Source: Candidatus Asbonarchaeum danakilense (GTDB lineage: Archaea > Nanohalarchaeota > Nanosalinia > Nanosalinales > Nanoanaerosalinaceae). Taken from it: a stretch of 46,365 nt of DNA. The notes under the pieces were generated by a model. That model ran no database searches. It was not told where the DNA came from and was given only the letters and a program-made list of their open reading frames with translations. Position 1 is the first letter of the stretch. Each line of letters opens with the position of its first letter. The stretch lies in the NCBI GenBank assembly GCA_034190465.1, contig JAXINV010000013.1, positions 1 to 46,365 of the forward strand. The letters are read 5' to 3'. Position numbers and translations under genes: made by a program. This document shows, one piece after another, positions 1 to 46,365 of this stretch.

Positions 1-310
1 GTGAAGTTCGCATACCGGACCGGATCACCTACATCGCTCGTGTTCACCCGGACCGTCACATTGTCCAGCACATCCGGCGCAGACGGGAACCGTTCTTCCC
101 CATCACGCAGTAAACCTGGAACTTGGAGACGCCGCCGGAACCGTCAGGGTTGATCCAGTACGTCCCGTCACCTGTCGAGCCGCCGTTGACGTAGATCGAG
201 TGACACGACGTCCCTGGATTGCTCTCAGTTCCAGGAGCAGCCGCCAGTCCAGTCGATACAAACACGGCCACTGCAGCGAGAAGAAACAGAAGCCTGCGGG
301 CTACATTCAT
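1..310 (-). pseudogene. Secreted protein with a fibrinogen-like (YCDxxxxGGGW-type) N-terminal module; frameshifted or truncated, continues off the window edge
   Basis: ORF 56..310 has a signal peptide (RRLLFLLAAVAVFVSTGLAA), then SC..I....STGDGTYWINPDG....FQVYC, typical of this module, and then stops. A shifted frame reads PSAPDVLDNVTVRVNTSDVGDPVRYANF open to position 1. Confidence 0.5.
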
Positions 311-431
311 CCGTCAAGCCCCCGCCCTGCAGTGGCATCCCATCGCTGCTGTGTTCGTCGGTCGCGCACCGTTACCGATCACACCCAACGTATACTACCA
401 TGTACGAACGCGCCCTATATAATATTGCCAG

Positions 432-1469
432 CTAGCCACCGTACTCCTCAGGGTAGGCCGTCTCCAGCAGCTCCTCCCTGCCGTCGAACCGTTCCTGGAC
501 CGGCTGCAGCACCCGCGATATCTCGGCGGCGACCGCGTTCTTCAGGTCCTGCGGGTGCAGTTCCTCTTCCACGAAGTCCTGCTCCAGCGCCTCATAGCTG
601 CCGTACGACAGATCGCCGCCGTACTCCTCCGGCCGTTCCACCACGAAGTCACGGCCGTCCGCCTCCAGGATCGGGAAGACCAGGTACTTCGCGTACTCCA
701 GCACACCGTTGTCCTCGACCTCGCCGGCCGGGCAGTACGCATCGTTGATCTTGTCCGCGACCTCGTCCTCGTCGTCGTGGATGCTGATCTTCGAGCTCGC
801 GTCCGACGCGCTCATCTTGCCGCCGGACAGCCCGGACAGCAGCGGGGCGAAGACACACGTCGGCTTGTCCTCACCGATGTCCGGCAGCACCTCGCGGCCC
901 ATCATGTAGATCCGGCGCTGGTCACGGCCTGCGTACGCCACGTCGACGTTGAGCGCCGCGCAGTCCATGATCTGCATCGCCGAGTACAGCAGCCCGCTGG
1001 CACGCATGCTGTCACCGTGCCTGACGACCTCGTTCACCGAGCGCTTCGCGCGCTGCACCGTCACGTTCTCCAGGATGTGCATGTAGCCTTTCTGGTACTC
1101 CTCATCGTGCTGGTAGTCACTGCCTCTGACGAAGTCGACCTCGTCGTGATCGATGCCCGCGGCGTCCAGCATCCCGCGGATCGCCTGCTCATAGTACTCC
1201 GTCCTGGCCTCAACAAGCTCCAGCGGCGTCTTCTCAACGTCCAGCTCCGCGTGGATGTCCGCGATCAAGAACGTGAAGTCGAACCCGGCCTCCACAAAGT
1301 CAGCGATCTTCCGCACCGTGGTGAAATGGCCGATGTGCATCATGCCTGTCGGCGCATACCCGATATAGGCGCGTGGGCTGTCCTTCCGTACGATGTCCTC
1401 CAGTTCCTCGTCCGTGATCGTCTCAGCGGTATTCCGCTGCACCAGCTCCATGCGCTCATCGGGGTCCAT
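432..1469 (-). CDS. tyrS: Tyrosyl-tRNA synthetase (archaeal type)
   Basis: YIGYAPTG-MHIGH (HIGH) motif, G-DQ motif, KMSAS (KMSKS) motif, AYCP and LHPQDLK C-terminal motifs. Confidence 0.97.
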   Translation of the reverse strand: MDPDERMELVQRNTAETITDEELEDIVRKDSPRAYIGYAPTGMMHIGHFTTVRKIADFVEAGFDFTFLIADIHAELDVEKTPLELVEARTEYYEQAIRGMLDAAGIDHDEVDFVRGSDYQHDEEYQKGYMHILENVTVQRAKRSVNEVVRHGDSMRASGLLYSAMQIMDCAALNVDVAYAGRDQRRIYMMGREVLPDIGEDKPTCVFAPLLSGLSGGKMSASDASSKISIHDDEDEVADKINDAYCPAGEVEDNGVLEYAKYLVFPILEADGRDFVVERPEEYGGDLSYGSYEALEQDFVEEELHPQDLKNAVAAEISRVLQPVQERFDGREELLETAYPEEYGG

Positions 1470-1505
1470 GCTTCCGGCTTGGCCTGTCAGGCTTAAAAAA
1501 ATTCC

Positions 1506-2063
1506 TCAGTCCGGCTTCCGCGCCACGACGAAGAACGTCTCCATCCGTTCCCGGGACCGCTGCACCTCGAACCCGGCGTTGTCCAGCTTCATCGCGGCCT
1601 CGGATGCGCTGTACCGTTCGGACAGCCCTGGTCCGGCGTCGCCCTCCCCCTCCGCCGACCAGTCCGCCACCACGAACACGCCGCCCGGCCGGACGACCTG
1701 CTCCACCTTCTGCAGCGCCTTCCGCGAGACGAACTCGTGGAACGTCATGGTTGAGAACGCCGCGTCGAACTGCCGGGTCTCGAACGGCATCGTCTCCACC
1801 GCCGCGTGGATCAGCACCACGTTGTCCGGCACGCCCTTGTCCCGGTAGTAGTCGTGCATCCTTTCCTGGCTATCGACAGCGACCAGTCGCCGGACGTACG
1901 GCGCCACATCGTCCGTGTAGAACCCCGTGCCGCTGCCCAGCTCGATCACCTTCTTCCGCTTCCGCGGCCGGATCGCGGCCAGCAGCTCGTCCCGTGACAG
2001 GTACCGGTACCGTGCCGGGTCCTCCAGCTTGTCCGCATCCTCAGGATCGAACGTGTGTGCCAT
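1506..2063 (-). CDS. Class I SAM-dependent methyltransferase
   Basis: VIELGSGTG motif I, VAVD motif II, FDAAFSTMTFHE and VRPGG motifs. Confidence 0.9.
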   Translation of the reverse strand: MAHTFDPEDADKLEDPARYRYLSRDELLAAIRPRKRKKVIELGSGTGFYTDDVAPYVRRLVAVDSQERMHDYYRDKGVPDNVVLIHAAVETMPFETRQFDAAFSTMTFHEFVSRKALQKVEQVVRPGGVFVVADWSAEGEGDAGPGLSERYSASEAAMKLDNAGFEVQRSRERMETFFVVARKPD

Positions 2064-2142
2064 CAGGAACCTCTTGGCCGGCCGCGGATAAAAATCATCC
2101 GGCGCCGTAAGAGTTATAACGCCCCGGAGACAACACCCCGGT

Positions 2143-2826
2143 ATGACCTGCGCCGTCTACTTCAACCTGGACGACACCCTGACAGAAATGACCAGGGACT
2201 TCGAGGAGATCTACCACGACGCCGTGGAACAGGCAGGACTCGACGAACTGGAGGACAGGTACGAGGACTACACCGACAGGTTCTTCGACCACTTCAACGA
2301 CGGCTACGCCTTCCCGCGGCGGCAGGCGATCGAGCAACTGTCCAGGGACGAGGACTGCTTCGACCCGGACAAGGTCGAGGACTTCGCCGAGGCATGGGAC
2401 GACCTCGAATCCGATGCCACAGAGCTGAAAGACGGTGCAGAACAGCTTCTCGACAGCCTCGACGACTACAGGCTCGGTATCCTCTCCAACGGAACCGGCG
2501 AACTCCAGCAGAAGAAGCTTGAGAAGACCGGTATCGCCGACTACTTCGACAGCGTCCTCATCTCCGGCAAGGAAGGCTACCGGAAGCCGGAGAAGGCCTT
2601 CTACCAGCTCGCGATGGACGGATCGAAGGGCGGCATCGACGCCGACACCCACGTCATGGTCAGCGACAAGCTGAAGCGCGACGTCATCCCCGCCAAGAAG
2701 GCCGGGTTCGAAGGCGTCTGGATCTACAGCGGCGACAAGGAGGTCCCCGACAAGCTGCGGAAACAGGTCAGCGTCGTGAAGGACTTCGACGGCGCGAAGG
2801 AAGCGATCGACCGTCTCTGCTCCTGA
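2143..2826 (+). CDS. HAD-superfamily hydrolase (YjjG-like), atypical motif I
   Basis: FNLDDTL (motif I with D to N), LSNG (II), KP (III), VSD...DV..AKKAG (IV). Confidence 0.85.
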   Translation: MTCAVYFNLDDTLTEMTRDFEEIYHDAVEQAGLDELEDRYEDYTDRFFDHFNDGYAFPRRQAIEQLSRDEDCFDPDKVEDFAEAWDDLESDATELKDGAEQLLDSLDDYRLGILSNGTGELQQKKLEKTGIADYFDSVLISGKEGYRKPEKAFYQLAMDGSKGGIDADTHVMVSDKLKRDVIPAKKAGFEGVWIYSGDKEVPDKLRKQVSVVKDFDGAKEAIDRLCS

Positions 2827-2868
2827 CCGCCCGGGCTTTTTCAACCAGCGCCACCCATCTATGGATCG

Positions 2869-3396
2869 ATGCGAGCGGCAGCCTTGCTTCTGACAGGTGC
2901 CGTCCTCACCGCCGGCTGCCTGCAGGCTGGCACAGGGAGCAGGCTCGAGGTCACGAGCACGGCCGTCACGGACGGCGGGACGATCCCCTCGACCTACACA
3001 TGCGACGGGGCCAACCACCACCCGCCGATCACTGTCAGCGGTGTACCGGACGACGCGGTCACGCTCGCCATCACCGTCGAGGACATGGACGTCAGCTTCC
3101 ATCACTGGCTGGCGTGGAACATCCCTGCCAACACCACACAGATCGAAGCAGGGGAGCTCCCGGCCGTCGCCGAGGAAGGACCAAACAGCTACAGCAACAC
3201 ACCGATGGCAGAACACCCGACGACCGGCTACGCCGGACCATGCCCGCCGAACGGGATGGAACACACCTACCGGTTCACCGTGTACGCGGTGGACACAAGT
3301 TTCAATGTGAGCGATCGTGATGCCGTGATGGACGCCCTCGAAAGCCATACACTCGCTACAGGATCACTGCAGGCCACATATCGACGTACCAGGTGA
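2869..3396 (+). CDS. YbhB/YbcL (PEBP, Raf-kinase-inhibitor-like) protein, probable lipoprotein
   Basis: IP..YTCDG, D-D..F-HW..WNIP, Y-GPCPP and H-YRF-VYA-D motifs; lipobox LTAGC after a hydrophobic N-terminus. Confidence 0.9.
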   Translation: MRAAALLLTGAVLTAGCLQAGTGSRLEVTSTAVTDGGTIPSTYTCDGANHHPPITVSGVPDDAVTLAITVEDMDVSFHHWLAWNIPANTTQIEAGELPAVAEEGPNSYSNTPMAEHPTTGYAGPCPPNGMEHTYRFTVYAVDTSFNVSDRDAVMDALESHTLATGSLQATYRRTR

Positions 3397-3402
3397 TACC
3401 CC

Positions 3403-3849
3403 ATGGAACTGACAAGCCCAGCATTCGACGACGGGGAGCGCATCCCCAGGAAATACGGCTACACCGAACAGAACATCAACCCGCCGCTGGCGATCAGCGG
3501 TGTGCCCGACGACGCGGCAGCACTCGTCCTCTTGGTCGACGACCCCGACGCCAGGGAGCCCGCCGGCAAGATCTGGGACCACTGGGTCTTGTACAACATC
3601 CCTATCGGCACCACGCGGATCGACGAGGGCAGCTTCCCCGAAGGCGCCGAACAGGGCCAGAACGACTACGGCGAGCTCGGCTACGGCGGCCCCAACCCGC
3701 CCGACAGCGAGCACACCTACCGGTTCCGGCTGTACGCCGTCGACCAGGAACTCGGCCTCGGCCCCGGCGCCACCAAGGACGAGGTCAAGAAGGCGATGGA
3801 CGGCCACGTCGTCGCAGAAGCCGGACTTGACGGCACCTACGCGCCCTGA
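3403..3849 (+). CDS. YbhB/YbcL (PEBP) family protein, cytoplasmic paralogue
   Basis: LTSPAF, DDPDA, HWVLYNIP, YGGPNPP, HTYRFRLYAVD motifs. Confidence 0.93.
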   Translation: MELTSPAFDDGERIPRKYGYTEQNINPPLAISGVPDDAAALVLLVDDPDAREPAGKIWDHWVLYNIPIGTTRIDEGSFPEGAEQGQNDYGELGYGGPNPPDSEHTYRFRLYAVDQELGLGPGATKDEVKKAMDGHVVAEAGLDGTYAP

Positions 3850-4352
3850 TCGAACGACTCGAACGCCGTCTGGACGTACTCCCCCAGCCGGTTCTTCCTG
3901 ATGGCGGACACGTAGCTCGGGGAGGCGACACGTTCCGCCTCCTCGTCATCACGTTTCTCGTACAGCTGCTCAAAGATTGTGATGTTGCTCGGGATGATGT
4001 CCAAGTGGTCCAGCCGGTCGATGTCCGTCCAGAACGCGTACTCCGTCAGCGGCCGCTCATCGACCAGCTTCATCTCATAGACGTGCAGGTGCGCGTCGTG
4101 GTGGCTGTCGTCCGGGAACTGCAGCCGCTGATAGACATCACCCAGCTTCCGCCGGACATCCACCTTCATGTTGGTCTCCTGCTCCACGATCCGGACAGCC
4201 CCCTGCGCCGGGGCTTCATCACTCTCGATATCTCCGCCCGGGAAGCCGACCATCCCGAAGAACTCATCCACCCGCATCTCACGCTCCACCATCAGGATGC
4301 GGTCGTTCCTGGTCACGATGCCCAGCGCCACGTCGGTGAAGCCCTCACTCAT
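3837..4352 (-). CDS. NUDIX-fold protein with degenerate Nudix box
   Basis: Start reassigned to ATG 4352 (MSEGF), overlapping the stop of the upstream NUDIX gene; box reads FPGGDIESDEAPAQGAVRIVEQETN. Confidence 0.75.
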   Translation of the reverse strand: MSEGFTDVALGIVTRNDRILMVEREMRVDEFFGMVGFPGGDIESDEAPAQGAVRIVEQETNMKVDVRRKLGDVYQRLQFPDDSHHDAHLHVYEMKLVDERPLTEYAFWTDIDRLDHLDIIPSNITIFEQLYEKRDDEEAERVASPSYVSAIRKNRLGEYVQTAFESFDQGA

Positions 4353-4776
4353 CGATCTCACCTGCCAGGCGGTCCAGCACCGGGATAGAATAGCCCGCAT
4401 AGTTGTACCAGTCCAGGTCCGCGAACGCCGACGGCCTGACCCACCGTGCCGCCTGGTGCGACGGCGCAAGCTCCGTGTCACGGCCCTCAGTCCCGCACAG
4501 CACGTACTGGCAGTCCGCACGGGTGCCGTCGTGCTCCACGATCACGCGTTCAAGCATTGCCTCGATCGTGACCTCCAGCCCGGTCTCCTCCCGGACCTCG
4601 CGGCGGACCGCGTCCTCCACAGATTCGCCGTCCTGCACGAAGCCGCCAGGAAGCTCCCAGCGGCCGGCCTGGTCCTCATCACGGCCTTCAGCGGCGTCAC
4701 GGTCCTCGCTGTTCTGGATCGCAAGCACACGGCCGTCATCCACGACGACCGCGCGCCCGATCGCGAGCGTTTCCAT
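4345..4776 (-). CDS. NUDIX hydrolase (MutT-like)
   Basis: Canonical box WELPGGFVQDGESVEDAVRREVREETGL; likely start at METLA (4776). Confidence 0.9.
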   Translation of the reverse strand: METLAIGRAVVVDDGRVLAIQNSEDRDAAEGRDEDQAGRWELPGGFVQDGESVEDAVRREVREETGLEVTIEAMLERVIVEHDGTRADCQYVLCGTEGRDTELAPSHQAARWVRPSAFADLDWYNYAGYSIPVLDRLAGEIDE

Positions 4777-4822
4777 ACCTACAGCATTGCAGAACAATCC
4801 TTTTTATGCATGGGTCCGAGGG

Positions 4823-7057
4823 CTACAGCTCCACGTGGCGGCCGTGCTCGTCCACATAATCGATGAACGTCGCGTACGTCGAGTCCGTCCGCAGCGTCTC
4901 ACCGTCACCGACCACGATCAGCTTCCGCTTCGCACGGGTCAACGCCACGTTCAGCCGCCTGACGTCCTCCAGGAACCCGAGCCGCCCCTCCTCGTTGCTC
5001 CGGGTCAGCGAGATGATCACAACCTCCTTCTCACGGCCCTGGAAGCCGTCCACCGTATCGACCTCGACACCGTCACCGAGCAGCTGCTCCAGCCGGTCGA
5101 CCTGGTCCTTGTACGGGGCGATCACCGCGATATCGCGGCCGTCCATCCCCGCGTCCAGCAGCCCGTCCGCCAGCCTTTCCACCAGCTCCGCCTCTCTGCG
5201 GTTCTCCTTCGACGTCGAGCCCTCCCGCGACCGCTCTGCAGCATCCAGAGAGGACGTGTCCAGGAACACCACGGGGATCAACGGCTCGAGCGCCTCATAC
5301 AGGTCCATGTCCTCGTCCAGCTCCAGGTCCAGATCCGTCAGCGTGTGGCCGCCGACGTCCGGCGCCGCCTCCAGCCCGCCGTCGTAGAACTCCCGGCTGG
5401 AGAAGCCCATGATATCCTCATGCATCCGGTACTGCACCGTCAGCATGTCCATGATCCTGTCGCCATACTCCTCCGCCAGCTTCTCGAACAGCGTCGTCTC
5501 CATGCCCTTCCGCGCCGCCTCCTGGTTCTTCACCGTCGGCGGCAGCTGCCGGTGGTCGCCGGCCATCACGACCGTGTCAGCGTGCGTTATCGGGATCAGG
5601 CAGGACGGCTCGGTGGCCTGCGTGGCCTCATCCAGCACCAGCACGTCGAACTCCCGGTCAGCCAGCAGATCGCTGCCTGCCGTCGAGTTCGTGGTGCAGA
5701 CGACATCGGCCCCGTCCAGCATCTCGTCGATCGCCTCCTGTTCAAGCCTGTCGCTCTCCTGGAACAGCTCGTCGGCCTCCTCCTGCAGCTCAAGCCACTC
5801 CGCCATCTCCTCGATTTTCTCCGCCGGGACGCCGCGGGAGCCCTGGCCGCGTTCAGCCAGCCGCTTGATCTTCTCGTCGGACATACCCCGCCGGTACCGG
5901 CCCGACGGCGCTTTCAGCTCGTCCTGCTTGTCGAGGACCTCGAACGCCTGGTCGCGGAGCTCCTGCGCCTCCTGATACGTCTCATTCTGCTCGACCAGGT
6001 AGTCCAGCGTGTGCTCGTGCAGCGTGGACGTGACCCTGGCCGGGTGGCCGACCCTGACAGCGTCCACATCCTGCCGGAGCAGGAACTCGAGGACGTTGTC
6101 GACCGCGGTGTTGGACGCGGCGGTCGCCAGGACCGACCTTCCTGCGGCGACCTCCTGTTCAATAACCTCGATCGCGGTCGTGGTCTTGCCGGTGCCGGGC
6201 GGGCCGTGGATCAGGTAGAAGTCGTCAGCGCCCAGCGCCCGGCGGACAGCGGCCTGCTGTGACCCGTTCAGCTCAGGGTTGAACCAGGTGTCGATTTCGC
6301 GGGGCTCGACCGGGTCAGGCTCCCCGGTGCCAGTGATGATCTTCCGCAGTTCGCGGAGCCGGCCTGTGGCGTTTTCCAGTTCGTCGAGCGCGTCCTTCAT
6401 CCGCTGGTAGGTGATATCGTTGACGTACAGGTCGAGGCGGACGCCGTTGCCGTACACGAAGCCGGGCGGGTCTGTCTCGAACGCGACGGTGACCGAGTAC
6501 TTCGTCCGCTCGATGACGGTGCCCGTCGGGTTGTCATCGCGGAGCGGGTCGTTCTTCGAGACCATGACCAGGTCACCGACCGCGATCTCGGTGTCGGGAA
6601 GTTCCTGGCCCTTGGTGGTCTTCATGAACTTGACCTTGACGCCTTCAATTCCTTCGCCTTCCTCGCGGCCCCGCATGCTGGTCAGGGCACGTCCTTTCGC
6701 CTCGCGTTCGCTGCCGGACAGCTGCCGGATCTCCTGTTCGTGCTGCCGCATCTCTTCCTCGCGCTCCAGTTCGACGAGGTTGTCGAACCGTTCGGCGTAG
6801 GTGGTCGCTGTCTCGATGTCCTCCTCGTCCCCGTCCTCCTTGAGTCGGACCTGGACCTCGGACTGGCCGATCTTGTTGCCGTCCATCTTCTCGACAACGA
6901 GGTCTGCGACGTTGGAATCGATCTCGACCGTCGCGTAGTCGTCGTTGATCTCGATGTTGCCGATGAGTTCGCCGGCGATCTCTGCCTGGTGGGCGATCGC
7001 CCCGACGATGTCGCCCGGTCCTTCGTCGTCAAGGCCCTGGATCAGAACCGTCTCCAT
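4823..7057 (-). CDS. IGHMBP2/Upf1-like SF1 helicase with N-terminal DbpA-type RNA-binding domain
   Basis: LNGSQ Q-motif, [64 protein letters not shown]; the N-terminus PGDIVGAIA...IGNIEI...ATVEI resembles DbpA. Confidence 0.93.
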
Positions 7058-7146
7058 ATTTTTCGTTGCCCCGGCCAATGATTAAAAACTACACGGCGGG
7101 AAGACACGACGCCAAATTTAAATAGACGTAATGTGCATATACAGGC

Positions 7147-7827
7147 ATGAATCTCACAGGTATTTCTCAGGTGTTCATGGGCGTGATCGCATGGCTGTCG
7201 TTCGCCCGGCTCTGGTACTCATACCGTGAGAAACAGACACCGACGCTGAAGTACTTCGCTTTCTTCTTCGCATACTTCGGCACGTTCCAGCTCACGATGG
7301 CGCTCAGCCTCCTCCCACGTTCCTTCACAGGTGCGCAGCTCGGGGCGTTCTATATCTTCGGCCACGTCTTCCTCTATCTCAGCATCGCGTACTACTCCCG
7401 TATCCCGACCTACATCTGGAAACCAGAATGGGAGCTCAAGGTCTTCGCCCTCAACCTACTGGCAGGTGCAGCGATCACTGTACTGAACGTGATGCAGTGG
7501 AACAAACCTGAACAGGTCGGAAGCATCATCGTCTGGCATGTACCAAAGATGATCGGACTCACGATAGGGGTCCTTGACGCCGTGAACTGGATCATCGGCG
7601 GCACCATCTTCTTCGGCATCCTTGCCTGGAAGGAGACAGGTAGAGAACGTGTGAAGCTCGCTCTGCTCTCAGTAGGTATGCTCCTGTTGACTGTCTCAGG
7701 CCCGATCCACGACCTGACGACATCCGTGAAGATGCTCGCCCTGGCCGACCTGTTCACGACACTGGGCGTGGTCACGCTGATGGCCGGCATATACATAGGA
7801 CGTCTTTACCAACCAGAACAGAGGTGA
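7147..7827 (+). CDS. Stand-alone 7-TM membrane protein (sensor/receptor-like), paralogue of 8553..9236
   Basis: Seven hydrophobic segments in 226 aa and no cytoplasmic output domain; TATA-like AATTTAAATA about 25 nt upstream. Confidence 0.8.
   Translation: MNLTGISQVFMGVIAWLSFARLWYSYREKQTPTLKYFAFFFAYFGTFQLTMALSLLPRSFTGAQLGAFYIFGHVFLYLSIAYYSRIPTYIWKPEWELKVFALNLLAGAAITVLNVMQWNKPEQVGSIIVWHVPKMIGLTIGVLDAVNWIIGGTIFFGILAWKETGRERVKLALLSVGMLLLTVSGPIHDLTTSVKMLALADLFTTLGVVTLMAGIYIGRLYQPEQR
7237..7436 (+). repeat. 200-bp exact direct repeat, copy 1 (copy 2 at 8646..8845)
   Basis: Read base by base from acaccgacgctgaag to ccagaatgggagct; identical in both 7TM genes. Confidence 0.9.
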
Positions 7828-7834
7828 TCAAGAG

Positions 7835-8200
7835 ATGGCAAGCAAAGAGGAGGAATTGAAGGAGCCGCTCGGTGACCTGGATGACATCCAGGGCGTCAAG
7901 GGGGCGGCAGTTGTACGGCGTGACGGGCTGTTGATCGTGTCGAACCTGCCAGAAGATATCGACGCAGACCAATTAGCCGCAATGACAGCATCAACCGTCG
8001 GCTCCGGCGAGACCGCCAGCGAAACCCTGGAAATCGGCACCGTCGAACAAGTCACCGTCGAATCAGAACAAGGCAAACTCATCTCCACCGGCGCGGGCGA
8101 CGAAGGCATCCTCACCATCCTCACCGACCCCGACGTCAACATGGGCCTCGTCCTCGTCCAAATGAAAAAAGCAACCAAGAAAATCAAACGCGTCCTGTGA
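7835..8200 (+). CDS. Roadblock/LC7 (MglB-like) domain protein
   Basis: 121 aa; GVKGAAVVRRDGLLIVS...LAAMTAS...VTVESEQGKLI...NMGLV pattern of roadblock proteins. Confidence 0.92.
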   Translation: MASKEEELKEPLGDLDDIQGVKGAAVVRRDGLLIVSNLPEDIDADQLAAMTASTVGSGETASETLEIGTVEQVTVESEQGKLISTGAGDEGILTILTDPDVNMGLVLVQMKKATKKIKRVL

Positions 8201-8517
8201 TCAGCATGGACTACGAGGATGTCCTCCAAGTAATCATTCAGGAAGAAGAGAAGACCGTCGGAGACCTTGCCACGCAGCGTGCCGCACTTCTCGACTGTAT
8301 CGAGACCAGCTCCGGCGAAATCTCGTTCACACGCACACCGACTGCTGAGGACGTGGAAAAACTTATCGATGTCTTCAAAGAGATTCAGGGAAAAGGTGCG
8401 ATCGGGATCGCCCGACGCGCGCTCAAAGGGCGTCTCACATCCGCCGACGACCTCGACCTCCCTGCTGAGATCATCCCTACCGAAGTCAAAGAACAGGACT
8501 TCATCACCGGCCTATAA
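8197..8517 (+). CDS. Small helical hypothetical protein coupled to the roadblock gene (alternative start 8206)
   Basis: GTGA overlap with the roadblock stop codon; acidic 103-106 aa ORF. Confidence 0.75.
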   Translation: MISMDYEDVLQVIIQEEEKTVGDLATQRAALLDCIETSSGEISFTRTPTAEDVEKLIDVFKEIQGKGAIGIARRALKGRLTSADDLDLPAEIIPTEVKEQDFITGL

Positions 8518-8552
8518 CCAGTTTTAAATAGAGCGGCAGGGAAAGTTGCTAC

Positions 8553-9236
8553 ATGGCTACACTCTCCGGCATCTCCCAGCTCGCCATGGGGATCATCTCG
8601 TGGATCTCCTTTCTCAAAGTATGGGCTTCCTACCGCGAGAGCGGAACACCGACGCTGAAGTACTTCGCTTTCTTCTTCGCATACTTCGGCACGTTCCAGC
8701 TCACGATGGCGCTCAGCCTCCTCCCACGTTCCTTCACAGGTGCGCAGCTCGGGGCGTTCTATATCTTCGGCCACGTCTTCCTCTATCTCAGCATCGCGTA
8801 CTACTCCCGTATCCCGACCTACATCTGGAAACCAGAATGGGAGCTGAAAGTCTTTGCTGTCAACCTTGTCCTCGGCGGCGCCATCACGCTCGTCAACATC
8901 CTGAAGTGGAACATGCCGGAGATCACCGGCGACATCGTCGTCTACCACGTCCCACAGATCGTGGGGGGGATGATTGGGCTGCTGGTAGCTGTCAACTGGA
9001 TCATCGGCGGCACCATCTTCTTCGGCATCCTTGCAGCCCGACGTAAAGGGACGGAACGTCTTAAACTCTCGCTGATCGCCGTTGGTATGCTCCTCCTCTC
9101 CCTGGCCGGGCCGCTCCATGATCTGACCCGGTCGGTCACCATGCTGGCGGTCGCCGACATCGTGACGACACTGGGCGTGGTGACCTTGATGGCCGGTATC
9201 TACGTCCAGAACCTTTACCAGCCCAACCGTACATGA
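8553..9236 (+). CDS. Stand-alone 7-TM membrane protein, paralogue of 7147..7827
   Basis: Colinear with 7147..7827 along its full length; own TATA-like TTTTAAATA at about 8522-8530. Confidence 0.8.
   Translation: MATLSGISQLAMGIISWISFLKVWASYRESGTPTLKYFAFFFAYFGTFQLTMALSLLPRSFTGAQLGAFYIFGHVFLYLSIAYYSRIPTYIWKPEWELKVFAVNLVLGGAITLVNILKWNMPEITGDIVVYHVPQIVGGMIGLLVAVNWIIGGTIFFGILAARRKGTERLKLSLIAVGMLLLSLAGPLHDLTRSVTMLAVADIVTTLGVVTLMAGIYVQNLYQPNRT
8646..8845 (+). repeat. 200-bp exact direct repeat, copy 2
   Basis: Identical to 7237..7436. A second 41-bp identical block lies at 7585..7625 and 8994..9034. Confidence 0.9.
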
Positions 9237-9250
9237 CCCGGTGATCCTCC

Positions 9251-9703
9251 ATGCAGACACTTGAAACCTTCCGCTCCAACCTCAGCGCCGAGTCCAAGGC
9301 GTACGGCTATACATTGAGCATCTGGGGCTCGGGCGCATTCCTAATCTCGCAGTACAGCCTGAGCCCGCCCCGCATCGGGATGTTCATCCTGGGAGCGGTG
9401 CTGGGCTTCGGGCTGCTGGCGCTGATCGCGTTCCGCGGCGTGTTCAGCAGCTACAGCTACCGCCACGATGAGCAGTACATCGTGGCATCGATCATCCACA
9501 TCCTCGCCTCGTTCGGCAACGTGCTGCTCAGCTATCTCCTGATCCTGGCGACCGCACCGTACCTGGCACCGGTCGCTGTCTTCACGCTGATCGGCCTGCA
9601 CGCCTCGTTCAGCTACAACGTGCTCCTGCTGGTGGAGGACTACATGATCGAGGAGATCGCGGCTGTCGAATCCACGCTGAACGAAGAGATCGGCGGCGAG
9701 TGA
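9251..9703 (+). CDS. Conserved hypothetical membrane protein (about 4 TM)
   Basis: Hydrophobic 150 aa ORF with typical codon usage; ESKAYGYTLSIWGSGA N-terminal motif. Confidence 0.75.
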   Translation: MQTLETFRSNLSAESKAYGYTLSIWGSGAFLISQYSLSPPRIGMFILGAVLGFGLLALIAFRGVFSSYSYRHDEQYIVASIIHILASFGNVLLSYLLILATAPYLAPVAVFTLIGLHASFSYNVLLLVEDYMIEEIAAVESTLNEEIGGE

Positions 9704-9771
9704 CCGGCCCGGCCCCGACCAGCGCGAGGTTTTTTAACCGTTGACCCCCTAACAACCGAGTGCCCGTACAC

Positions 9772-9846
9772 GGACCCGTGGCTTAGTCAGGTTAAAGCGC
9801 CACGCTGATAACGTGGAGATCCCCAGTTCAAATCTGGGCGGGTCCA
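9772..9846 (+). tRNA. tRNA-Ile(GAU)
   Basis: Acceptor GGACCCG/CGGGTCC+A, anticodon arm CCACG-CTGATAA-CGTGG, T arm CCCAG-TTCAAAT-CTGGG; CCA not encoded; TTTTTTAA promoter at about 9730. Confidence 0.96.
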
Positions 9847-9913
9847 CTACCTGCTTTGTTCAGAAAGACCTCGTGGGAGGCTTTTTTGAAGGCCTTCGTC
9901 GCGTCCCTACAAT

Positions 9914-10114
9914 ATGACCGCGCAGACGCAAGAGGCAAGCGACATGGCCTTCAACGCTCTCGAACAGACACACCAACGGCTCAGCTCTAACCCTGACATC
10001 ACAGACCATAACAAACAGGTTCTCAACGAATTCTTCCTCAAAGCCAGATCCGGCGGCGTCAACGCTGCCACGCTCCGCGATTTCGACTTTAGCTCCTCCA
10101 CCACAGCCCAATAA
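9914..10114 (+). pseudogene. Probable N-terminal remnant of a tyrosine recombinase/integrase
   Basis: Lies just 3' of tRNA-Ile. NPDITDHNKQVLNEF...G.NAATLRDF resembles N-termini of archaeal XerC/D-like integrases; it stops after 66 aa with no catalytic domain. Confidence 0.45.
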
Positions 10115-10195
10115 GTACTAGCGCCACAGCTGTGATAATGCGCTGTGCAATCACACGTGCTGACCGGAATAAGTCACTCACTGGAGCATCTATCG

Positions 10196-10291
10196 TCACA
10201 GGATGAAATGACGCACCAGCAAGTAAACCGACATTGCGACAAGTATTCCGGCCGCTTGGCCTTTAGTGATCTCGAATTTTTCCATTTGCAT
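10196..10291 (-). CDS. Putative 31-aa single-TM microprotein
   Basis: MQMEKFEITKGQAAGILVAMSVYLLVRHFIL; palindromic TATA ATTTATAAAT at 10313-10322, about 22 nt upstream. Confidence 0.4.
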   Translation of the reverse strand: MQMEKFEITKGQAAGILVAMSVYLLVRHFIL

Positions 10292-10386
10292 GTCGCGCAG
10301 GACTTGTACGCGATTTATAAATGCTGTCCTAACTTCAGTTCTCACAAGCATCATCCTTTTCACCCTCACAATCCAACAACTTCACC

Positions 10387-11427
10387 ATGAAAGCCGCCCG
10401 TTTCAACGGTCCGGAGGATATTTCTATCGAGGAAGTGGAGAAACCTGAGATCCAGGAGGACAGTGACATCCTGCTGAAGGTGACGCATACCTGTATCTGT
10501 GGCTCCGATCTGTGGCCGTACCGCGGGGAGAGCGATCAGGAGCCAGGGACGCCGATCGGGCACGAGCCCATGGGCATCGTCGAGGAGACAGGCGACGACG
10601 TCGTCTCCGTCCAGGAAGGCGACCGCGTCATCATCCCGTTCTCCACCAGCTGCGGCGAATGCGAGTTCTGCCGGAAAGGCCTTTACACCTCCTGCACCGA
10701 CATGGCGTTCTGGGACGAGAAGACAGGAGGCGGCCAGGGCCAGTACGTCCGCGTCCCGAACGCCGACGGCAGCGCCGTCACGGTCCCCGACGAACACGCA
10801 GACGACGAGGAGATGTTGGAACGGCTGCTCCCGCTGACCGACGTCATGTGCACCGGGCACCACGCCGCCGTCAGCGCCGAAGTCAGCGAGGGCGACACCG
10901 TCATCGTCATCGGCGACGGAGCAGTCGGCCTCTGCGGGGTCCTCGCAGCCCAGCGGCTCGGCGCGGAGCGGATCATCGCCATGGGCCAGCACGACGACCG
11001 GCTCCAGGTCGCCGAACAGTTCGGCGCCACCCACACCATCAACGCCGAGCCCGACAAAGCAGTCCAGCGGGCACTCGAGCTCACCGACGGCGGCGCCAAC
11101 CACGTCATGGAATGCGTCGGCCTCGCCGAGACACTGAACGAAGCAGCACAGGTCTGTCGTCCCGGCGGCAACGTCGGCTACGTCGGCGTCCCGCACATCG
11201 GCGACGACTTCGACCTCGAAGCCTTCTTCCGCAAGAACCTCACCCTCCAGGGCGGCGTCGCACCGGTCCGGAAGTACATCGAAGACCTCATGGACGACGT
11301 CCTCCAGGGCGTCCTCGACCCGAGCCCCATCTTCACCATGGAGGTCGGCATCGACGGCGTGCCCGACGGCTACCAGGCCATGCATGACCGGGACGAGATC
11401 AAGGTCCTCGTCAGGCCGTGGGAGTGA
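10387..11427 (+). CDS. Zinc-dependent alcohol dehydrogenase (MDR family)
   Basis: CICGSDL, GHE, structural-Zn CGECEFC...C and GDGAVG Rossmann motifs. Confidence 0.95.
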   Translation: MKAARFNGPEDISIEEVEKPEIQEDSDILLKVTHTCICGSDLWPYRGESDQEPGTPIGHEPMGIVEETGDDVVSVQEGDRVIIPFSTSCGECEFCRKGLYTSCTDMAFWDEKTGGGQGQYVRVPNADGSAVTVPDEHADDEEMLERLLPLTDVMCTGHHAAVSAEVSEGDTVIVIGDGAVGLCGVLAAQRLGAERIIAMGQHDDRLQVAEQFGATHTINAEPDKAVQRALELTDGGANHVMECVGLAETLNEAAQVCRPGGNVGYVGVPHIGDDFDLEAFFRKNLTLQGGVAPVRKYIEDLMDDVLQGVLDPSPIFTMEVGIDGVPDGYQAMHDRDEIKVLVRPWE

Positions 11428-11472
11428 CCGCCGCTCCCCGGATTTTTATACCGGCAACGCATAGTTGGACGC

Positions 11473-11787
11473 ATGGAGCGGCTGCAGAAGATCCGCCGGT
11501 TCCTCGGCACCATGAAGCACCGGTTCCTGGTCTTCCTCGCCGTCGACACCGTCGTCCTCTACTGGCTGCTGTTCCGGGCAAAACTCGTCTGCGTCCAGGG
11601 ACTCACCGGTCCACCGAGGACATCCTGTTACTCCCTGTTCTCACATCCCGACCAGGCGATCTTCGTCAACGAGAAAGCCGTCGCAGCGATCGCCGTCGTC
11701 CTCTCCATCGTCGCCTACCTCGCCGTGGAAGGCGGTTACCGGCTTGCCACACGGTTGCGGTCCAGCGAAAGACAGCACGGATCCTGA
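11473..11787 (+). CDS. Hypothetical 2-TM membrane protein
   Basis: Two hydrophobic segments with a Cys pair in the loop; TTTTATA promoter about 25 nt upstream. Confidence 0.6.
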   Translation: MERLQKIRRFLGTMKHRFLVFLAVDTVVLYWLLFRAKLVCVQGLTGPPRTSCYSLFSHPDQAIFVNEKAVAAIAVVLSIVAYLAVEGGYRLATRLRSSERQHGS

Positions 11788-11855
11788 GACAAACCGGCTC
11801 CACGGCACCGGCCACGACGAGAGCATAAAAAACCTGCGTCCCAATCCCTCACCTG

Positions 11856-12590
11856 ATGAACCTGCTGCTCTGGGGAAGCTTGGTCGTGGTCTCCCTCTTC
11901 TCCGCACTGGGCGCCCTCCTCCTCTTCCTGTCCGAGCCCTCCTACGAGCGGCTCAGCCCGTACCTGCTCTCCCTCGCCGCAGGCACGATGTTCGGCGGCG
12001 TTTTCATCCACCTCATCTTCCGCCTGGCCAACACCTACAGCTACGGACGGGGGTCTGGCCTGCTGGTTGTCATCGGCATCCTCGCCTCCCTTGGCCTTGA
12101 ACGTCTCGTGCACTGGCACTGCCACCATACCCAATGCCGTCAACAGCCGTTGCCGTACATCCTGGCCGCAGGAGACGCGTTACACAACATAATCGACGGC
12201 GTCCTCATCGCCACCAGCTTCCTCGCCTCCACCACCGCAGGCCTCAGCGCAGTCATCGCCGTCATCGCTCACAAGATACCCAAGGAGTTCGGTGACTTTG
12301 GCGTCATGGTCCGGTTCGGCTTCTCGGAGACCAAAGCCATCGCCACCAACATCACCATCAGCCTCCTCATGTTCATCGGAGCCGGTATCGTCGTCCTCGC
12401 CGCACAGAGAACAGCAGGGATTGTCCCCTTCCTACTCCCACTCGTCATCGGCAACTTCATCTACGTCGCCGGCAGCGACCTGCTCCCCACATTCAAAGAA
12501 GACGAGAACTGGCATCGCCACACATTGGTGTTCTCCCTCGGCGTCGCCATCATGTACAGCCTCCCCTACATCAGGCAGGCGCTCCTCTGA
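11856..12590 (+). CDS. ZIP family metal (Zn) transporter
   Basis: LSLAAGTMFG, HWHCHH loop, GDALHNIIDG, H-IP-EFGDF, FIYVAGSDLLP. Confidence 0.92.
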   Translation: MNLLLWGSLVVVSLFSALGALLLFLSEPSYERLSPYLLSLAAGTMFGGVFIHLIFRLANTYSYGRGSGLLVVIGILASLGLERLVHWHCHHTQCRQQPLPYILAAGDALHNIIDGVLIATSFLASTTAGLSAVIAVIAHKIPKEFGDFGVMVRFGFSETKAIATNITISLLMFIGAGIVVLAAQRTAGIVPFLLPLVIGNFIYVAGSDLLPTFKEDENWHRHTLVFSLGVAIMYSLPYIRQALL

Positions 12591-12779
12591 CAGCTTCACG
12601 AACATCAACCCTCTGGACCAGACACAACAACCACAAAACGCCAATCCTGCCCTGGCATGTACCAGGAACCCGCATACACCGATGCACAGGGCGTTTCCTT
12701 CATCCACGGGCCCGATGGACCCACGGTCAGTGACAGGAGAGGCAAAAACGTTTTAGTGAGCCGGAGACCACAACCCGGT

Positions 12780-15700
12780 ATGCTGCACCGGTACCGGGCA
12801 CTTATCCTCGTGGCCTGCCTGGCAGCGTTCCTGCCAGCAGCGACCGCGGCCACGTCGATCGACACCTGCCGGGCCCTGACCACCAGCGGCACCACATACA
12901 GCCTCAGCCAGACCATCGGCTCCGCACCGTTCACACTCACGGAAAACGTCACCGCCGCCCCTTCCTACCAGCATCACCGGTACCAGATCAACGTCACCGC
13001 CGTCAACACCTCCTCCCAGACCGTCAACGCCACCGTGACCGCCGAGATCCAGGGACGACCGACCACCCAGGTCAGCCTCGGCACCGCCATGACCTCCGTC
13101 TTCAGCGGCAACCTCTCCCTCAACGCCTCGTTCAGCGGGCAGCAGGCCAACCTGACCACCAACATCTCCACCATCGACAAGGTACCGCCTCAACGGGAGG
13201 CTACACTCAGCCCGGGAGCCAACCTCACCCATCACCGCTACACCGTCGCCGTCGACAGCATCAAGACCGACAGCCACGTCAACCTCTCCGTCTTCAAAGA
13301 CGGCACCGCCCTCTCCTACAACAACACCCCGTTCAACTTCCTCAACAAAGGTGACGAAGTCAGAGAGCCCGTCTACGGTGAACTGAACGTCACCGTCACC
13401 AGCCTGACAGACACCGCCACCCTCTCCACAGAACTCATCGCCGTCACCCATGATGCCTGCCTGGAGATCCGGAACGACAGTATAACAGTCGACGGCAACA
13501 GTTTCAGCATCTTCCACCAGCAGAGCTTCTTCAGCGCCGACACATCAAGCAACAACACCTCCAACCCGACAGATGACAGAATCGGGATCCGCGTCACCAA
13601 CGCCACCGACACACGGATCGAGGACATCAGCGTCGAGGGCTGGGTCGGCGGGATATACAGCAACAGATCCGACAGCATCGATATCGTCAACACGACCGTC
13701 TCAAACTCCTTCCTCGGAATCAGCAGCAACAGCAGCACCGACCTCAGCGTCATCGAAAGCCGCATCAACAGCACACTCGTCGGGTTAGCTGTCAACGAAT
13801 CCCAGGACATCCTCATCGACAGCACCGCCTTCAGCTCGTTCTGGCTGGCAACCAGCATCGGCAACAGCACAGGCATCGTCGCCACCAACATCTCCCTCGC
13901 CGCCCACGGCGGATCGTTCAGCGGGTTCGAAGGGCTCGGCATCACCAACAGCTCAGACATCCGGATCAACAACGTCACAGCCAACAGCGTCTGGCAGCCC
14001 ATCAACCTCAACAGCACAACCAACGCCACCATCAAGCACGTCACCGCCAACCAGTCCAGCACAGCCGTCGTCCTCGACAGCACCCAAGACACCAGCATCC
14101 GCCACATATCCGTCACCAACGGCATCCTGAGTGCACGCGCGCTCACACTCCGAAACGCCGCCGCTACCGTCATCTCCGACATCAACGCCACCAGCATCGC
14201 GCAGGGCCTTGTCCTCACCAACGCCACCGACACCCGTCTCACCTCGTTCAACGTCTCGACCGGATCCTCAGCCACGTTCACCGGGCCAGCCGTCCTGATC
14301 CAGGGCCACCAGACCGACAACACCACCATCCGCGACGGCACCGTAACCTACCGCAACCTGGCCAGCGCCGTCAGCGTCCGGGGCAAGAGCGTCACAGTCA
14401 GCGACACCACGATCACCGACCTCGATATCAGGATACCCGGTGATGGACGCGGTATCTCCATCACGAACAGCTCAGGCACCACAATCACATCCACCACCAT
14501 CAAAAACGGCAGCATCGGCCTCCTCCTCCAGAACAACACCGATACCGTCATCGAAGACCTCACCGCCACCAGTGCAGCTTACGGCGGCGTGGTCAGCGCC
14601 TCGAACAACAGCAAGATCCGTGAGCTAGACCTCCAGCAGATCGAACAGCGAGGGCTCAACGTCAGCACCGTTCACGACCTCCTCCTCACCGACAGCCGCA
14701 TCCAGGCCAGCGGCACCGCCCTCCACGTAGAGGCCACCGCCAACAGCAGCATCTACGACAACGTGTTCAACGGCTCCACAGCAGTCACACTTGACAGCGT
14801 CACGAACACGTCCTGGTACCGGCGCTCCGACGACACCAACATCCTCGGCCTCCCCGGGACCGGTGGCAACGCCTACATCAACGGGAAAGGCGGCTACAGC
14901 GTCACATGTACCCCCGACGGCGTCTTCTGCTCCGAACCGTACAGCATCGACACCAACAACACCGACAGCTATCCCCTGGCAATCTCATCAACCCTGAACG
15001 CCGTCATCACCCCCTCGGATCCGTCAACATTGCAGCTGACACCGGCGAACGGCTACACGCAGCACCTCAAGTTCAGCGCCGGAAGCTCCTCCGGACGGAT
15101 CATCGAATACGACTGGGAGCTCGTCGGCGGCGGACAGCAGAGCGACGGAAAGACCGCAAACTTCAGCTTCACACAGACTCGGCCCGATCCGACCGTGGTG
15201 CGGCTCACCGTCGGCAACGGCACCCACAGCCAGAAGATCTCCGTCCAGGTCCCGCTGGAAGACCGGCCGCAGGTCTCTGTCAACGCCTCACCCACCGTCT
15301 CCGCCGGCAGCGCGTTCAACCTGTCAGCCTCCGTCACCGACTCCTTTGACAGACCGGTCAGCATCCGCTGGCTGATAGACGGATCGGAGCAAGCGACAGG
15401 ACCCTGGTACAGCGATACACTCCAAGGAACAACGACCATAACCGTCAAGGCAGTCGACCAGGCAGGTCTCAGCAGCAGTACAACGACGACAGTGACCGTC
15501 ACCGAGAACGACACCCGGTCAGGGAACAACACCCGGCAGCCCGCACAGTGCGGCAACGGTAGCTGCGAACAGGGCGAAGACTGGCAGTCCTGCTCCACAG
15601 ACTGTTCCCCGCCCGACATCGTCCAGCAGGCACAGCAACAACTCACAGAGGCAAACAACTCCATCGAACAGGGTGAAGCCGGCTACCAGAAACTCCTCCA

Positions 15701-16028
15701 GGCCCAGGAAGCATTCCAGAACGGGGACTACGCGAAAGCCCGACAGCTGGCACGAGAGGCCCTCAAAAAGGCACAACAGGGGGACAGTGGAGGCCTCCCC
15801 CTCCTCCCCATCATCGGTGGTATCCTCGTCATCATGCTCCTCGGCGGCGGAGGGTTCCTGGCCTACACCTTCAGAGATGAACTCACCGATGTGATCAGCA
15901 CCGAAGACGACAATCAGGAACAGGACAACGACAGAAGAAGCCCTTCACCACAGCAGCAGTCCGAAAAACGTTCTGAAGACATCATGACCGGGGCCGACTT
16001 CCAGCAGAGAGACGACGATCGGCGATGA
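12780..16028 (+). CDS. Large cell-surface glycoprotein: right-handed beta-helix (NosD-like) repeats, PKD/Ig-like domains, Cys-rich motif, C-terminal TM anchor
   Basis: Start reassigned to ATG 12780 (signal peptide MLHRYRALILVACLAAFLPAATAA). Many N-x-S/T sequons, GI-I-NS repeats, GGNAY...DSYPL, FSAGSS..IIEYDW, CGNGSCEQGE...C..DC, and a TM helix near the C-terminus. Confidence 0.85.
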   Translation: MLHRYRALILVACLAAFLPAATAATSIDTCRALTTSGTTYSLSQTIGSAPFTLTENVTAAPSYQHHRYQINVTAVNTSSQTVNATVTAEIQGRPTTQVSLGTAMTSVFSGNLSLNASFSGQQANLTTNISTIDKVPPQREATLSPGANLTHHRYTVAVDSIKTDSHVNLSVFKDGTALSYNNTPFNFLNKGDEVREPVYGELNVTVTSLTDTATLSTELIAVTHDACLEIRNDSITVDGNSFSIFHQQSFFSADTSSNNTSNPTDDRIGIRVTNATDTRIEDISVEGWVGGIYSNRSDSIDIVNTTVSNSFLGISSNSSTDLSVIESRINSTLVGLAVNESQDILIDSTAFSSFWLATSIGNSTGIVATNISLAAHGGSFSGFEGLGITNSSDIRINNVTANSVWQPINLNSTTNATIKHVTANQSSTAVVLDSTQDTSIRHISVTNGILSARALTLRNAAATVISDINATSIAQGLVLTNATDTRLTSFNVSTGSSATFTGPAVLIQGHQTDNTTIRDGTVTYRNLASAVSVRGKSVTVSDTTITDLDIRIPGDGRGISITNSSGTTITSTTIKNGSIGLLLQNNTDTVIEDLTATSAAYGGVVSASNNSKIRELDLQQIEQRGLNVSTVHDLLLTDSRIQASGTALHVEATANSSIYDNVFNGSTAVTLDSVTNTSWYRRSDDTNILGLPGTGGNAYINGKGGYSVTCTPDGVFCSEPYSIDTNNTDSYPLAISSTLNAVITPSDPSTLQLTPANGYTQHLKFSAGSSSGRIIEYDWELVGGGQQSDGKTANFSFTQTRPDPTVVRLTVGNGTHSQKISVQVPLEDRPQVSVNASPTVSAGSAFNLSASVTDSFDRPVSIRWLIDGSEQATGPWYSDTLQGTTTITVKAVDQAGLSSSTTTTVTVTENDTRSGNNTRQPAQCGNGSCEQGEDWQSCSTDCSPPDIVQQAQQQLTEANNSIEQGEAGYQKLLQAQEAFQNGDYAKARQLAREALKKAQQGDSGGLPLLPIIGGILVIMLLGGGGFLAYTFRDELTDVISTEDDNQEQDNDRRSPSPQQQSEKRSEDIMTGADFQQRDDDRR

Positions 16029-16540
16029 CCACAATAACCTTCCTCAGACACTTCCAGACCGCAGTTGATCCTGAAACGCCCGTCGCCCAGTGGCAGCTCA
16101 GCGACGAAGGCAGAACGGCGATGGAGGCGTTCCTCGACGACCACGACTTCTCCCGGTTCGACCGTGTCGCCACCAGCCCAGAACCCAAGGCCGGCAGGAC
16201 CGCCGGGCGGATCGCGCAGCAGGCAGGCATCCCGCTCAGAGAAGACCAGCGGCTCGCCGAGGTGGACCGGAGCGCCGAGGGCTTCATCGACGACCACGAC
16301 CGGTACCTCGCCCAGGCAGAGCAGTACCTCCGCGACCAGGCGTTCGACGTCGACTGGGAGCCACGCGACCAGGTACGGGAGCGGATGGGGGCGTTCCTCA
16401 ACGACCAGGGACAGGAGAACATCCTCGCCGTCACACACGGCCTCATCCTCACCCTCACAGTAGCGCCGCGGCTCGGCCGGGAGCCGTTCCCGTTCTGGCA
16501 GGACCTCGGCTTCGGCGACACCGTGGGACTGGACGCGTGA
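16025..16540 (+). CDS. Histidine phosphatase (phosphoglycerate-mutase-like) family protein
   Basis: LRH-QT, LS..G, TSP..KA..TA, LAE and VTHG motifs. Confidence 0.85.
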   Translation: MTTITFLRHFQTAVDPETPVAQWQLSDEGRTAMEAFLDDHDFSRFDRVATSPEPKAGRTAGRIAQQAGIPLREDQRLAEVDRSAEGFIDDHDRYLAQAEQYLRDQAFDVDWEPRDQVRERMGAFLNDQGQENILAVTHGLILTLTVAPRLGREPFPFWQDLGFGDTVGLDA

Positions 16541-16584
16541 CACCGGGTAAACATTCTTATGCCGTCTCGAGAAAACTGGTCTGT

Positions 16585-17820
16585 ATGTCACTGAGCGACA
16601 CAACCACCGCTCGACTGGCGGTACTCAGCCTGCTCTTCCTCATCATCGCCGCCCCGTCAGCGACCGCGGCACCGATCTCCGACGATCCAAAACTCAACCT
16701 CGTCAACCTCCAGTACGAACCAGTCCCAGCCAGAGCCGGTGACTACGTCGACCTGTGGCTCAAGGTCGAGAACCTGGCCACCCAGCCCGCCAGCAACGTC
16801 ACCTGCGAACTGATACCCGACTACCCGTTCCAATTCGAACAGGGCGACGAAGCGGCCCGGACCATCGGCAAGCTGCCAGGTGGCGAGGTCAAGGTCTTCC
16901 AGTACCAGCTCAGGGTTGCATCCGACGCCGTCGAAGGCTGGAACACCCTGGACTTCCGGTGCAGGACCAGCCCCGACATGGCCTGGATCTCCCGCGAGAT
17001 CGAGATCAAGATCTCCGAGGGCATCAACCTGGCGCTCGGCGACATCTCCGCCGAACCGCTCGAACTCAGGCCCGACACCGAGGACGCCACACTGCGTGTC
17101 GGCGTGCAGAACGTCGGCGGGGCCGCGGCAGAGCTCGTCCAGACACAGCTCAGTCTGCCCGACGGCATCACGCCCAGCACCAGCTTCGCGAACCGGGACG
17201 CCCTCGGCCTCATCGAGGCAGGCAGCCAGAAGACAGCAGAGTACACCATCGACATCGCAGACACTGTAGAAGCCGGCAGCTACACCGCCAACATGACCGT
17301 CAGCTACAGCTCCGACGGAGAACGGAAACAGACCACGCTCCAGGTCCCGATAACCGTCAAAGGAGCGCCCGTCTTCGAGATCACGAACGTAACGACAACT
17401 CCCCCCTCCCTCATGCAGGGTGACAGCGCCCAGCTCCGTGTGACGATCACAAACGTCGGATCAGAGGAGGCAGAGTCCGCCTCAGCCAAGATCTACAAGC
17501 AGAGCGACCAGCCGTTCACCTTCGACGAGAAATACGATTTCCTCGGCAGCATCGGGCCGGGCGAGACCCAGGTCGCCGTCTTCCACTTCGACGTAGAAAG
17601 CGCCGCAGACCTGAAACAGTACCTCCTCGACCTCGAGATCCGGTACGTCACCGGCAACGACGTCCACACCACTGACAGATCCATCGGCGTCCGGGTCGGT
17701 GAGGAGGCAACAGGCATCAGCACGCAGAACCTTGCACTCGGGCTCATCGCCATCCTCCTTCTCGCCGGCATCGTCTACACCTACTGGAACCATCGGGAGC
17801 TCTTTGGACAGGACGGGTGA
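16585..17820 (+). CDS. COG1361 S-layer-like Ig-repeat protein associated with the RND transporter
   Basis: Start at ATG 16585; signal peptide, YEPVPA-AGDYVDLW...N, repeated Ig-like units, C-terminal TM; directly upstream of the MMPL genes. Confidence 0.85.
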   Translation: MSLSDTTTARLAVLSLLFLIIAAPSATAAPISDDPKLNLVNLQYEPVPARAGDYVDLWLKVENLATQPASNVTCELIPDYPFQFEQGDEAARTIGKLPGGEVKVFQYQLRVASDAVEGWNTLDFRCRTSPDMAWISREIEIKISEGINLALGDISAEPLELRPDTEDATLRVGVQNVGGAAAELVQTQLSLPDGITPSTSFANRDALGLIEAGSQKTAEYTIDIADTVEAGSYTANMTVSYSSDGERKQTTLQVPITVKGAPVFEITNVTTTPPSLMQGDSAQLRVTITNVGSEEAESASAKIYKQSDQPFTFDEKYDFLGSIGPGETQVAVFHFDVESAADLKQYLLDLEIRYVTGNDVHTTDRSIGVRVGEEATGISTQNLALGLIAILLLAGIVYTYWNHRELFGQDG

Positions 17821-17826
17821 TCCTCG

Positions 17827-18972
17827 GTGAATATCGAGGAATCACTTGAACGACCACTCAGGAAACTCGCCGGACTCCAGGTCGGCCATCCCTTCCTCAT
17901 CTTTATCCTCATCCTTGCAGGAACCGCAGTCACGTTGCACGCTGCCCAGGACCTCCAGATGCGGACCGATCTGCAGGAAGAACTGCCGCAGGGCCTCCGC
18001 TCTATCCAGCTGGAAGAGAGCGTCTCCAACAAACTTGGCGGCACCGACGTCATGCTCATCGTCGTCCGGCTCAACCACAGCTCCAGCATCCAGGCCACAC
18101 CCGACGACATCCGGGCACCAGCCGTCATGACAAGTTTGCTCCAGCTCGAATCCCGGCTCGAGACCGATCCCCGCATCGAGAGTGTCAGCTCGCCCGCCTC
18201 CCTCTTCACCGCCACCGGCGTCCCCGCAACGCTCTCCGGCGTCAAGACCGTGCTCAGCCAGTTCCCCCAGACCGATCCGCTGTTCAACCCCGGCTACTCC
18301 GCCACCCTCATCCAGCTCTACGTCACCATCCCCGGTGAAGAACAGAAGATCAAATCCTTCATGACAGACCTCAGGAACGACATCCAGGCCATCCAGCAGC
18401 CCGCCGGCGTCGACATGACCGTCACCGGGGAGGCCGCCTACCGGGCCACACTGACCAGCCTCCTCAAAGAAGAGATGATCTTCTCCATGCTCGTCGCCAG
18501 CCTGCTCATCCTCGGCTTCCTCTTCCTCGTCCAGCGGTCAGTCGCACGGGCCTTCCTCATCTTCTCCCCACTCGTGTTCGCCGTCGTCTGGACGCTCGGC
18601 ACCATGGCACTGCTCGGTATTCCCGTCACCATCGCCACCGTTTTCATCGGCGCGCTCATCCTGGGGATGGGCATCGAGTTCGGCGGATTCATGGTCGAAC
18701 GGTACAAGGAAGAACTCAGCGACGACTACGGTTACGAGGAAGCACATGCCGCCCTGATAACCGCCGTGCCCTCCGTCGGCACCGCGATCGTCGGGTCGTC
18801 CTCCACCACCATCCTCGGCTTCCTCACATTGCTCGCCGCCACCATGCCGATGATCCGTGAACTCGGCGTCGCACTGGCGCTCGGTGTCACCTACAGCCTC
18901 CTCGCCGTCATTGTCTTCGACCCCGTCCTCATCATCGCCCATGAATGGAGCAAAGGGGTGAAACCGTGGTAG
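17827..18972 (+). CDS. MMPL/RND transporter, half-size subunit 1
   Basis: 1+5 TM layout, VTGEAA, ILGMGIEFG...ERYKEE, SSTTILGFLTL. Confidence 0.88.
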   Translation: MNIEESLERPLRKLAGLQVGHPFLIFILILAGTAVTLHAAQDLQMRTDLQEELPQGLRSIQLEESVSNKLGGTDVMLIVVRLNHSSSIQATPDDIRAPAVMTSLLQLESRLETDPRIESVSSPASLFTATGVPATLSGVKTVLSQFPQTDPLFNPGYSATLIQLYVTIPGEEQKIKSFMTDLRNDIQAIQQPAGVDMTVTGEAAYRATLTSLLKEEMIFSMLVASLLILGFLFLVQRSVARAFLIFSPLVFAVVWTLGTMALLGIPVTIATVFIGALILGMGIEFGGFMVERYKEELSDDYGYEEAHAALITAVPSVGTAIVGSSSTTILGFLTLLAATMPMIRELGVALALGVTYSLLAVIVFDPVLIIAHEWSKGVKPW

Positions 18973-20666
18973 ACATCTTCGAACGGTACGCCCGGCTCCT
19001 GGTCGACAACCAGATCATCGTCCTCTTCCTCGCAGTCGCCGTCATCGTCGGCTCACTGCTCAGCGCCCAGTACATCGAGACCACCGCCCCCCAGTACGAC
19101 GAGATGGTCCCCGACGACATCCCCGCCATCGAAGCGCTCGACTTCGCCTCCACCGAGTTCGGGGTCTCCTCCCAGTCCGTCCTCGTCGTTGTCCAGCTCC
19201 AGCCCCGTCACAACGGCACAGGGATACGCGACATCCGCCACCCGGCCGTCCTCCGATACATCGACGTCCTGGCGCAGAAGTTCGAGACCCTGCCCACCGT
19301 CAACGACGCCACCTCCCTCGTCGACCTCATCAAGCCGCGGAACAACGGCACGCTGCCCCACACCACGACAGCCGTCATCGACGCCATCCAGCAGCAGCCC
19401 GGCGCCAACATCAGCACCCCCGACCCCATCGAGGTCCTCGGCACCTCCCGGACCGCCCTGCAGAAGATACAGAGCGCGCTCCAGGCCCAGCAGCAGGGAC
19501 TGACCAACCTCAGCCAGGGACTACTGGCGCAGCAGAGCGGACTGCAGGCGATCAAATACAACCTCGGACGGATCGAAGACAACCTTAACCAACTGGAAGA
19601 TTCCGGCGACGTCTCACAGCTCCTCGACGTCATCGACCTCACACAGCAGCTCGTCCAGGCTTCATCAGCGACAGCAGCGGAGAAACAGGCCATCCTCGGC
19701 AACCTCACCATCGTCGAGAACGGCGTCAAGGACCTGGGCGAGGGGCTTGACAGCATCGAAGGCGCCGCTTCCCAGGGCACAGCCGCCATGGACCGTATCC
19801 AGACTGCGCTGGAGCGCTCCATCGACGGCATCGAGCAGCTCCAGCAGGCAGCAGTGCATCTCAACCAGAGCACCGGCCGCCTCAGCCGTCAGGTCGGGTC
19901 CGTCGCCGACGGCCTGGCTCGGTTGCAGCAGTACCTCAGGTTCTACGTCGACACCAGAAGCGACCGGCCGACAAGCAGGGACCGGTTCGACCAGTACCTC
20001 AGCGACGACAACAGCCTCACAATCATCCGGCTTCAGGTCAAGGACCTCAGCAGCTCGGAGCTGACCAGATTCGTCAACGACGTCAACCACATCATCCAGT
20101 CGACCGATGCCCCCTCCGGCATCACCGCGGCAGCCACCGGCTTCCCGTTCATCTTCGCCGACCTCCAGCAGCAGACACTGCCCACCGTCAAGCGGACCTC
20201 CAGCCTCTCAGTCGTCATCATCTTCATCGTCCTCGTGACGTTCTTCTCCTCGCTCCGCTACGGCGTGACCGCGTTCCTCACCATCGTCATCGGCGAGATC
20301 ATCACCATCGGCATGCTCGCCCTCCTCCGGATCCCGATCAGCAGCGAGATGGCCGGCGCCGTCTCCATGATCATGGCCGTCGGCGACGACTTCGGCGTCC
20401 AGGTCACCTCCAGGTTCCGCAAAGAACTCCGCGACGCCTCCCCTGAAGAGGCCATCACCGAGGCACTGTCCTCGACCATGGTCCCGATGAGCATCACCAC
20501 CGTAGGCCTCCTCATCGGTTTCCGGGCGATGTCACTGGGGCAGCTCACGTTCCTTGCCGCGCTGGGTAATATGCTGACCATCGGCGTGCTCGCCACATTC
20601 CTCGTCGCGGTCACGATCATACCCGTCTTGCTGGTCATCGGCGCGAACAGGTTCGGGGACCAGTAG
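18966..20666 (+). CDS. MMPL/RND transporter, half-size subunit 2, with extracellular coiled-coil insertion (ORF track start 18945)
   Basis: ATGFP, MAVGDDFGVQV..RFRKE, TTVGLLIGF; Q/L-rich heptad region in the extracellular loop. Confidence 0.88.
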   Translation: MVDIFERYARLLVDNQIIVLFLAVAVIVGSLLSAQYIETTAPQYDEMVPDDIPAIEALDFASTEFGVSSQSVLVVVQLQPRHNGTGIRDIRHPAVLRYIDVLAQKFETLPTVNDATSLVDLIKPRNNGTLPHTTTAVIDAIQQQPGANISTPDPIEVLGTSRTALQKIQSALQAQQQGLTNLSQGLLAQQSGLQAIKYNLGRIEDNLNQLEDSGDVSQLLDVIDLTQQLVQASSATAAEKQAILGNLTIVENGVKDLGEGLDSIEGAASQGTAAMDRIQTALERSIDGIEQLQQAAVHLNQSTGRLSRQVGSVADGLARLQQYLRFYVDTRSDRPTSRDRFDQYLSDDNSLTIIRLQVKDLSSSELTRFVNDVNHIIQSTDAPSGITAAATGFPFIFADLQQQTLPTVKRTSSLSVVIIFIVLVTFFSSLRYGVTAFLTIVIGEIITIGMLALLRIPISSEMAGAVSMIMAVGDDFGVQVTSRFRKELRDASPEEAITEALSSTMVPMSITTVGLLIGFRAMSLGQLTFLAALGNMLTIGVLATFLVAVTIIPVLLVIGANRFGDQ

Positions 20667-20697
20667 CGATAAAAGCGTCGTCCCCTCCCTTGCCAGC

Positions 20698-21216
20698 ATG
20701 AGCCCCAGCCCCGACCTGCCGTTCGAACCCGACGACGGCTCCATCGACTACGTCAGCCCGGACAACGAATACATGCAGGCCGCGAAGGACGTTGCACGCG
20801 AGGAATCCATCGACAGTCATCCCGCAGGCGCCGTCATCGTCAAGCATGACAGCATCCTCGGCAGCGGAGCCAACGGATCGGACTACCACGACAACAACGA
20901 ATGTGTGCGGGAACGGCTGAAGGAACAGGGGGAGATCGCGTCCGGCGAAGGCTACGAACGGTGCGAGGGATGTCACCCGAAGAACCACGCCGAACCGACC
21001 GCCATCCAGGACGCCCACGACCAGGGCAACGACGATCTCGACGACGCAGACCTCTACCTCTGGGGCCACTGGTGGGCCTGCGAGTGGTGCTGGGACGAGA
21101 TGCTCGACGAAGGCATCGACCAGCTCTACCTCCACGAAGACAGTAAAGAACTGTTCAACAAGGACAGCGATGACTACGTCTTCGCCGACGGCCCTGAGAT
21201 CAAAGCATCAATCTGA
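20698..21216 (+). CDS. CMP/dCMP-type Zn-dependent deaminase
   Basis: GAVIVK....G-G-NG, NHAE..AI and WACEWC (HAE/CxxC) motifs. Confidence 0.88.
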   Translation: MSPSPDLPFEPDDGSIDYVSPDNEYMQAAKDVAREESIDSHPAGAVIVKHDSILGSGANGSDYHDNNECVRERLKEQGEIASGEGYERCEGCHPKNHAEPTAIQDAHDQGNDDLDDADLYLWGHWWACEWCWDEMLDEGIDQLYLHEDSKELFNKDSDDYVFADGPEIKASI

Positions 21217-22119
21217 CAGGTCGTCCAGCACCTTCTCCTTCCACGCCTCCGCCGCCTCGTACCGCTCCTCTTCCTCGTCCGAATCAGGGTCCAGCGACGG
21301 TACAGACATCGGGCCATCATCGTCCACAGCCACGAACGTCAGGTAGGCACTGCCCGTGTCCCGGATCTCCGCTTCCTGCGCATCCTCCGCGTGGACATCC
21401 ACCGCCACCACCATCGACGACGAGCCGACATAGTCCACGTTCGCGTCCATCACCAGCAGATCATCCGTGTACACCGGCTCCTCAAAACTCATCGTATCCA
21501 GCGACGCCGTGACGACGCTCTCCTCCGCGTAACGTTCCGCCGCAGCCGACGCCACCTCGTCCATCACACTGAGGATCGCCCCGCCGAACACCTTGTCCTT
21601 CTCATCCGCGTGCCGGGGCCGCATCCGCGTGACCGTGCCCTCGATATCCCAATCGTCCGGATCCGGCAGCGAGCCACGGGAATGCGCCTTTGCCTCCTCC
21701 TTCCACGCCTCCGCCGCCTCGTACCTGTCCTCATCGTCCTCCGTGTCCAGATCCAGGTCCGGCACCGTGACCGTGTCCCCATCATCGTCCTGCGCCACGT
21801 ACGTCAGATAGGCGCTGGCCGTCGCCGTCCCCGTGTCCGCCACCTTGACATCGACAGCCACAGTCAGCGACGTGTCACCGACGTAATCGACCCGTGTCTC
21901 GTACACAAGTTCATCGTCAGTGTCGACCGGTTCCTCAAAGCTCATCCGGGTGATCGACGCCGTCACGACGTCTTCCTCCGCGTATGCAGCCGCCGTCCAC
22001 GAGGCGTACCGGTCCATCGACCGAAGGATATCCCCGCCGAACACGTTGCCATGCGAGTTCGCGTTCGCCTCGTCCATCTGCTCCGTATCCGTCCGCTCCA
22101 GCGGCTGCTTCGGGGCCAT
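21208..22119 (-). CDS. Acyl-CoA thioesterase, tandem hotdog fold (YciA-like)
   Basis: Two repeats of VFGG-IL..MD...A...VVTAS...SFEEPV...VDYVG..S..V.V; start reassigned to 22119. Confidence 0.9.
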   Translation of the reverse strand: MAPKQPLERTDTEQMDEANANSHGNVFGGDILRSMDRYASWTAAAYAEEDVVTASITRMSFEEPVDTDDELVYETRVDYVGDTSLTVAVDVKVADTGTATASAYLTYVAQDDDGDTVTVPDLDLDTEDDEDRYEAAEAWKEEAKAHSRGSLPDPDDWDIEGTVTRMRPRHADEKDKVFGGAILSVMDEVASAAAERYAEESVVTASLDTMSFEEPVYTDDLLVMDANVDYVGSSSMVVAVDVHAEDAQEAEIRDTGSAYLTFVAVDDDGPMSVPSLDPDSDEEEERYEAAEAWKEKVLDDLSD

Positions 22120-22219
22120 ACAGCATGAGGCGGCCGCCCGACCTAAAAACCTTTGCAGGTGTGAACCGCGCGGCTTACAGCTGTGAACGGATAAAAGCGT
22201 ACCGGGCCAAGAAGCGACC

Positions 22220-23047
22220 ATGGAGACATTGACCCTGCCCTACCGCTACCTCAACGGCGGCGAACCTGTCACCGAGTACGAGGACGTGCAGCTCGACCAC
22301 GACGAGGAGCGCCTGGAACTGGAGTTCCGCCCAGTCCGTACCAAGGGCGGCAGGGAACTGGACGGCTACCTGAACGAGCCCGACTATCTGGAACCGATTG
22401 ACCAGGTCGACGACCCTGAACAGGAGCTACTGCAGCGCCTCCCCGAGCTGGGGGCCATCGAGGACGACGAAAACCTGGAAGCGGTCATCGACACGTACGT
22501 CGACGACTGCCCGGACAGCTACTGGATCCAGCCCGCCTCCGGCTCAGGCAACCACCATCCGCCCGACGAACGCGGCGTGCACGGGCAGTGGATCCATACC
22601 AAGCGGATGCTGCACACCTACAGCCACCTCGCGCGGAGCGCTGAAGAGATGGAGGAAGACGCGGCGTACAGCCTGGACGAGGACGAAATACAGAACGGAC
22701 TGGTCGCGGCCGCCGTCCACGACATCCACAAGTTCGGCGTTGACGGTGGCGAGGAGATGGCCGTTCCCGATCACGACGTCACCGCCGCCAAGTACGTCCG
22801 GGAGCAGACAGACCTTCCCGACAAGGTAGCTGACGCTGTCAAGGCGCACAATGGTCCCTGGGGCGAGGGAAAAACCCCCGAGACCGACACCGAGGCGTTC
22901 GTCCATCTGGCAGACATGGACGTCGCAGCGACGGCATCGGAGAAACTGCTCGAGCGTCCGACCCCCGCCCTCAAGTTTGCCCAGCTGACGGCAGAGCTCG
23001 TGGAGTACGACGAAGACCTGGCCAGCTACGAGGTCATCTTCAGGTGA
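22220..23047 (+). CDS. HD-domain phosphohydrolase
   Basis: PAS-SG-HHP...G...HT, VHDIHK, DH, AHNGPW and VHLAD motifs. Confidence 0.85.
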   Translation: METLTLPYRYLNGGEPVTEYEDVQLDHDEERLELEFRPVRTKGGRELDGYLNEPDYLEPIDQVDDPEQELLQRLPELGAIEDDENLEAVIDTYVDDCPDSYWIQPASGSGNHHPPDERGVHGQWIHTKRMLHTYSHLARSAEEMEEDAAYSLDEDEIQNGLVAAAVHDIHKFGVDGGEEMAVPDHDVTAAKYVREQTDLPDKVADAVKAHNGPWGEGKTPETDTEAFVHLADMDVAATASEKLLERPTPALKFAQLTAELVEYDEDLASYEVIFR

Positions 23048-23105
23048 ACGAAGACCGCCAGTCTTAAAAGAGTCTTTGTTTCTTCCTCGTGACAACGGTG
23101 GAACG

Positions 23106-23513
23106 ATGCAGGAGCGGACATGGACCAGCGGCGACGCCACGGTGACAGTGACCGGCAAGGACCGGATCCAGGGCTACCACAGGGTCGAGATCGACGGCGA
23201 CAACACCTACAATATCAACTTCTGGAAGGACGGCGCGTTCAGCGTCGGCAGGAAAGGCTACAAGCTCAAGTCCAACGACAACCCCGGCATCTACCTCGAC
23301 CTGGAGACCGACGAAGGCGACGGCTTCAGAGAGCAGATCGAGCCCGGGAAAAGCGCCGAGACCAGCCACTACGCCGACCTCCGCGACATGGACGACGCGA
23401 CCGTGGAGGCGGCGGAGGAGACCGTCAACGACTACCTGGAACAGCAGGACGACCACGAAGCGCTCGACGCAGTCAACGACTTCTTCGACGACGTGAAAGA
23501 CGGCAGACTGTGA
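23106..23513 (+). CDS. Hypothetical acidic protein
   Basis: ORF with typical codon bias; start at MQERT. Confidence 0.7.
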   Translation: MQERTWTSGDATVTVTGKDRIQGYHRVEIDGDNTYNINFWKDGAFSVGRKGYKLKSNDNPGIYLDLETDEGDGFREQIEPGKSAETSHYADLRDMDDATVEAAEETVNDYLEQQDDHEALDAVNDFFDDVKDGRL

Positions 23514-23515
23514 CC

Positions 23516-24490
23516 ATGTTCGACGACTACGACCAGTTCGACACCGCGGACAGATTCCGTGACGGTCTGGCCGAGACCGACGACCTCGACGAACTCGCCG
23601 ACTACATGGAGACCGACAGCGGCCGGGAAGCGTACGAACAGGCGGACGAGATACTTGATGAGCTGTTCGAACAGGAGAAAGAACCGTTCTACCCACACGA
23701 TGTGCCGTCCTACGAAGTCACCGTCGACGACACCGACTACCGGATCCACCCGATCGTGCACGGGAGGCGGGCCTGGATGCGGCTGGACAACGGTGTCAAG
23801 CGCCGGTTCCGGGACGCCATCGACGACTACCTGGACCGGGGCGACGGGGTCCACGTCGAGGAAGGTGACATGGACCGCGCGTTCTTCGACGGCCTGGCCA
23901 CCGAAAAGATGGACGACCTGCGGTGGGCGAAACAGGAGCACCGGCTGCAGAAGGCGTCGTACGAGGCGAAAAAGCTTCCGCTGTTCGCCGTCGGGATCCC
24001 GCTGTACGCGAAAGACCGCCTGAAAGGCACCACCGAACGATGGGAGACCGACGCGCTGGACGACCTCGCCGGGCTCTACGAGGAGGCGGAGAAGACGCAC
24101 TTCAAGAAGCCGCTGCAGCAGCACGAGCAGGAGTACCTGGCAGAAGATCCCCTGCTGCCCGAGCTGGCGGTTATGGGTCCTGAGCGGTCGAAGCGGCAGG
24201 CGGACTACCTGGTGCACGAGGGCGACGCAGACACCGTCCACGCCGTCGTCGGGCTCGGCCACCTGAACGGCGTCCTGGGACGGCTGGAGGACTACCGTGA
24301 CGAGGAGCTGGAGGAAGACCCCGACTTCGAGCCGGTGGAGGATCGGCGTGCGTTCCGCTACATGGCGGCCGCTTCAGCCGTCGCCAGCATCGGGACCGTC
24401 GGGTCGGTCGCGGCAGGCCAGCCAGAGTGGGCGGCAGTGTTCGGCCCGGCGGCTGGCTGGACCGCGAGAGAAGCATGGGAACAGCGCTGA
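23516..24490 (+). CDS. Hypothetical protein with TraB/PrgY-like C-terminal motif and TM tail
   Basis: Start at ATG 23516 (MFDDYD); ERS..QA...AVVGLGHLNGV resembles the TraB VVG-GH motif; hydrophobic C-terminus. Confidence 0.6.
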   Translation: MFDDYDQFDTADRFRDGLAETDDLDELADYMETDSGREAYEQADEILDELFEQEKEPFYPHDVPSYEVTVDDTDYRIHPIVHGRRAWMRLDNGVKRRFRDAIDDYLDRGDGVHVEEGDMDRAFFDGLATEKMDDLRWAKQEHRLQKASYEAKKLPLFAVGIPLYAKDRLKGTTERWETDALDDLAGLYEEAEKTHFKKPLQQHEQEYLAEDPLLPELAVMGPERSKRQADYLVHEGDADTVHAVVGLGHLNGVLGRLEDYRDEELEEDPDFEPVEDRRAFRYMAAASAVASIGTVGSVAAGQPEWAAVFGPAAGWTAREAWEQR

Positions 24491-24700
24491 CTACTGGTGT
24501 GCTTCCTGCCCGTGCTTTTTGAGCTGCTGCTTCGAGTCGAAGCATTTCTGGCAGGCAGGACACATCCACATCCGGTTCAGGATCTCGCCCTGTCGGTCGC
24601 AGTCCTCCGTCCGGCAGACCGGCTTGTCGTCCTCGGCCTCGTCCACCGGCAGGAACTTCCGGCAGGACGGACAGATGAAGACCTCCTGTGGTTCAGGCAT
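24491..24700 (-). CDS. Small Zn-finger protein (CxxC, C-x4-C and C2H2)
   Basis: MPEPQEVFICPSC...CRTEDC...CPACQKCFDSKQQLKKHGQEAH; follows the tRNA on the same strand. Confidence 0.75.
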   Translation of the reverse strand: MPEPQEVFICPSCRKFLPVDEAEDDKPVCRTEDCDRQGEILNRMWMCPACQKCFDSKQQLKKHGQEAHQ

Positions 24701-24743
24701 GGCAGAAGGTGCGCCCCGGCGGGATAAAAAAGGTGGGAGAAGA

Positions 24744-25042
24744 TGGGGAGGGAGGGGTTCGAACCCTCGACCTCTGCGTATCTCACCAGCAGGCTCGACC
24801 TGCCGTGGATGGTGGTTGGTTTGTTGGCGTACCGCACGCGTCGCAGCGCACAGCGCCTGACTCAGATCATCGCACAACCCCACTCGCAGTTGGACCACAG
24901 ACAGACCCGAAGGGTCTGCGCCCGTCGAAGGCGGGCCGCGTTGCCAACTGCCGCGGCAGTTGCGCTCAGAGCTCACAACCGAACCAGCTCAGGGCTGTAA
25001 AGGTTATGAGCGCAGCGCTCTATCCACCTGAGCTACCTCCCC
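24744..25042 (-). tRNA. tRNA(CAU), elongator Met or Ile2, with a 225-nt intron at 37/38 (exon 1 25005-25042, intron 24780-25004, exon 2 24744-24779)
   Basis: GGGGAGG/CCTCCCC+A acceptor, GCTC/GAGC D stem, CTGCG/CGCAG anticodon stem with CT-CAT-A|A loop, GAGGG-TTCGAAC-CCCTC T arm. BHB has central helix CUCA/UGAG and bulges UA|A and AU|A. G1-C72 argues against initiator. Confidence 0.92.
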
Positions 25043-25160
25043 ACACGCACAGTGGCGTGGGCGATGGACCGGTTCCAGGGAACCGGTCGGACAGGACCCC
25101 ACCGTTGTACCGCCGGAATCCAGGCATGCAAGGGCCGGCCACATTTTTAAGTCGGTCGGG

Positions 25161-25370
25161 TCAGCCCTCATCGCTGAACGGCATCCGCTGCATCGTCGGC
25201 TCACAGTCCAGCCGGACATCCCCCAGCTCCTCATCGCAGCGGGCGCACCGTTCCGGCGGGTCCTCGCCACCGGTGAAGTACAGCGCGTTGCACGACGGAC
25301 AGAGCCCGCAATCGAAGATCGCCATGTCCCTGACGTGGTGCTTGTGGCCCTCGTTCGTCCCCGTCTCCAT
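25161..25370 (-). CDS. Small CxxC Zn-ribbon protein
   Basis: CPSC...CARC; TAATAAAA-like promoter about 22 nt upstream on the minus strand. Confidence 0.55.
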   Translation of the reverse strand: METGTNEGHKHHVRDMAIFDCGLCPSCNALYFTGGEDPPERCARCDEELGDVRLDCEPTMQRMPFSDEG

Positions 25371-25424
25371 GGGAACGACAGGGCAGCGTGACTTTTATTA
25401 GAGTTCCGCGCCAACTCAGGATCG

Positions 25425-26600
25425 ATGGCCACAGGCAGACGCAACCTGGTACTGGTTCTCATCGCCGTCCTCATAGGATTCCAGATAGGGTTCATCCTGC
25501 AGATGGACAGCCCCTTCCAGCCCGGTCAGAACACGAAGGATAGCCTCACGGACACCGACCAGGTCCGTGGCAACACGACCATCATCGAGCGGACCATCAA
25601 CTTCAACGGGACCACCGCACGGAGCAAGCTCTACAACGCCATCTTCCAGAAGGCACGTGACTCCGTCGTCGCCATAACAACACTCACCCAGCGTGAAAGC
25701 GGGCTCGTCCAGGTCGCGTCCGGATCCGGGTTCATCTACGACGAAAAGGGTCGGATCGTCACCAACAACCACGTCATCTCCAAAGGCTCCCAGTACGAGG
25801 TGCGGCTGCTCAACGGCAACGTCTACGACGCCAAGGTCATCGGCACTGACCCCTACACCGACCTGGCCGTGCTCGACATCGATGCAGAGGGGCTTGACCC
25901 CATCGAACTCGGCAACTCCTCCCAGCTCATGGTCGGCCAGTCCGTCCTCGCCATCGGTAACCCGTTCGGGCTCAGCGGCTCCATGACCGCCGGCATCGTC
26001 TCACAGACCAACCGGCTCCTGCCCGCGACCCAGGGCTTCTCCATCCCCAACGTCATCCAGACCGACGCCGCAATCAACCCCGGCAACTCCGGCGGACCAC
26101 TCCTCAACCTCCAGGCAGAGGTCATCGGCGTCAACACGGCTATTGATACTACCGCAAGCGGCTTCCAGGGCGTCGGATTCGCCATCCCCTCCAACACCGT
26201 CACACGGGTCGTCCCGGAGCTCATCCGCGACGGCAGCTACGAGCATCCGTGGATCGGTGTCGAGGGACGTGACATCACCCCTGCCATCGCCAACGCCATG
26301 GGACTACAGGAAGCACGCGGCTTCCTCGTCATCGACGTCGTCTCCGGCTCGCCCGCGGACAGGGCAGGGCTCCAGGGCGGGAACAACCCCGCCGTCGTCC
26401 GCGGCATGAACGTCACTCTCGGCGGCGACGTCATCGTCGGGATCGGCGGCCAGCCGGTCCGGAAGATCAACGACATCCTCAACTTCCTCGCCAAGGACGC
26501 CGAAGTCGGCGACACCGTCAGCCTAACCGTCATCCGGGACGACCAGCGCAGAGAACTCAGCCTCACCCTGGCCCAGCGGCCTGACACCGGCTCACAGTAG
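25425..26600 (+). CDS. htrA: HtrA/DegP-like trypsin serine protease with PDZ domain
   Basis: GSGF, VTNNHV, DLAV, IGNPFG, IQTDAAINPGNSGGPL, PDZ (GSPADRAGL, GGDVI); N-terminal TM. Confidence 0.95.
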   Translation: MATGRRNLVLVLIAVLIGFQIGFILQMDSPFQPGQNTKDSLTDTDQVRGNTTIIERTINFNGTTARSKLYNAIFQKARDSVVAITTLTQRESGLVQVASGSGFIYDEKGRIVTNNHVISKGSQYEVRLLNGNVYDAKVIGTDPYTDLAVLDIDAEGLDPIELGNSSQLMVGQSVLAIGNPFGLSGSMTAGIVSQTNRLLPATQGFSIPNVIQTDAAINPGNSGGPLLNLQAEVIGVNTAIDTTASGFQGVGFAIPSNTVTRVVPELIRDGSYEHPWIGVEGRDITPAIANAMGLQEARGFLVIDVVSGSPADRAGLQGGNNPAVVRGMNVTLGGDVIVGIGGQPVRKINDILNFLAKDAEVGDTVSLTVIRDDQRRELSLTLAQRPDTGSQ

Positions 26601-26637
26601 GGCCAAGATTTAAATCCTGGCAGCGCCACCTTTCTCT

Positions 26638-27216
26638 ATGGGCGCAGACAAGGTTCCAGACACATTCTTCGACAATCCCACGTACGACCGGTTCGAAACC
26701 CTTGTCAGCGACATCGCCGCACAGGACGAACGCGGACGTGACGAGGTCGCCGCCGACCTGTACCGCGAAATCGAGGACCGCGTCCCGCAGCGCCGTCTCC
26801 CCCGGAACGAATACGAAGAGGCCGTCGACGACCTCGTCGACCAGGCCAGCGACTACGACCCCGACGCCGTCGTCGGGATCAACCGGGGCGGCAACCCGCT
26901 CGCCACCGCGCTCAGCTACCGGCTCGACGTCTCGTACGGCACAGTGGACGCCACCCATTACGACGGCAAACAGCAGCTTGACGAGGTCAGCATCGACGGC
27001 GAGATGCTGCACAATGTCGAGGGCGACGTCCTCCTTGCCGACAACCTGGCAGACACCGGCAAGACCTTGGAAGCCGTCAGGAAGGAGCTCGACGGCCGGG
27101 ACGACATCGACCAGATCCGGACCGCGACCCTGCACAGGAAGCCACACAGCCAGGTCACACCTGACTACTACGTCGACGACGTCATCGCCTGGATCGTCTA
27201 CCCGTGGGAGGACTGA
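26638..27216 (+). CDS. Type I phosphoribosyltransferase (xanthine/hypoxanthine-guanine-like)
   Basis: VVGINRGG, VLLADNLADTGKT PRPP loop, PDYY....WIVYPWE. Confidence 0.88.
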   Translation: MGADKVPDTFFDNPTYDRFETLVSDIAAQDERGRDEVAADLYREIEDRVPQRRLPRNEYEEAVDDLVDQASDYDPDAVVGINRGGNPLATALSYRLDVSYGTVDATHYDGKQQLDEVSIDGEMLHNVEGDVLLADNLADTGKTLEAVRKELDGRDDIDQIRTATLHRKPHSQVTPDYYVDDVIAWIVYPWED

Positions 27217-27251
27217 CACATTTTTAACACTTCGTCAGCCAGTCACCCCGC

Positions 27252-27689
27252 ATGAAGGAGGTCGAAGGCGTCGTCGTCGCGCTGTACAAGCCCACCGGCG
27301 ACTACCACAGATTCGCCGTCCTGAAACGTGACGTTAACTGGGAGGGCTGGGAACTGCCGAAAGGCCGGCTCGACGACACCGAAGACCCGGAAAAAGCGGC
27401 CCGCCGGGAGATCAAGGAAGAGACCAGCATCGAACCCGTCTCCATCACCGACCTCGACGAAATCCACGAATGGGAGTACGAGCAGGACGGCGAGAAGCGC
27501 CATGCGAAGTACCACGCTTTCATGGCGGAGGCGCCAGAGAACGCGTTCATCGACGTCTCCGACAACCCCGACAAGGACGAGCACAGCAAAGGCCACTTCC
27601 TCAACCTCCGCGACACCAAGGACGTCCTCACCCACGAGAACCAGCGTGAACTGGTCGAGAAGGTCGCCGAGCGGCTCCAGGAACAGTAA
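27252..27689 (+). CDS. NUDIX hydrolase (Ap4A-hydrolase-like)
   Basis: WELPKGRLDDTEDPEKAARREIKEETSI; C-terminal EH motif. Confidence 0.9.
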   Translation: MKEVEGVVVALYKPTGDYHRFAVLKRDVNWEGWELPKGRLDDTEDPEKAARREIKEETSIEPVSITDLDEIHEWEYEQDGEKRHAKYHAFMAEAPENAFIDVSDNPDKDEHSKGHFLNLRDTKDVLTHENQRELVEKVAERLQEQ

Positions 27690-27779
27690 ACGATCTCCTA
27701 CCTTCTCCAAGTAAATTTCCCGCGCAGACCGCCACTTCCGGACATCATCACCCGTTAGTAACGTCCGGAGTCGGACCTG

Positions 27780-27817
27780 AAAGAAATAAAAGAGTGCCGG
27801 GGATGTAACCCCGGCAC
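27780..27817 (-). terminator. Hairpin plus U-tract terminator of a minus-strand transcript
   Basis: GTGCCGGGG-6nt-CCCCGGCAC (27794-27817) followed on the minus strand by TCTTTTATTTCTTT. Confidence 0.55.
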
Positions 27818-27955
27818 GGGAGGAGTCCGGTAGTCCGGACAAGAGTGACCATCCAACCCAGCGATGTAAAACAGGGTCCTGTTCCCACACCAGACCAGCG
27901 TGGAAACAGCCCTCACGGACCCGCCTCTGAGCACAGGACAGTCACCCGCCACCCA
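27794..27955 (-). ncRNA. Candidate structured small RNA of unknown family
   Basis: Nested helices 27936-27947/27843-27854 and 27898-27909/27879-27890 pair fully only on the minus strand (G.U pairs). Two more hairpins, a TTATAG upstream at about 27975-27980 and a U-tract downstream. Confidence 0.5.
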
Positions 27956-28064
27956 TAAACGCGGCTCTCAGGGCCTATAACGGCTCTTTCCAGGCAGAAA
28001 CAGCATGCAAACCTGTCGCCGTGTTTTATAGGTAGCAGGTGACACCTCCACAGAGGAAAAACGT

Positions 28065-28628
28065 ATGATCGACAAGACAGACTTTTCGGTCCTCAAGACC
28101 ATCCAAACCTCCGACACACCCCTCTGGAAAAAAGAGATCCACCGGCAGATCCTCGACGGGATCGACAGCCTTCCATACCTGGACTCCGTCTCCATCCAGA
28201 CCATCGGACGACGGGTCGAACAGCTCTACGACGACAGGTACCTCAAAGCCAAGCTCACCCAGACCGATGAAGTCAACCGGACACTCATCACCACCTACCA
28301 CCTCACCGAACAGGGGCAGCAGGCGATCGAGGACTACCGCGAAAAACTGCTCAGAGACTGGGTGGTCACCAACCTCACCAGCCACCTGAACGGCAGCAGC
28401 GGCCCGGATGCCTGCCTCACCGCCATCACCGAGGTCTTCTGCTCACATTTCGGGATCAGAGACGACCAGATCGAACCGGTCAGCGAACAGCAGCTCCTCG
28501 CCGCCCTGACCGACTACTTCCTCGACCAGGAACTCCCGGCAGCCGACAGCGACCAGCTCCAGCACCTGCTCGACACACTGGACGCCTCCCCGCAGTCAGG
28601 CCAGGTCGCCACCAGCAGCAACACTTAA
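28065..28628 (+). CDS. Putative winged-helix DNA-binding protein
   Basis: D..ILK.I...WKKEIH...SIQTIGRRVEQL....YL......TYHLTEQG pattern of wHTH proteins. Confidence 0.65.
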   Translation: MIDKTDFSVLKTIQTSDTPLWKKEIHRQILDGIDSLPYLDSVSIQTIGRRVEQLYDDRYLKAKLTQTDEVNRTLITTYHLTEQGQQAIEDYREKLLRDWVVTNLTSHLNGSSGPDACLTAITEVFCSHFGIRDDQIEPVSEQQLLAALTDYFLDQELPAADSDQLQHLLDTLDASPQSGQVATSSNT

Positions 28629-28665
28629 GACCTTCAGGGGCCAACCCGGCATCGGTGGCCGATTC

Positions 28666-29865
28666 TTGGAGCGGAACATCCAGATCACAGAACAGCGCGC
28701 ACCGACAGTCACGGAACAGCAGATCGAACTCGTCGAACGGAAGGGCCAGGGCCATCCAGACTCCCTGGCCGACGGCATCTCCGAAGCGATATCACAGGCA
28801 CTCTGCCAGGAATACCGTGACCGGTTCGGCACCATCGCCCACCACAACACCGACGAAGTCCAGATCATCGGCGGTGAGAGCGACCCCGCCTACGGCGGCG
28901 GCACCGTCACCGAGCCCATCTACATCCTGCTCGGCGGCCGCGCCACACAGGAATACCAGGGCGAGAGCATCAACGTCCACGGCATCGCCAAAACCGCCGC
29001 CAGGAAACACCTCGACCGGAGCGTCCGCAACCTCGACGTCGACGACCACGTCATCATCGACTCCCGGATCGGCGAGGGTTCAGCCGACCTCACCGACCTG
29101 TACGCACGGGACGGCGAGGTCCCCGTCGCCAACGACACCAGCTACGGCGTCGGCCACGCACCGCTCTCCCCCACCGAGGAACTCGTCCTCAGCCTGGAAC
29201 GGCACCTGAACAGCGACGACTTCGCCCGGACCATGCCCGCCGTCGGCGAGGACATCAAAGTCATGGCACTGCGCGAGGACGACAGGACCCGGATCACCCT
29301 CGCCGCCGCGTTCGTCGACAGCGAGATCGACGGCATCAACGGCTACCAGAGCATGCGGCAGGAACTCCGCGACCACGTCCTCGACCACGCCAGAAAGCAC
29401 GTCGACGGCGAGCTCGTCCTCGACATCAACACCGCCGACGACTACGACCGTGACTCCGTCTACCTCACCGTCACCGGCACCTCGGCGGAGAACGGTGACG
29501 ACGGCTCCACCGGCAGAGGTAACCGCGCCTCAGGCCTCATCACCCCGAAGCGTCCCATGTCGCTGGAGGCGTCAAGCGGCAAGAACCCCGTCGCGCACGT
29601 CGGCAAGATCTACAATATCATGAGCTTCCACATCGCCGAGAAGATCGCAGAAGAACACAACGGACTGGACGATGTCATCGTCAAGCTGCTCAGCCAGATC
29701 GGCGAGCCCATCGACCAGCCGCAGATTGCCGACATCCAGGTCGCCATGGACGGCCAACTGGACAGCAGCACAGAGCGATCCATCCAGCAGACCGCAGATC
29801 ACTGGCTCCAGAACATCGACCAAGTCATGGACCAGGTCATCGAGGGCGAAAGAAGGACCTTCTGA
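28666..29865 (+). CDS. mat: Archaeal-type S-adenosylmethionine synthetase (TTG start)
   Basis: ELVERKGQGHPDSLADG, HHNTD, ANDTS, GEDIKVM, YLTVTGTSAE-GDDG..GRGNR..GLITP-RPMSLEA..GKNPV-HVGKIYN. Confidence 0.96.
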   Translation: MERNIQITEQRAPTVTEQQIELVERKGQGHPDSLADGISEAISQALCQEYRDRFGTIAHHNTDEVQIIGGESDPAYGGGTVTEPIYILLGGRATQEYQGESINVHGIAKTAARKHLDRSVRNLDVDDHVIIDSRIGEGSADLTDLYARDGEVPVANDTSYGVGHAPLSPTEELVLSLERHLNSDDFARTMPAVGEDIKVMALREDDRTRITLAAAFVDSEIDGINGYQSMRQELRDHVLDHARKHVDGELVLDINTADDYDRDSVYLTVTGTSAENGDDGSTGRGNRASGLITPKRPMSLEASSGKNPVAHVGKIYNIMSFHIAEKIAEEHNGLDDVIVKLLSQIGEPIDQPQIADIQVAMDGQLDSSTERSIQQTADHWLQNIDQVMDQVIEGERRTF

Positions 29866-30297
29866 TCAGCGGGACAGATCCGGCTCCTCATCGGGCTGGT
29901 CCTCCTCGTCCAGCTCCTTGAGACTGAGACTCTTGTCCTCCCCTTGCGTGAAGACCGAAGCCAGGTGGAGGAAGTACTTGCTGTCCTTCACCTCAACGAT
30001 CAACGGCTCGCGTTCAAGCAACTTCTTCAGATCGATCTCGTACACCCCTTCCTCCAGCACACGGATCGACTGGAGATCGAACCTGATCTTTGAATCATGC
30101 GGATCTTTCTCATCATCCTTCACATCTTGCAGGAACTCATCGATCTCCTGCATCACCTCGTCTTCCTCTACCTCTGGCTCATCATCCTCCTGCTCCTTCT
30201 GGTAGAGGAAAAGACTCGAGCCACAGCTACAGCCGTCGACAAGTTCTTCAGCATCGTCCCCGTACTCCTTCCCACAGTTCATACACCTATGTGGCAT
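29866..30297 (-). CDS. oapC: OapC / DUF2072 Zn-ribbon protein
   Basis: MPHRCMNCG...GCSCG..LFLY and SIRVLEEGVYEIDL..L; third gene of the operon. Confidence 0.88.
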   Translation of the reverse strand: MPHRCMNCGKEYGDDAEELVDGCSCGSSLFLYQKEQEDDEPEVEEDEVMQEIDEFLQDVKDDEKDPHDSKIRFDLQSIRVLEEGVYEIDLKKLLEREPLIVEVKDSKYFLHLASVFTQGEDKSLSLKELDEEDQPDEEPDLSR

Positions 30298-30299
30298 GC

Positions 30300-30683
30300 C
30301 TAGTCACCTTCCTCCGCCGCCTTAGCCAGCAGCGACACCGATTCGCGGCTCTCCTTGATCTTCTCCATGACCTCCGAATTGCCGACGATCGTCAGCCCCT
30401 TGCGGCGTTCCTTCCCCAACAGGTTGAACACGTTGTTCAAGACGCGATCGTAGAAATCCCCGTGACCTTCCAGTCCCGAGAACTCGATGCCCGGGAAGTC
30501 ATCACTCACCGCTTCCATCGACGACTCCATCAGACGGCGCTTCTCATCCGGGCTGAGCGCCTCCTCAAGCACCAGGATCTTGCCGTCCCGGACCTCGTCC
30601 AGGATCATCTCCAGCTTATCCGCAAAATCCTGGTCCTCCAGTTTCTGGCGACTGATAAACTCGATCGGTATCCCGTCAGACAT
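30300..30683 (-). CDS. oapB: OapB / DUF2073 protein
   Basis: EFIS...EKL.MILD.VRDG.I.VLEE-L-PDE...L....M....DDFPGIE...LTIVG. Confidence 0.88.
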   Translation of the reverse strand: MSDGIPIEFISRQKLEDQDFADKLEMILDEVRDGKILVLEEALSPDEKRRLMESSMEAVSDDFPGIEFSGLEGHGDFYDRVLNNVFNLLGKERRKGLTIVGNSEVMEKIKESRESVSLLAKAAEEGD

Positions 30684-30684
30684 C

Positions 30685-31305
30685 TTAGCTCAGATGGTTG
30701 ATGATTTCACTGTACAGTTTATCGATGTTCGTCCCCTCCTTCGCAGAGACCTCGACCACCGGGTGCTGCGGGAATGCGTCCCTGACCGCTTCCGGATCCG
30801 CGTCCTCCAGGTCCACCTTGTTCGCCACGATCAGGATCGGTATCTTCTTCGCCTCCAGGTTGCCGATCACCGTCACATTGACCTGAGTGTAGGGGTCCTC
30901 GGTCGCATCGAACACCACCAGGCAGGCATCCACATCATCCAGCCACTTGATGGCCTCAACGATGCCCTTCGTCGCCTCCTTGGCGCGCGACTTCGCGGAG
31001 TCCTCCTCAAGCCCGTACTTCTTGAACTCCTTGAAATCGACCTTCGTCGAGATACCCGGCATGTCCAGCAGGTTCATATTGATCGTCTTCCCGTCGGCCT
31101 CCAGCGTGGCCTTCTCCTTCTTCTTGACCTCGCGGGTCTCGTGCGGGACCTCAGAGACATCACTCAGTTCCTCACCGATGAGATCCATCGAGATCTTGTT
31201 GGCCAGCGTCGACTTGCCGGCGTTCGGAGGCCCATAGATACCGAGCGAAATCTCACGGCGCGAACCGAAGAGCCCGCCCAGCAGATCCTTCAGCTTCCCA
31301 ATCAT
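30685..31305 (-). CDS. oapA: OapA Era-like small GTPase
   Basis: GIYGPPNAGKSTLAN, PHETRE, DMPG, RAKEATKG..EAIKWL, DP-TQVN, ANKVD, SAKEG. Confidence 0.9.
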   Translation of the reverse strand: MIGKLKDLLGGLFGSRREISLGIYGPPNAGKSTLANKISMDLIGEELSDVSEVPHETREVKKKEKATLEADGKTINMNLLDMPGISTKVDFKEFKKYGLEEDSAKSRAKEATKGIVEAIKWLDDVDACLVVFDATEDPYTQVNVTVIGNLEAKKIPILIVANKVDLEDADPEAVRDAFPQHPVVEVSAKEGTNIDKLYSEIINHLS

Positions 31306-31819
31306 AGTACGTCACACAGACACACCATGGGAAGCCATCCAATATAAAATAACCGCAGAATCGGGGCAATCCACCGTGCAGACCGCCACCTGTCGTCAGC
31401 CACCACCGCCAGCCCCATGTTGTTTCTCTAAGATAACAACAAGTATTTGGTCAGAGGCTTAAAAAGTTTACACGCGTAAGTCTGCGATCGTCCCAACTTA
31501 TTTATGTGTTAACCCTCGACTAACTATCATTAAGAAAACAGTGACAACCGGCGAGTGATATACGGGACATAGGACTCCCGCATAGTGAGAACCGGTACGC
31601 TTATATAATGATCGAGACCGCGGACACGGCATTAACAAACGTTCAGAGGAAGTTTTAAAAGCATCCAACATATTAAGGTAAGAAGGTATCAAGGTTAACA
31701 GGTCCAAAGGACCTGTTCGATCGGGGGATGTTCATGATGACAGCACACATCACACCAGGCAAGACGGAACAACCTGACGTCGAAAACGCCAGTTCTACCG
31801 CTACCCAGAGAGTGATACG
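31306..31819. promoter_or_regulatory. AT-rich divergent intergenic region (oapABC and prkA promoters; possible origin region)
   Basis: 514 bp, markedly AT-rich; several TATA-like runs; inverted repeats at 31418-31441 and 31697-31717. Confidence 0.55.
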
Positions 31820-33982
31820 ATGACCCAGACCATGGAAGAGCTCTTAGACGGAGCACCAGACAGGCCAGAGAAGAACGAAACGCTAGATTTCAACGAATAC
31901 CTGAACGAGGTCTACGACGACCCGAAGGTCGAGCGCAACGCCTACCAGCGGCTGGTAGACAGCCTCGAATACTGGGGCGTTGAGGAAGACCCCGAGCACG
32001 GTCGGAACCTCTACAATCTCTTCACAGAAGACCCTATCAACGACGGGCAGGACGTCTTCTACGGAGAGAACATCCACGGACGTGGCGGGGAAGACGGCGA
32101 AGGCATCGACAAGCTCGCCGACCGGCTGTACAACGCAGCAGAGAAGAAAGGGTCCCACAAGCGACTGCTCGTCATGCTCGGCCCTGTCGGTGCAGGAAAG
32201 ACCGACGTCTCCAAGAAACTGGTCGAAGGCTTCGAAGAATACACCCAGACCGAAGAAGGCAGGATGTACACCTGGGAGTGGCAGAACCTCGCAGATCGCG
32301 TCCCCGGTCAGCACCCCGACGACGACAACATCGACGCCCCTATGCAGCAGAGCCCACTGCTCCTGCTGCCCGACGAGAAGCGGGAGGATGTCGTCGAGGA
32401 ACTCAACGAGCGGCTGGACGCCAGCTACACACTCGACCTCGACCAGAACCTCACACCCGAATCAGAATTCTACAGGGACAAGCTCGTCGAACACTACATC
32501 GAAGAAGCTGACGGCGAGATGAACGAGTACGAGGCACTGCAGGAGGTCCTCGACAACCACATCGAGGTCAAACCTCTCGTCGCCGACGAGAACAAGGGAC
32601 AGGCAGTCGCCACTTTCGAACCGAAGAAACCGAAAAACCAGGACGAGAAAGACCTCACAGGAGGAACAGACCTCTCCAGGGTCGGCAACTACGGAGAAGG
32701 CGACCCGCGTGCCTTCGAATACTCCGGCGCGCTCAACAAGGCCAACCGTGGTATCTTCTCCGGTGAGGAGCTGCTCAAGCTCGACACCGAGTTCCTCTAC
32801 AACTTCCTCGAAGCCACAGAGGACTCTACAATCAAGCCAAAGGGCCAGCCCCTCATCGACATGGACGTCGCCCTGCTCGGCCGTACCAACATGGCCGAAT
32901 TCAAGGAAAAGCAGGACACCGAAAAGATGGAAGCGTTCAGCTCCAGGATGAACCGCATCGACTTCCCGTACATCATCGAGTACGGCGATGAATCCAAGAT
33001 CTACGAGAAGTTCGTCCGGAATTCGGACGGCGACATCGCCCTCGAGGACGAGGAGTTCGACCCCGAGGAACACGACGTCAATCTGGAGCCGCACACGCTC
33101 GAGATGGCATCCATGTTCTCCGTTGCCACCCGCATCGAAGATCCGAAGCATGGTGACGAGGTCGAAGACCTGATAGAAAAGGTTCAGGCCTACAACGGCG
33201 ACCTCGACGATGTTGACGTCAAGAAACTGCGGGAAAACGGTAAAGAACAGTCCGAGCACGGCGAAGGCATGAAGGGTATCACCACCCGGTACATCGAGGA
33301 CCAGGTCTTCGCCGCCATGCGTGACAGCGAAAAGCGGGGCGAACAGCATGTCAGCCCGCTCAAGGTGCTCAGCTACCTCGAGAACAACCTTGAGGAGAAC
33401 GCCAGCATCCTCGACTCCGAGCACGACGAACTGAAGGGCCTCGTCGGCAACATCCGTGAAGAGGTCTACAAGGAACGGGCCGTCGAAGACGTCAGACACG
33501 CCATGGCCTACGACGAGAACGAGCTCGAGCAGATGGCTGAGAAGTACCTCAAGCACGCCAACGCCTACGTGCGTGGCAAGGACGAGGTCGAAGGCGGCAG
33601 CAGCTCGCTCACCGACCGGCAGGACGTCGACACCGACTTCCTTGAAGAGGTCGAAGAACAGCTCGACTTCAGGTCGGACAACGCAGAGGACTTCCGCAAC
33701 GAGATTGACAGCTGGATCTCCGGTCGGACACTGGAAGGCGAGGACTTCACCCCGCTCGACAACAACCGGCTCCGTGAAGCGGTGCAGAAGAAACTGTGGG
33801 AGGACAAGAAGGACCACGTCAACTTCCCCGCACTCGTCAACGAGAGCGAATCCCTTGAGGACGACACACGGAACGCAACGCTCTCCTCGCTCCAGGACCT
33901 TGGCTACTCCGAAGACGGAGCGGAAGAGGTCCTCGAGTACGTGGGATCAGAGGTTGCACGGTCCGAGCTGGAGGAGCTCTAA
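31820..33982 (+). CDS. prkA1: PrkA family AAA+ ATPase / serine protein kinase (PrkA1)
   Basis: RNAYQRL, LGPVGAGKT, FEPK.PKNQDE.DLTG, DPRAF-YSG-L-KANRG...EELLKL, PHTLEMA, GEGM-G. Confidence 0.93.
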   Translation: MTQTMEELLDGAPDRPEKNETLDFNEYLNEVYDDPKVERNAYQRLVDSLEYWGVEEDPEHGRNLYNLFTEDPINDGQDVFYGENIHGRGGEDGEGIDKLADRLYNAAEKKGSHKRLLVMLGPVGAGKTDVSKKLVEGFEEYTQTEEGRMYTWEWQNLADRVPGQHPDDDNIDAPMQQSPLLLLPDEKREDVVEELNERLDASYTLDLDQNLTPESEFYRDKLVEHYIEEADGEMNEYEALQEVLDNHIEVKPLVADENKGQAVATFEPKKPKNQDEKDLTGGTDLSRVGNYGEGDPRAFEYSGALNKANRGIFSGEELLKLDTEFLYNFLEATEDSTIKPKGQPLIDMDVALLGRTNMAEFKEKQDTEKMEAFSSRMNRIDFPYIIEYGDESKIYEKFVRNSDGDIALEDEEFDPEEHDVNLEPHTLEMASMFSVATRIEDPKHGDEVEDLIEKVQAYNGDLDDVDVKKLRENGKEQSEHGEGMKGITTRYIEDQVFAAMRDSEKRGEQHVSPLKVLSYLENNLEENASILDSEHDELKGLVGNIREEVYKERAVEDVRHAMAYDENELEQMAEKYLKHANAYVRGKDEVEGGSSSLTDRQDVDTDFLEEVEEQLDFRSDNAEDFRNEIDSWISGRTLEGEDFTPLDNNRLREAVQKKLWEDKKDHVNFPALVNESESLEDDTRNATLSSLQDLGYSEDGAEEVLEYVGSEVARSELEEL

Positions 33983-34041
33983 CTCCTCCCGCTTTTCCCT
34001 TTCCTCTTTTCCACGGTCCAGCACAAGGGGGATGATCAGCA

Positions 34042-36441
34042 ATGCAAGAACCTGAAGCATACGAGGCAGCAGAGAACGAAGCACTCGCAGAGTACAAAGA
34101 ACCGCACAAAGCGATCGGTGAGTACCTCGAAGAGATCGACGAACACCCCTCCAACGCCTCCCAGGCCGCCAAGTACATCCTCGAGGCCATCGAGTACGAG
34201 GGTACACGGACCGTCATCGAGGAAGGAGAAGAGAAGGAACGGTACAAATTCTTCGACGACCCAAACAACGACGGCGAGCACGCCATCCTCGGCAACACAG
34301 AGACACTCAACGACTTCGTCGACGATCTCCGTAACATCGCAGCCGGCCGTGGCAAAGACGAGAAGATCGTCTGGATCGATGGTCCCACCGCCACCGGCAA
34401 ATCCGAGATGAAACGCTGCCTCATCAACGGTCTCAACGAATACTCCAAGACCGACGAGGGCAGCAGATACACCCTCGAATGGAACCTGACAGGGCTCGGT
34501 CAGAGCGACAGCCGTGGTATCGCCTATGGCGACGAAGGAGGAAACATCGACGAAACCGCCTGGTACGAAAGCCCGATCCAGGACGAGCCGTTGAAACTTT
34601 TCAGCGAGGACGGCGGCCGGCAGGCCATCCTGGACGATCTCAACGAACAGACAGATGACAACATCGATATCATGATCGAGGGAGACATGGACCCCTTCAG
34701 CCGGCAGGCGTACGATATCCTCGAGGATCACTACCTCGATCAGCTCGACGAGGACGAGGTCAGTGAGGAACTGTTCTCCCTCATAAGCCACGACAACAAC
34801 GTCCGTGTCAAGCGATACCTCATGGACAAAGGCCAGGGTATCGGCGTGCTCCACGCCGAGGACGACGGACGTCCGCAGCAGAAACTGGTCGGCGACTGGA
34901 TGCGCGGCATGTTCCAAGAACTTGATTCACAGGGAGCAAAGGATCCACGGGCACACAGCTACGACGGCGTCGTCAGTCAGGGCCACCGTGGCGCCACTAT
35001 CATAGAGGACGCGATCCAGCACGCCGACACCGTCAAGAAACTGCTCAACGTCCCCGAAGAAGGATCCGTCAAGTTGGACAAGGCCATCGAGATGAACGTC
35101 GACACCTTGTTCATGATGATCTCCAACCCTGATCTGGCCGCCAACGTCCTGGAGAAGAACCAGCAGGCCGGCGAGAAAGACCCGATGCGGGCGCTCAGGC
35201 GGCGGATGGAGAAACACGAGTTCAAATACCTCACCAACTACAGCCTGGAGAACGACCTCATCCGGCGCGAACTCACCAACGAAACAGGCGTTTGGGAGCG
35301 GAGTGACGACTACGGCGAACTCGAGGACCACATCGAATCCGCACTCCGGCTCAACGTCCGGGACCAGGAGATGGAAGAGCACACCAAAGAATACGCCCCT
35401 CATGCCATCGAAGCAGCCTCCCTGTACAACGTCATCTCCCGGCTTGACGACACACTCGAACTCAGCGACGACGCCGAGGTGGACGAGAGCGAACTCGACC
35501 ACAAGAACTTCGACCTCATCGATAAAGCCCTCCTGTACGACAAAGGAGAGCTCGAGCGGAACGGGGTACGGATCCCCATGGATGACTTCGAGATCGATGA
35601 AGATGCAGAAGAAGGAGAATCCGGGATCCCTGTAACATACACCCGTGACCAGCTTGCAGAGCTGTTGCAACGGGAGAACGAATATTCGCACGAGGAACTC
35701 GATGTCGAGAACGTCATCATGCCTCAACACGTCATCGAAGAGATGAACGAAAGCCTCAAAGACGCTCCTCTCTTCAGCGATGAATCGCAACAAGGTCCCA
35801 GCGAGGTCGAACAGTACGAGGGACTTGCCGATGACGTCGAAGGGTACATCGAATGGAAACAGGAACAGGACGTCATCCAGGCCATCATGGCAGACAAGGA
35901 AACAGACGAGGACACCATCGAGAAATACGTCCGGAACGTCCAGGCAGACCTCGCCGACAGGGACACCGTCGAGATCGACGGCCGGGAGCTCAGCGTCGAC
36001 CACGCTTTCCTCAAGAGCTTCGAGACCAAAACACTCGGCATGTTCGACACCGACGACTACAAGCGCGACAACCAGCCGAGCGACGACGTCGAAGAATTCC
36101 GGAAACAGAAGATCGACAGCTGGATCTCCAACCAGGCCCTGCAACAGGGCGGCAGCGAATACAGCGTCGACCTGGACGAACTCGACCTCCGGGAAATCCC
36201 CGTCATCGACAGCCTGCTCGGCTCCTTCACCTGGGACGATGTCACCAGGTTCTACGAGAACCTGGATCCCGGGGACTGGAACGAGCCCAAGCTCGACACC
36301 GAGACCGAGGAGGTCAAAGAACGGGCGATCGACGAAATGGTCGACATGGGATACAGCGAGGCCTCAGCCGAGGTCACCTCCCGCATGGTCATGGACAGGG
36401 TCAGTGACGAACACAGCAGTCTTTTCGAGGGTGAAGCATAA
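34042..36441 (+). CDS. prkA2: PrkA family AAA+ protein (PrkA2, haloarchaeal kinase-anchor type)
   Basis: FFDDP-NDGEHAILGNT, GPTATGKSEMKRCL-NGL, SYDGV-SQG, LLNVP-E, ISNPDL, APHA-EAA. Confidence 0.9.
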   Translation: MQEPEAYEAAENEALAEYKEPHKAIGEYLEEIDEHPSNASQAAKYILEAIEYEGTRTVIEEGEEKERYKFFDDPNNDGEHAILGNTETLNDFVDDLRNIAAGRGKDEKIVWIDGPTATGKSEMKRCLINGLNEYSKTDEGSRYTLEWNLTGLGQSDSRGIAYGDEGGNIDETAWYESPIQDEPLKLFSEDGGRQAILDDLNEQTDDNIDIMIEGDMDPFSRQAYDILEDHYLDQLDEDEVSEELFSLISHDNNVRVKRYLMDKGQGIGVLHAEDDGRPQQKLVGDWMRGMFQELDSQGAKDPRAHSYDGVVSQGHRGATIIEDAIQHADTVKKLLNVPEEGSVKLDKAIEMNVDTLFMMISNPDLAANVLEKNQQAGEKDPMRALRRRMEKHEFKYLTNYSLENDLIRRELTNETGVWERSDDYGELEDHIESALRLNVRDQEMEEHTKEYAPHAIEAASLYNVISRLDDTLELSDDAEVDESELDHKNFDLIDKALLYDKGELERNGVRIPMDDFEIDEDAEEGESGIPVTYTRDQLAELLQRENEYSHEELDVENVIMPQHVIEEMNESLKDAPLFSDESQQGPSEVEQYEGLADDVEGYIEWKQEQDVIQAIMADKETDEDTIEKYVRNVQADLADRDTVEIDGRELSVDHAFLKSFETKTLGMFDTDDYKRDNQPSDDVEEFRKQKIDSWISNQALQQGGSEYSVDLDELDLREIPVIDSLLGSFTWDDVTRFYENLDPGDWNEPKLDTETEEVKERAIDEMVDMGYSEASAEVTSRMVMDRVSDEHSSLFEGEA

Positions 36442-37811
36442 TGAGGAGTGACAGAATCCGACGCGATCGGGACAGATTCATGGAAATCGGTGAAGAAGAA
36501 CGTGAGGACCTGGCAGACTGGATCCAGTACGGGGACATGAGCGACATGATTCCTGAGGACGACTACGCCAGCGTCCCCATCAAGGTCGCCGAGCTGCCCG
36601 AGTTCGCCTACGACCAGTCAGACGAGCCCCGCGTCGGCAAAGGCGGGGGAGAAGGTGAAGGCGGCCAGCCAGAGCCAGGGGACATCGATCCAAACGCCCA
36701 GCCAGAGGACGGCGAGGGCGACGGGGACGGCGACGAACCTGGCGAGCCCGGCGAAGAAGAGGGCGAGCACGAGCAATATGAGATGGACCCCGAAGAGTTC
36801 GCCGACGAGCTCGACGACGAACTCGACCTGGACCTTGATCCGAAAGGAAAGAAGGTCGAAGAAGAGATCGAAGGCGGCTGGAACCGGATCGAGCAGAAAG
36901 GCACAGACGCCAACATCGACTGGAAGCGGAGCCTGATGGAACAGAAGAAACGCAGCCTCGCCATCGACTACGACGAGAACTTCGCCAGAGAAGCCCTCAA
37001 GGTCGAGGACGTCGGCCCCGAGGACGTGTTCGAGTACATGACCACCCGGTTCCAGGACAACGTTTCCCAGCGAGAGCTCGAGGTCATGCTTGAACAGGAG
37101 CTGGAGGACGAAGACCTCGACGTCTACGACGACTTCGACGAACTTGAGGACGAAGTCGAGCACCGTACCCCCAACCAGCTGCCGCAGACAGAGACCACCA
37201 GCATGCGGGACGACGACAAGCGGTTCCGGAAGCCGGAGATGATCAAAGAAGAGCAGAAGAACGTCGTCGTCACCAACATCAGGGACGTCTCCGGGTCGAT
37301 GCGGGAGGAAAAGCGTGACCTCGTGGAACGCGTCTTCACCACGCTCGACTACTACCTCAAAGGCAAGTACGACAACGCAGAGTTCGTCTACATCGCCCAC
37401 GACTACGAAGCCGAAGAGGTCGAAGCAGTCGAGTTCTTCGGTATGAGCAGCGGCGGCGGCACACGGATCTCCGCCGGCTACGAGGAAGCGAAAAAGATAC
37501 TGGAGGAACGGTACGACTGGGATGAATGGAACAGGTACGTCTTCGCGGCGGGCGACGGAGAAAACACACGCGACGACTTCGAGAACGTCGTCGAACTGAT
37601 GAACGACATGCCCGCCAACCTCCACGCCTACCTCCAGACCCAGCCGAGCGGCGGGGGCTACACGCCACAGGGCGGCTACCACGCCGAGAAGCTGGAGGAT
37701 GCCAAGGAAAACGGTGAACTCGAATACGACACCGCGATCGCACGCGTTGACAGCCAGGACGAAGTGCTGGACGGTGTCGAGACCATCCTCAGTGAAGAGG
37801 ATCAGGGGTGA
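36441..37811 (+). CDS. YeaH/YhbH (DUF444/UPF0229) vWA-domain protein
   Basis: Gly/acidic linker, MIDAS RDVSGSM, F-YIAHD, SGGGTRIS, WNRYVFAAGDGEN. Confidence 0.92.
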   Translation: MRSDRIRRDRDRFMEIGEEEREDLADWIQYGDMSDMIPEDDYASVPIKVAELPEFAYDQSDEPRVGKGGGEGEGGQPEPGDIDPNAQPEDGEGDGDGDEPGEPGEEEGEHEQYEMDPEEFADELDDELDLDLDPKGKKVEEEIEGGWNRIEQKGTDANIDWKRSLMEQKKRSLAIDYDENFAREALKVEDVGPEDVFEYMTTRFQDNVSQRELEVMLEQELEDEDLDVYDDFDELEDEVEHRTPNQLPQTETTSMRDDDKRFRKPEMIKEEQKNVVVTNIRDVSGSMREEKRDLVERVFTTLDYYLKGKYDNAEFVYIAHDYEAEEVEAVEFFGMSSGGGTRISAGYEEAKKILEERYDWDEWNRYVFAAGDGENTRDDFENVVELMNDMPANLHAYLQTQPSGGGYTPQGGYHAEKLEDAKENGELEYDTAIARVDSQDEVLDGVETILSEEDQG

Positions 37812-40273
37812 ATGAAATGATCAAAGAAGATGAGTACCGGCTCCGGGAAGCAGCAGACGAACTCAGGGGTCTCCCTGAGGAAGCAAACGAACTTTCAGAG
37901 AAGCTTGGGCTGGAGCCGTACGACGTCAACTACTGGGTCGTCGACTACGACGACATCAACGAGGTAGCAGCCTACGGCGGCTTCCAGAAGCGGTACCCGC
38001 ACTGGCGGTTCGGCATGAAGTACGACCGCCAGAAGAAGAAATCCGACCACCTCGGTGGCAAAATCCTCGAGATGGTCATCAACGACGACCCCTCAGAGGC
38101 CTACCTGCAAGAATCCAACGACGTCGCAAGTCAGAAAGGCGTCATCACGCACGTCGAAGCACACAGCGACTTCTTCGCGCAGAACGACTGGTATCAGATG
38201 TTCCGGGAAGATCCTGATTCCGCCGCCATGCTGGCACGGCACGCCGACAGGATCGAAGACTACATGAAAGACAAGGATATCGGCGAGGACGGTCAGACAG
38301 CACAGGAAGCAGTCGAAGAATGGATCGACCACGCCCTCACCATCGAAGACAACATCGACCAGCACGTCGGCTACAGGGCCGTCATGGAGCGTGCAAAAGA
38401 GGAAGGCGACTACGACAAAGTTGAGAACATGCGCGAGGCGATCGAAGACCTCGGTCTCAGCGACCAAGTTCAGGAAGAGGTCTTCGACGAGGGCTTCTAC
38501 GAGCACCTCGAAGAGGACGAGGATCATACCGTCCCGTCAGAGCCACAGGAAGACCTCCTCTACTTCCTCATGGAACACGGTAAACAGTACGACGCCGAAG
38601 AAGGTATGGCCCGTGAGATGGAGGACTGGCAGGAAGACGTCCTCAACATCATCCGGAAAGAATCCTACTACTTCGCCCCGCAGAAGATGACCAAGGTCAT
38701 GAACGAGGGCTGGGCATCCTACTGGGACTCCATGATGATGACCAACGAAGGCTTCGCCGACTACGAAGATCTCTTCGACCACGCGGCAGGCGAGGCCGCC
38801 ATGCTCGACGACAGCAACGGCTTCAACCCGTACACCCTCGGCATCGAGATCTGGGAGCACATCGAGAACACAGAGAACCGGGAAGAGGTCGTCCAGAAGC
38901 TGCTGCAAGTTGAAAATGACGAACTCGACCTCACCGACCGGAACATCGATGACTTCTACGACAAGATCGATTTCGACCAAGTCTACGACAACCTGGAGCC
39001 CGGCGAAGCAGAGCGGCAACTGTACCAAGCAAGCTTCGACAACCTCGCAGACATCGAGGAACTCGTCGAAGAAGGCGAACTGGACGAGGACAAAGTTGAC
39101 ATGGACAACCTCGAACGGGCTAAAGAGATCCGGGAGATGCTCGACGACGATGAAACAATCAACAGCCTCGTTGAAGCAACACAGGACTCGCTCAGTGACA
39201 TCGACGATGAAGAGGTCGTCGAGAACGGGAACGTCGTCAACTACGATGCTTCACCGTTCGACTCAGAGTATCTCCAGTCGCTGAAAGACCATCTAGAAGA
39301 AAACGCCGGCGAGGAAATCACTGAGAGCATGGTCATCGATCTCGTCGACGACCTCCGCTATACGGACAGCGAGGCACTGGACGAGGACGATCTCCGGGAA
39401 AAGGTCACCGACGCCATCAAGAACGAGGTCAACGTCGACAGGCATTCGTGGAAGGTCATGACCTACGAGGCACTCGCGGAGAAAAACTTCTCCCTGCTCC
39501 GGTCCGAGAACCGGCGTCACGGCCCTGACAACCCCGGGTACATCGAACAGATCCGCCACGACGAGCTTGAGGAGATCGCCAACTGGAAGGTCGACGAGTG
39601 GGACAAGTACGACAGCATCGAAGAGGCGATGGAGGACGTCGACAAGACACGTGGCTGGGACAAGATGATCGAGGAACGGAAGAACAAAAACGACATCACC
39701 TTCCTCCAGGAGAACATCACACAGGAGTTCGTGGACAACAACGGCTACTACACCTCCGAGACACTGCCGACCAGCGAAGGCAACCCGGACGTCCCCGTTG
39801 TCACCTCCGTCGATGCAGAGGAGGTCCGGGACGCGCTCGTGTTCAAGTTCACGAACTTCGGCAAACCGACCATCCAGGTCGCCGACGCGAACTACGACAA
39901 CGAGGGCGGCCTCCTGCTCGAGCACAACTACAACGGCGTCCAGCTCGACAAGATGCAGGCCCTCGCCACCATGCACCGCCTCCAGAACCTCTGGGGACGG
40001 AAAGTCCATCTCAAGACCATCGAAAAGGAGTGGGACCTTGAGGAGAACGACGAGATCCTCCAGGAACTCGCCATGGCACAGCAGTACGACTACGAGATGG
40101 ACTGGGAGGATCGCATCCCCGAACCCGACGAAGTCGGCAAGCTGATCACCTACGATCCCGACCAGCCACGTCAGCAGATGTTCCAGGAAGAAGAACTGCC
40201 GGACGAAGAGATCGAACACCTCAAAGCCGACGACCAGGACTACAACACCATCCCGGAGGACTGGCTCGCATAG
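37808..40273 (+). CDS. spoVR: SpoVR/YcgB family protein with long acidic insertion
   Basis: AYGGFQKRYPHWRFG, E-VIND-P, HVEAHSDFF, ESYYF-PQ..TKVMNEGWASYW, NPY-LG, TNFGKP-I, LWGR-V-L-T. Confidence 0.93.
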   Translation: MNEMIKEDEYRLREAADELRGLPEEANELSEKLGLEPYDVNYWVVDYDDINEVAAYGGFQKRYPHWRFGMKYDRQKKKSDHLGGKILEMVINDDPSEAYLQESNDVASQKGVITHVEAHSDFFAQNDWYQMFREDPDSAAMLARHADRIEDYMKDKDIGEDGQTAQEAVEEWIDHALTIEDNIDQHVGYRAVMERAKEEGDYDKVENMREAIEDLGLSDQVQEEVFDEGFYEHLEEDEDHTVPSEPQEDLLYFLMEHGKQYDAEEGMAREMEDWQEDVLNIIRKESYYFAPQKMTKVMNEGWASYWDSMMMTNEGFADYEDLFDHAAGEAAMLDDSNGFNPYTLGIEIWEHIENTENREEVVQKLLQVENDELDLTDRNIDDFYDKIDFDQVYDNLEPGEAERQLYQASFDNLADIEELVEEGELDEDKVDMDNLERAKEIREMLDDDETINSLVEATQDSLSDIDDEEVVENGNVVNYDASPFDSEYLQSLKDHLEENAGEEITESMVIDLVDDLRYTDSEALDEDDLREKVTDAIKNEVNVDRHSWKVMTYEALAEKNFSLLRSENRRHGPDNPGYIEQIRHDELEEIANWKVDEWDKYDSIEEAMEDVDKTRGWDKMIEERKNKNDITFLQENITQEFVDNNGYYTSETLPTSEGNPDVPVVTSVDAEEVRDALVFKFTNFGKPTIQVADANYDNEGGLLLEHNYNGVQLDKMQALATMHRLQNLWGRKVHLKTIEKEWDLEENDEILQELAMAQQYDYEMDWEDRIPEPDEVGKLITYDPDQPRQQMFQEEELPDEEIEHLKADDQDYNTIPEDWLA

Positions 40274-40374
40274 GCGGGCCAGTCCCGGACCCCTATCTTT
40301 TTAACCACCCGGCCCCATTAAGTAAACAGAAGTAAAGTATCCACAACATCAGTTAACGCACATCAGGTGAAACC

Positions 40375-40866
40375 ATGCCACACAACTACCAACTCGAACG
40401 ACTTGACACCGACGGAGCCGCGGTCGATACCGCCTACCTCCTCGAATGGAACGAAACGGAGTACGACGAACTCGAAAAGTACCTGACAGCCAACGAGTTC
40501 GAGACCACCGAGGGCTTTGACGACGTCGGTGACCAGGGCGTCGCACGTTTCGTCTACGAGGAAGATGTACCCTCAGGCGATACCGAACTGCGTGCAGAGG
40601 CATGGCTGGATCCGCAGAACGGCACGGCCGCACTGAAGGTCTGCAAAGAAATCTTCGATGAGGAACCTGACACCTACGACGACCTCGAGGCTCCAATGCC
40701 GCTCCAGGGCGTCATGGAGAAGCATGATGCAGTCAACCTTAACGGTTACTTAGACGAGACCATCGACGCACAGGAGGTCGTTGATCCTGAAGCCGTCGAG
40801 GATCTCAAAGAAGCATACGACCAGCCGTCAGGCGGCGTCGTCACCAGTGGCAGCCCGCGACTGTAG
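40375..40866 (+). CDS. Hypothetical acidic protein
   Basis: SD-like AGGTGA before the ATG; typical codon usage. Confidence 0.7.
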   Translation: MPHNYQLERLDTDGAAVDTAYLLEWNETEYDELEKYLTANEFETTEGFDDVGDQGVARFVYEEDVPSGDTELRAEAWLDPQNGTAALKVCKEIFDEEPDTYDDLEAPMPLQGVMEKHDAVNLNGYLDETIDAQEVVDPEAVEDLKEAYDQPSGGVVTSGSPRL

Positions 40867-40896
40867 CGGCGGCCGCCCACCACACCCTCTTTTTCT

Positions 40897-41772
40897 TCAT
40901 CCTGTTTCCGCGAGAATCTCTGCTATCGCATCCTCCTCAGTCAGGCCTGCTTCACGGAGCTCGCGGTGCCGATCGATAAGCTCCTCCAGTAGCTCCACCT
41001 GCCGCTCCGGCTCATCATAGTTCCGGTCCGGGTCCAGGATCTCCTCCTTCTCCGCCTCGATGTACGCCTCATCGTCAATCCTGCCACCGACCGCGATACC
41101 GGCATAGTATGCGTACGCTTCCTCTTCTGCCCCCAGATCGACGTCCTCCCTGTCCATCGCATCGGCCCTGTCGGAGAGCGGGGCGATGTATTCCATTACC
41201 TCACCCCAGCGCTGCTGCATCTCCTCGACGACCGCGTCCTCGAAGTACATGGCCACCTCCTGGCGTCTTTCCAGGTCGTCCCACGTCTCGTATTCCTCCC
41301 GTGCCAGCCCGTGGAGATGGTCGATCCGCGCAGGGTTGATCGCCAGCGCCACGCGCCGCAGCAGGCCTTCATCGCCGACGATTCCGCCGACACCAAGCTC
41401 CCGGACCTCATCAGCCCGGTCCTCGTCGAGGTCCGCAAGCATGTCAGCATACATCTCCGACAGCTCATCGAGCTCCTCGACCGCGGCATGGAACGCAGGG
41501 CCAGGAGAACCGATCCTTGCATCGACCTGGTACTTGTGCACGTACTCGTGGACGAACGCCTCCTCCACAGTCGCATCCGATTCAAACAGCGGAGCATACA
41601 GCTGGATGAAGTCAAGCTGCGGGCTGTACCCTCCCCTGCTCCGTTCCCCACCGGGTGCAGCAGTATCAGGATGGATACCGACGGCAGCAGCTTCATCGAC
41701 CTCGACCCCATACTCCTGGAGCCGGTCGACAGCCCCGCTGCTCAACGCGTCCGCATCGTACGCCCTAGCCAT
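40897..41772 (-). CDS. Hypothetical protein with HExxH zincin-like motif
   Basis: GGY...FIQLY....FVHEYVHKYQ with a distal EEEAY. Confidence 0.65.
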   Translation of the reverse strand: MARAYDADALSSGAVDRLQEYGVEVDEAAAVGIHPDTAAPGGERSRGGYSPQLDFIQLYAPLFESDATVEEAFVHEYVHKYQVDARIGSPGPAFHAAVEELDELSEMYADMLADLDEDRADEVRELGVGGIVGDEGLLRRVALAINPARIDHLHGLAREEYETWDDLERRQEVAMYFEDAVVEEMQQRWGEVMEYIAPLSDRADAMDREDVDLGAEEEAYAYYAGIAVGGRIDDEAYIEAEKEEILDPDRNYDEPERQVELLEELIDRHRELREAGLTEEDAIAEILAETG

Positions 41773-41841
41773 ATGAACAGCTTGCGGAGCGTAGATTTAA
41801 AATTGGTAAGAAAGGGCACAGTACCGGCATATGTTAACCGA

Positions 41842-42330
41842 TCACTCCTCGGCTTCCGGCATATCCTCCATCAAATCGACGTTGTGGCGCTCCATATAGG
41901 TGTCAAACGCCACGTGCGTGATCGTCTTCTCGATCATGTTAGAATCAAGCAGATCACCGACGACAAACGAACCGAGCTGATCCCTGTCCTTGAACTTTGC
42001 CACCAGCAGGATATCCGTATCCCCTGTAATCTCATAGACCGCCGTGACACGGGGATGCTCGTACAGCTTGTCCTCGATCTCCTTCATGTGCTCGCCCTTC
42101 ACAATCAGCTCGATCGCCGCCACGATGTGGTAGCCGATCTTCCGGTAGTCGATATCCACCGTGTAGCCGCGGATGATACCTTTATCCTTCATCTTGTCGA
42201 CGCGGTTGATCACCGTGACTGCTGTCGAATCGATCTCACTCGCGATCTCCCGGAACGACTTCCGTCCATCCTCCTGGAGTTTCGTGATGATTTTCCTGTC
42301 AAGCTCGTCGATCTCGTACTCCTCTGTCAT
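41842..42330 (-). CDS. Lrp/AsnC family transcriptional regulator
   Basis: DELDRKII..LQEDGR-SF.EIA....TV..RV..M...GII-GY; YEITGDTD RAM domain. Confidence 0.95.
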   Translation of the reverse strand: MTEEYEIDELDRKIITKLQEDGRKSFREIASEIDSTAVTVINRVDKMKDKGIIRGYTVDIDYRKIGYHIVAAIELIVKGEHMKEIEDKLYEHPRVTAVYEITGDTDILLVAKFKDRDQLGSFVVGDLLDSNMIEKTITHVAFDTYMERHNVDLMEDMPEAEE

Positions 42331-42491
42331 CGTTGTACCCCTGCTGCACGGTCACGGCAGCCGAACGGCCACCGGTAAACATACATTAAATCAGTGCGGC
42401 TACAGCTATATAAAGGTTGGCACACTCCCCAGTCAGCACCCCACTCACGCACCGACAAAGCTTGAAATAGCTTCTACCAGACCACTGCACC

Positions 42492-43589
42492 ATGGGCCTG
42501 AAGGACGAGCTGGAACAGGCGGAGAAGAAGTTGGAGGAGACCCCGGTCAACAAAGCCACCGAGACCGAACGCGGGAGACTGAAGGCCAAGATCGCCAACC
42601 TGGAGGAAGAGATCAAGAAGCGGCAGAAAGAGACCGGTGGCGGCGAAGGCGGCTACGCCGTCGAGAAGACAGGCGACGCCACCGCCGCACTGGTCGGCTA
42701 CCCCTCCGTCGGCAAATCCACCCTCCTCAACAAGCTCACCAACGCCGACTCAGAGGTCGGTGAATACCAGTTCACCACGCTCGACGTCGTCCCCGGCATC
42801 ATGAAACACCGCGGCGCCAACATCCAGCTGCTCGACGTCCCCGGCCTGATCGGCGGCGCGGCACAGGGCAAGGGCGACGGCCAGCAGGTCCTCTCCGTCG
42901 TCCGGAACGCCGACCTCGTCATCCTCATGACCGACCCCGATCGGCTGGACGGCTTCGACAAGATGGAGGACGAACTGTACGACGCCGGTGTCCGGCCCGA
43001 CATGGAGCCGCCGAACGTCAAGGTCGAGAAGAAGGGCAAGGGCGGCATCTCCGTCAAGTGCCCGATCGACCTGACACAGACCGACGAGGAGACCGTGAAA
43101 GAGGTCATGGAGCAGTGGGGCTACGTCAACGCCTCGATCATCATCCGCGAGGACCTGCCGATCGAACGCATCATCGACGCGCTGGCGAAGGACCGGGTCT
43201 ACATGCCCTCGCTCAAGGTCGTCAACAAGGCAGAGACACTGTCCGAGGAGGAAGCGGAGGAGATACGGGACGAGTACGGCGACGACGTGCTGTTCCTCTC
43301 CGCCGAAGAAGAGACTAACCTCGACACATTCAGGGACCGGGTCTTCGAGGAGCTCGGTTTGCTCCGCATCTACCTGAAGAAACGGCAGGGCGATGTCGAC
43401 AGGGACGAACCGATGATCATCCACCAGGGCGACACGGTCGAGGACCTCTGCGAGCGGCTGCACGACAGCTTCCGGGACAAGTTCAAGCACGCCCGCGTCT
43501 GGGGCGAATCGGCGAAGCACGAAGGGCAGCGGGTCGGGCTGGACCATGAACTCCGGGACGAGGACGTCGTCGAGATCAACAAGGGTTGA
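42492..43589 (+). CDS. drg: DRG/OBG family GTPase with TGS domain
   Basis: TPVNKATE, GYPSVGKSTL, Y-FTTL, DVPGLI, NKAE, SAE; TGS motif ARVWG-SAKH-GQRVG-DH-L-DED. Confidence 0.95.
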   Translation: MGLKDELEQAEKKLEETPVNKATETERGRLKAKIANLEEEIKKRQKETGGGEGGYAVEKTGDATAALVGYPSVGKSTLLNKLTNADSEVGEYQFTTLDVVPGIMKHRGANIQLLDVPGLIGGAAQGKGDGQQVLSVVRNADLVILMTDPDRLDGFDKMEDELYDAGVRPDMEPPNVKVEKKGKGGISVKCPIDLTQTDEETVKEVMEQWGYVNASIIIREDLPIERIIDALAKDRVYMPSLKVVNKAETLSEEEAEEIRDEYGDDVLFLSAEEETNLDTFRDRVFEELGLLRIYLKKRQGDVDRDEPMIIHQGDTVEDLCERLHDSFRDKFKHARVWGESAKHEGQRVGLDHELRDEDVVEINKG

Positions 43590-43631
43590 TGGTCGCTGCG
43601 TGCCAGCATATTTATACATGTACGAACGGAT

Positions 43632-45965
43632 ATGTATGGCATGCTGCTGGAAACGGAACGACGGCCGCTGAAAATCTCCATCATTCTCAGTATACTGGCC
43701 CTTACGGCAGGAGTTGCAGCGGCGGCACCACACCATCCGCTGTCGCAGATCTATCCGATGGACGTGGACCTGAACCTGTCAGGGCAGGATATCAACGAGA
43801 TCGGCGACCTGGGGCTTGCAGGCGGCAGCACGACCATTGACGGTTCTCTCGATGTCATGGGCCCGATCAACCTTTCAGGCAACGAGATCGTGGACTATGT
43901 GACCGATGCCCGTTCAGGCGCACCGACAAGTCCTAAAGCCGGCCAGATGTGGTTCGACACCGGACAGAGCGTCCTCAAATACTACAACGGCACCAACTGG
44001 ATCGTGACCGCCTCCACGGACCAGGTCAGCAGCGACCTCCAGTCCGTCCTCGGGAGCGGAAACAGCGCCGGCAGCTACAACATCAACATGTCAGGGCAAC
44101 GTCTCATCAATATAGGCTCCGCCAAATCGTCGTTCGGTTCCACCGGCAACCTGCGGATGCCCGTGAATTCTTCAGGCGGCTTCACCGAGGGAACCGCACA
44201 GGTCATCTTCAGCGACACAGCCAGTTCCGAAACCCTGGTGTGGCGGCGCGAAGCCCATGTCAACCGTGCCTTTTCGGTCGACAGGAACGGAAACGATCTC
44301 TTCATGATTGCGGACAGCGGCACCGTTACGATCCCCAACGGAGCACTCAGCATGCAGACGAACGACATCAAGTGGGATAGCGGCACGTTGAACATGCAGA
44401 ACGGCGGATTCGACGCACAAGTAAGTGGCTCCGATGGATTCACGTTCTATGACTCGAACGGCAACCCGGTCTTCGATATCAACAACAACGGCGTGGTCGG
44501 CGTCCCCAAGGGCCGGCTCGATGTCACGGGCGGAAGCATCGATGCGAACGGCAACTACCTACGCTCCGCGTTCATCAATCCTTCCGGCGCCAATGCACAC
44601 GCTAACTTCATCGGACAGCTCGACAACGCCTTCTACCGAGCAGATAGAAAATGGACATGCTCCGGCGACTGCAACAGTGCGATGTTCAACGGCCGGATGA
44701 ACTCCAACGCCAACTGGGGCAACAGCTCCACCCCCATCCAGTTCAGCATCACCTTCAACAGCGCCCAGCATTACTGGTCCGCGTTCCGCATCCACTTCAA
44801 CTGGGGTCGCTGGACGGACACGTTCACTATCGAGCGGCGGGACGACAGCGACACTGATGGCTCATGCAGCGACGAAAGCGGCTGGTCGACGCTCGAAAGC
44901 GTCTCCTCCCACAGCGGCTACGAATACACCACGACCAACACCGGCGGGAGCTGGGCCTGCGGCTTCCGATTCACGTTCCAACGAAAAAACTCCAACCTCA
45001 ACTACAACGGCGACTTCAGGATCGGCGGCGTGATGGCGTACCGGTACTACCGTGGGCACAACGGCATGTACCTCTCACGGAACGGCGACAGCATGTACGG
45101 CGGCCTCAACATGAACCAGAACACGCTCACGAACGTGAAGGACATCGAAGTCAACTCCGGGAACGACCCGATCACCATCGGCCCGAACAGCAACTACGGC
45201 GAAAAGCTCTGGGTTGGCGGCTGGGGGACCAGCACCTCCGAGGCATGGGTCCGGACATCGAACGGCAACCTCCACCTCGACGGGCAGACGAATGACGGCG
45301 TCTACCTCAACCACTACAGCAGCGGGAACATCTACCTCGCGAACGGCGGTGGCTTCGTCGAGAACTACGGATTGCTCGACCAGAACGGGAACGATATCAG
45401 GGGAGCGGGAGATATCTACGACTTCGAAACACTCAACTTCAACAACAACGAGCTCAGCTCATACGACCAGCGGTGCGACGACACAGGTTCCGGGACCTCG
45501 GGCCACGGCCTGTTCTGGTTCGACCGGAGCGACGGCGGTGATCCGACCCTATTCCTCTGCGGCCAGGGATCGACCTGGGAGATCAACAGCGCGTCGGCCA
45601 GCAGCATCGAGTTCAAGGACAACGTCAGCGACTTCAGCCCGGCAGCGGACAAGGTCCTCGACCTCAACCCGGTCTCGTTCAAGTGGAAGAACCGGACACG
45701 GTGGCAGGACCGCCGTGACATCGGCCTGATCGCCGAGCGGGTCGCAAAGAAGCTTCCCAAGCTCGTCACATTCAGGAACGGATCGGCGTTCGGTGTCAGG
45801 TACGACAGGCTCGGCGTCTACCTGCTCGAAGTCGCGAAAAGGCAGCAGCAGACGATCGACAAGCTGCAGCAAGAGAACAAAGAACTGGAGCGGAAAGTCG
45901 ACCGGCTGGAAGCCGCGTTCTGCGAGGAGAACCCGGACAACGACTACTGTGACGATAACAGTTAA
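43632..45965 (+). CDS. Secreted tail-fibre-like protein with C-terminal peptidase S74 (intramolecular chaperone) domain and coiled coil
   Basis: Signal peptide; G/N/S-rich fibre repeats; SSIEFKDNV...LNPVSFKWK...IGLIAE-V...P.LV......VRYDRL..LLE..K, then heptads. Confidence 0.85.
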   Translation: MYGMLLETERRPLKISIILSILALTAGVAAAAPHHPLSQIYPMDVDLNLSGQDINEIGDLGLAGGSTTIDGSLDVMGPINLSGNEIVDYVTDARSGAPTSPKAGQMWFDTGQSVLKYYNGTNWIVTASTDQVSSDLQSVLGSGNSAGSYNINMSGQRLINIGSAKSSFGSTGNLRMPVNSSGGFTEGTAQVIFSDTASSETLVWRREAHVNRAFSVDRNGNDLFMIADSGTVTIPNGALSMQTNDIKWDSGTLNMQNGGFDAQVSGSDGFTFYDSNGNPVFDINNNGVVGVPKGRLDVTGGSIDANGNYLRSAFINPSGANAHANFIGQLDNAFYRADRKWTCSGDCNSAMFNGRMNSNANWGNSSTPIQFSITFNSAQHYWSAFRIHFNWGRWTDTFTIERRDDSDTDGSCSDESGWSTLESVSSHSGYEYTTTNTGGSWACGFRFTFQRKNSNLNYNGDFRIGGVMAYRYYRGHNGMYLSRNGDSMYGGLNMNQNTLTNVKDIEVNSGNDPITIGPNSNYGEKLWVGGWGTSTSEAWVRTSNGNLHLDGQTNDGVYLNHYSSGNIYLANGGGFVENYGLLDQNGNDIRGAGDIYDFETLNFNNNELSSYDQRCDDTGSGTSGHGLFWFDRSDGGDPTLFLCGQGSTWEINSASASSIEFKDNVSDFSPAADKVLDLNPVSFKWKNRTRWQDRRDIGLIAERVAKKLPKLVTFRNGSAFGVRYDRLGVYLLEVAKRQQQTIDKLQQENKELERKVDRLEAAFCEENPDNDYCDDNS

Positions 45966-45992
45966 GAACACCGAACACGCATAGGACAGTGG

Positions 45993-46365
45993 ATGCGACA
46001 CCACCGGATCATCACGGCCGTTTTCTTCAGCCTGCTCCTGACCGGGACAGTGATCGCTGCTCCGCATCACCCGCTCAGCCAGATCTATCCGATGGACACT
46101 GATCTCAACCTGTCGGGGCAGGATATCAACGAGATCGGTGATCTGCGGCTTGCCGGGGGTAGTGCGACCGTCGACGGCACTGTCAACATGTCGGGCAACG
46201 AGATCGTGGAGTACGTGACCGACGCCCGCAGTGGCGCGCCGACGAGTCCTGCCGCGGGCCAGATGTGGTTCGATTCAGGGCAGAATGTGCTGAAATACTA
46301 CAACGGCACCAACTGGGTGATCACAGCATCCGCTTCCTCCGTCTCCAGCGACCTGCAAAGCGTCC
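45993..46365 (+). CDS. Second tail-fibre-like paralogue (5' part; runs off the window)
   Basis: Manual translation MRHHRIITAVFFSLLLTGTVIAAPHHPLSQIYPMDTDLNLSGQDINEIGDL...GQMWFDSGQNVLKYYNGTNW...SSDLQSV, near-identical to the mature N-terminus of 43632..45965. Confidence 0.88.
   Translation, partial: MRHHRIITAVFFSLLLTGTVIAAPHHPLSQIYPMDTDLNLSGQDINEIGDLRLAGGSATVDGTVNMSGNEIVEYVTDARSGAPTSPAAGQMWFDSGQNVLKYYNGTNWVITASASSVSSDLQSV

Follow-up and report, generated by a model that had tools for sequence, protein, structure and literature searches.

The intron of an elongator tRNA-Met gene of Candidatus Asbonarchaeum danakilense probably acts as a box C/D-like guide that is built on a single motif and directs 2'-O-methylation of C34 (Cm34), the wobble base of its own tRNA. 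The gene lies in a stretch of 46,365 nucleotides, referred to here as the window, and the genome carrying it is labelled G000. In box C/D guidance, L7Ae binds a kink-turn, Nop5-fibrillarin joins, and the base that is paired to the fifth guide position before box D or D' (D+5) receives the 2'-O-methyl group. Such a kink-turn consists of a 3-nt bulge, tandem G.A pairs and a closing stem, which a loop replaces in a K-loop. A self-targeting guide in this intron had been proposed in the original prediction for this DNA, and this reading is supported by the conservation of the module in relatives, by covariation between guide and host tRNA, by the C/D protein genes of the genome and by copies in other tRNA introns that are re-aimed at nt 34.

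The G000 genome comprises 1.2 Mb with a G+C content of 61% and a completeness of 92%, and Asp and Glu make up 16.5% of its long ORFs in a crude six-frame count. The tRNA-CAU gene (25042-24744) has an intron of 225 nt; it is missed by a default tRNA scan and was found with ARAGORN when long introns were allowed. A low-threshold ARAGORN run produced noise. All features of the gene, its intron and its upstream region are on the minus strand and are given in window coordinates. The 5' exon, nt 1-37, is located at 25005..25042 (ARAGORN with long introns), with the anticodon at 25008-25006 and the predicted methylation site, C34, at 25008. The intron, at the canonical 37/38 position, spans 25004-24780 (ARAGORN and a register check), and the 3' exon, nt 38-73, spans 24744..24779 and does not encode CCA (sequence and ARAGORN). 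The 3' strand of the bulge-helix-bulge (BHB), with the bulge at the 3' splice site, is found at 24780..24787, read from the sequence and enforced as a fold. In this strand, GG forms a 2-bp outer helix and UGAG (24785-24782) pairs with nt 32-35. The intron therefore has the 4-pair helix and the 2-bp outer helix at 37/38 of an archaeal BHB intron, and an EndA domain is encoded in G000. The fold of the whole pre-tRNA-Met has a z of -3.74. About 100 nt upstream of the tRNA, a TATA-like hexamer in the sequence (25145..25150) is a putative promoter, and a dispersed hairpin repeat (25090-25067) sits between this hexamer and the gene. Three ORFs that overlap the tRNA, 24491-24976 (-), 24688-25401 (+) and 25004-25495 (-), are without a Pfam match and were regarded as non-coding.

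Elsewhere in the window, an OapABC-like trio (GTPase, OapB and OapC; 29866-31305 (-)) is separated by a gap from a group at 31820-40273 (+) with two PrkA-type genes, DUF444 and SpoVR. Going by this gene context, a replication origin may presumably lie near 31.3-31.8 kb. In addition, an ORF of 777 aa (43632-45965 (+)) has a C-terminal Peptidase_S74 (intramolecular chaperone) domain, as in fibre proteins.

Judged from the tRNA gene set, the host tRNA-CAU is an elongator tRNA-Met, because G000 encodes a separate initiator tRNA-Met and an intron-bearing tRNA-Ile with a UAU anticodon (G000:C11:6754-6936 (-), wrongly labelled Tyr by ARAGORN), because no third CAU tRNA was found in this 92% complete genome, and because the TiaS domain (PF08489) was not found in 40 of the 41 genomes of the order, G000 among them, with a single weak hit in the set. 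The original prediction had named tiaS and other CAU tRNAs as points to check, and had cautioned that the GGG acceptor start could mean Ile2. With the initiator and the tRNA-Ile(UAU) present and TiaS not found in G000, this caveat has been removed.

The antisense guide, assigned by register and covariation, occupies positions D+2 to D+11 (24971..24980). Its target consists of tRNA nt 31-37 and the first 3 intron nt (25002..25011) and overlaps the BHB 5' strand. The two segments form 10 consecutive pairs, of which 9 are Watson-Crick and one is G.U (24976/25006). D+1 is the unpaired U 24970, followed in register by the box D'-like CUGA (24966..24969), and D+5 is G 24974, opposite C34. A 7-bp kink-turn-closing stem with five Watson-Crick and two G.U pairs (5' arm 24959..24965, 3' arm 24872..24878) brings the GAUGA at 24871-24867 next to this CUGA. 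This GAUGA is part of a C'-like element (24864..24871), which was placed by applying kink-turn geometry to the sequence. It has a 3-nt bulge (24871-24869), a tandem GA (24868-24867) and U 24866, which supplies the U-U of a kink-turn. A fourth pair of the C'/D' stem is not formed in G000, because C 24865 faces the opening C of box D'. By sequence, the element is an internal C'/D' kink-turn. The guide with its single G.U, the box, the D+5 register and the stem that juxtaposes the two boxes had all been described in the original prediction, and all were reproduced at the same coordinates.

The tether between target and guide contains a small hairpin (24985..24997; sequence and fold). From nt 37 to D+8 it measures 27 nt in G000 and 2-80 nt across 84 Met introns. 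The kink-turn stem is capped by a non-conserved multi-hairpin insert (24879..24958), and the D'-to-C' spacer is 94 nt long, compared with 5-15 nt in most minimal introns. The G000 intron is thus a common core that is swollen by hairpin inserts and extended by a family-specific 3' domain. A hairpin with a UGNGAY loop (24845-24840) and a variable stem (24833..24852) is found in this domain in all nine Met introns examined of the family, f1. A C/A-rich family-specific element (24818..24827) is a possible anti-guide; its duplex with the 5' end of the guide is weak, at -2.8 to -9.3 kcal/mol in nine f1 introns. A second CUGA (24865-24862) was considered as a terminal D box and rejected, having no guide before it and not being conserved.

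When the intron was shuffled with its dinucleotides kept, an in-register match of at least 10 bp before CUGA was obtained in 14 of 100,000 shuffles, a match of at least 10 bp before any A/C/U-UGA in 26 of 100,000, and a match of at least 7 bp before CUGA in 349 of 100,000. Rfam searches gave nothing relevant at E<=5 in the locus surroundings, and only tRNA and no sRNA family in eight orthologous loci.

The original prediction had also proposed the conservation of the 10-mer and CUGA in relatives as a check. The host tRNA was matched in 35 of the 41 genomes of the order, and 30 loci were examined; the guide, box D', the stem and the C'-like box are present in 29 of them (L021 was judged by eye). 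The exception is genome G023 (L016, on G023:C1), where tRNA-Met has an intron of 16 nt without the module. The Lys intron of this genome still carries the module (L214), and two Nop5 matches and no fibrillarin match were found in an assembly that is 72% complete.

A pattern scan of GTDB genomes gave at least 120 matching loci. All 120 listed loci were inspected, which ruled out the worry that the pattern merely caught the splice helix. Among the matches listed, 112 are tRNA-like and eight are bacterial without a tRNA; the latter, as chance loci, were removed before covariation was counted. The record titles among the matches listed include Micrarchaeota, Aenigmatarchaeota, Woesearchaeota, Nanoarchaeota (with Nanoarchaeum equitans), Nanohaloarchaea and Hadarchaeota; the taxonomy is that of the titles, some of which (Methanosarcinales, Marsarchaeota and one bacterium) may be mislabelled. 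Records titled Nanohaloarchaea have exons closely similar to those in the order of G000 and the same intron layout. In a sample of 151 genomes, from the phylum centred on a Woesearchaeota record, 25 pattern matches were obtained, 14 in tRNA and 11 by chance, and the module is therefore patchy outside the order of G000 (14 of the 151 sampled genomes).

Since tRNA nt 30-31 and the two bases preceding box D' had been left free in the scan pattern, their pairing could be counted. In 75 of the listed loci, box D' reads AUGA (46), CUGA (19) or UUGA (10), and the pair between D+2 and nt 31 is Watson-Crick in 74 of these 75 (A-U 56, G-C 16, U-A 2), against a mean of 45.5 and a maximum of 58 in 10,000 permutations. 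In the held-out listed loci this pair is present in 37 of 37, giving a total of 111 of the 112 listed, a count of sequences and not of events, which overstates the independent events because the scanned loci include many related Micrarchaeota. A pair between D+1 and nt 30 occurs in just 4 of the 75 and 1 of the 37 listed loci. Among non-tRNA chance matches, the nt-31 pair is found in 9 of 21. The 84 distinct Met introns include 40 of at most 50 nt, with the shortest at 34 nt. The original prediction had cautioned that a clear 5' C box is lacking, and this holds in general: a C-like box 5' of the guide, as part of a second, terminal motif, was found in none of the 121 module-bearing introns. 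The module is therefore a one-motif element and, as the terminal C/D motif of the bipartite layout is absent, differs from a canonical box C/D sRNA, with which it shares an antisense followed by a box D/D' and a target base at D+5.

The proteins that act with such guides were another proposed check, and L7Ae, Nop5 and fibrillarin are all encoded in G000. L7Ae and Nop5 are intact, and Nop5 aligns to a solved archaeal Nop5 over residues 107-350, middle region included. Fibrillarin is found in 39 of the 41 genomes of the order. In the 151-genome sample, full-length fibrillarin is present in 14 of the 14 genomes in which a tRNA carries the module, versus 111 of 151 overall (hypergeometric 0.011, with kin that are not independent). 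One genome of 71% completeness (G027) has the guide and gave no match to fibrillarin or Nop5.

The module is also found in other tRNA introns. In G000, three further introns carry it with D+5 on their own nt 34: Lys(UUU) (G000:C12:23777-24057 (-)), Glu(UUC) (G000:C31:6425-6635 (-)) and Ser(CGA) (G000:C10:16265-16453 (+)). Among distinct tRNA genes gathered from G000 and its relatives, which are a sample and no census, the module is aimed at nt 34 in 16 of 25 Lys(UUU) introns, 8 of 9 Glu(UUC) introns, and one of two introns each of Ser(CGA) and Leu(UAA). In the single Leu(CAA) intron it was recognised by eye, with a deviating C' box. Of the loci fetched with a tRNA-Trp pattern, 10 of 20 are tRNA-Trp, and all 10 of their introns have the module, a set without a denominator because the pattern itself required the guide; the free D+2 base pairs with nt 31 in 10 of 10. 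A tRNA-Trp gene was sought in the G000 assembly and not found. None of the introns of G34 tRNAs that were inspected among the gathered genes has the module. Across these hosts the guide changes with the anticodon, and D+5 stays on nt 34.

In Thr(UGU), seven of eight introns aim D+5 at U39 instead, across the 3' splice junction (one-motif guides of family f1: L231, L291, L293, L295, L303, L304 and L305). Its pairing includes the final two bases of the intron, with covariation at intron base -2; therefore, the guide would read the unspliced precursor. Methylation by the tRNA-Trp intron concerns just these two positions, nt 34 and nt 39 (PMC4090602).

Some observations on other introns of this genome can be added. 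Canonical introns of 31 to ~254 nt are present in 19 tRNA genes of G000, and many of these introns are swollen by nested palindromic hairpins, which also occur beside tRNA genes. Two intron calls, Ser GCU and Tyr GUA, were false and came from the tRNA finder. The tRNA-Pro(CGG) gene is present in two identical copies (G000:C5:47218-47293 and G000:C11:36858-36933). The Thr(CGU) intron (G000:C9:35722-36062 (+)) apparently holds a complete four-box C/D sRNA, as do seven of ten Thr(CGU) introns in all, including L242, L246, L287, L288, L290 and L300. The D guide of this sRNA corresponds to the D' guide of N. equitans sRNA10, whose predicted target is 23S rRNA position 2630. We take this position to be the equivalent of E. 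coli U2552. This 23S site is absent from the G000 assembly. The D' guide, judged by eye, is antisense to the tRNA-Leu(UAA/CAA) anticodon loop and places D+5 on nt 34 in all of these introns but L246. An 11-pair match between the Met guide and Thr(CGU) was ignored, as it has just six Watson-Crick pairs and a doubtful exon border. Of archaeal tRNA genes, ~15% are stated to bear introns in the available part of PMC11408192.

The usual archaeal guide-target duplex comprises about 9-12 bp. The duplex has 10 bp in G000, 7-8 bp in its conserved core and 6 bp for Ser(CGA), and the conserved core is shorter than most guides predicted in the accessible N. equitans table (PMC3491384). Beyond nt 37, the pairing favours the precursor at 68 positions, the mature tRNA at 56 and neither at 91, and thus does not discriminate between the two substrates. 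A second guide for Met C34 was sought in G000 by pattern and none was apparent; three other matches read like coding sequence.

According to the preferred reading, L7Ae would bind the single D'/C' kink-turn and recruit Nop5-fibrillarin. The guide would pair with nt 31-37 and a few further bases, by which the anticodon arm is opened, and fibrillarin would methylate C34, five bases from box D'. The RNA would then probably refold into the bulge-helix-bulge and be spliced. Box C/D methylation fits the constant register, the D+1 that stays unpaired, the re-aiming and the confinement of the module to C34/U34 tRNAs, none of which is needed by the other readings. The chief argument against the guide reading comes from biochemistry: engineered complexes with one motif were methylated without site specificity, which depended on two motifs (PMC1635284). 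Within the guide reading, action in cis, on the hairpin of the precursor, is slightly preferred, and action in trans, on another precursor or by the excised intron, is given almost the same weight; both may occur. The tether is at most 11 nt long in 60 of the 84 Met introns, so that the RNA could already fold back into a hairpin while it is being transcribed; this favours action in cis with later refolding. Intron removal comes late in Methanopyrus (PMC3695527).

The guide and the splice helix use the same nt 32-35, and it is conceivable that the antisense is a folding or splicing switch without methyl transfer, in which L7Ae clamps it over the BHB and thereby delays splicing or shields the anticodon. 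The original prediction had included such masking of the BHB. In G000, the guide-paired fold is predicted to be more stable than the splice-competent fold by 8.1 kcal/mol, and in 79 of 83 Met precursors it is predicted to lie lower than the anticodon-stem fold; these energies leave out tRNA tertiary structure and proteins. The weak possible anti-guide kept in family f1 would also suit a switch, as would the finding that one-motif complexes methylate in vitro without site specificity, the D+5 rule needing two motifs (PMC1635284, in its accessible part). However, a switch requires neither that D+5 meets nt 34 in six additional tRNA types and nt 39 in one more, nor an unpaired D+1, nor the limitation to C34/U34 tRNAs. 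A switch without methylation is thus unlikely and is best regarded as a minor rival or a side effect. For the specificity of a one-motif guide, a pair of introns sharing one Nop5 dimer, or contacts to the body of the tRNA, might be sufficient, both of which are guesses.

It is also rather improbable that the excised intron acts mainly in trans on other tRNAs, possibly paired on one Nop5 dimer, and that its complementarity to its own precursor reflects a shared anticodon-loop sequence. The proposed substrates are the initiator tRNA-Met for the Met guide and tRNA-Arg(UCU) for the Lys guide. The G000 Met guide fits the initiator as well as its own precursor (10 bp), and the Lys guide forms 11 of 11 Watson-Crick pairs with mature tRNA-Arg(UCU) versus 10 and one G.U with its own precursor. 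Two archaea are reported to have Cm34 in their initiator tRNA (PMC7668247). In vitro, the Trp intron is active in trans (PMC4090602 and PMC2584109) and the N. equitans Met intron is a stable RNA (PMC3491384), as stated in the available parts of these papers, and ordinary four-box guides for other RNAs are present in Thr(CGU) introns. Against these points, the covariation tracks nt 31 of the host elongator tRNA, be it A, G or U, and the Thr(UGU) guide requires the intron bases of its own precursor.

A neutral or vestigial origin, in which a piece of the splice helix was duplicated beside a chance kink-turn, is very improbable. Any BHB 3' strand is antisense to nt 32-35, and a duplication would therefore yield a guide seed cheaply; such introns have also taken up many mobile-looking hairpins. 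This does not fit the spacing to an intact kink-turn that is fixed across several phyla, the compensatory change at nt 31, or the retention of the module in introns down to 34-50 nt (40 of 84). That the host is a tRNA-Ile2 and that the pairing concerns agmatidine at C34, as the G run that opens the acceptor stem could indicate, is extremely improbable, given the tRNA-Ile(UAU), the lack of a third CAU tRNA among the genes found, the single weak TiaS match in 41 genomes and an N. equitans counterpart that is an elongator tRNA-Met.

Beyond the single-motif guide for Cm34, a broader reading is put forward tentatively and is less than an even bet: in small-genome archaea, a half-guide within each intron may methylate its own anticodon site-specifically in cis, may have been copied and re-aimed among tRNAs, and may bypass the need for two motifs. 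If true, these introns would be self-contained modification cassettes, for nt 34 in Met, Lys, Glu, Ser, Leu and Trp and for nt 39 in Thr. A guide role would also give a reason for many archaeal tRNA introns to persist.

A close known system in terms of function is the euryarchaeal tRNA-Trp intron (sR50 type), a box C/D guide with predicted sites at 34 and 39, as described in the available parts of PMC7994747, PMC4090602 and PMC2584109. As in the Trp intron, the predicted Met guide lies within the intron of its own target and would use the same three proteins. The sR50 type has C/D and C'/D' motifs and two guides, in a tRNA-Trp host and for nt 34 and 39; the module described here has one motif and one guide, in a tRNA-CAU host. 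Also unlike sR50, its introns are as short as 34 nt, and besides a one-motif Trp version its hosts include Met, Lys, Glu, Ser, Leu and Thr. The same target base, C34, with pairing across the 5' splice junction, is shared with Pyrococcus sR49 and haloarchaeal sR-tMet (PMC2584109 and PMC4033218, in part); these are separate genes and the G000 guide is intronic. In the accessible parts of the reviews, the Trp intron is the sole self-guiding intron named (PMC4090602, PMC11408192, PMC7994747 and PMC4033218), the Cm34 guide of pre-tRNA-Met is called 'always exonic' (PMC2584109), and the Pyrobaculum wobble guides are discussed as free sRNAs (PMC6009581). As a predicted guide, the G000 locus with its relatives contradicts both the restriction to the Trp intron and the 'always exonic' statement, as these are worded there. 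No report of self-targeting Met introns or of copies in other tRNAs was found in a literature that was covered mostly by title, with few subscription papers.

In N. equitans, the intron RNA of the elongator tRNA-Met has been described as stable, abundant and putatively C/D-like (Randau 2012, PMC3491384), and its target is given as 'no prediction' in the published table, as far as the available part of that report goes. This intron (L108, 66 nt) shares its guide, CUGA, short stem and C'-like box with that of G000, and this orphan RNA thereby gains a predicted target. Compared with the accessible part of that report, what is added here comprises the predicted targeting of the tRNA's own C34, the layout with one motif, the occurrence across DPANN and Hadarchaea records and the copies in further tRNA introns. 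In terms of layout, a close system is an engineered 'hemi' box C/D RNA with a target tethered by a tetraloop, for which L7Ae binding, assembly and methylation were observed (Hardin and Batey 2006, PMC1635284, available in part). Its one motif, one guide and short-loop tether are also the layout of the minimal natural introns. The hemi RNA is synthetic and was not site-specific when tested in two pieces, in contrast to the strict D+5 register of the natural introns, which implies that these reach specificity. Those introns that have one kink-turn within 34-50 nt are natural counterparts of the engineered half-guides, and both single-motif specificity and action in cis or trans are therefore directly testable with them.

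Follow-up and report, generated by a model that had tools for sequence, protein, structure and literature searches.

The window, the whole 46,365-nt stretch of Candidatus Asbonarchaeum danakilense DNA analyzed in this study, belongs to a genome of 1.2 Mb with a GC content of 61%. On its minus strand (24744-25042), ARAGORN with introns allowed predicts a tRNA gene with the anticodon CAU and exons of 38 and 36 nt, which after joining are recognized by the same program as a normal 74-nt tRNA-Met(CAU); the gene was missed by ARAGORN without introns and by Rfam. The bulge-helix-bulge (BHB) at the splice sites is canonical, its 4-bp central helix joining 25010-25007 to 24785-24782, with two bulges of 3 nt and outer pairs formed by 25003-25002 with 24787-24786. 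An earlier note, made from the sequence alone, had described a 225-nt tRNA(CAU) intron with such a BHB at 37/38, and both the sequence and ARAGORN bear this out. The genome encodes the splicing endonuclease EndA (PF01974, E = 1.2e-25) and the ligase RtcB (PF01139, E = 1.9e-170); given known archaeal splicing with these enzymes, a circular form of the excised intron, also proposed in that note, is plausible.

The initiator tRNA-Met is encoded by a separate, intronless gene, isoleucine AUA codons are served by tRNA-Ile(UAU), and no match to TiaS was found in this genome, which is 92% complete. Thus the CAU gene encodes the elongator tRNA-Met, and a tRNA-Ile2(CAU) identity was rejected on the last two grounds. 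The tRNA-Ile(UAU) gene itself (G000:C11:6754-6936, L168; G000 denotes this genome) contains a 109-nt intron, and with no TiaS match AUA would be read outside the usual archaeal CAU/agmatidine route. A group I intron was rejected, since the last base of the intron is a U inside the BHB, where a terminal G is expected, and there is no Rfam group I hit. SRP RNA, RNase P RNA, and an H/ACA guide were dropped by eye, having no Rfam support and motifs that do not fit. The Rfam scan, a check suggested in the earlier note, gave no hit at the gathering score and six weak unrelated hits at E-values up to 10.

Table 1. Features of the tRNA-Met gene in the window and other intron-containing tRNA genes of the same genome
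Feature	Position	Strand	Basis and remarks
5' exon, elongator tRNA-Met(CAU), 38 nt	25005..25042	-	ARAGORN; G31 = 25011, wobble C34 = 25008, A37 = 25005
BHB intron, 225 nt, at 37/38	24780..25004	-	Sequence and ARAGORN
Antisense guide, 10 nt	24971..24980	-	Complementary to G31-A37 and the first three intron bases; 9 Watson-Crick pairs and 1 G.U
Box D (CUGA)	24966..24969	-	Sequence; last three bases invariant in alignment A1
C-stem of the kink-turn with variable extension, 94 nt	24872..24965	-	Pair probability about 1.0; 17-172 nt long in 27 order-level Met introns
Dispersed element, 88 nt, with imperfect terminal inverted repeats and two inner hairpins	24875..24962	-	Inside the C-stem
Box C	24865..24871	-	Set with box D in kink-turn register; little or no variation at the first six bases in family alignments
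Family-specific T-loop-like hairpin, UGNGA loop and one extruded base	24834..24851	-	Covariation, RNAalifold
Family-specific A/C-rich motif	24819..24827	-	8 of 9 positions invariant in alignment A2
3' hairpin listed in the earlier note	24788..24804	-	Folding; sequence unconserved in alignment A1
3' exon of tRNA-Met, 36 nt	24744..24779	-	ARAGORN
tRNA-Lys(UUU) intron gene	G000:C12:23777-24057 (L164)		Self-aimed module
tRNA-Glu(UUC) intron gene	G000:C31:6425-6635 (L165)		Self-aimed module
tRNA-Ser(CGA) intron gene	G000:C10:16265-16453 (L171)		Self-aimed module
tRNA-Thr(CGU) gene, 265-nt intron	G000:C9:35722-36062 (L166)		Box motifs, not self-aimed

A kink-turn consists of a stem, a three-base bulge, and G.A, A.G, and U.U pairs, and box C/D guides specify the target base opposite the fifth guide base before box D. 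In the intron, an antisense stretch to the anticodon loop is followed by box D, a stem, and box C (Table 1). The fifth guide base before box D (24974) lies opposite C34, and the guide is invariant in all nine family-level introns (alignment A1). The boxes are laid out as a kink-turn, with a stem, a 3-nt bulge, tandem G.A/A.G pairs, and U.U; the fourth pair is C.C, and box C deviates at its last two bases, UC instead of GA. A second box pair or a second guide was not found by the intron module test or in alignment A1, nor was a guide for base 39. Thus the intron resembles a C/D sRNA in that the guide directly precedes box D with a D+5 target and the boxes, next to a flanking stem, form tandem G.A pairs in kink-turn register, and it would work like one; being a single module with no C'/D' pair or second guide, it falls outside the standard bipartite type. 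Fibrillarin, Nop5, and L7Ae are all encoded in the genome, with matches above the cut-off, the first two adjacent on contig C1. We consider it probable that the intron is a single-kink (half-size) box C/D guide for a predicted Cm34 in its own elongator tRNA-Met. The single box pair, the UC end of box C, the C.C pair, and the missing Rfam match count against it.

A search of 40 relatives gave matches in 39 of them and, with the present one, 30 order-level tRNA-Met loci. The guide pattern, that is, an antisense stretch to the anticodon loop with UGA two bases on, is present in 29 of the 30 introns. The exception (L015, G023:C1:1162-1251) is an intron of 16 nt in which the guide is absent; a search for a free-standing guide in that genome, 72% complete, gave no pattern match. 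The box C word occurs further on in 27 of 28 parsed introns, at box-to-box lengths of 14-172 nt. Guide and boxes keep their arrangement, against a tenfold variation in the length of the stem that separates the boxes.

A scan of GTDB genomes with the guide and box D pattern yielded at least 119 loci. Among the matches listed, 80 carry a title, and these belong to Micrarchaeota, Aenigmatarchaeota, Woesearchaeota, Nanoarchaeota, Nanohaloarchaea, Hadarchaeota, MAGs labelled Marsarchaeota or Methanosarcinales, unclassified archaea, or Nanoarchaeum equitans. After four duplicates had been dropped, the listed matches formed a wide set of 115 distinct loci, which are pattern matches and not all confirmed tRNA genes. 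The scan pattern did not tie base 31 to its guide partner; in the 115 listed loci the two form A-U in 83 cases, G-C in 30, G.U in two, and A.C or a mismatch in none. Box C and the C-stem lay outside the pattern. A box C with a C-stem of at least 3 bp was found in 78 of the 115 listed loci, as against a mean of 4.5 and a maximum of 10 in 200 shuffles; in 21 of the 115, by the same kind of test, box C with at least two stem pairs is absent.

In the 98 listed loci with a spacer of at least 6 nt, the two guide positions next in line match bases 1 and 2 of the intron that contains them by pairing more often than after permutation (61 vs 43.8 and 38 vs 20.0 loci, reached in 0 of 2,000 permutations each), with the reservation that kin are not independent. 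For the third intron base the covariation in the same 98 loci is not significant (1,506 of 2,000), nor is covariation with the first bases of the intron in the order-level set of 28 loci (121, 1,017, and 576 of 2,000). The relatedness of the genomes means that the wide-set numbers overstate the case; the tracking of the first two intron bases points to the unspliced precursor as a target.

Similar modules were found in other tRNA introns of this genome. After false tRNA calls had been dropped by hand, 19 genes contain introns, of 31-265 nt, and five of these introns contain the module, by a test that missed some weak-stem tRNA-Lys introns with guide and boxes visible by eye (L031, L032). In the Met, Lys(UUU), Glu(UUC), and Ser(CGA) introns the guide matches the anticodon loop of the host, with runs of 10, 11, 8, and 6 nt, respectively, and D+5 falls on base 34. 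In the tRNA-Trp introns of two relatives the guide likewise follows the host, with D+5 on base 34. The fifth module of this genome, in the Thr(CGU) intron, is aimed elsewhere. This genome has no assembled rRNA, and comparisons were made with two relatives, G001 and G005: the segment preceding a box-D-like word is complementary to their 23S rRNA over 11 nt, with 10 Watson-Crick pairs (positions 2617 and 2614, respectively), D+5 falling on a U that we take to be the equivalent of U2552 in the A-loop. The Thr(UGU) introns L042 (G006) and L279 (G003:C17) contain the box module and the repeat described below with a guide that mismatches the host anticodon; its best rRNA fit is 9 nt in 16S.

Some guides fit other tRNAs as well. 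The Met guide forms an 11-nt run with the initiator tRNA-Met of this genome and a 10-nt run with its own host, with nine Watson-Crick pairs in both cases. For the Lys guide, spliced tRNA-Arg(UCU) is a better match than the host tRNA, with 11 of 11 Watson-Crick pairs in this genome and in G001 and nine in a row in G007 and G008, and tRNA-Arg(UCU) is a possible trans target. These fits make trans targets a live possibility. The Lys guide has a G opposite U35 in all six family-level introns listed, and it is this G that yields the close match to tRNA-Arg(UCU). A G opposite U35 is also found in the Glu guide of five relatives, and this guide might also read another tRNA with U34.

The region downstream of box C contains a domain of its own. 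A hairpin and a near-invariant A/C motif are present in all nine family-level introns (alignment A2). In the hairpin, 98% of 53 cells are paired, four of the six pairs contain two-sided changes, and the covariation score was reached in none of 500 shuffles; RNAalifold recovers the same helix. Its UGNGA loop fits the T-loop consensus. Among the 41 genomes, a covariance model of the hairpin matched only the nine training loci, and a metagenome scan for family members gave five loci (four near-identical and of another family type, one truncated) with no new 3' domains. The A/C motif was considered as a second guide, and no complement common to the 16S and 23S rRNAs of G001 and G005 was found in a comparison of eight introns, L002 being represented by a wrong segment. 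By eye, the 5' end of the guide could serve as a weak pairing partner of the motif, although its bases vary and those of the motif do not. It is possibly a guide-masking strand or a protein-binding linker. In another family, the apical loop of the insert in the tRNA-Met introns L020, L022, L023, L025, L026, and L027 is complementary over 7-11 nt to the segment following box C, with the two words swapped in L022; the predicted pairing is likely a pseudoknot, a 3' add-on different from the T-loop domain.

The earlier note saw in the intron an unusually long and highly structured RNA with nested helices, and took it for a functional ncRNA hosted by the tRNA. The helices GCGCAAC/GUUGUGC and GCAGUUGG/CCAACUGC and the 3' hairpin are indeed recovered, with pair probabilities of 0.86-1.0 in both linear and circular folding. 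The outer helix ACAGC-CCUGA/UCAGG-C-GCUGU is complementary, yet receives a probability of 0.0 from a program that does not model kink-turns, and the two hairpins described as UUCG-capped fold with loops of 7 and 3 nt, neither of them a clean cUUCGg tetraloop. Strong structure is confined to the 94-nt stem that lies between box D and box C (z = -3.98, a stability reached by 0 of 200 shuffles): for the whole intron z is -1.46 (15 of 200 shuffles equally stable), for its 3' 85 nt -0.86, and for the intron without the 88-nt element +0.61, that is, no better than shuffles. The length is exceptional against published archaeal tRNA introns of 11-129 nt, as given in the accessible text of PMC3218864 and PMC4090602, but ordinary for the lineage, where the 30 order-level Met introns span 16-292 nt; the tRNA-Lys and tRNA-Thr introns of this genome are 205 and 265 nt long. 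A functional RNA is supported after all, though by the conserved box C/D-type core that the note did not see; the nested helices that it cited belong mostly to a variable insert, a dispersed repeat element, two of them being the ends of this element.

The 88-nt element shares 75% identity over 89 nt with the insert of the tRNA-Lys intron in G006 (E = 1e-10) and 65% over 93 nt with the insert of its tRNA-Thr intron, both in the opposite orientation. Identity to the tRNA-Glu intron of this genome is 72% over 81 nt for the insert and 73% over 105 nt for the module. In a genome of the same genus, the Glu insert is 28 nt long, and the Met insert is a different one of 65 nt. The left end of the element occurs 33 times in 17 of 41 genomes, compared with no occurrence of the reversed-pattern control. 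Among 30 of these loci that were fetched, 19 lie within an ARAGORN tRNA call (two of them overlapping the same region), five within 115 nt of one, and six are without a call. Copies are thus dispersed, in both orientations, within several tRNA introns and outside introns. The occurrence in either orientation supports mobility, and the element is likely mobile, as judged from its copies. No target-site duplication was seen by eye at seven kink-turn insertions, the flanks being inverted and not direct. The length of the intron is incidental to the guide, most of the length and folding coming from the element in the kink-turn stem. Being short, non-coding, and dispersed in both orientations, with terminal inverted repeats, the element resembles MITE-like elements and the transposed tRNA introns of Thermoproteales. 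The latter, as described in the available text of PMC4090602 (citing Fujishima 2010), are likewise common to unrelated tRNA genes, but there the mobile unit is the whole intron, whereas the 88-nt unit is a part of one.

We propose the following scheme for the single-kink guide. The pre-tRNA would first fold with the guide on the anticodon loop; since bases 32-35 are required for this pairing and for the splice-site helix alike, the two cannot form together. L7Ae would bind the kink-turn, whose stem the self-pairing ends of the 88-nt element would keep intact, and recruit Nop5-fibrillarin. C34 would then be methylated on the precursor, either in cis or by another precursor or excised intron. 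Refolding to the BHB would allow EndA to cut and RtcB to join the exons and probably to circularize the intron. The guide-paired fold is calculated to lie 8.1 kcal/mol below the BHB fold, and was lower in all 28 introns tested, by energies that ignore protein and kink-turn contributions.

The alternatives concern either the insert or the mode of action of the antisense stretch. In the version of the earlier note, function and conservation reside in the long nested helices, as the structure of a novel circular ncRNA; the insert does fold far better than shuffles, and related inserts in several introns keep the pairing, as seen by eye. Nevertheless, this version is extremely improbable and already largely refuted by the short orthologs: four family members have just 19-23 nt at the insert position, the closest relative carries its own, different insert, and the element is found in either orientation and also outside introns. 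It is equally hard to credit that the guide is functional in relatives and disabled here. An 88-nt insertion could hinder RNP assembly, but every guide and box position matches the family consensus, the C-stem is intact, and two relatives tolerate inserts of 143 and 166 nt at the same place.

A reading in which L7Ae is bound by the kink-turn but no methyl group is placed, the antisense stretch acting as a switch in folding or splicing, deserves more attention, although we regard it as unlikely. It would suit the single and imperfect box pair and the mutual exclusion of the guide and BHB helices, with the guide form predicted to be the more stable one throughout. A switch, on the other hand, would have no need of a fixed register, yet base 34 is the D+5 target in Met, Lys, Glu, Ser, and Trp hosts alike, the Thr(CGU) module points at 23S rRNA in the same register, and fibrillarin and Nop5 are present. 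Less likely still is a mainly trans-acting role of the excised intron in this family, with C34 of the initiator tRNA-Met among the selected targets and the host precursor not the only or chief one. The 5'-most G of the guide is invariant in all nine family introns and forms a Watson-Crick pair with initiator base 40, as read in this genome, while it pairs with its own intron in only five of the nine and never with the mature elongator; the perfect match of the Lys guide to spliced tRNA-Arg(UCU) in this genome and G001 suggests that trans targets exist. But the initiator arm was read in this genome only, the invariant GG of the guide could instead pair with the CC of the 3' motif, the position fits the initiator in just 26 of the 98 listed loci beyond this family, and the wide-set covariation favors the precursor. 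The half-size guide for C34 of its own precursor is preferred to all of these.

A broader and decidedly speculative extension of this guide model is that nanohaloarchaeal tRNA introns form a network of one-kink guides, which would methylate the wobble bases of their own precursors and, as excised circles, other tRNAs and rRNA, and conserved G.U positions would broaden what a guide can read (Arg-UCU for the Lys guide, the initiator for the Met guide). The T-loop-like domain gained by the Met guide in this family would dock on or mask the target as a control, and a tRNA-seeking mobile repeat would inflate the neutral stem. As a whole, this picture is more doubtful than the guide itself.

Several known systems are similar to the Met intron. 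The closest is the 66-nt elongator tRNA-Met intron of N. equitans. The accessible text of Randau 2012 (PMC3491384) reports its RNA as stable and abundant, notes a box D and a variant of box C, and calls it a potential C/D sRNA; the same text names no target. The host tRNA and the position are the same, the N. equitans gene (L091, AE017199) matches the guide and box D pattern, and the order of guide, box D, short stem, box C, and 3' hairpin is shared. The intron studied here differs in its length, the 88-nt repeat in the stem, and the T-loop-like 3' domain confined to one family. The euryarchaeal pre-tRNA-Trp guide (103 nt in Haloferax volcanii; sR50 in Pyrococcus) also lies inside a 37/38 BHB intron, is aimed at its own base 34, and has a pairing that extends to intron bases, according to the available portions of PMC2584109, PMC7994747, PMC11408192, and PMC4090602. 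There, C/D and C'/D' motifs carry two guides (Cm34, Um39), as opposed to one motif and one guide in the Met intron, and in vitro work favored action in trans (PMC2584109, PMC11408192, in the text available). In the accessible text of the reviews (PMC4090602, PMC11408192, PMC7994747), tRNA-Trp is the only tRNA named as intron-guided.

The same predicted modification of the same tRNA is assigned to free-standing guides. In Haloferax and in human cells, box C/D RNPs are responsible for Cm34 of elongator tRNA-Met, the guides being sR-tMet in Haloferax, sR49 in Pyrococcus, and SNORD97/SCARNA97 in human (PMC2584109, PMC4033218, PMC6601510, all in their accessible parts). The target of sR-tMet is, in the text available, the intron-containing precursor; PMC2584109, in its accessible part, has the tRNA-Met guide as 'always exonic', whereas it is intronic here. 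Archaeal sRNAs standardly have two box pairs (PMC3608112, accessible text), and half-mer C/D RNPs have been crystallized, one with target (PMC6239191, likewise); we found no published demonstration of activity for natural one-kink guides. In the openly searchable literature, outside which most subscription papers lie, and in a 2026 Asgard intron preprint searched by terms, no self-aimed one-kink guides across DPANN tRNAs and no such repeat or T-loop domain were found. The design itself was already glimpsed in N. equitans; the gain here is its dissection into a conserved core, a repeat, and one further conserved domain. New are the family-specific covarying T-loop-like hairpin with its invariant A/C motif, and guides whose fit to another tRNA (initiator Met, Arg-UCU) equals that to the host.

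Textbook accounts know one intron-encoded tRNA guide, that of tRNA-Trp, and two box motifs per archaeal guide. The module described here would be a natural guide with one kink, conserved in many archaeal lineages and, within one genome, directed at several anticodons. Such a guide would allow one to test directly if half-size C/D RNPs are active in cells and if methylation precedes splicing. A guide role would also explain why these tRNA introns are kept, and the insert their growth in length.

Finally, some observations concern the surroundings of tRNA genes. A sigma-70 promoter scan, which is unsuited to archaea, found nothing; in the region 25060-25150 of the window (minus strand), a TATA-like word is seen by eye, roughly 100 nt upstream of the tRNA. 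A palindromic hairpin between this word and the tRNA resembles, again by eye, one in the tRNA-Val(CAC) intron of this genome, and may be a further hairpin unit inserted in the leader. Small cysteine-rich ORFs lie to either side of the tRNA on the same strand (minus), at 24491-24703 (70 aa), with weak zinc-finger hits below the Pfam cut-off, and at 25161-25370 (69 aa), with no such hits. At L031 (G001:C2:12903-13075) and L083, partial duplicated tRNA ends are found just past the tRNA genes, beside hairpin units.
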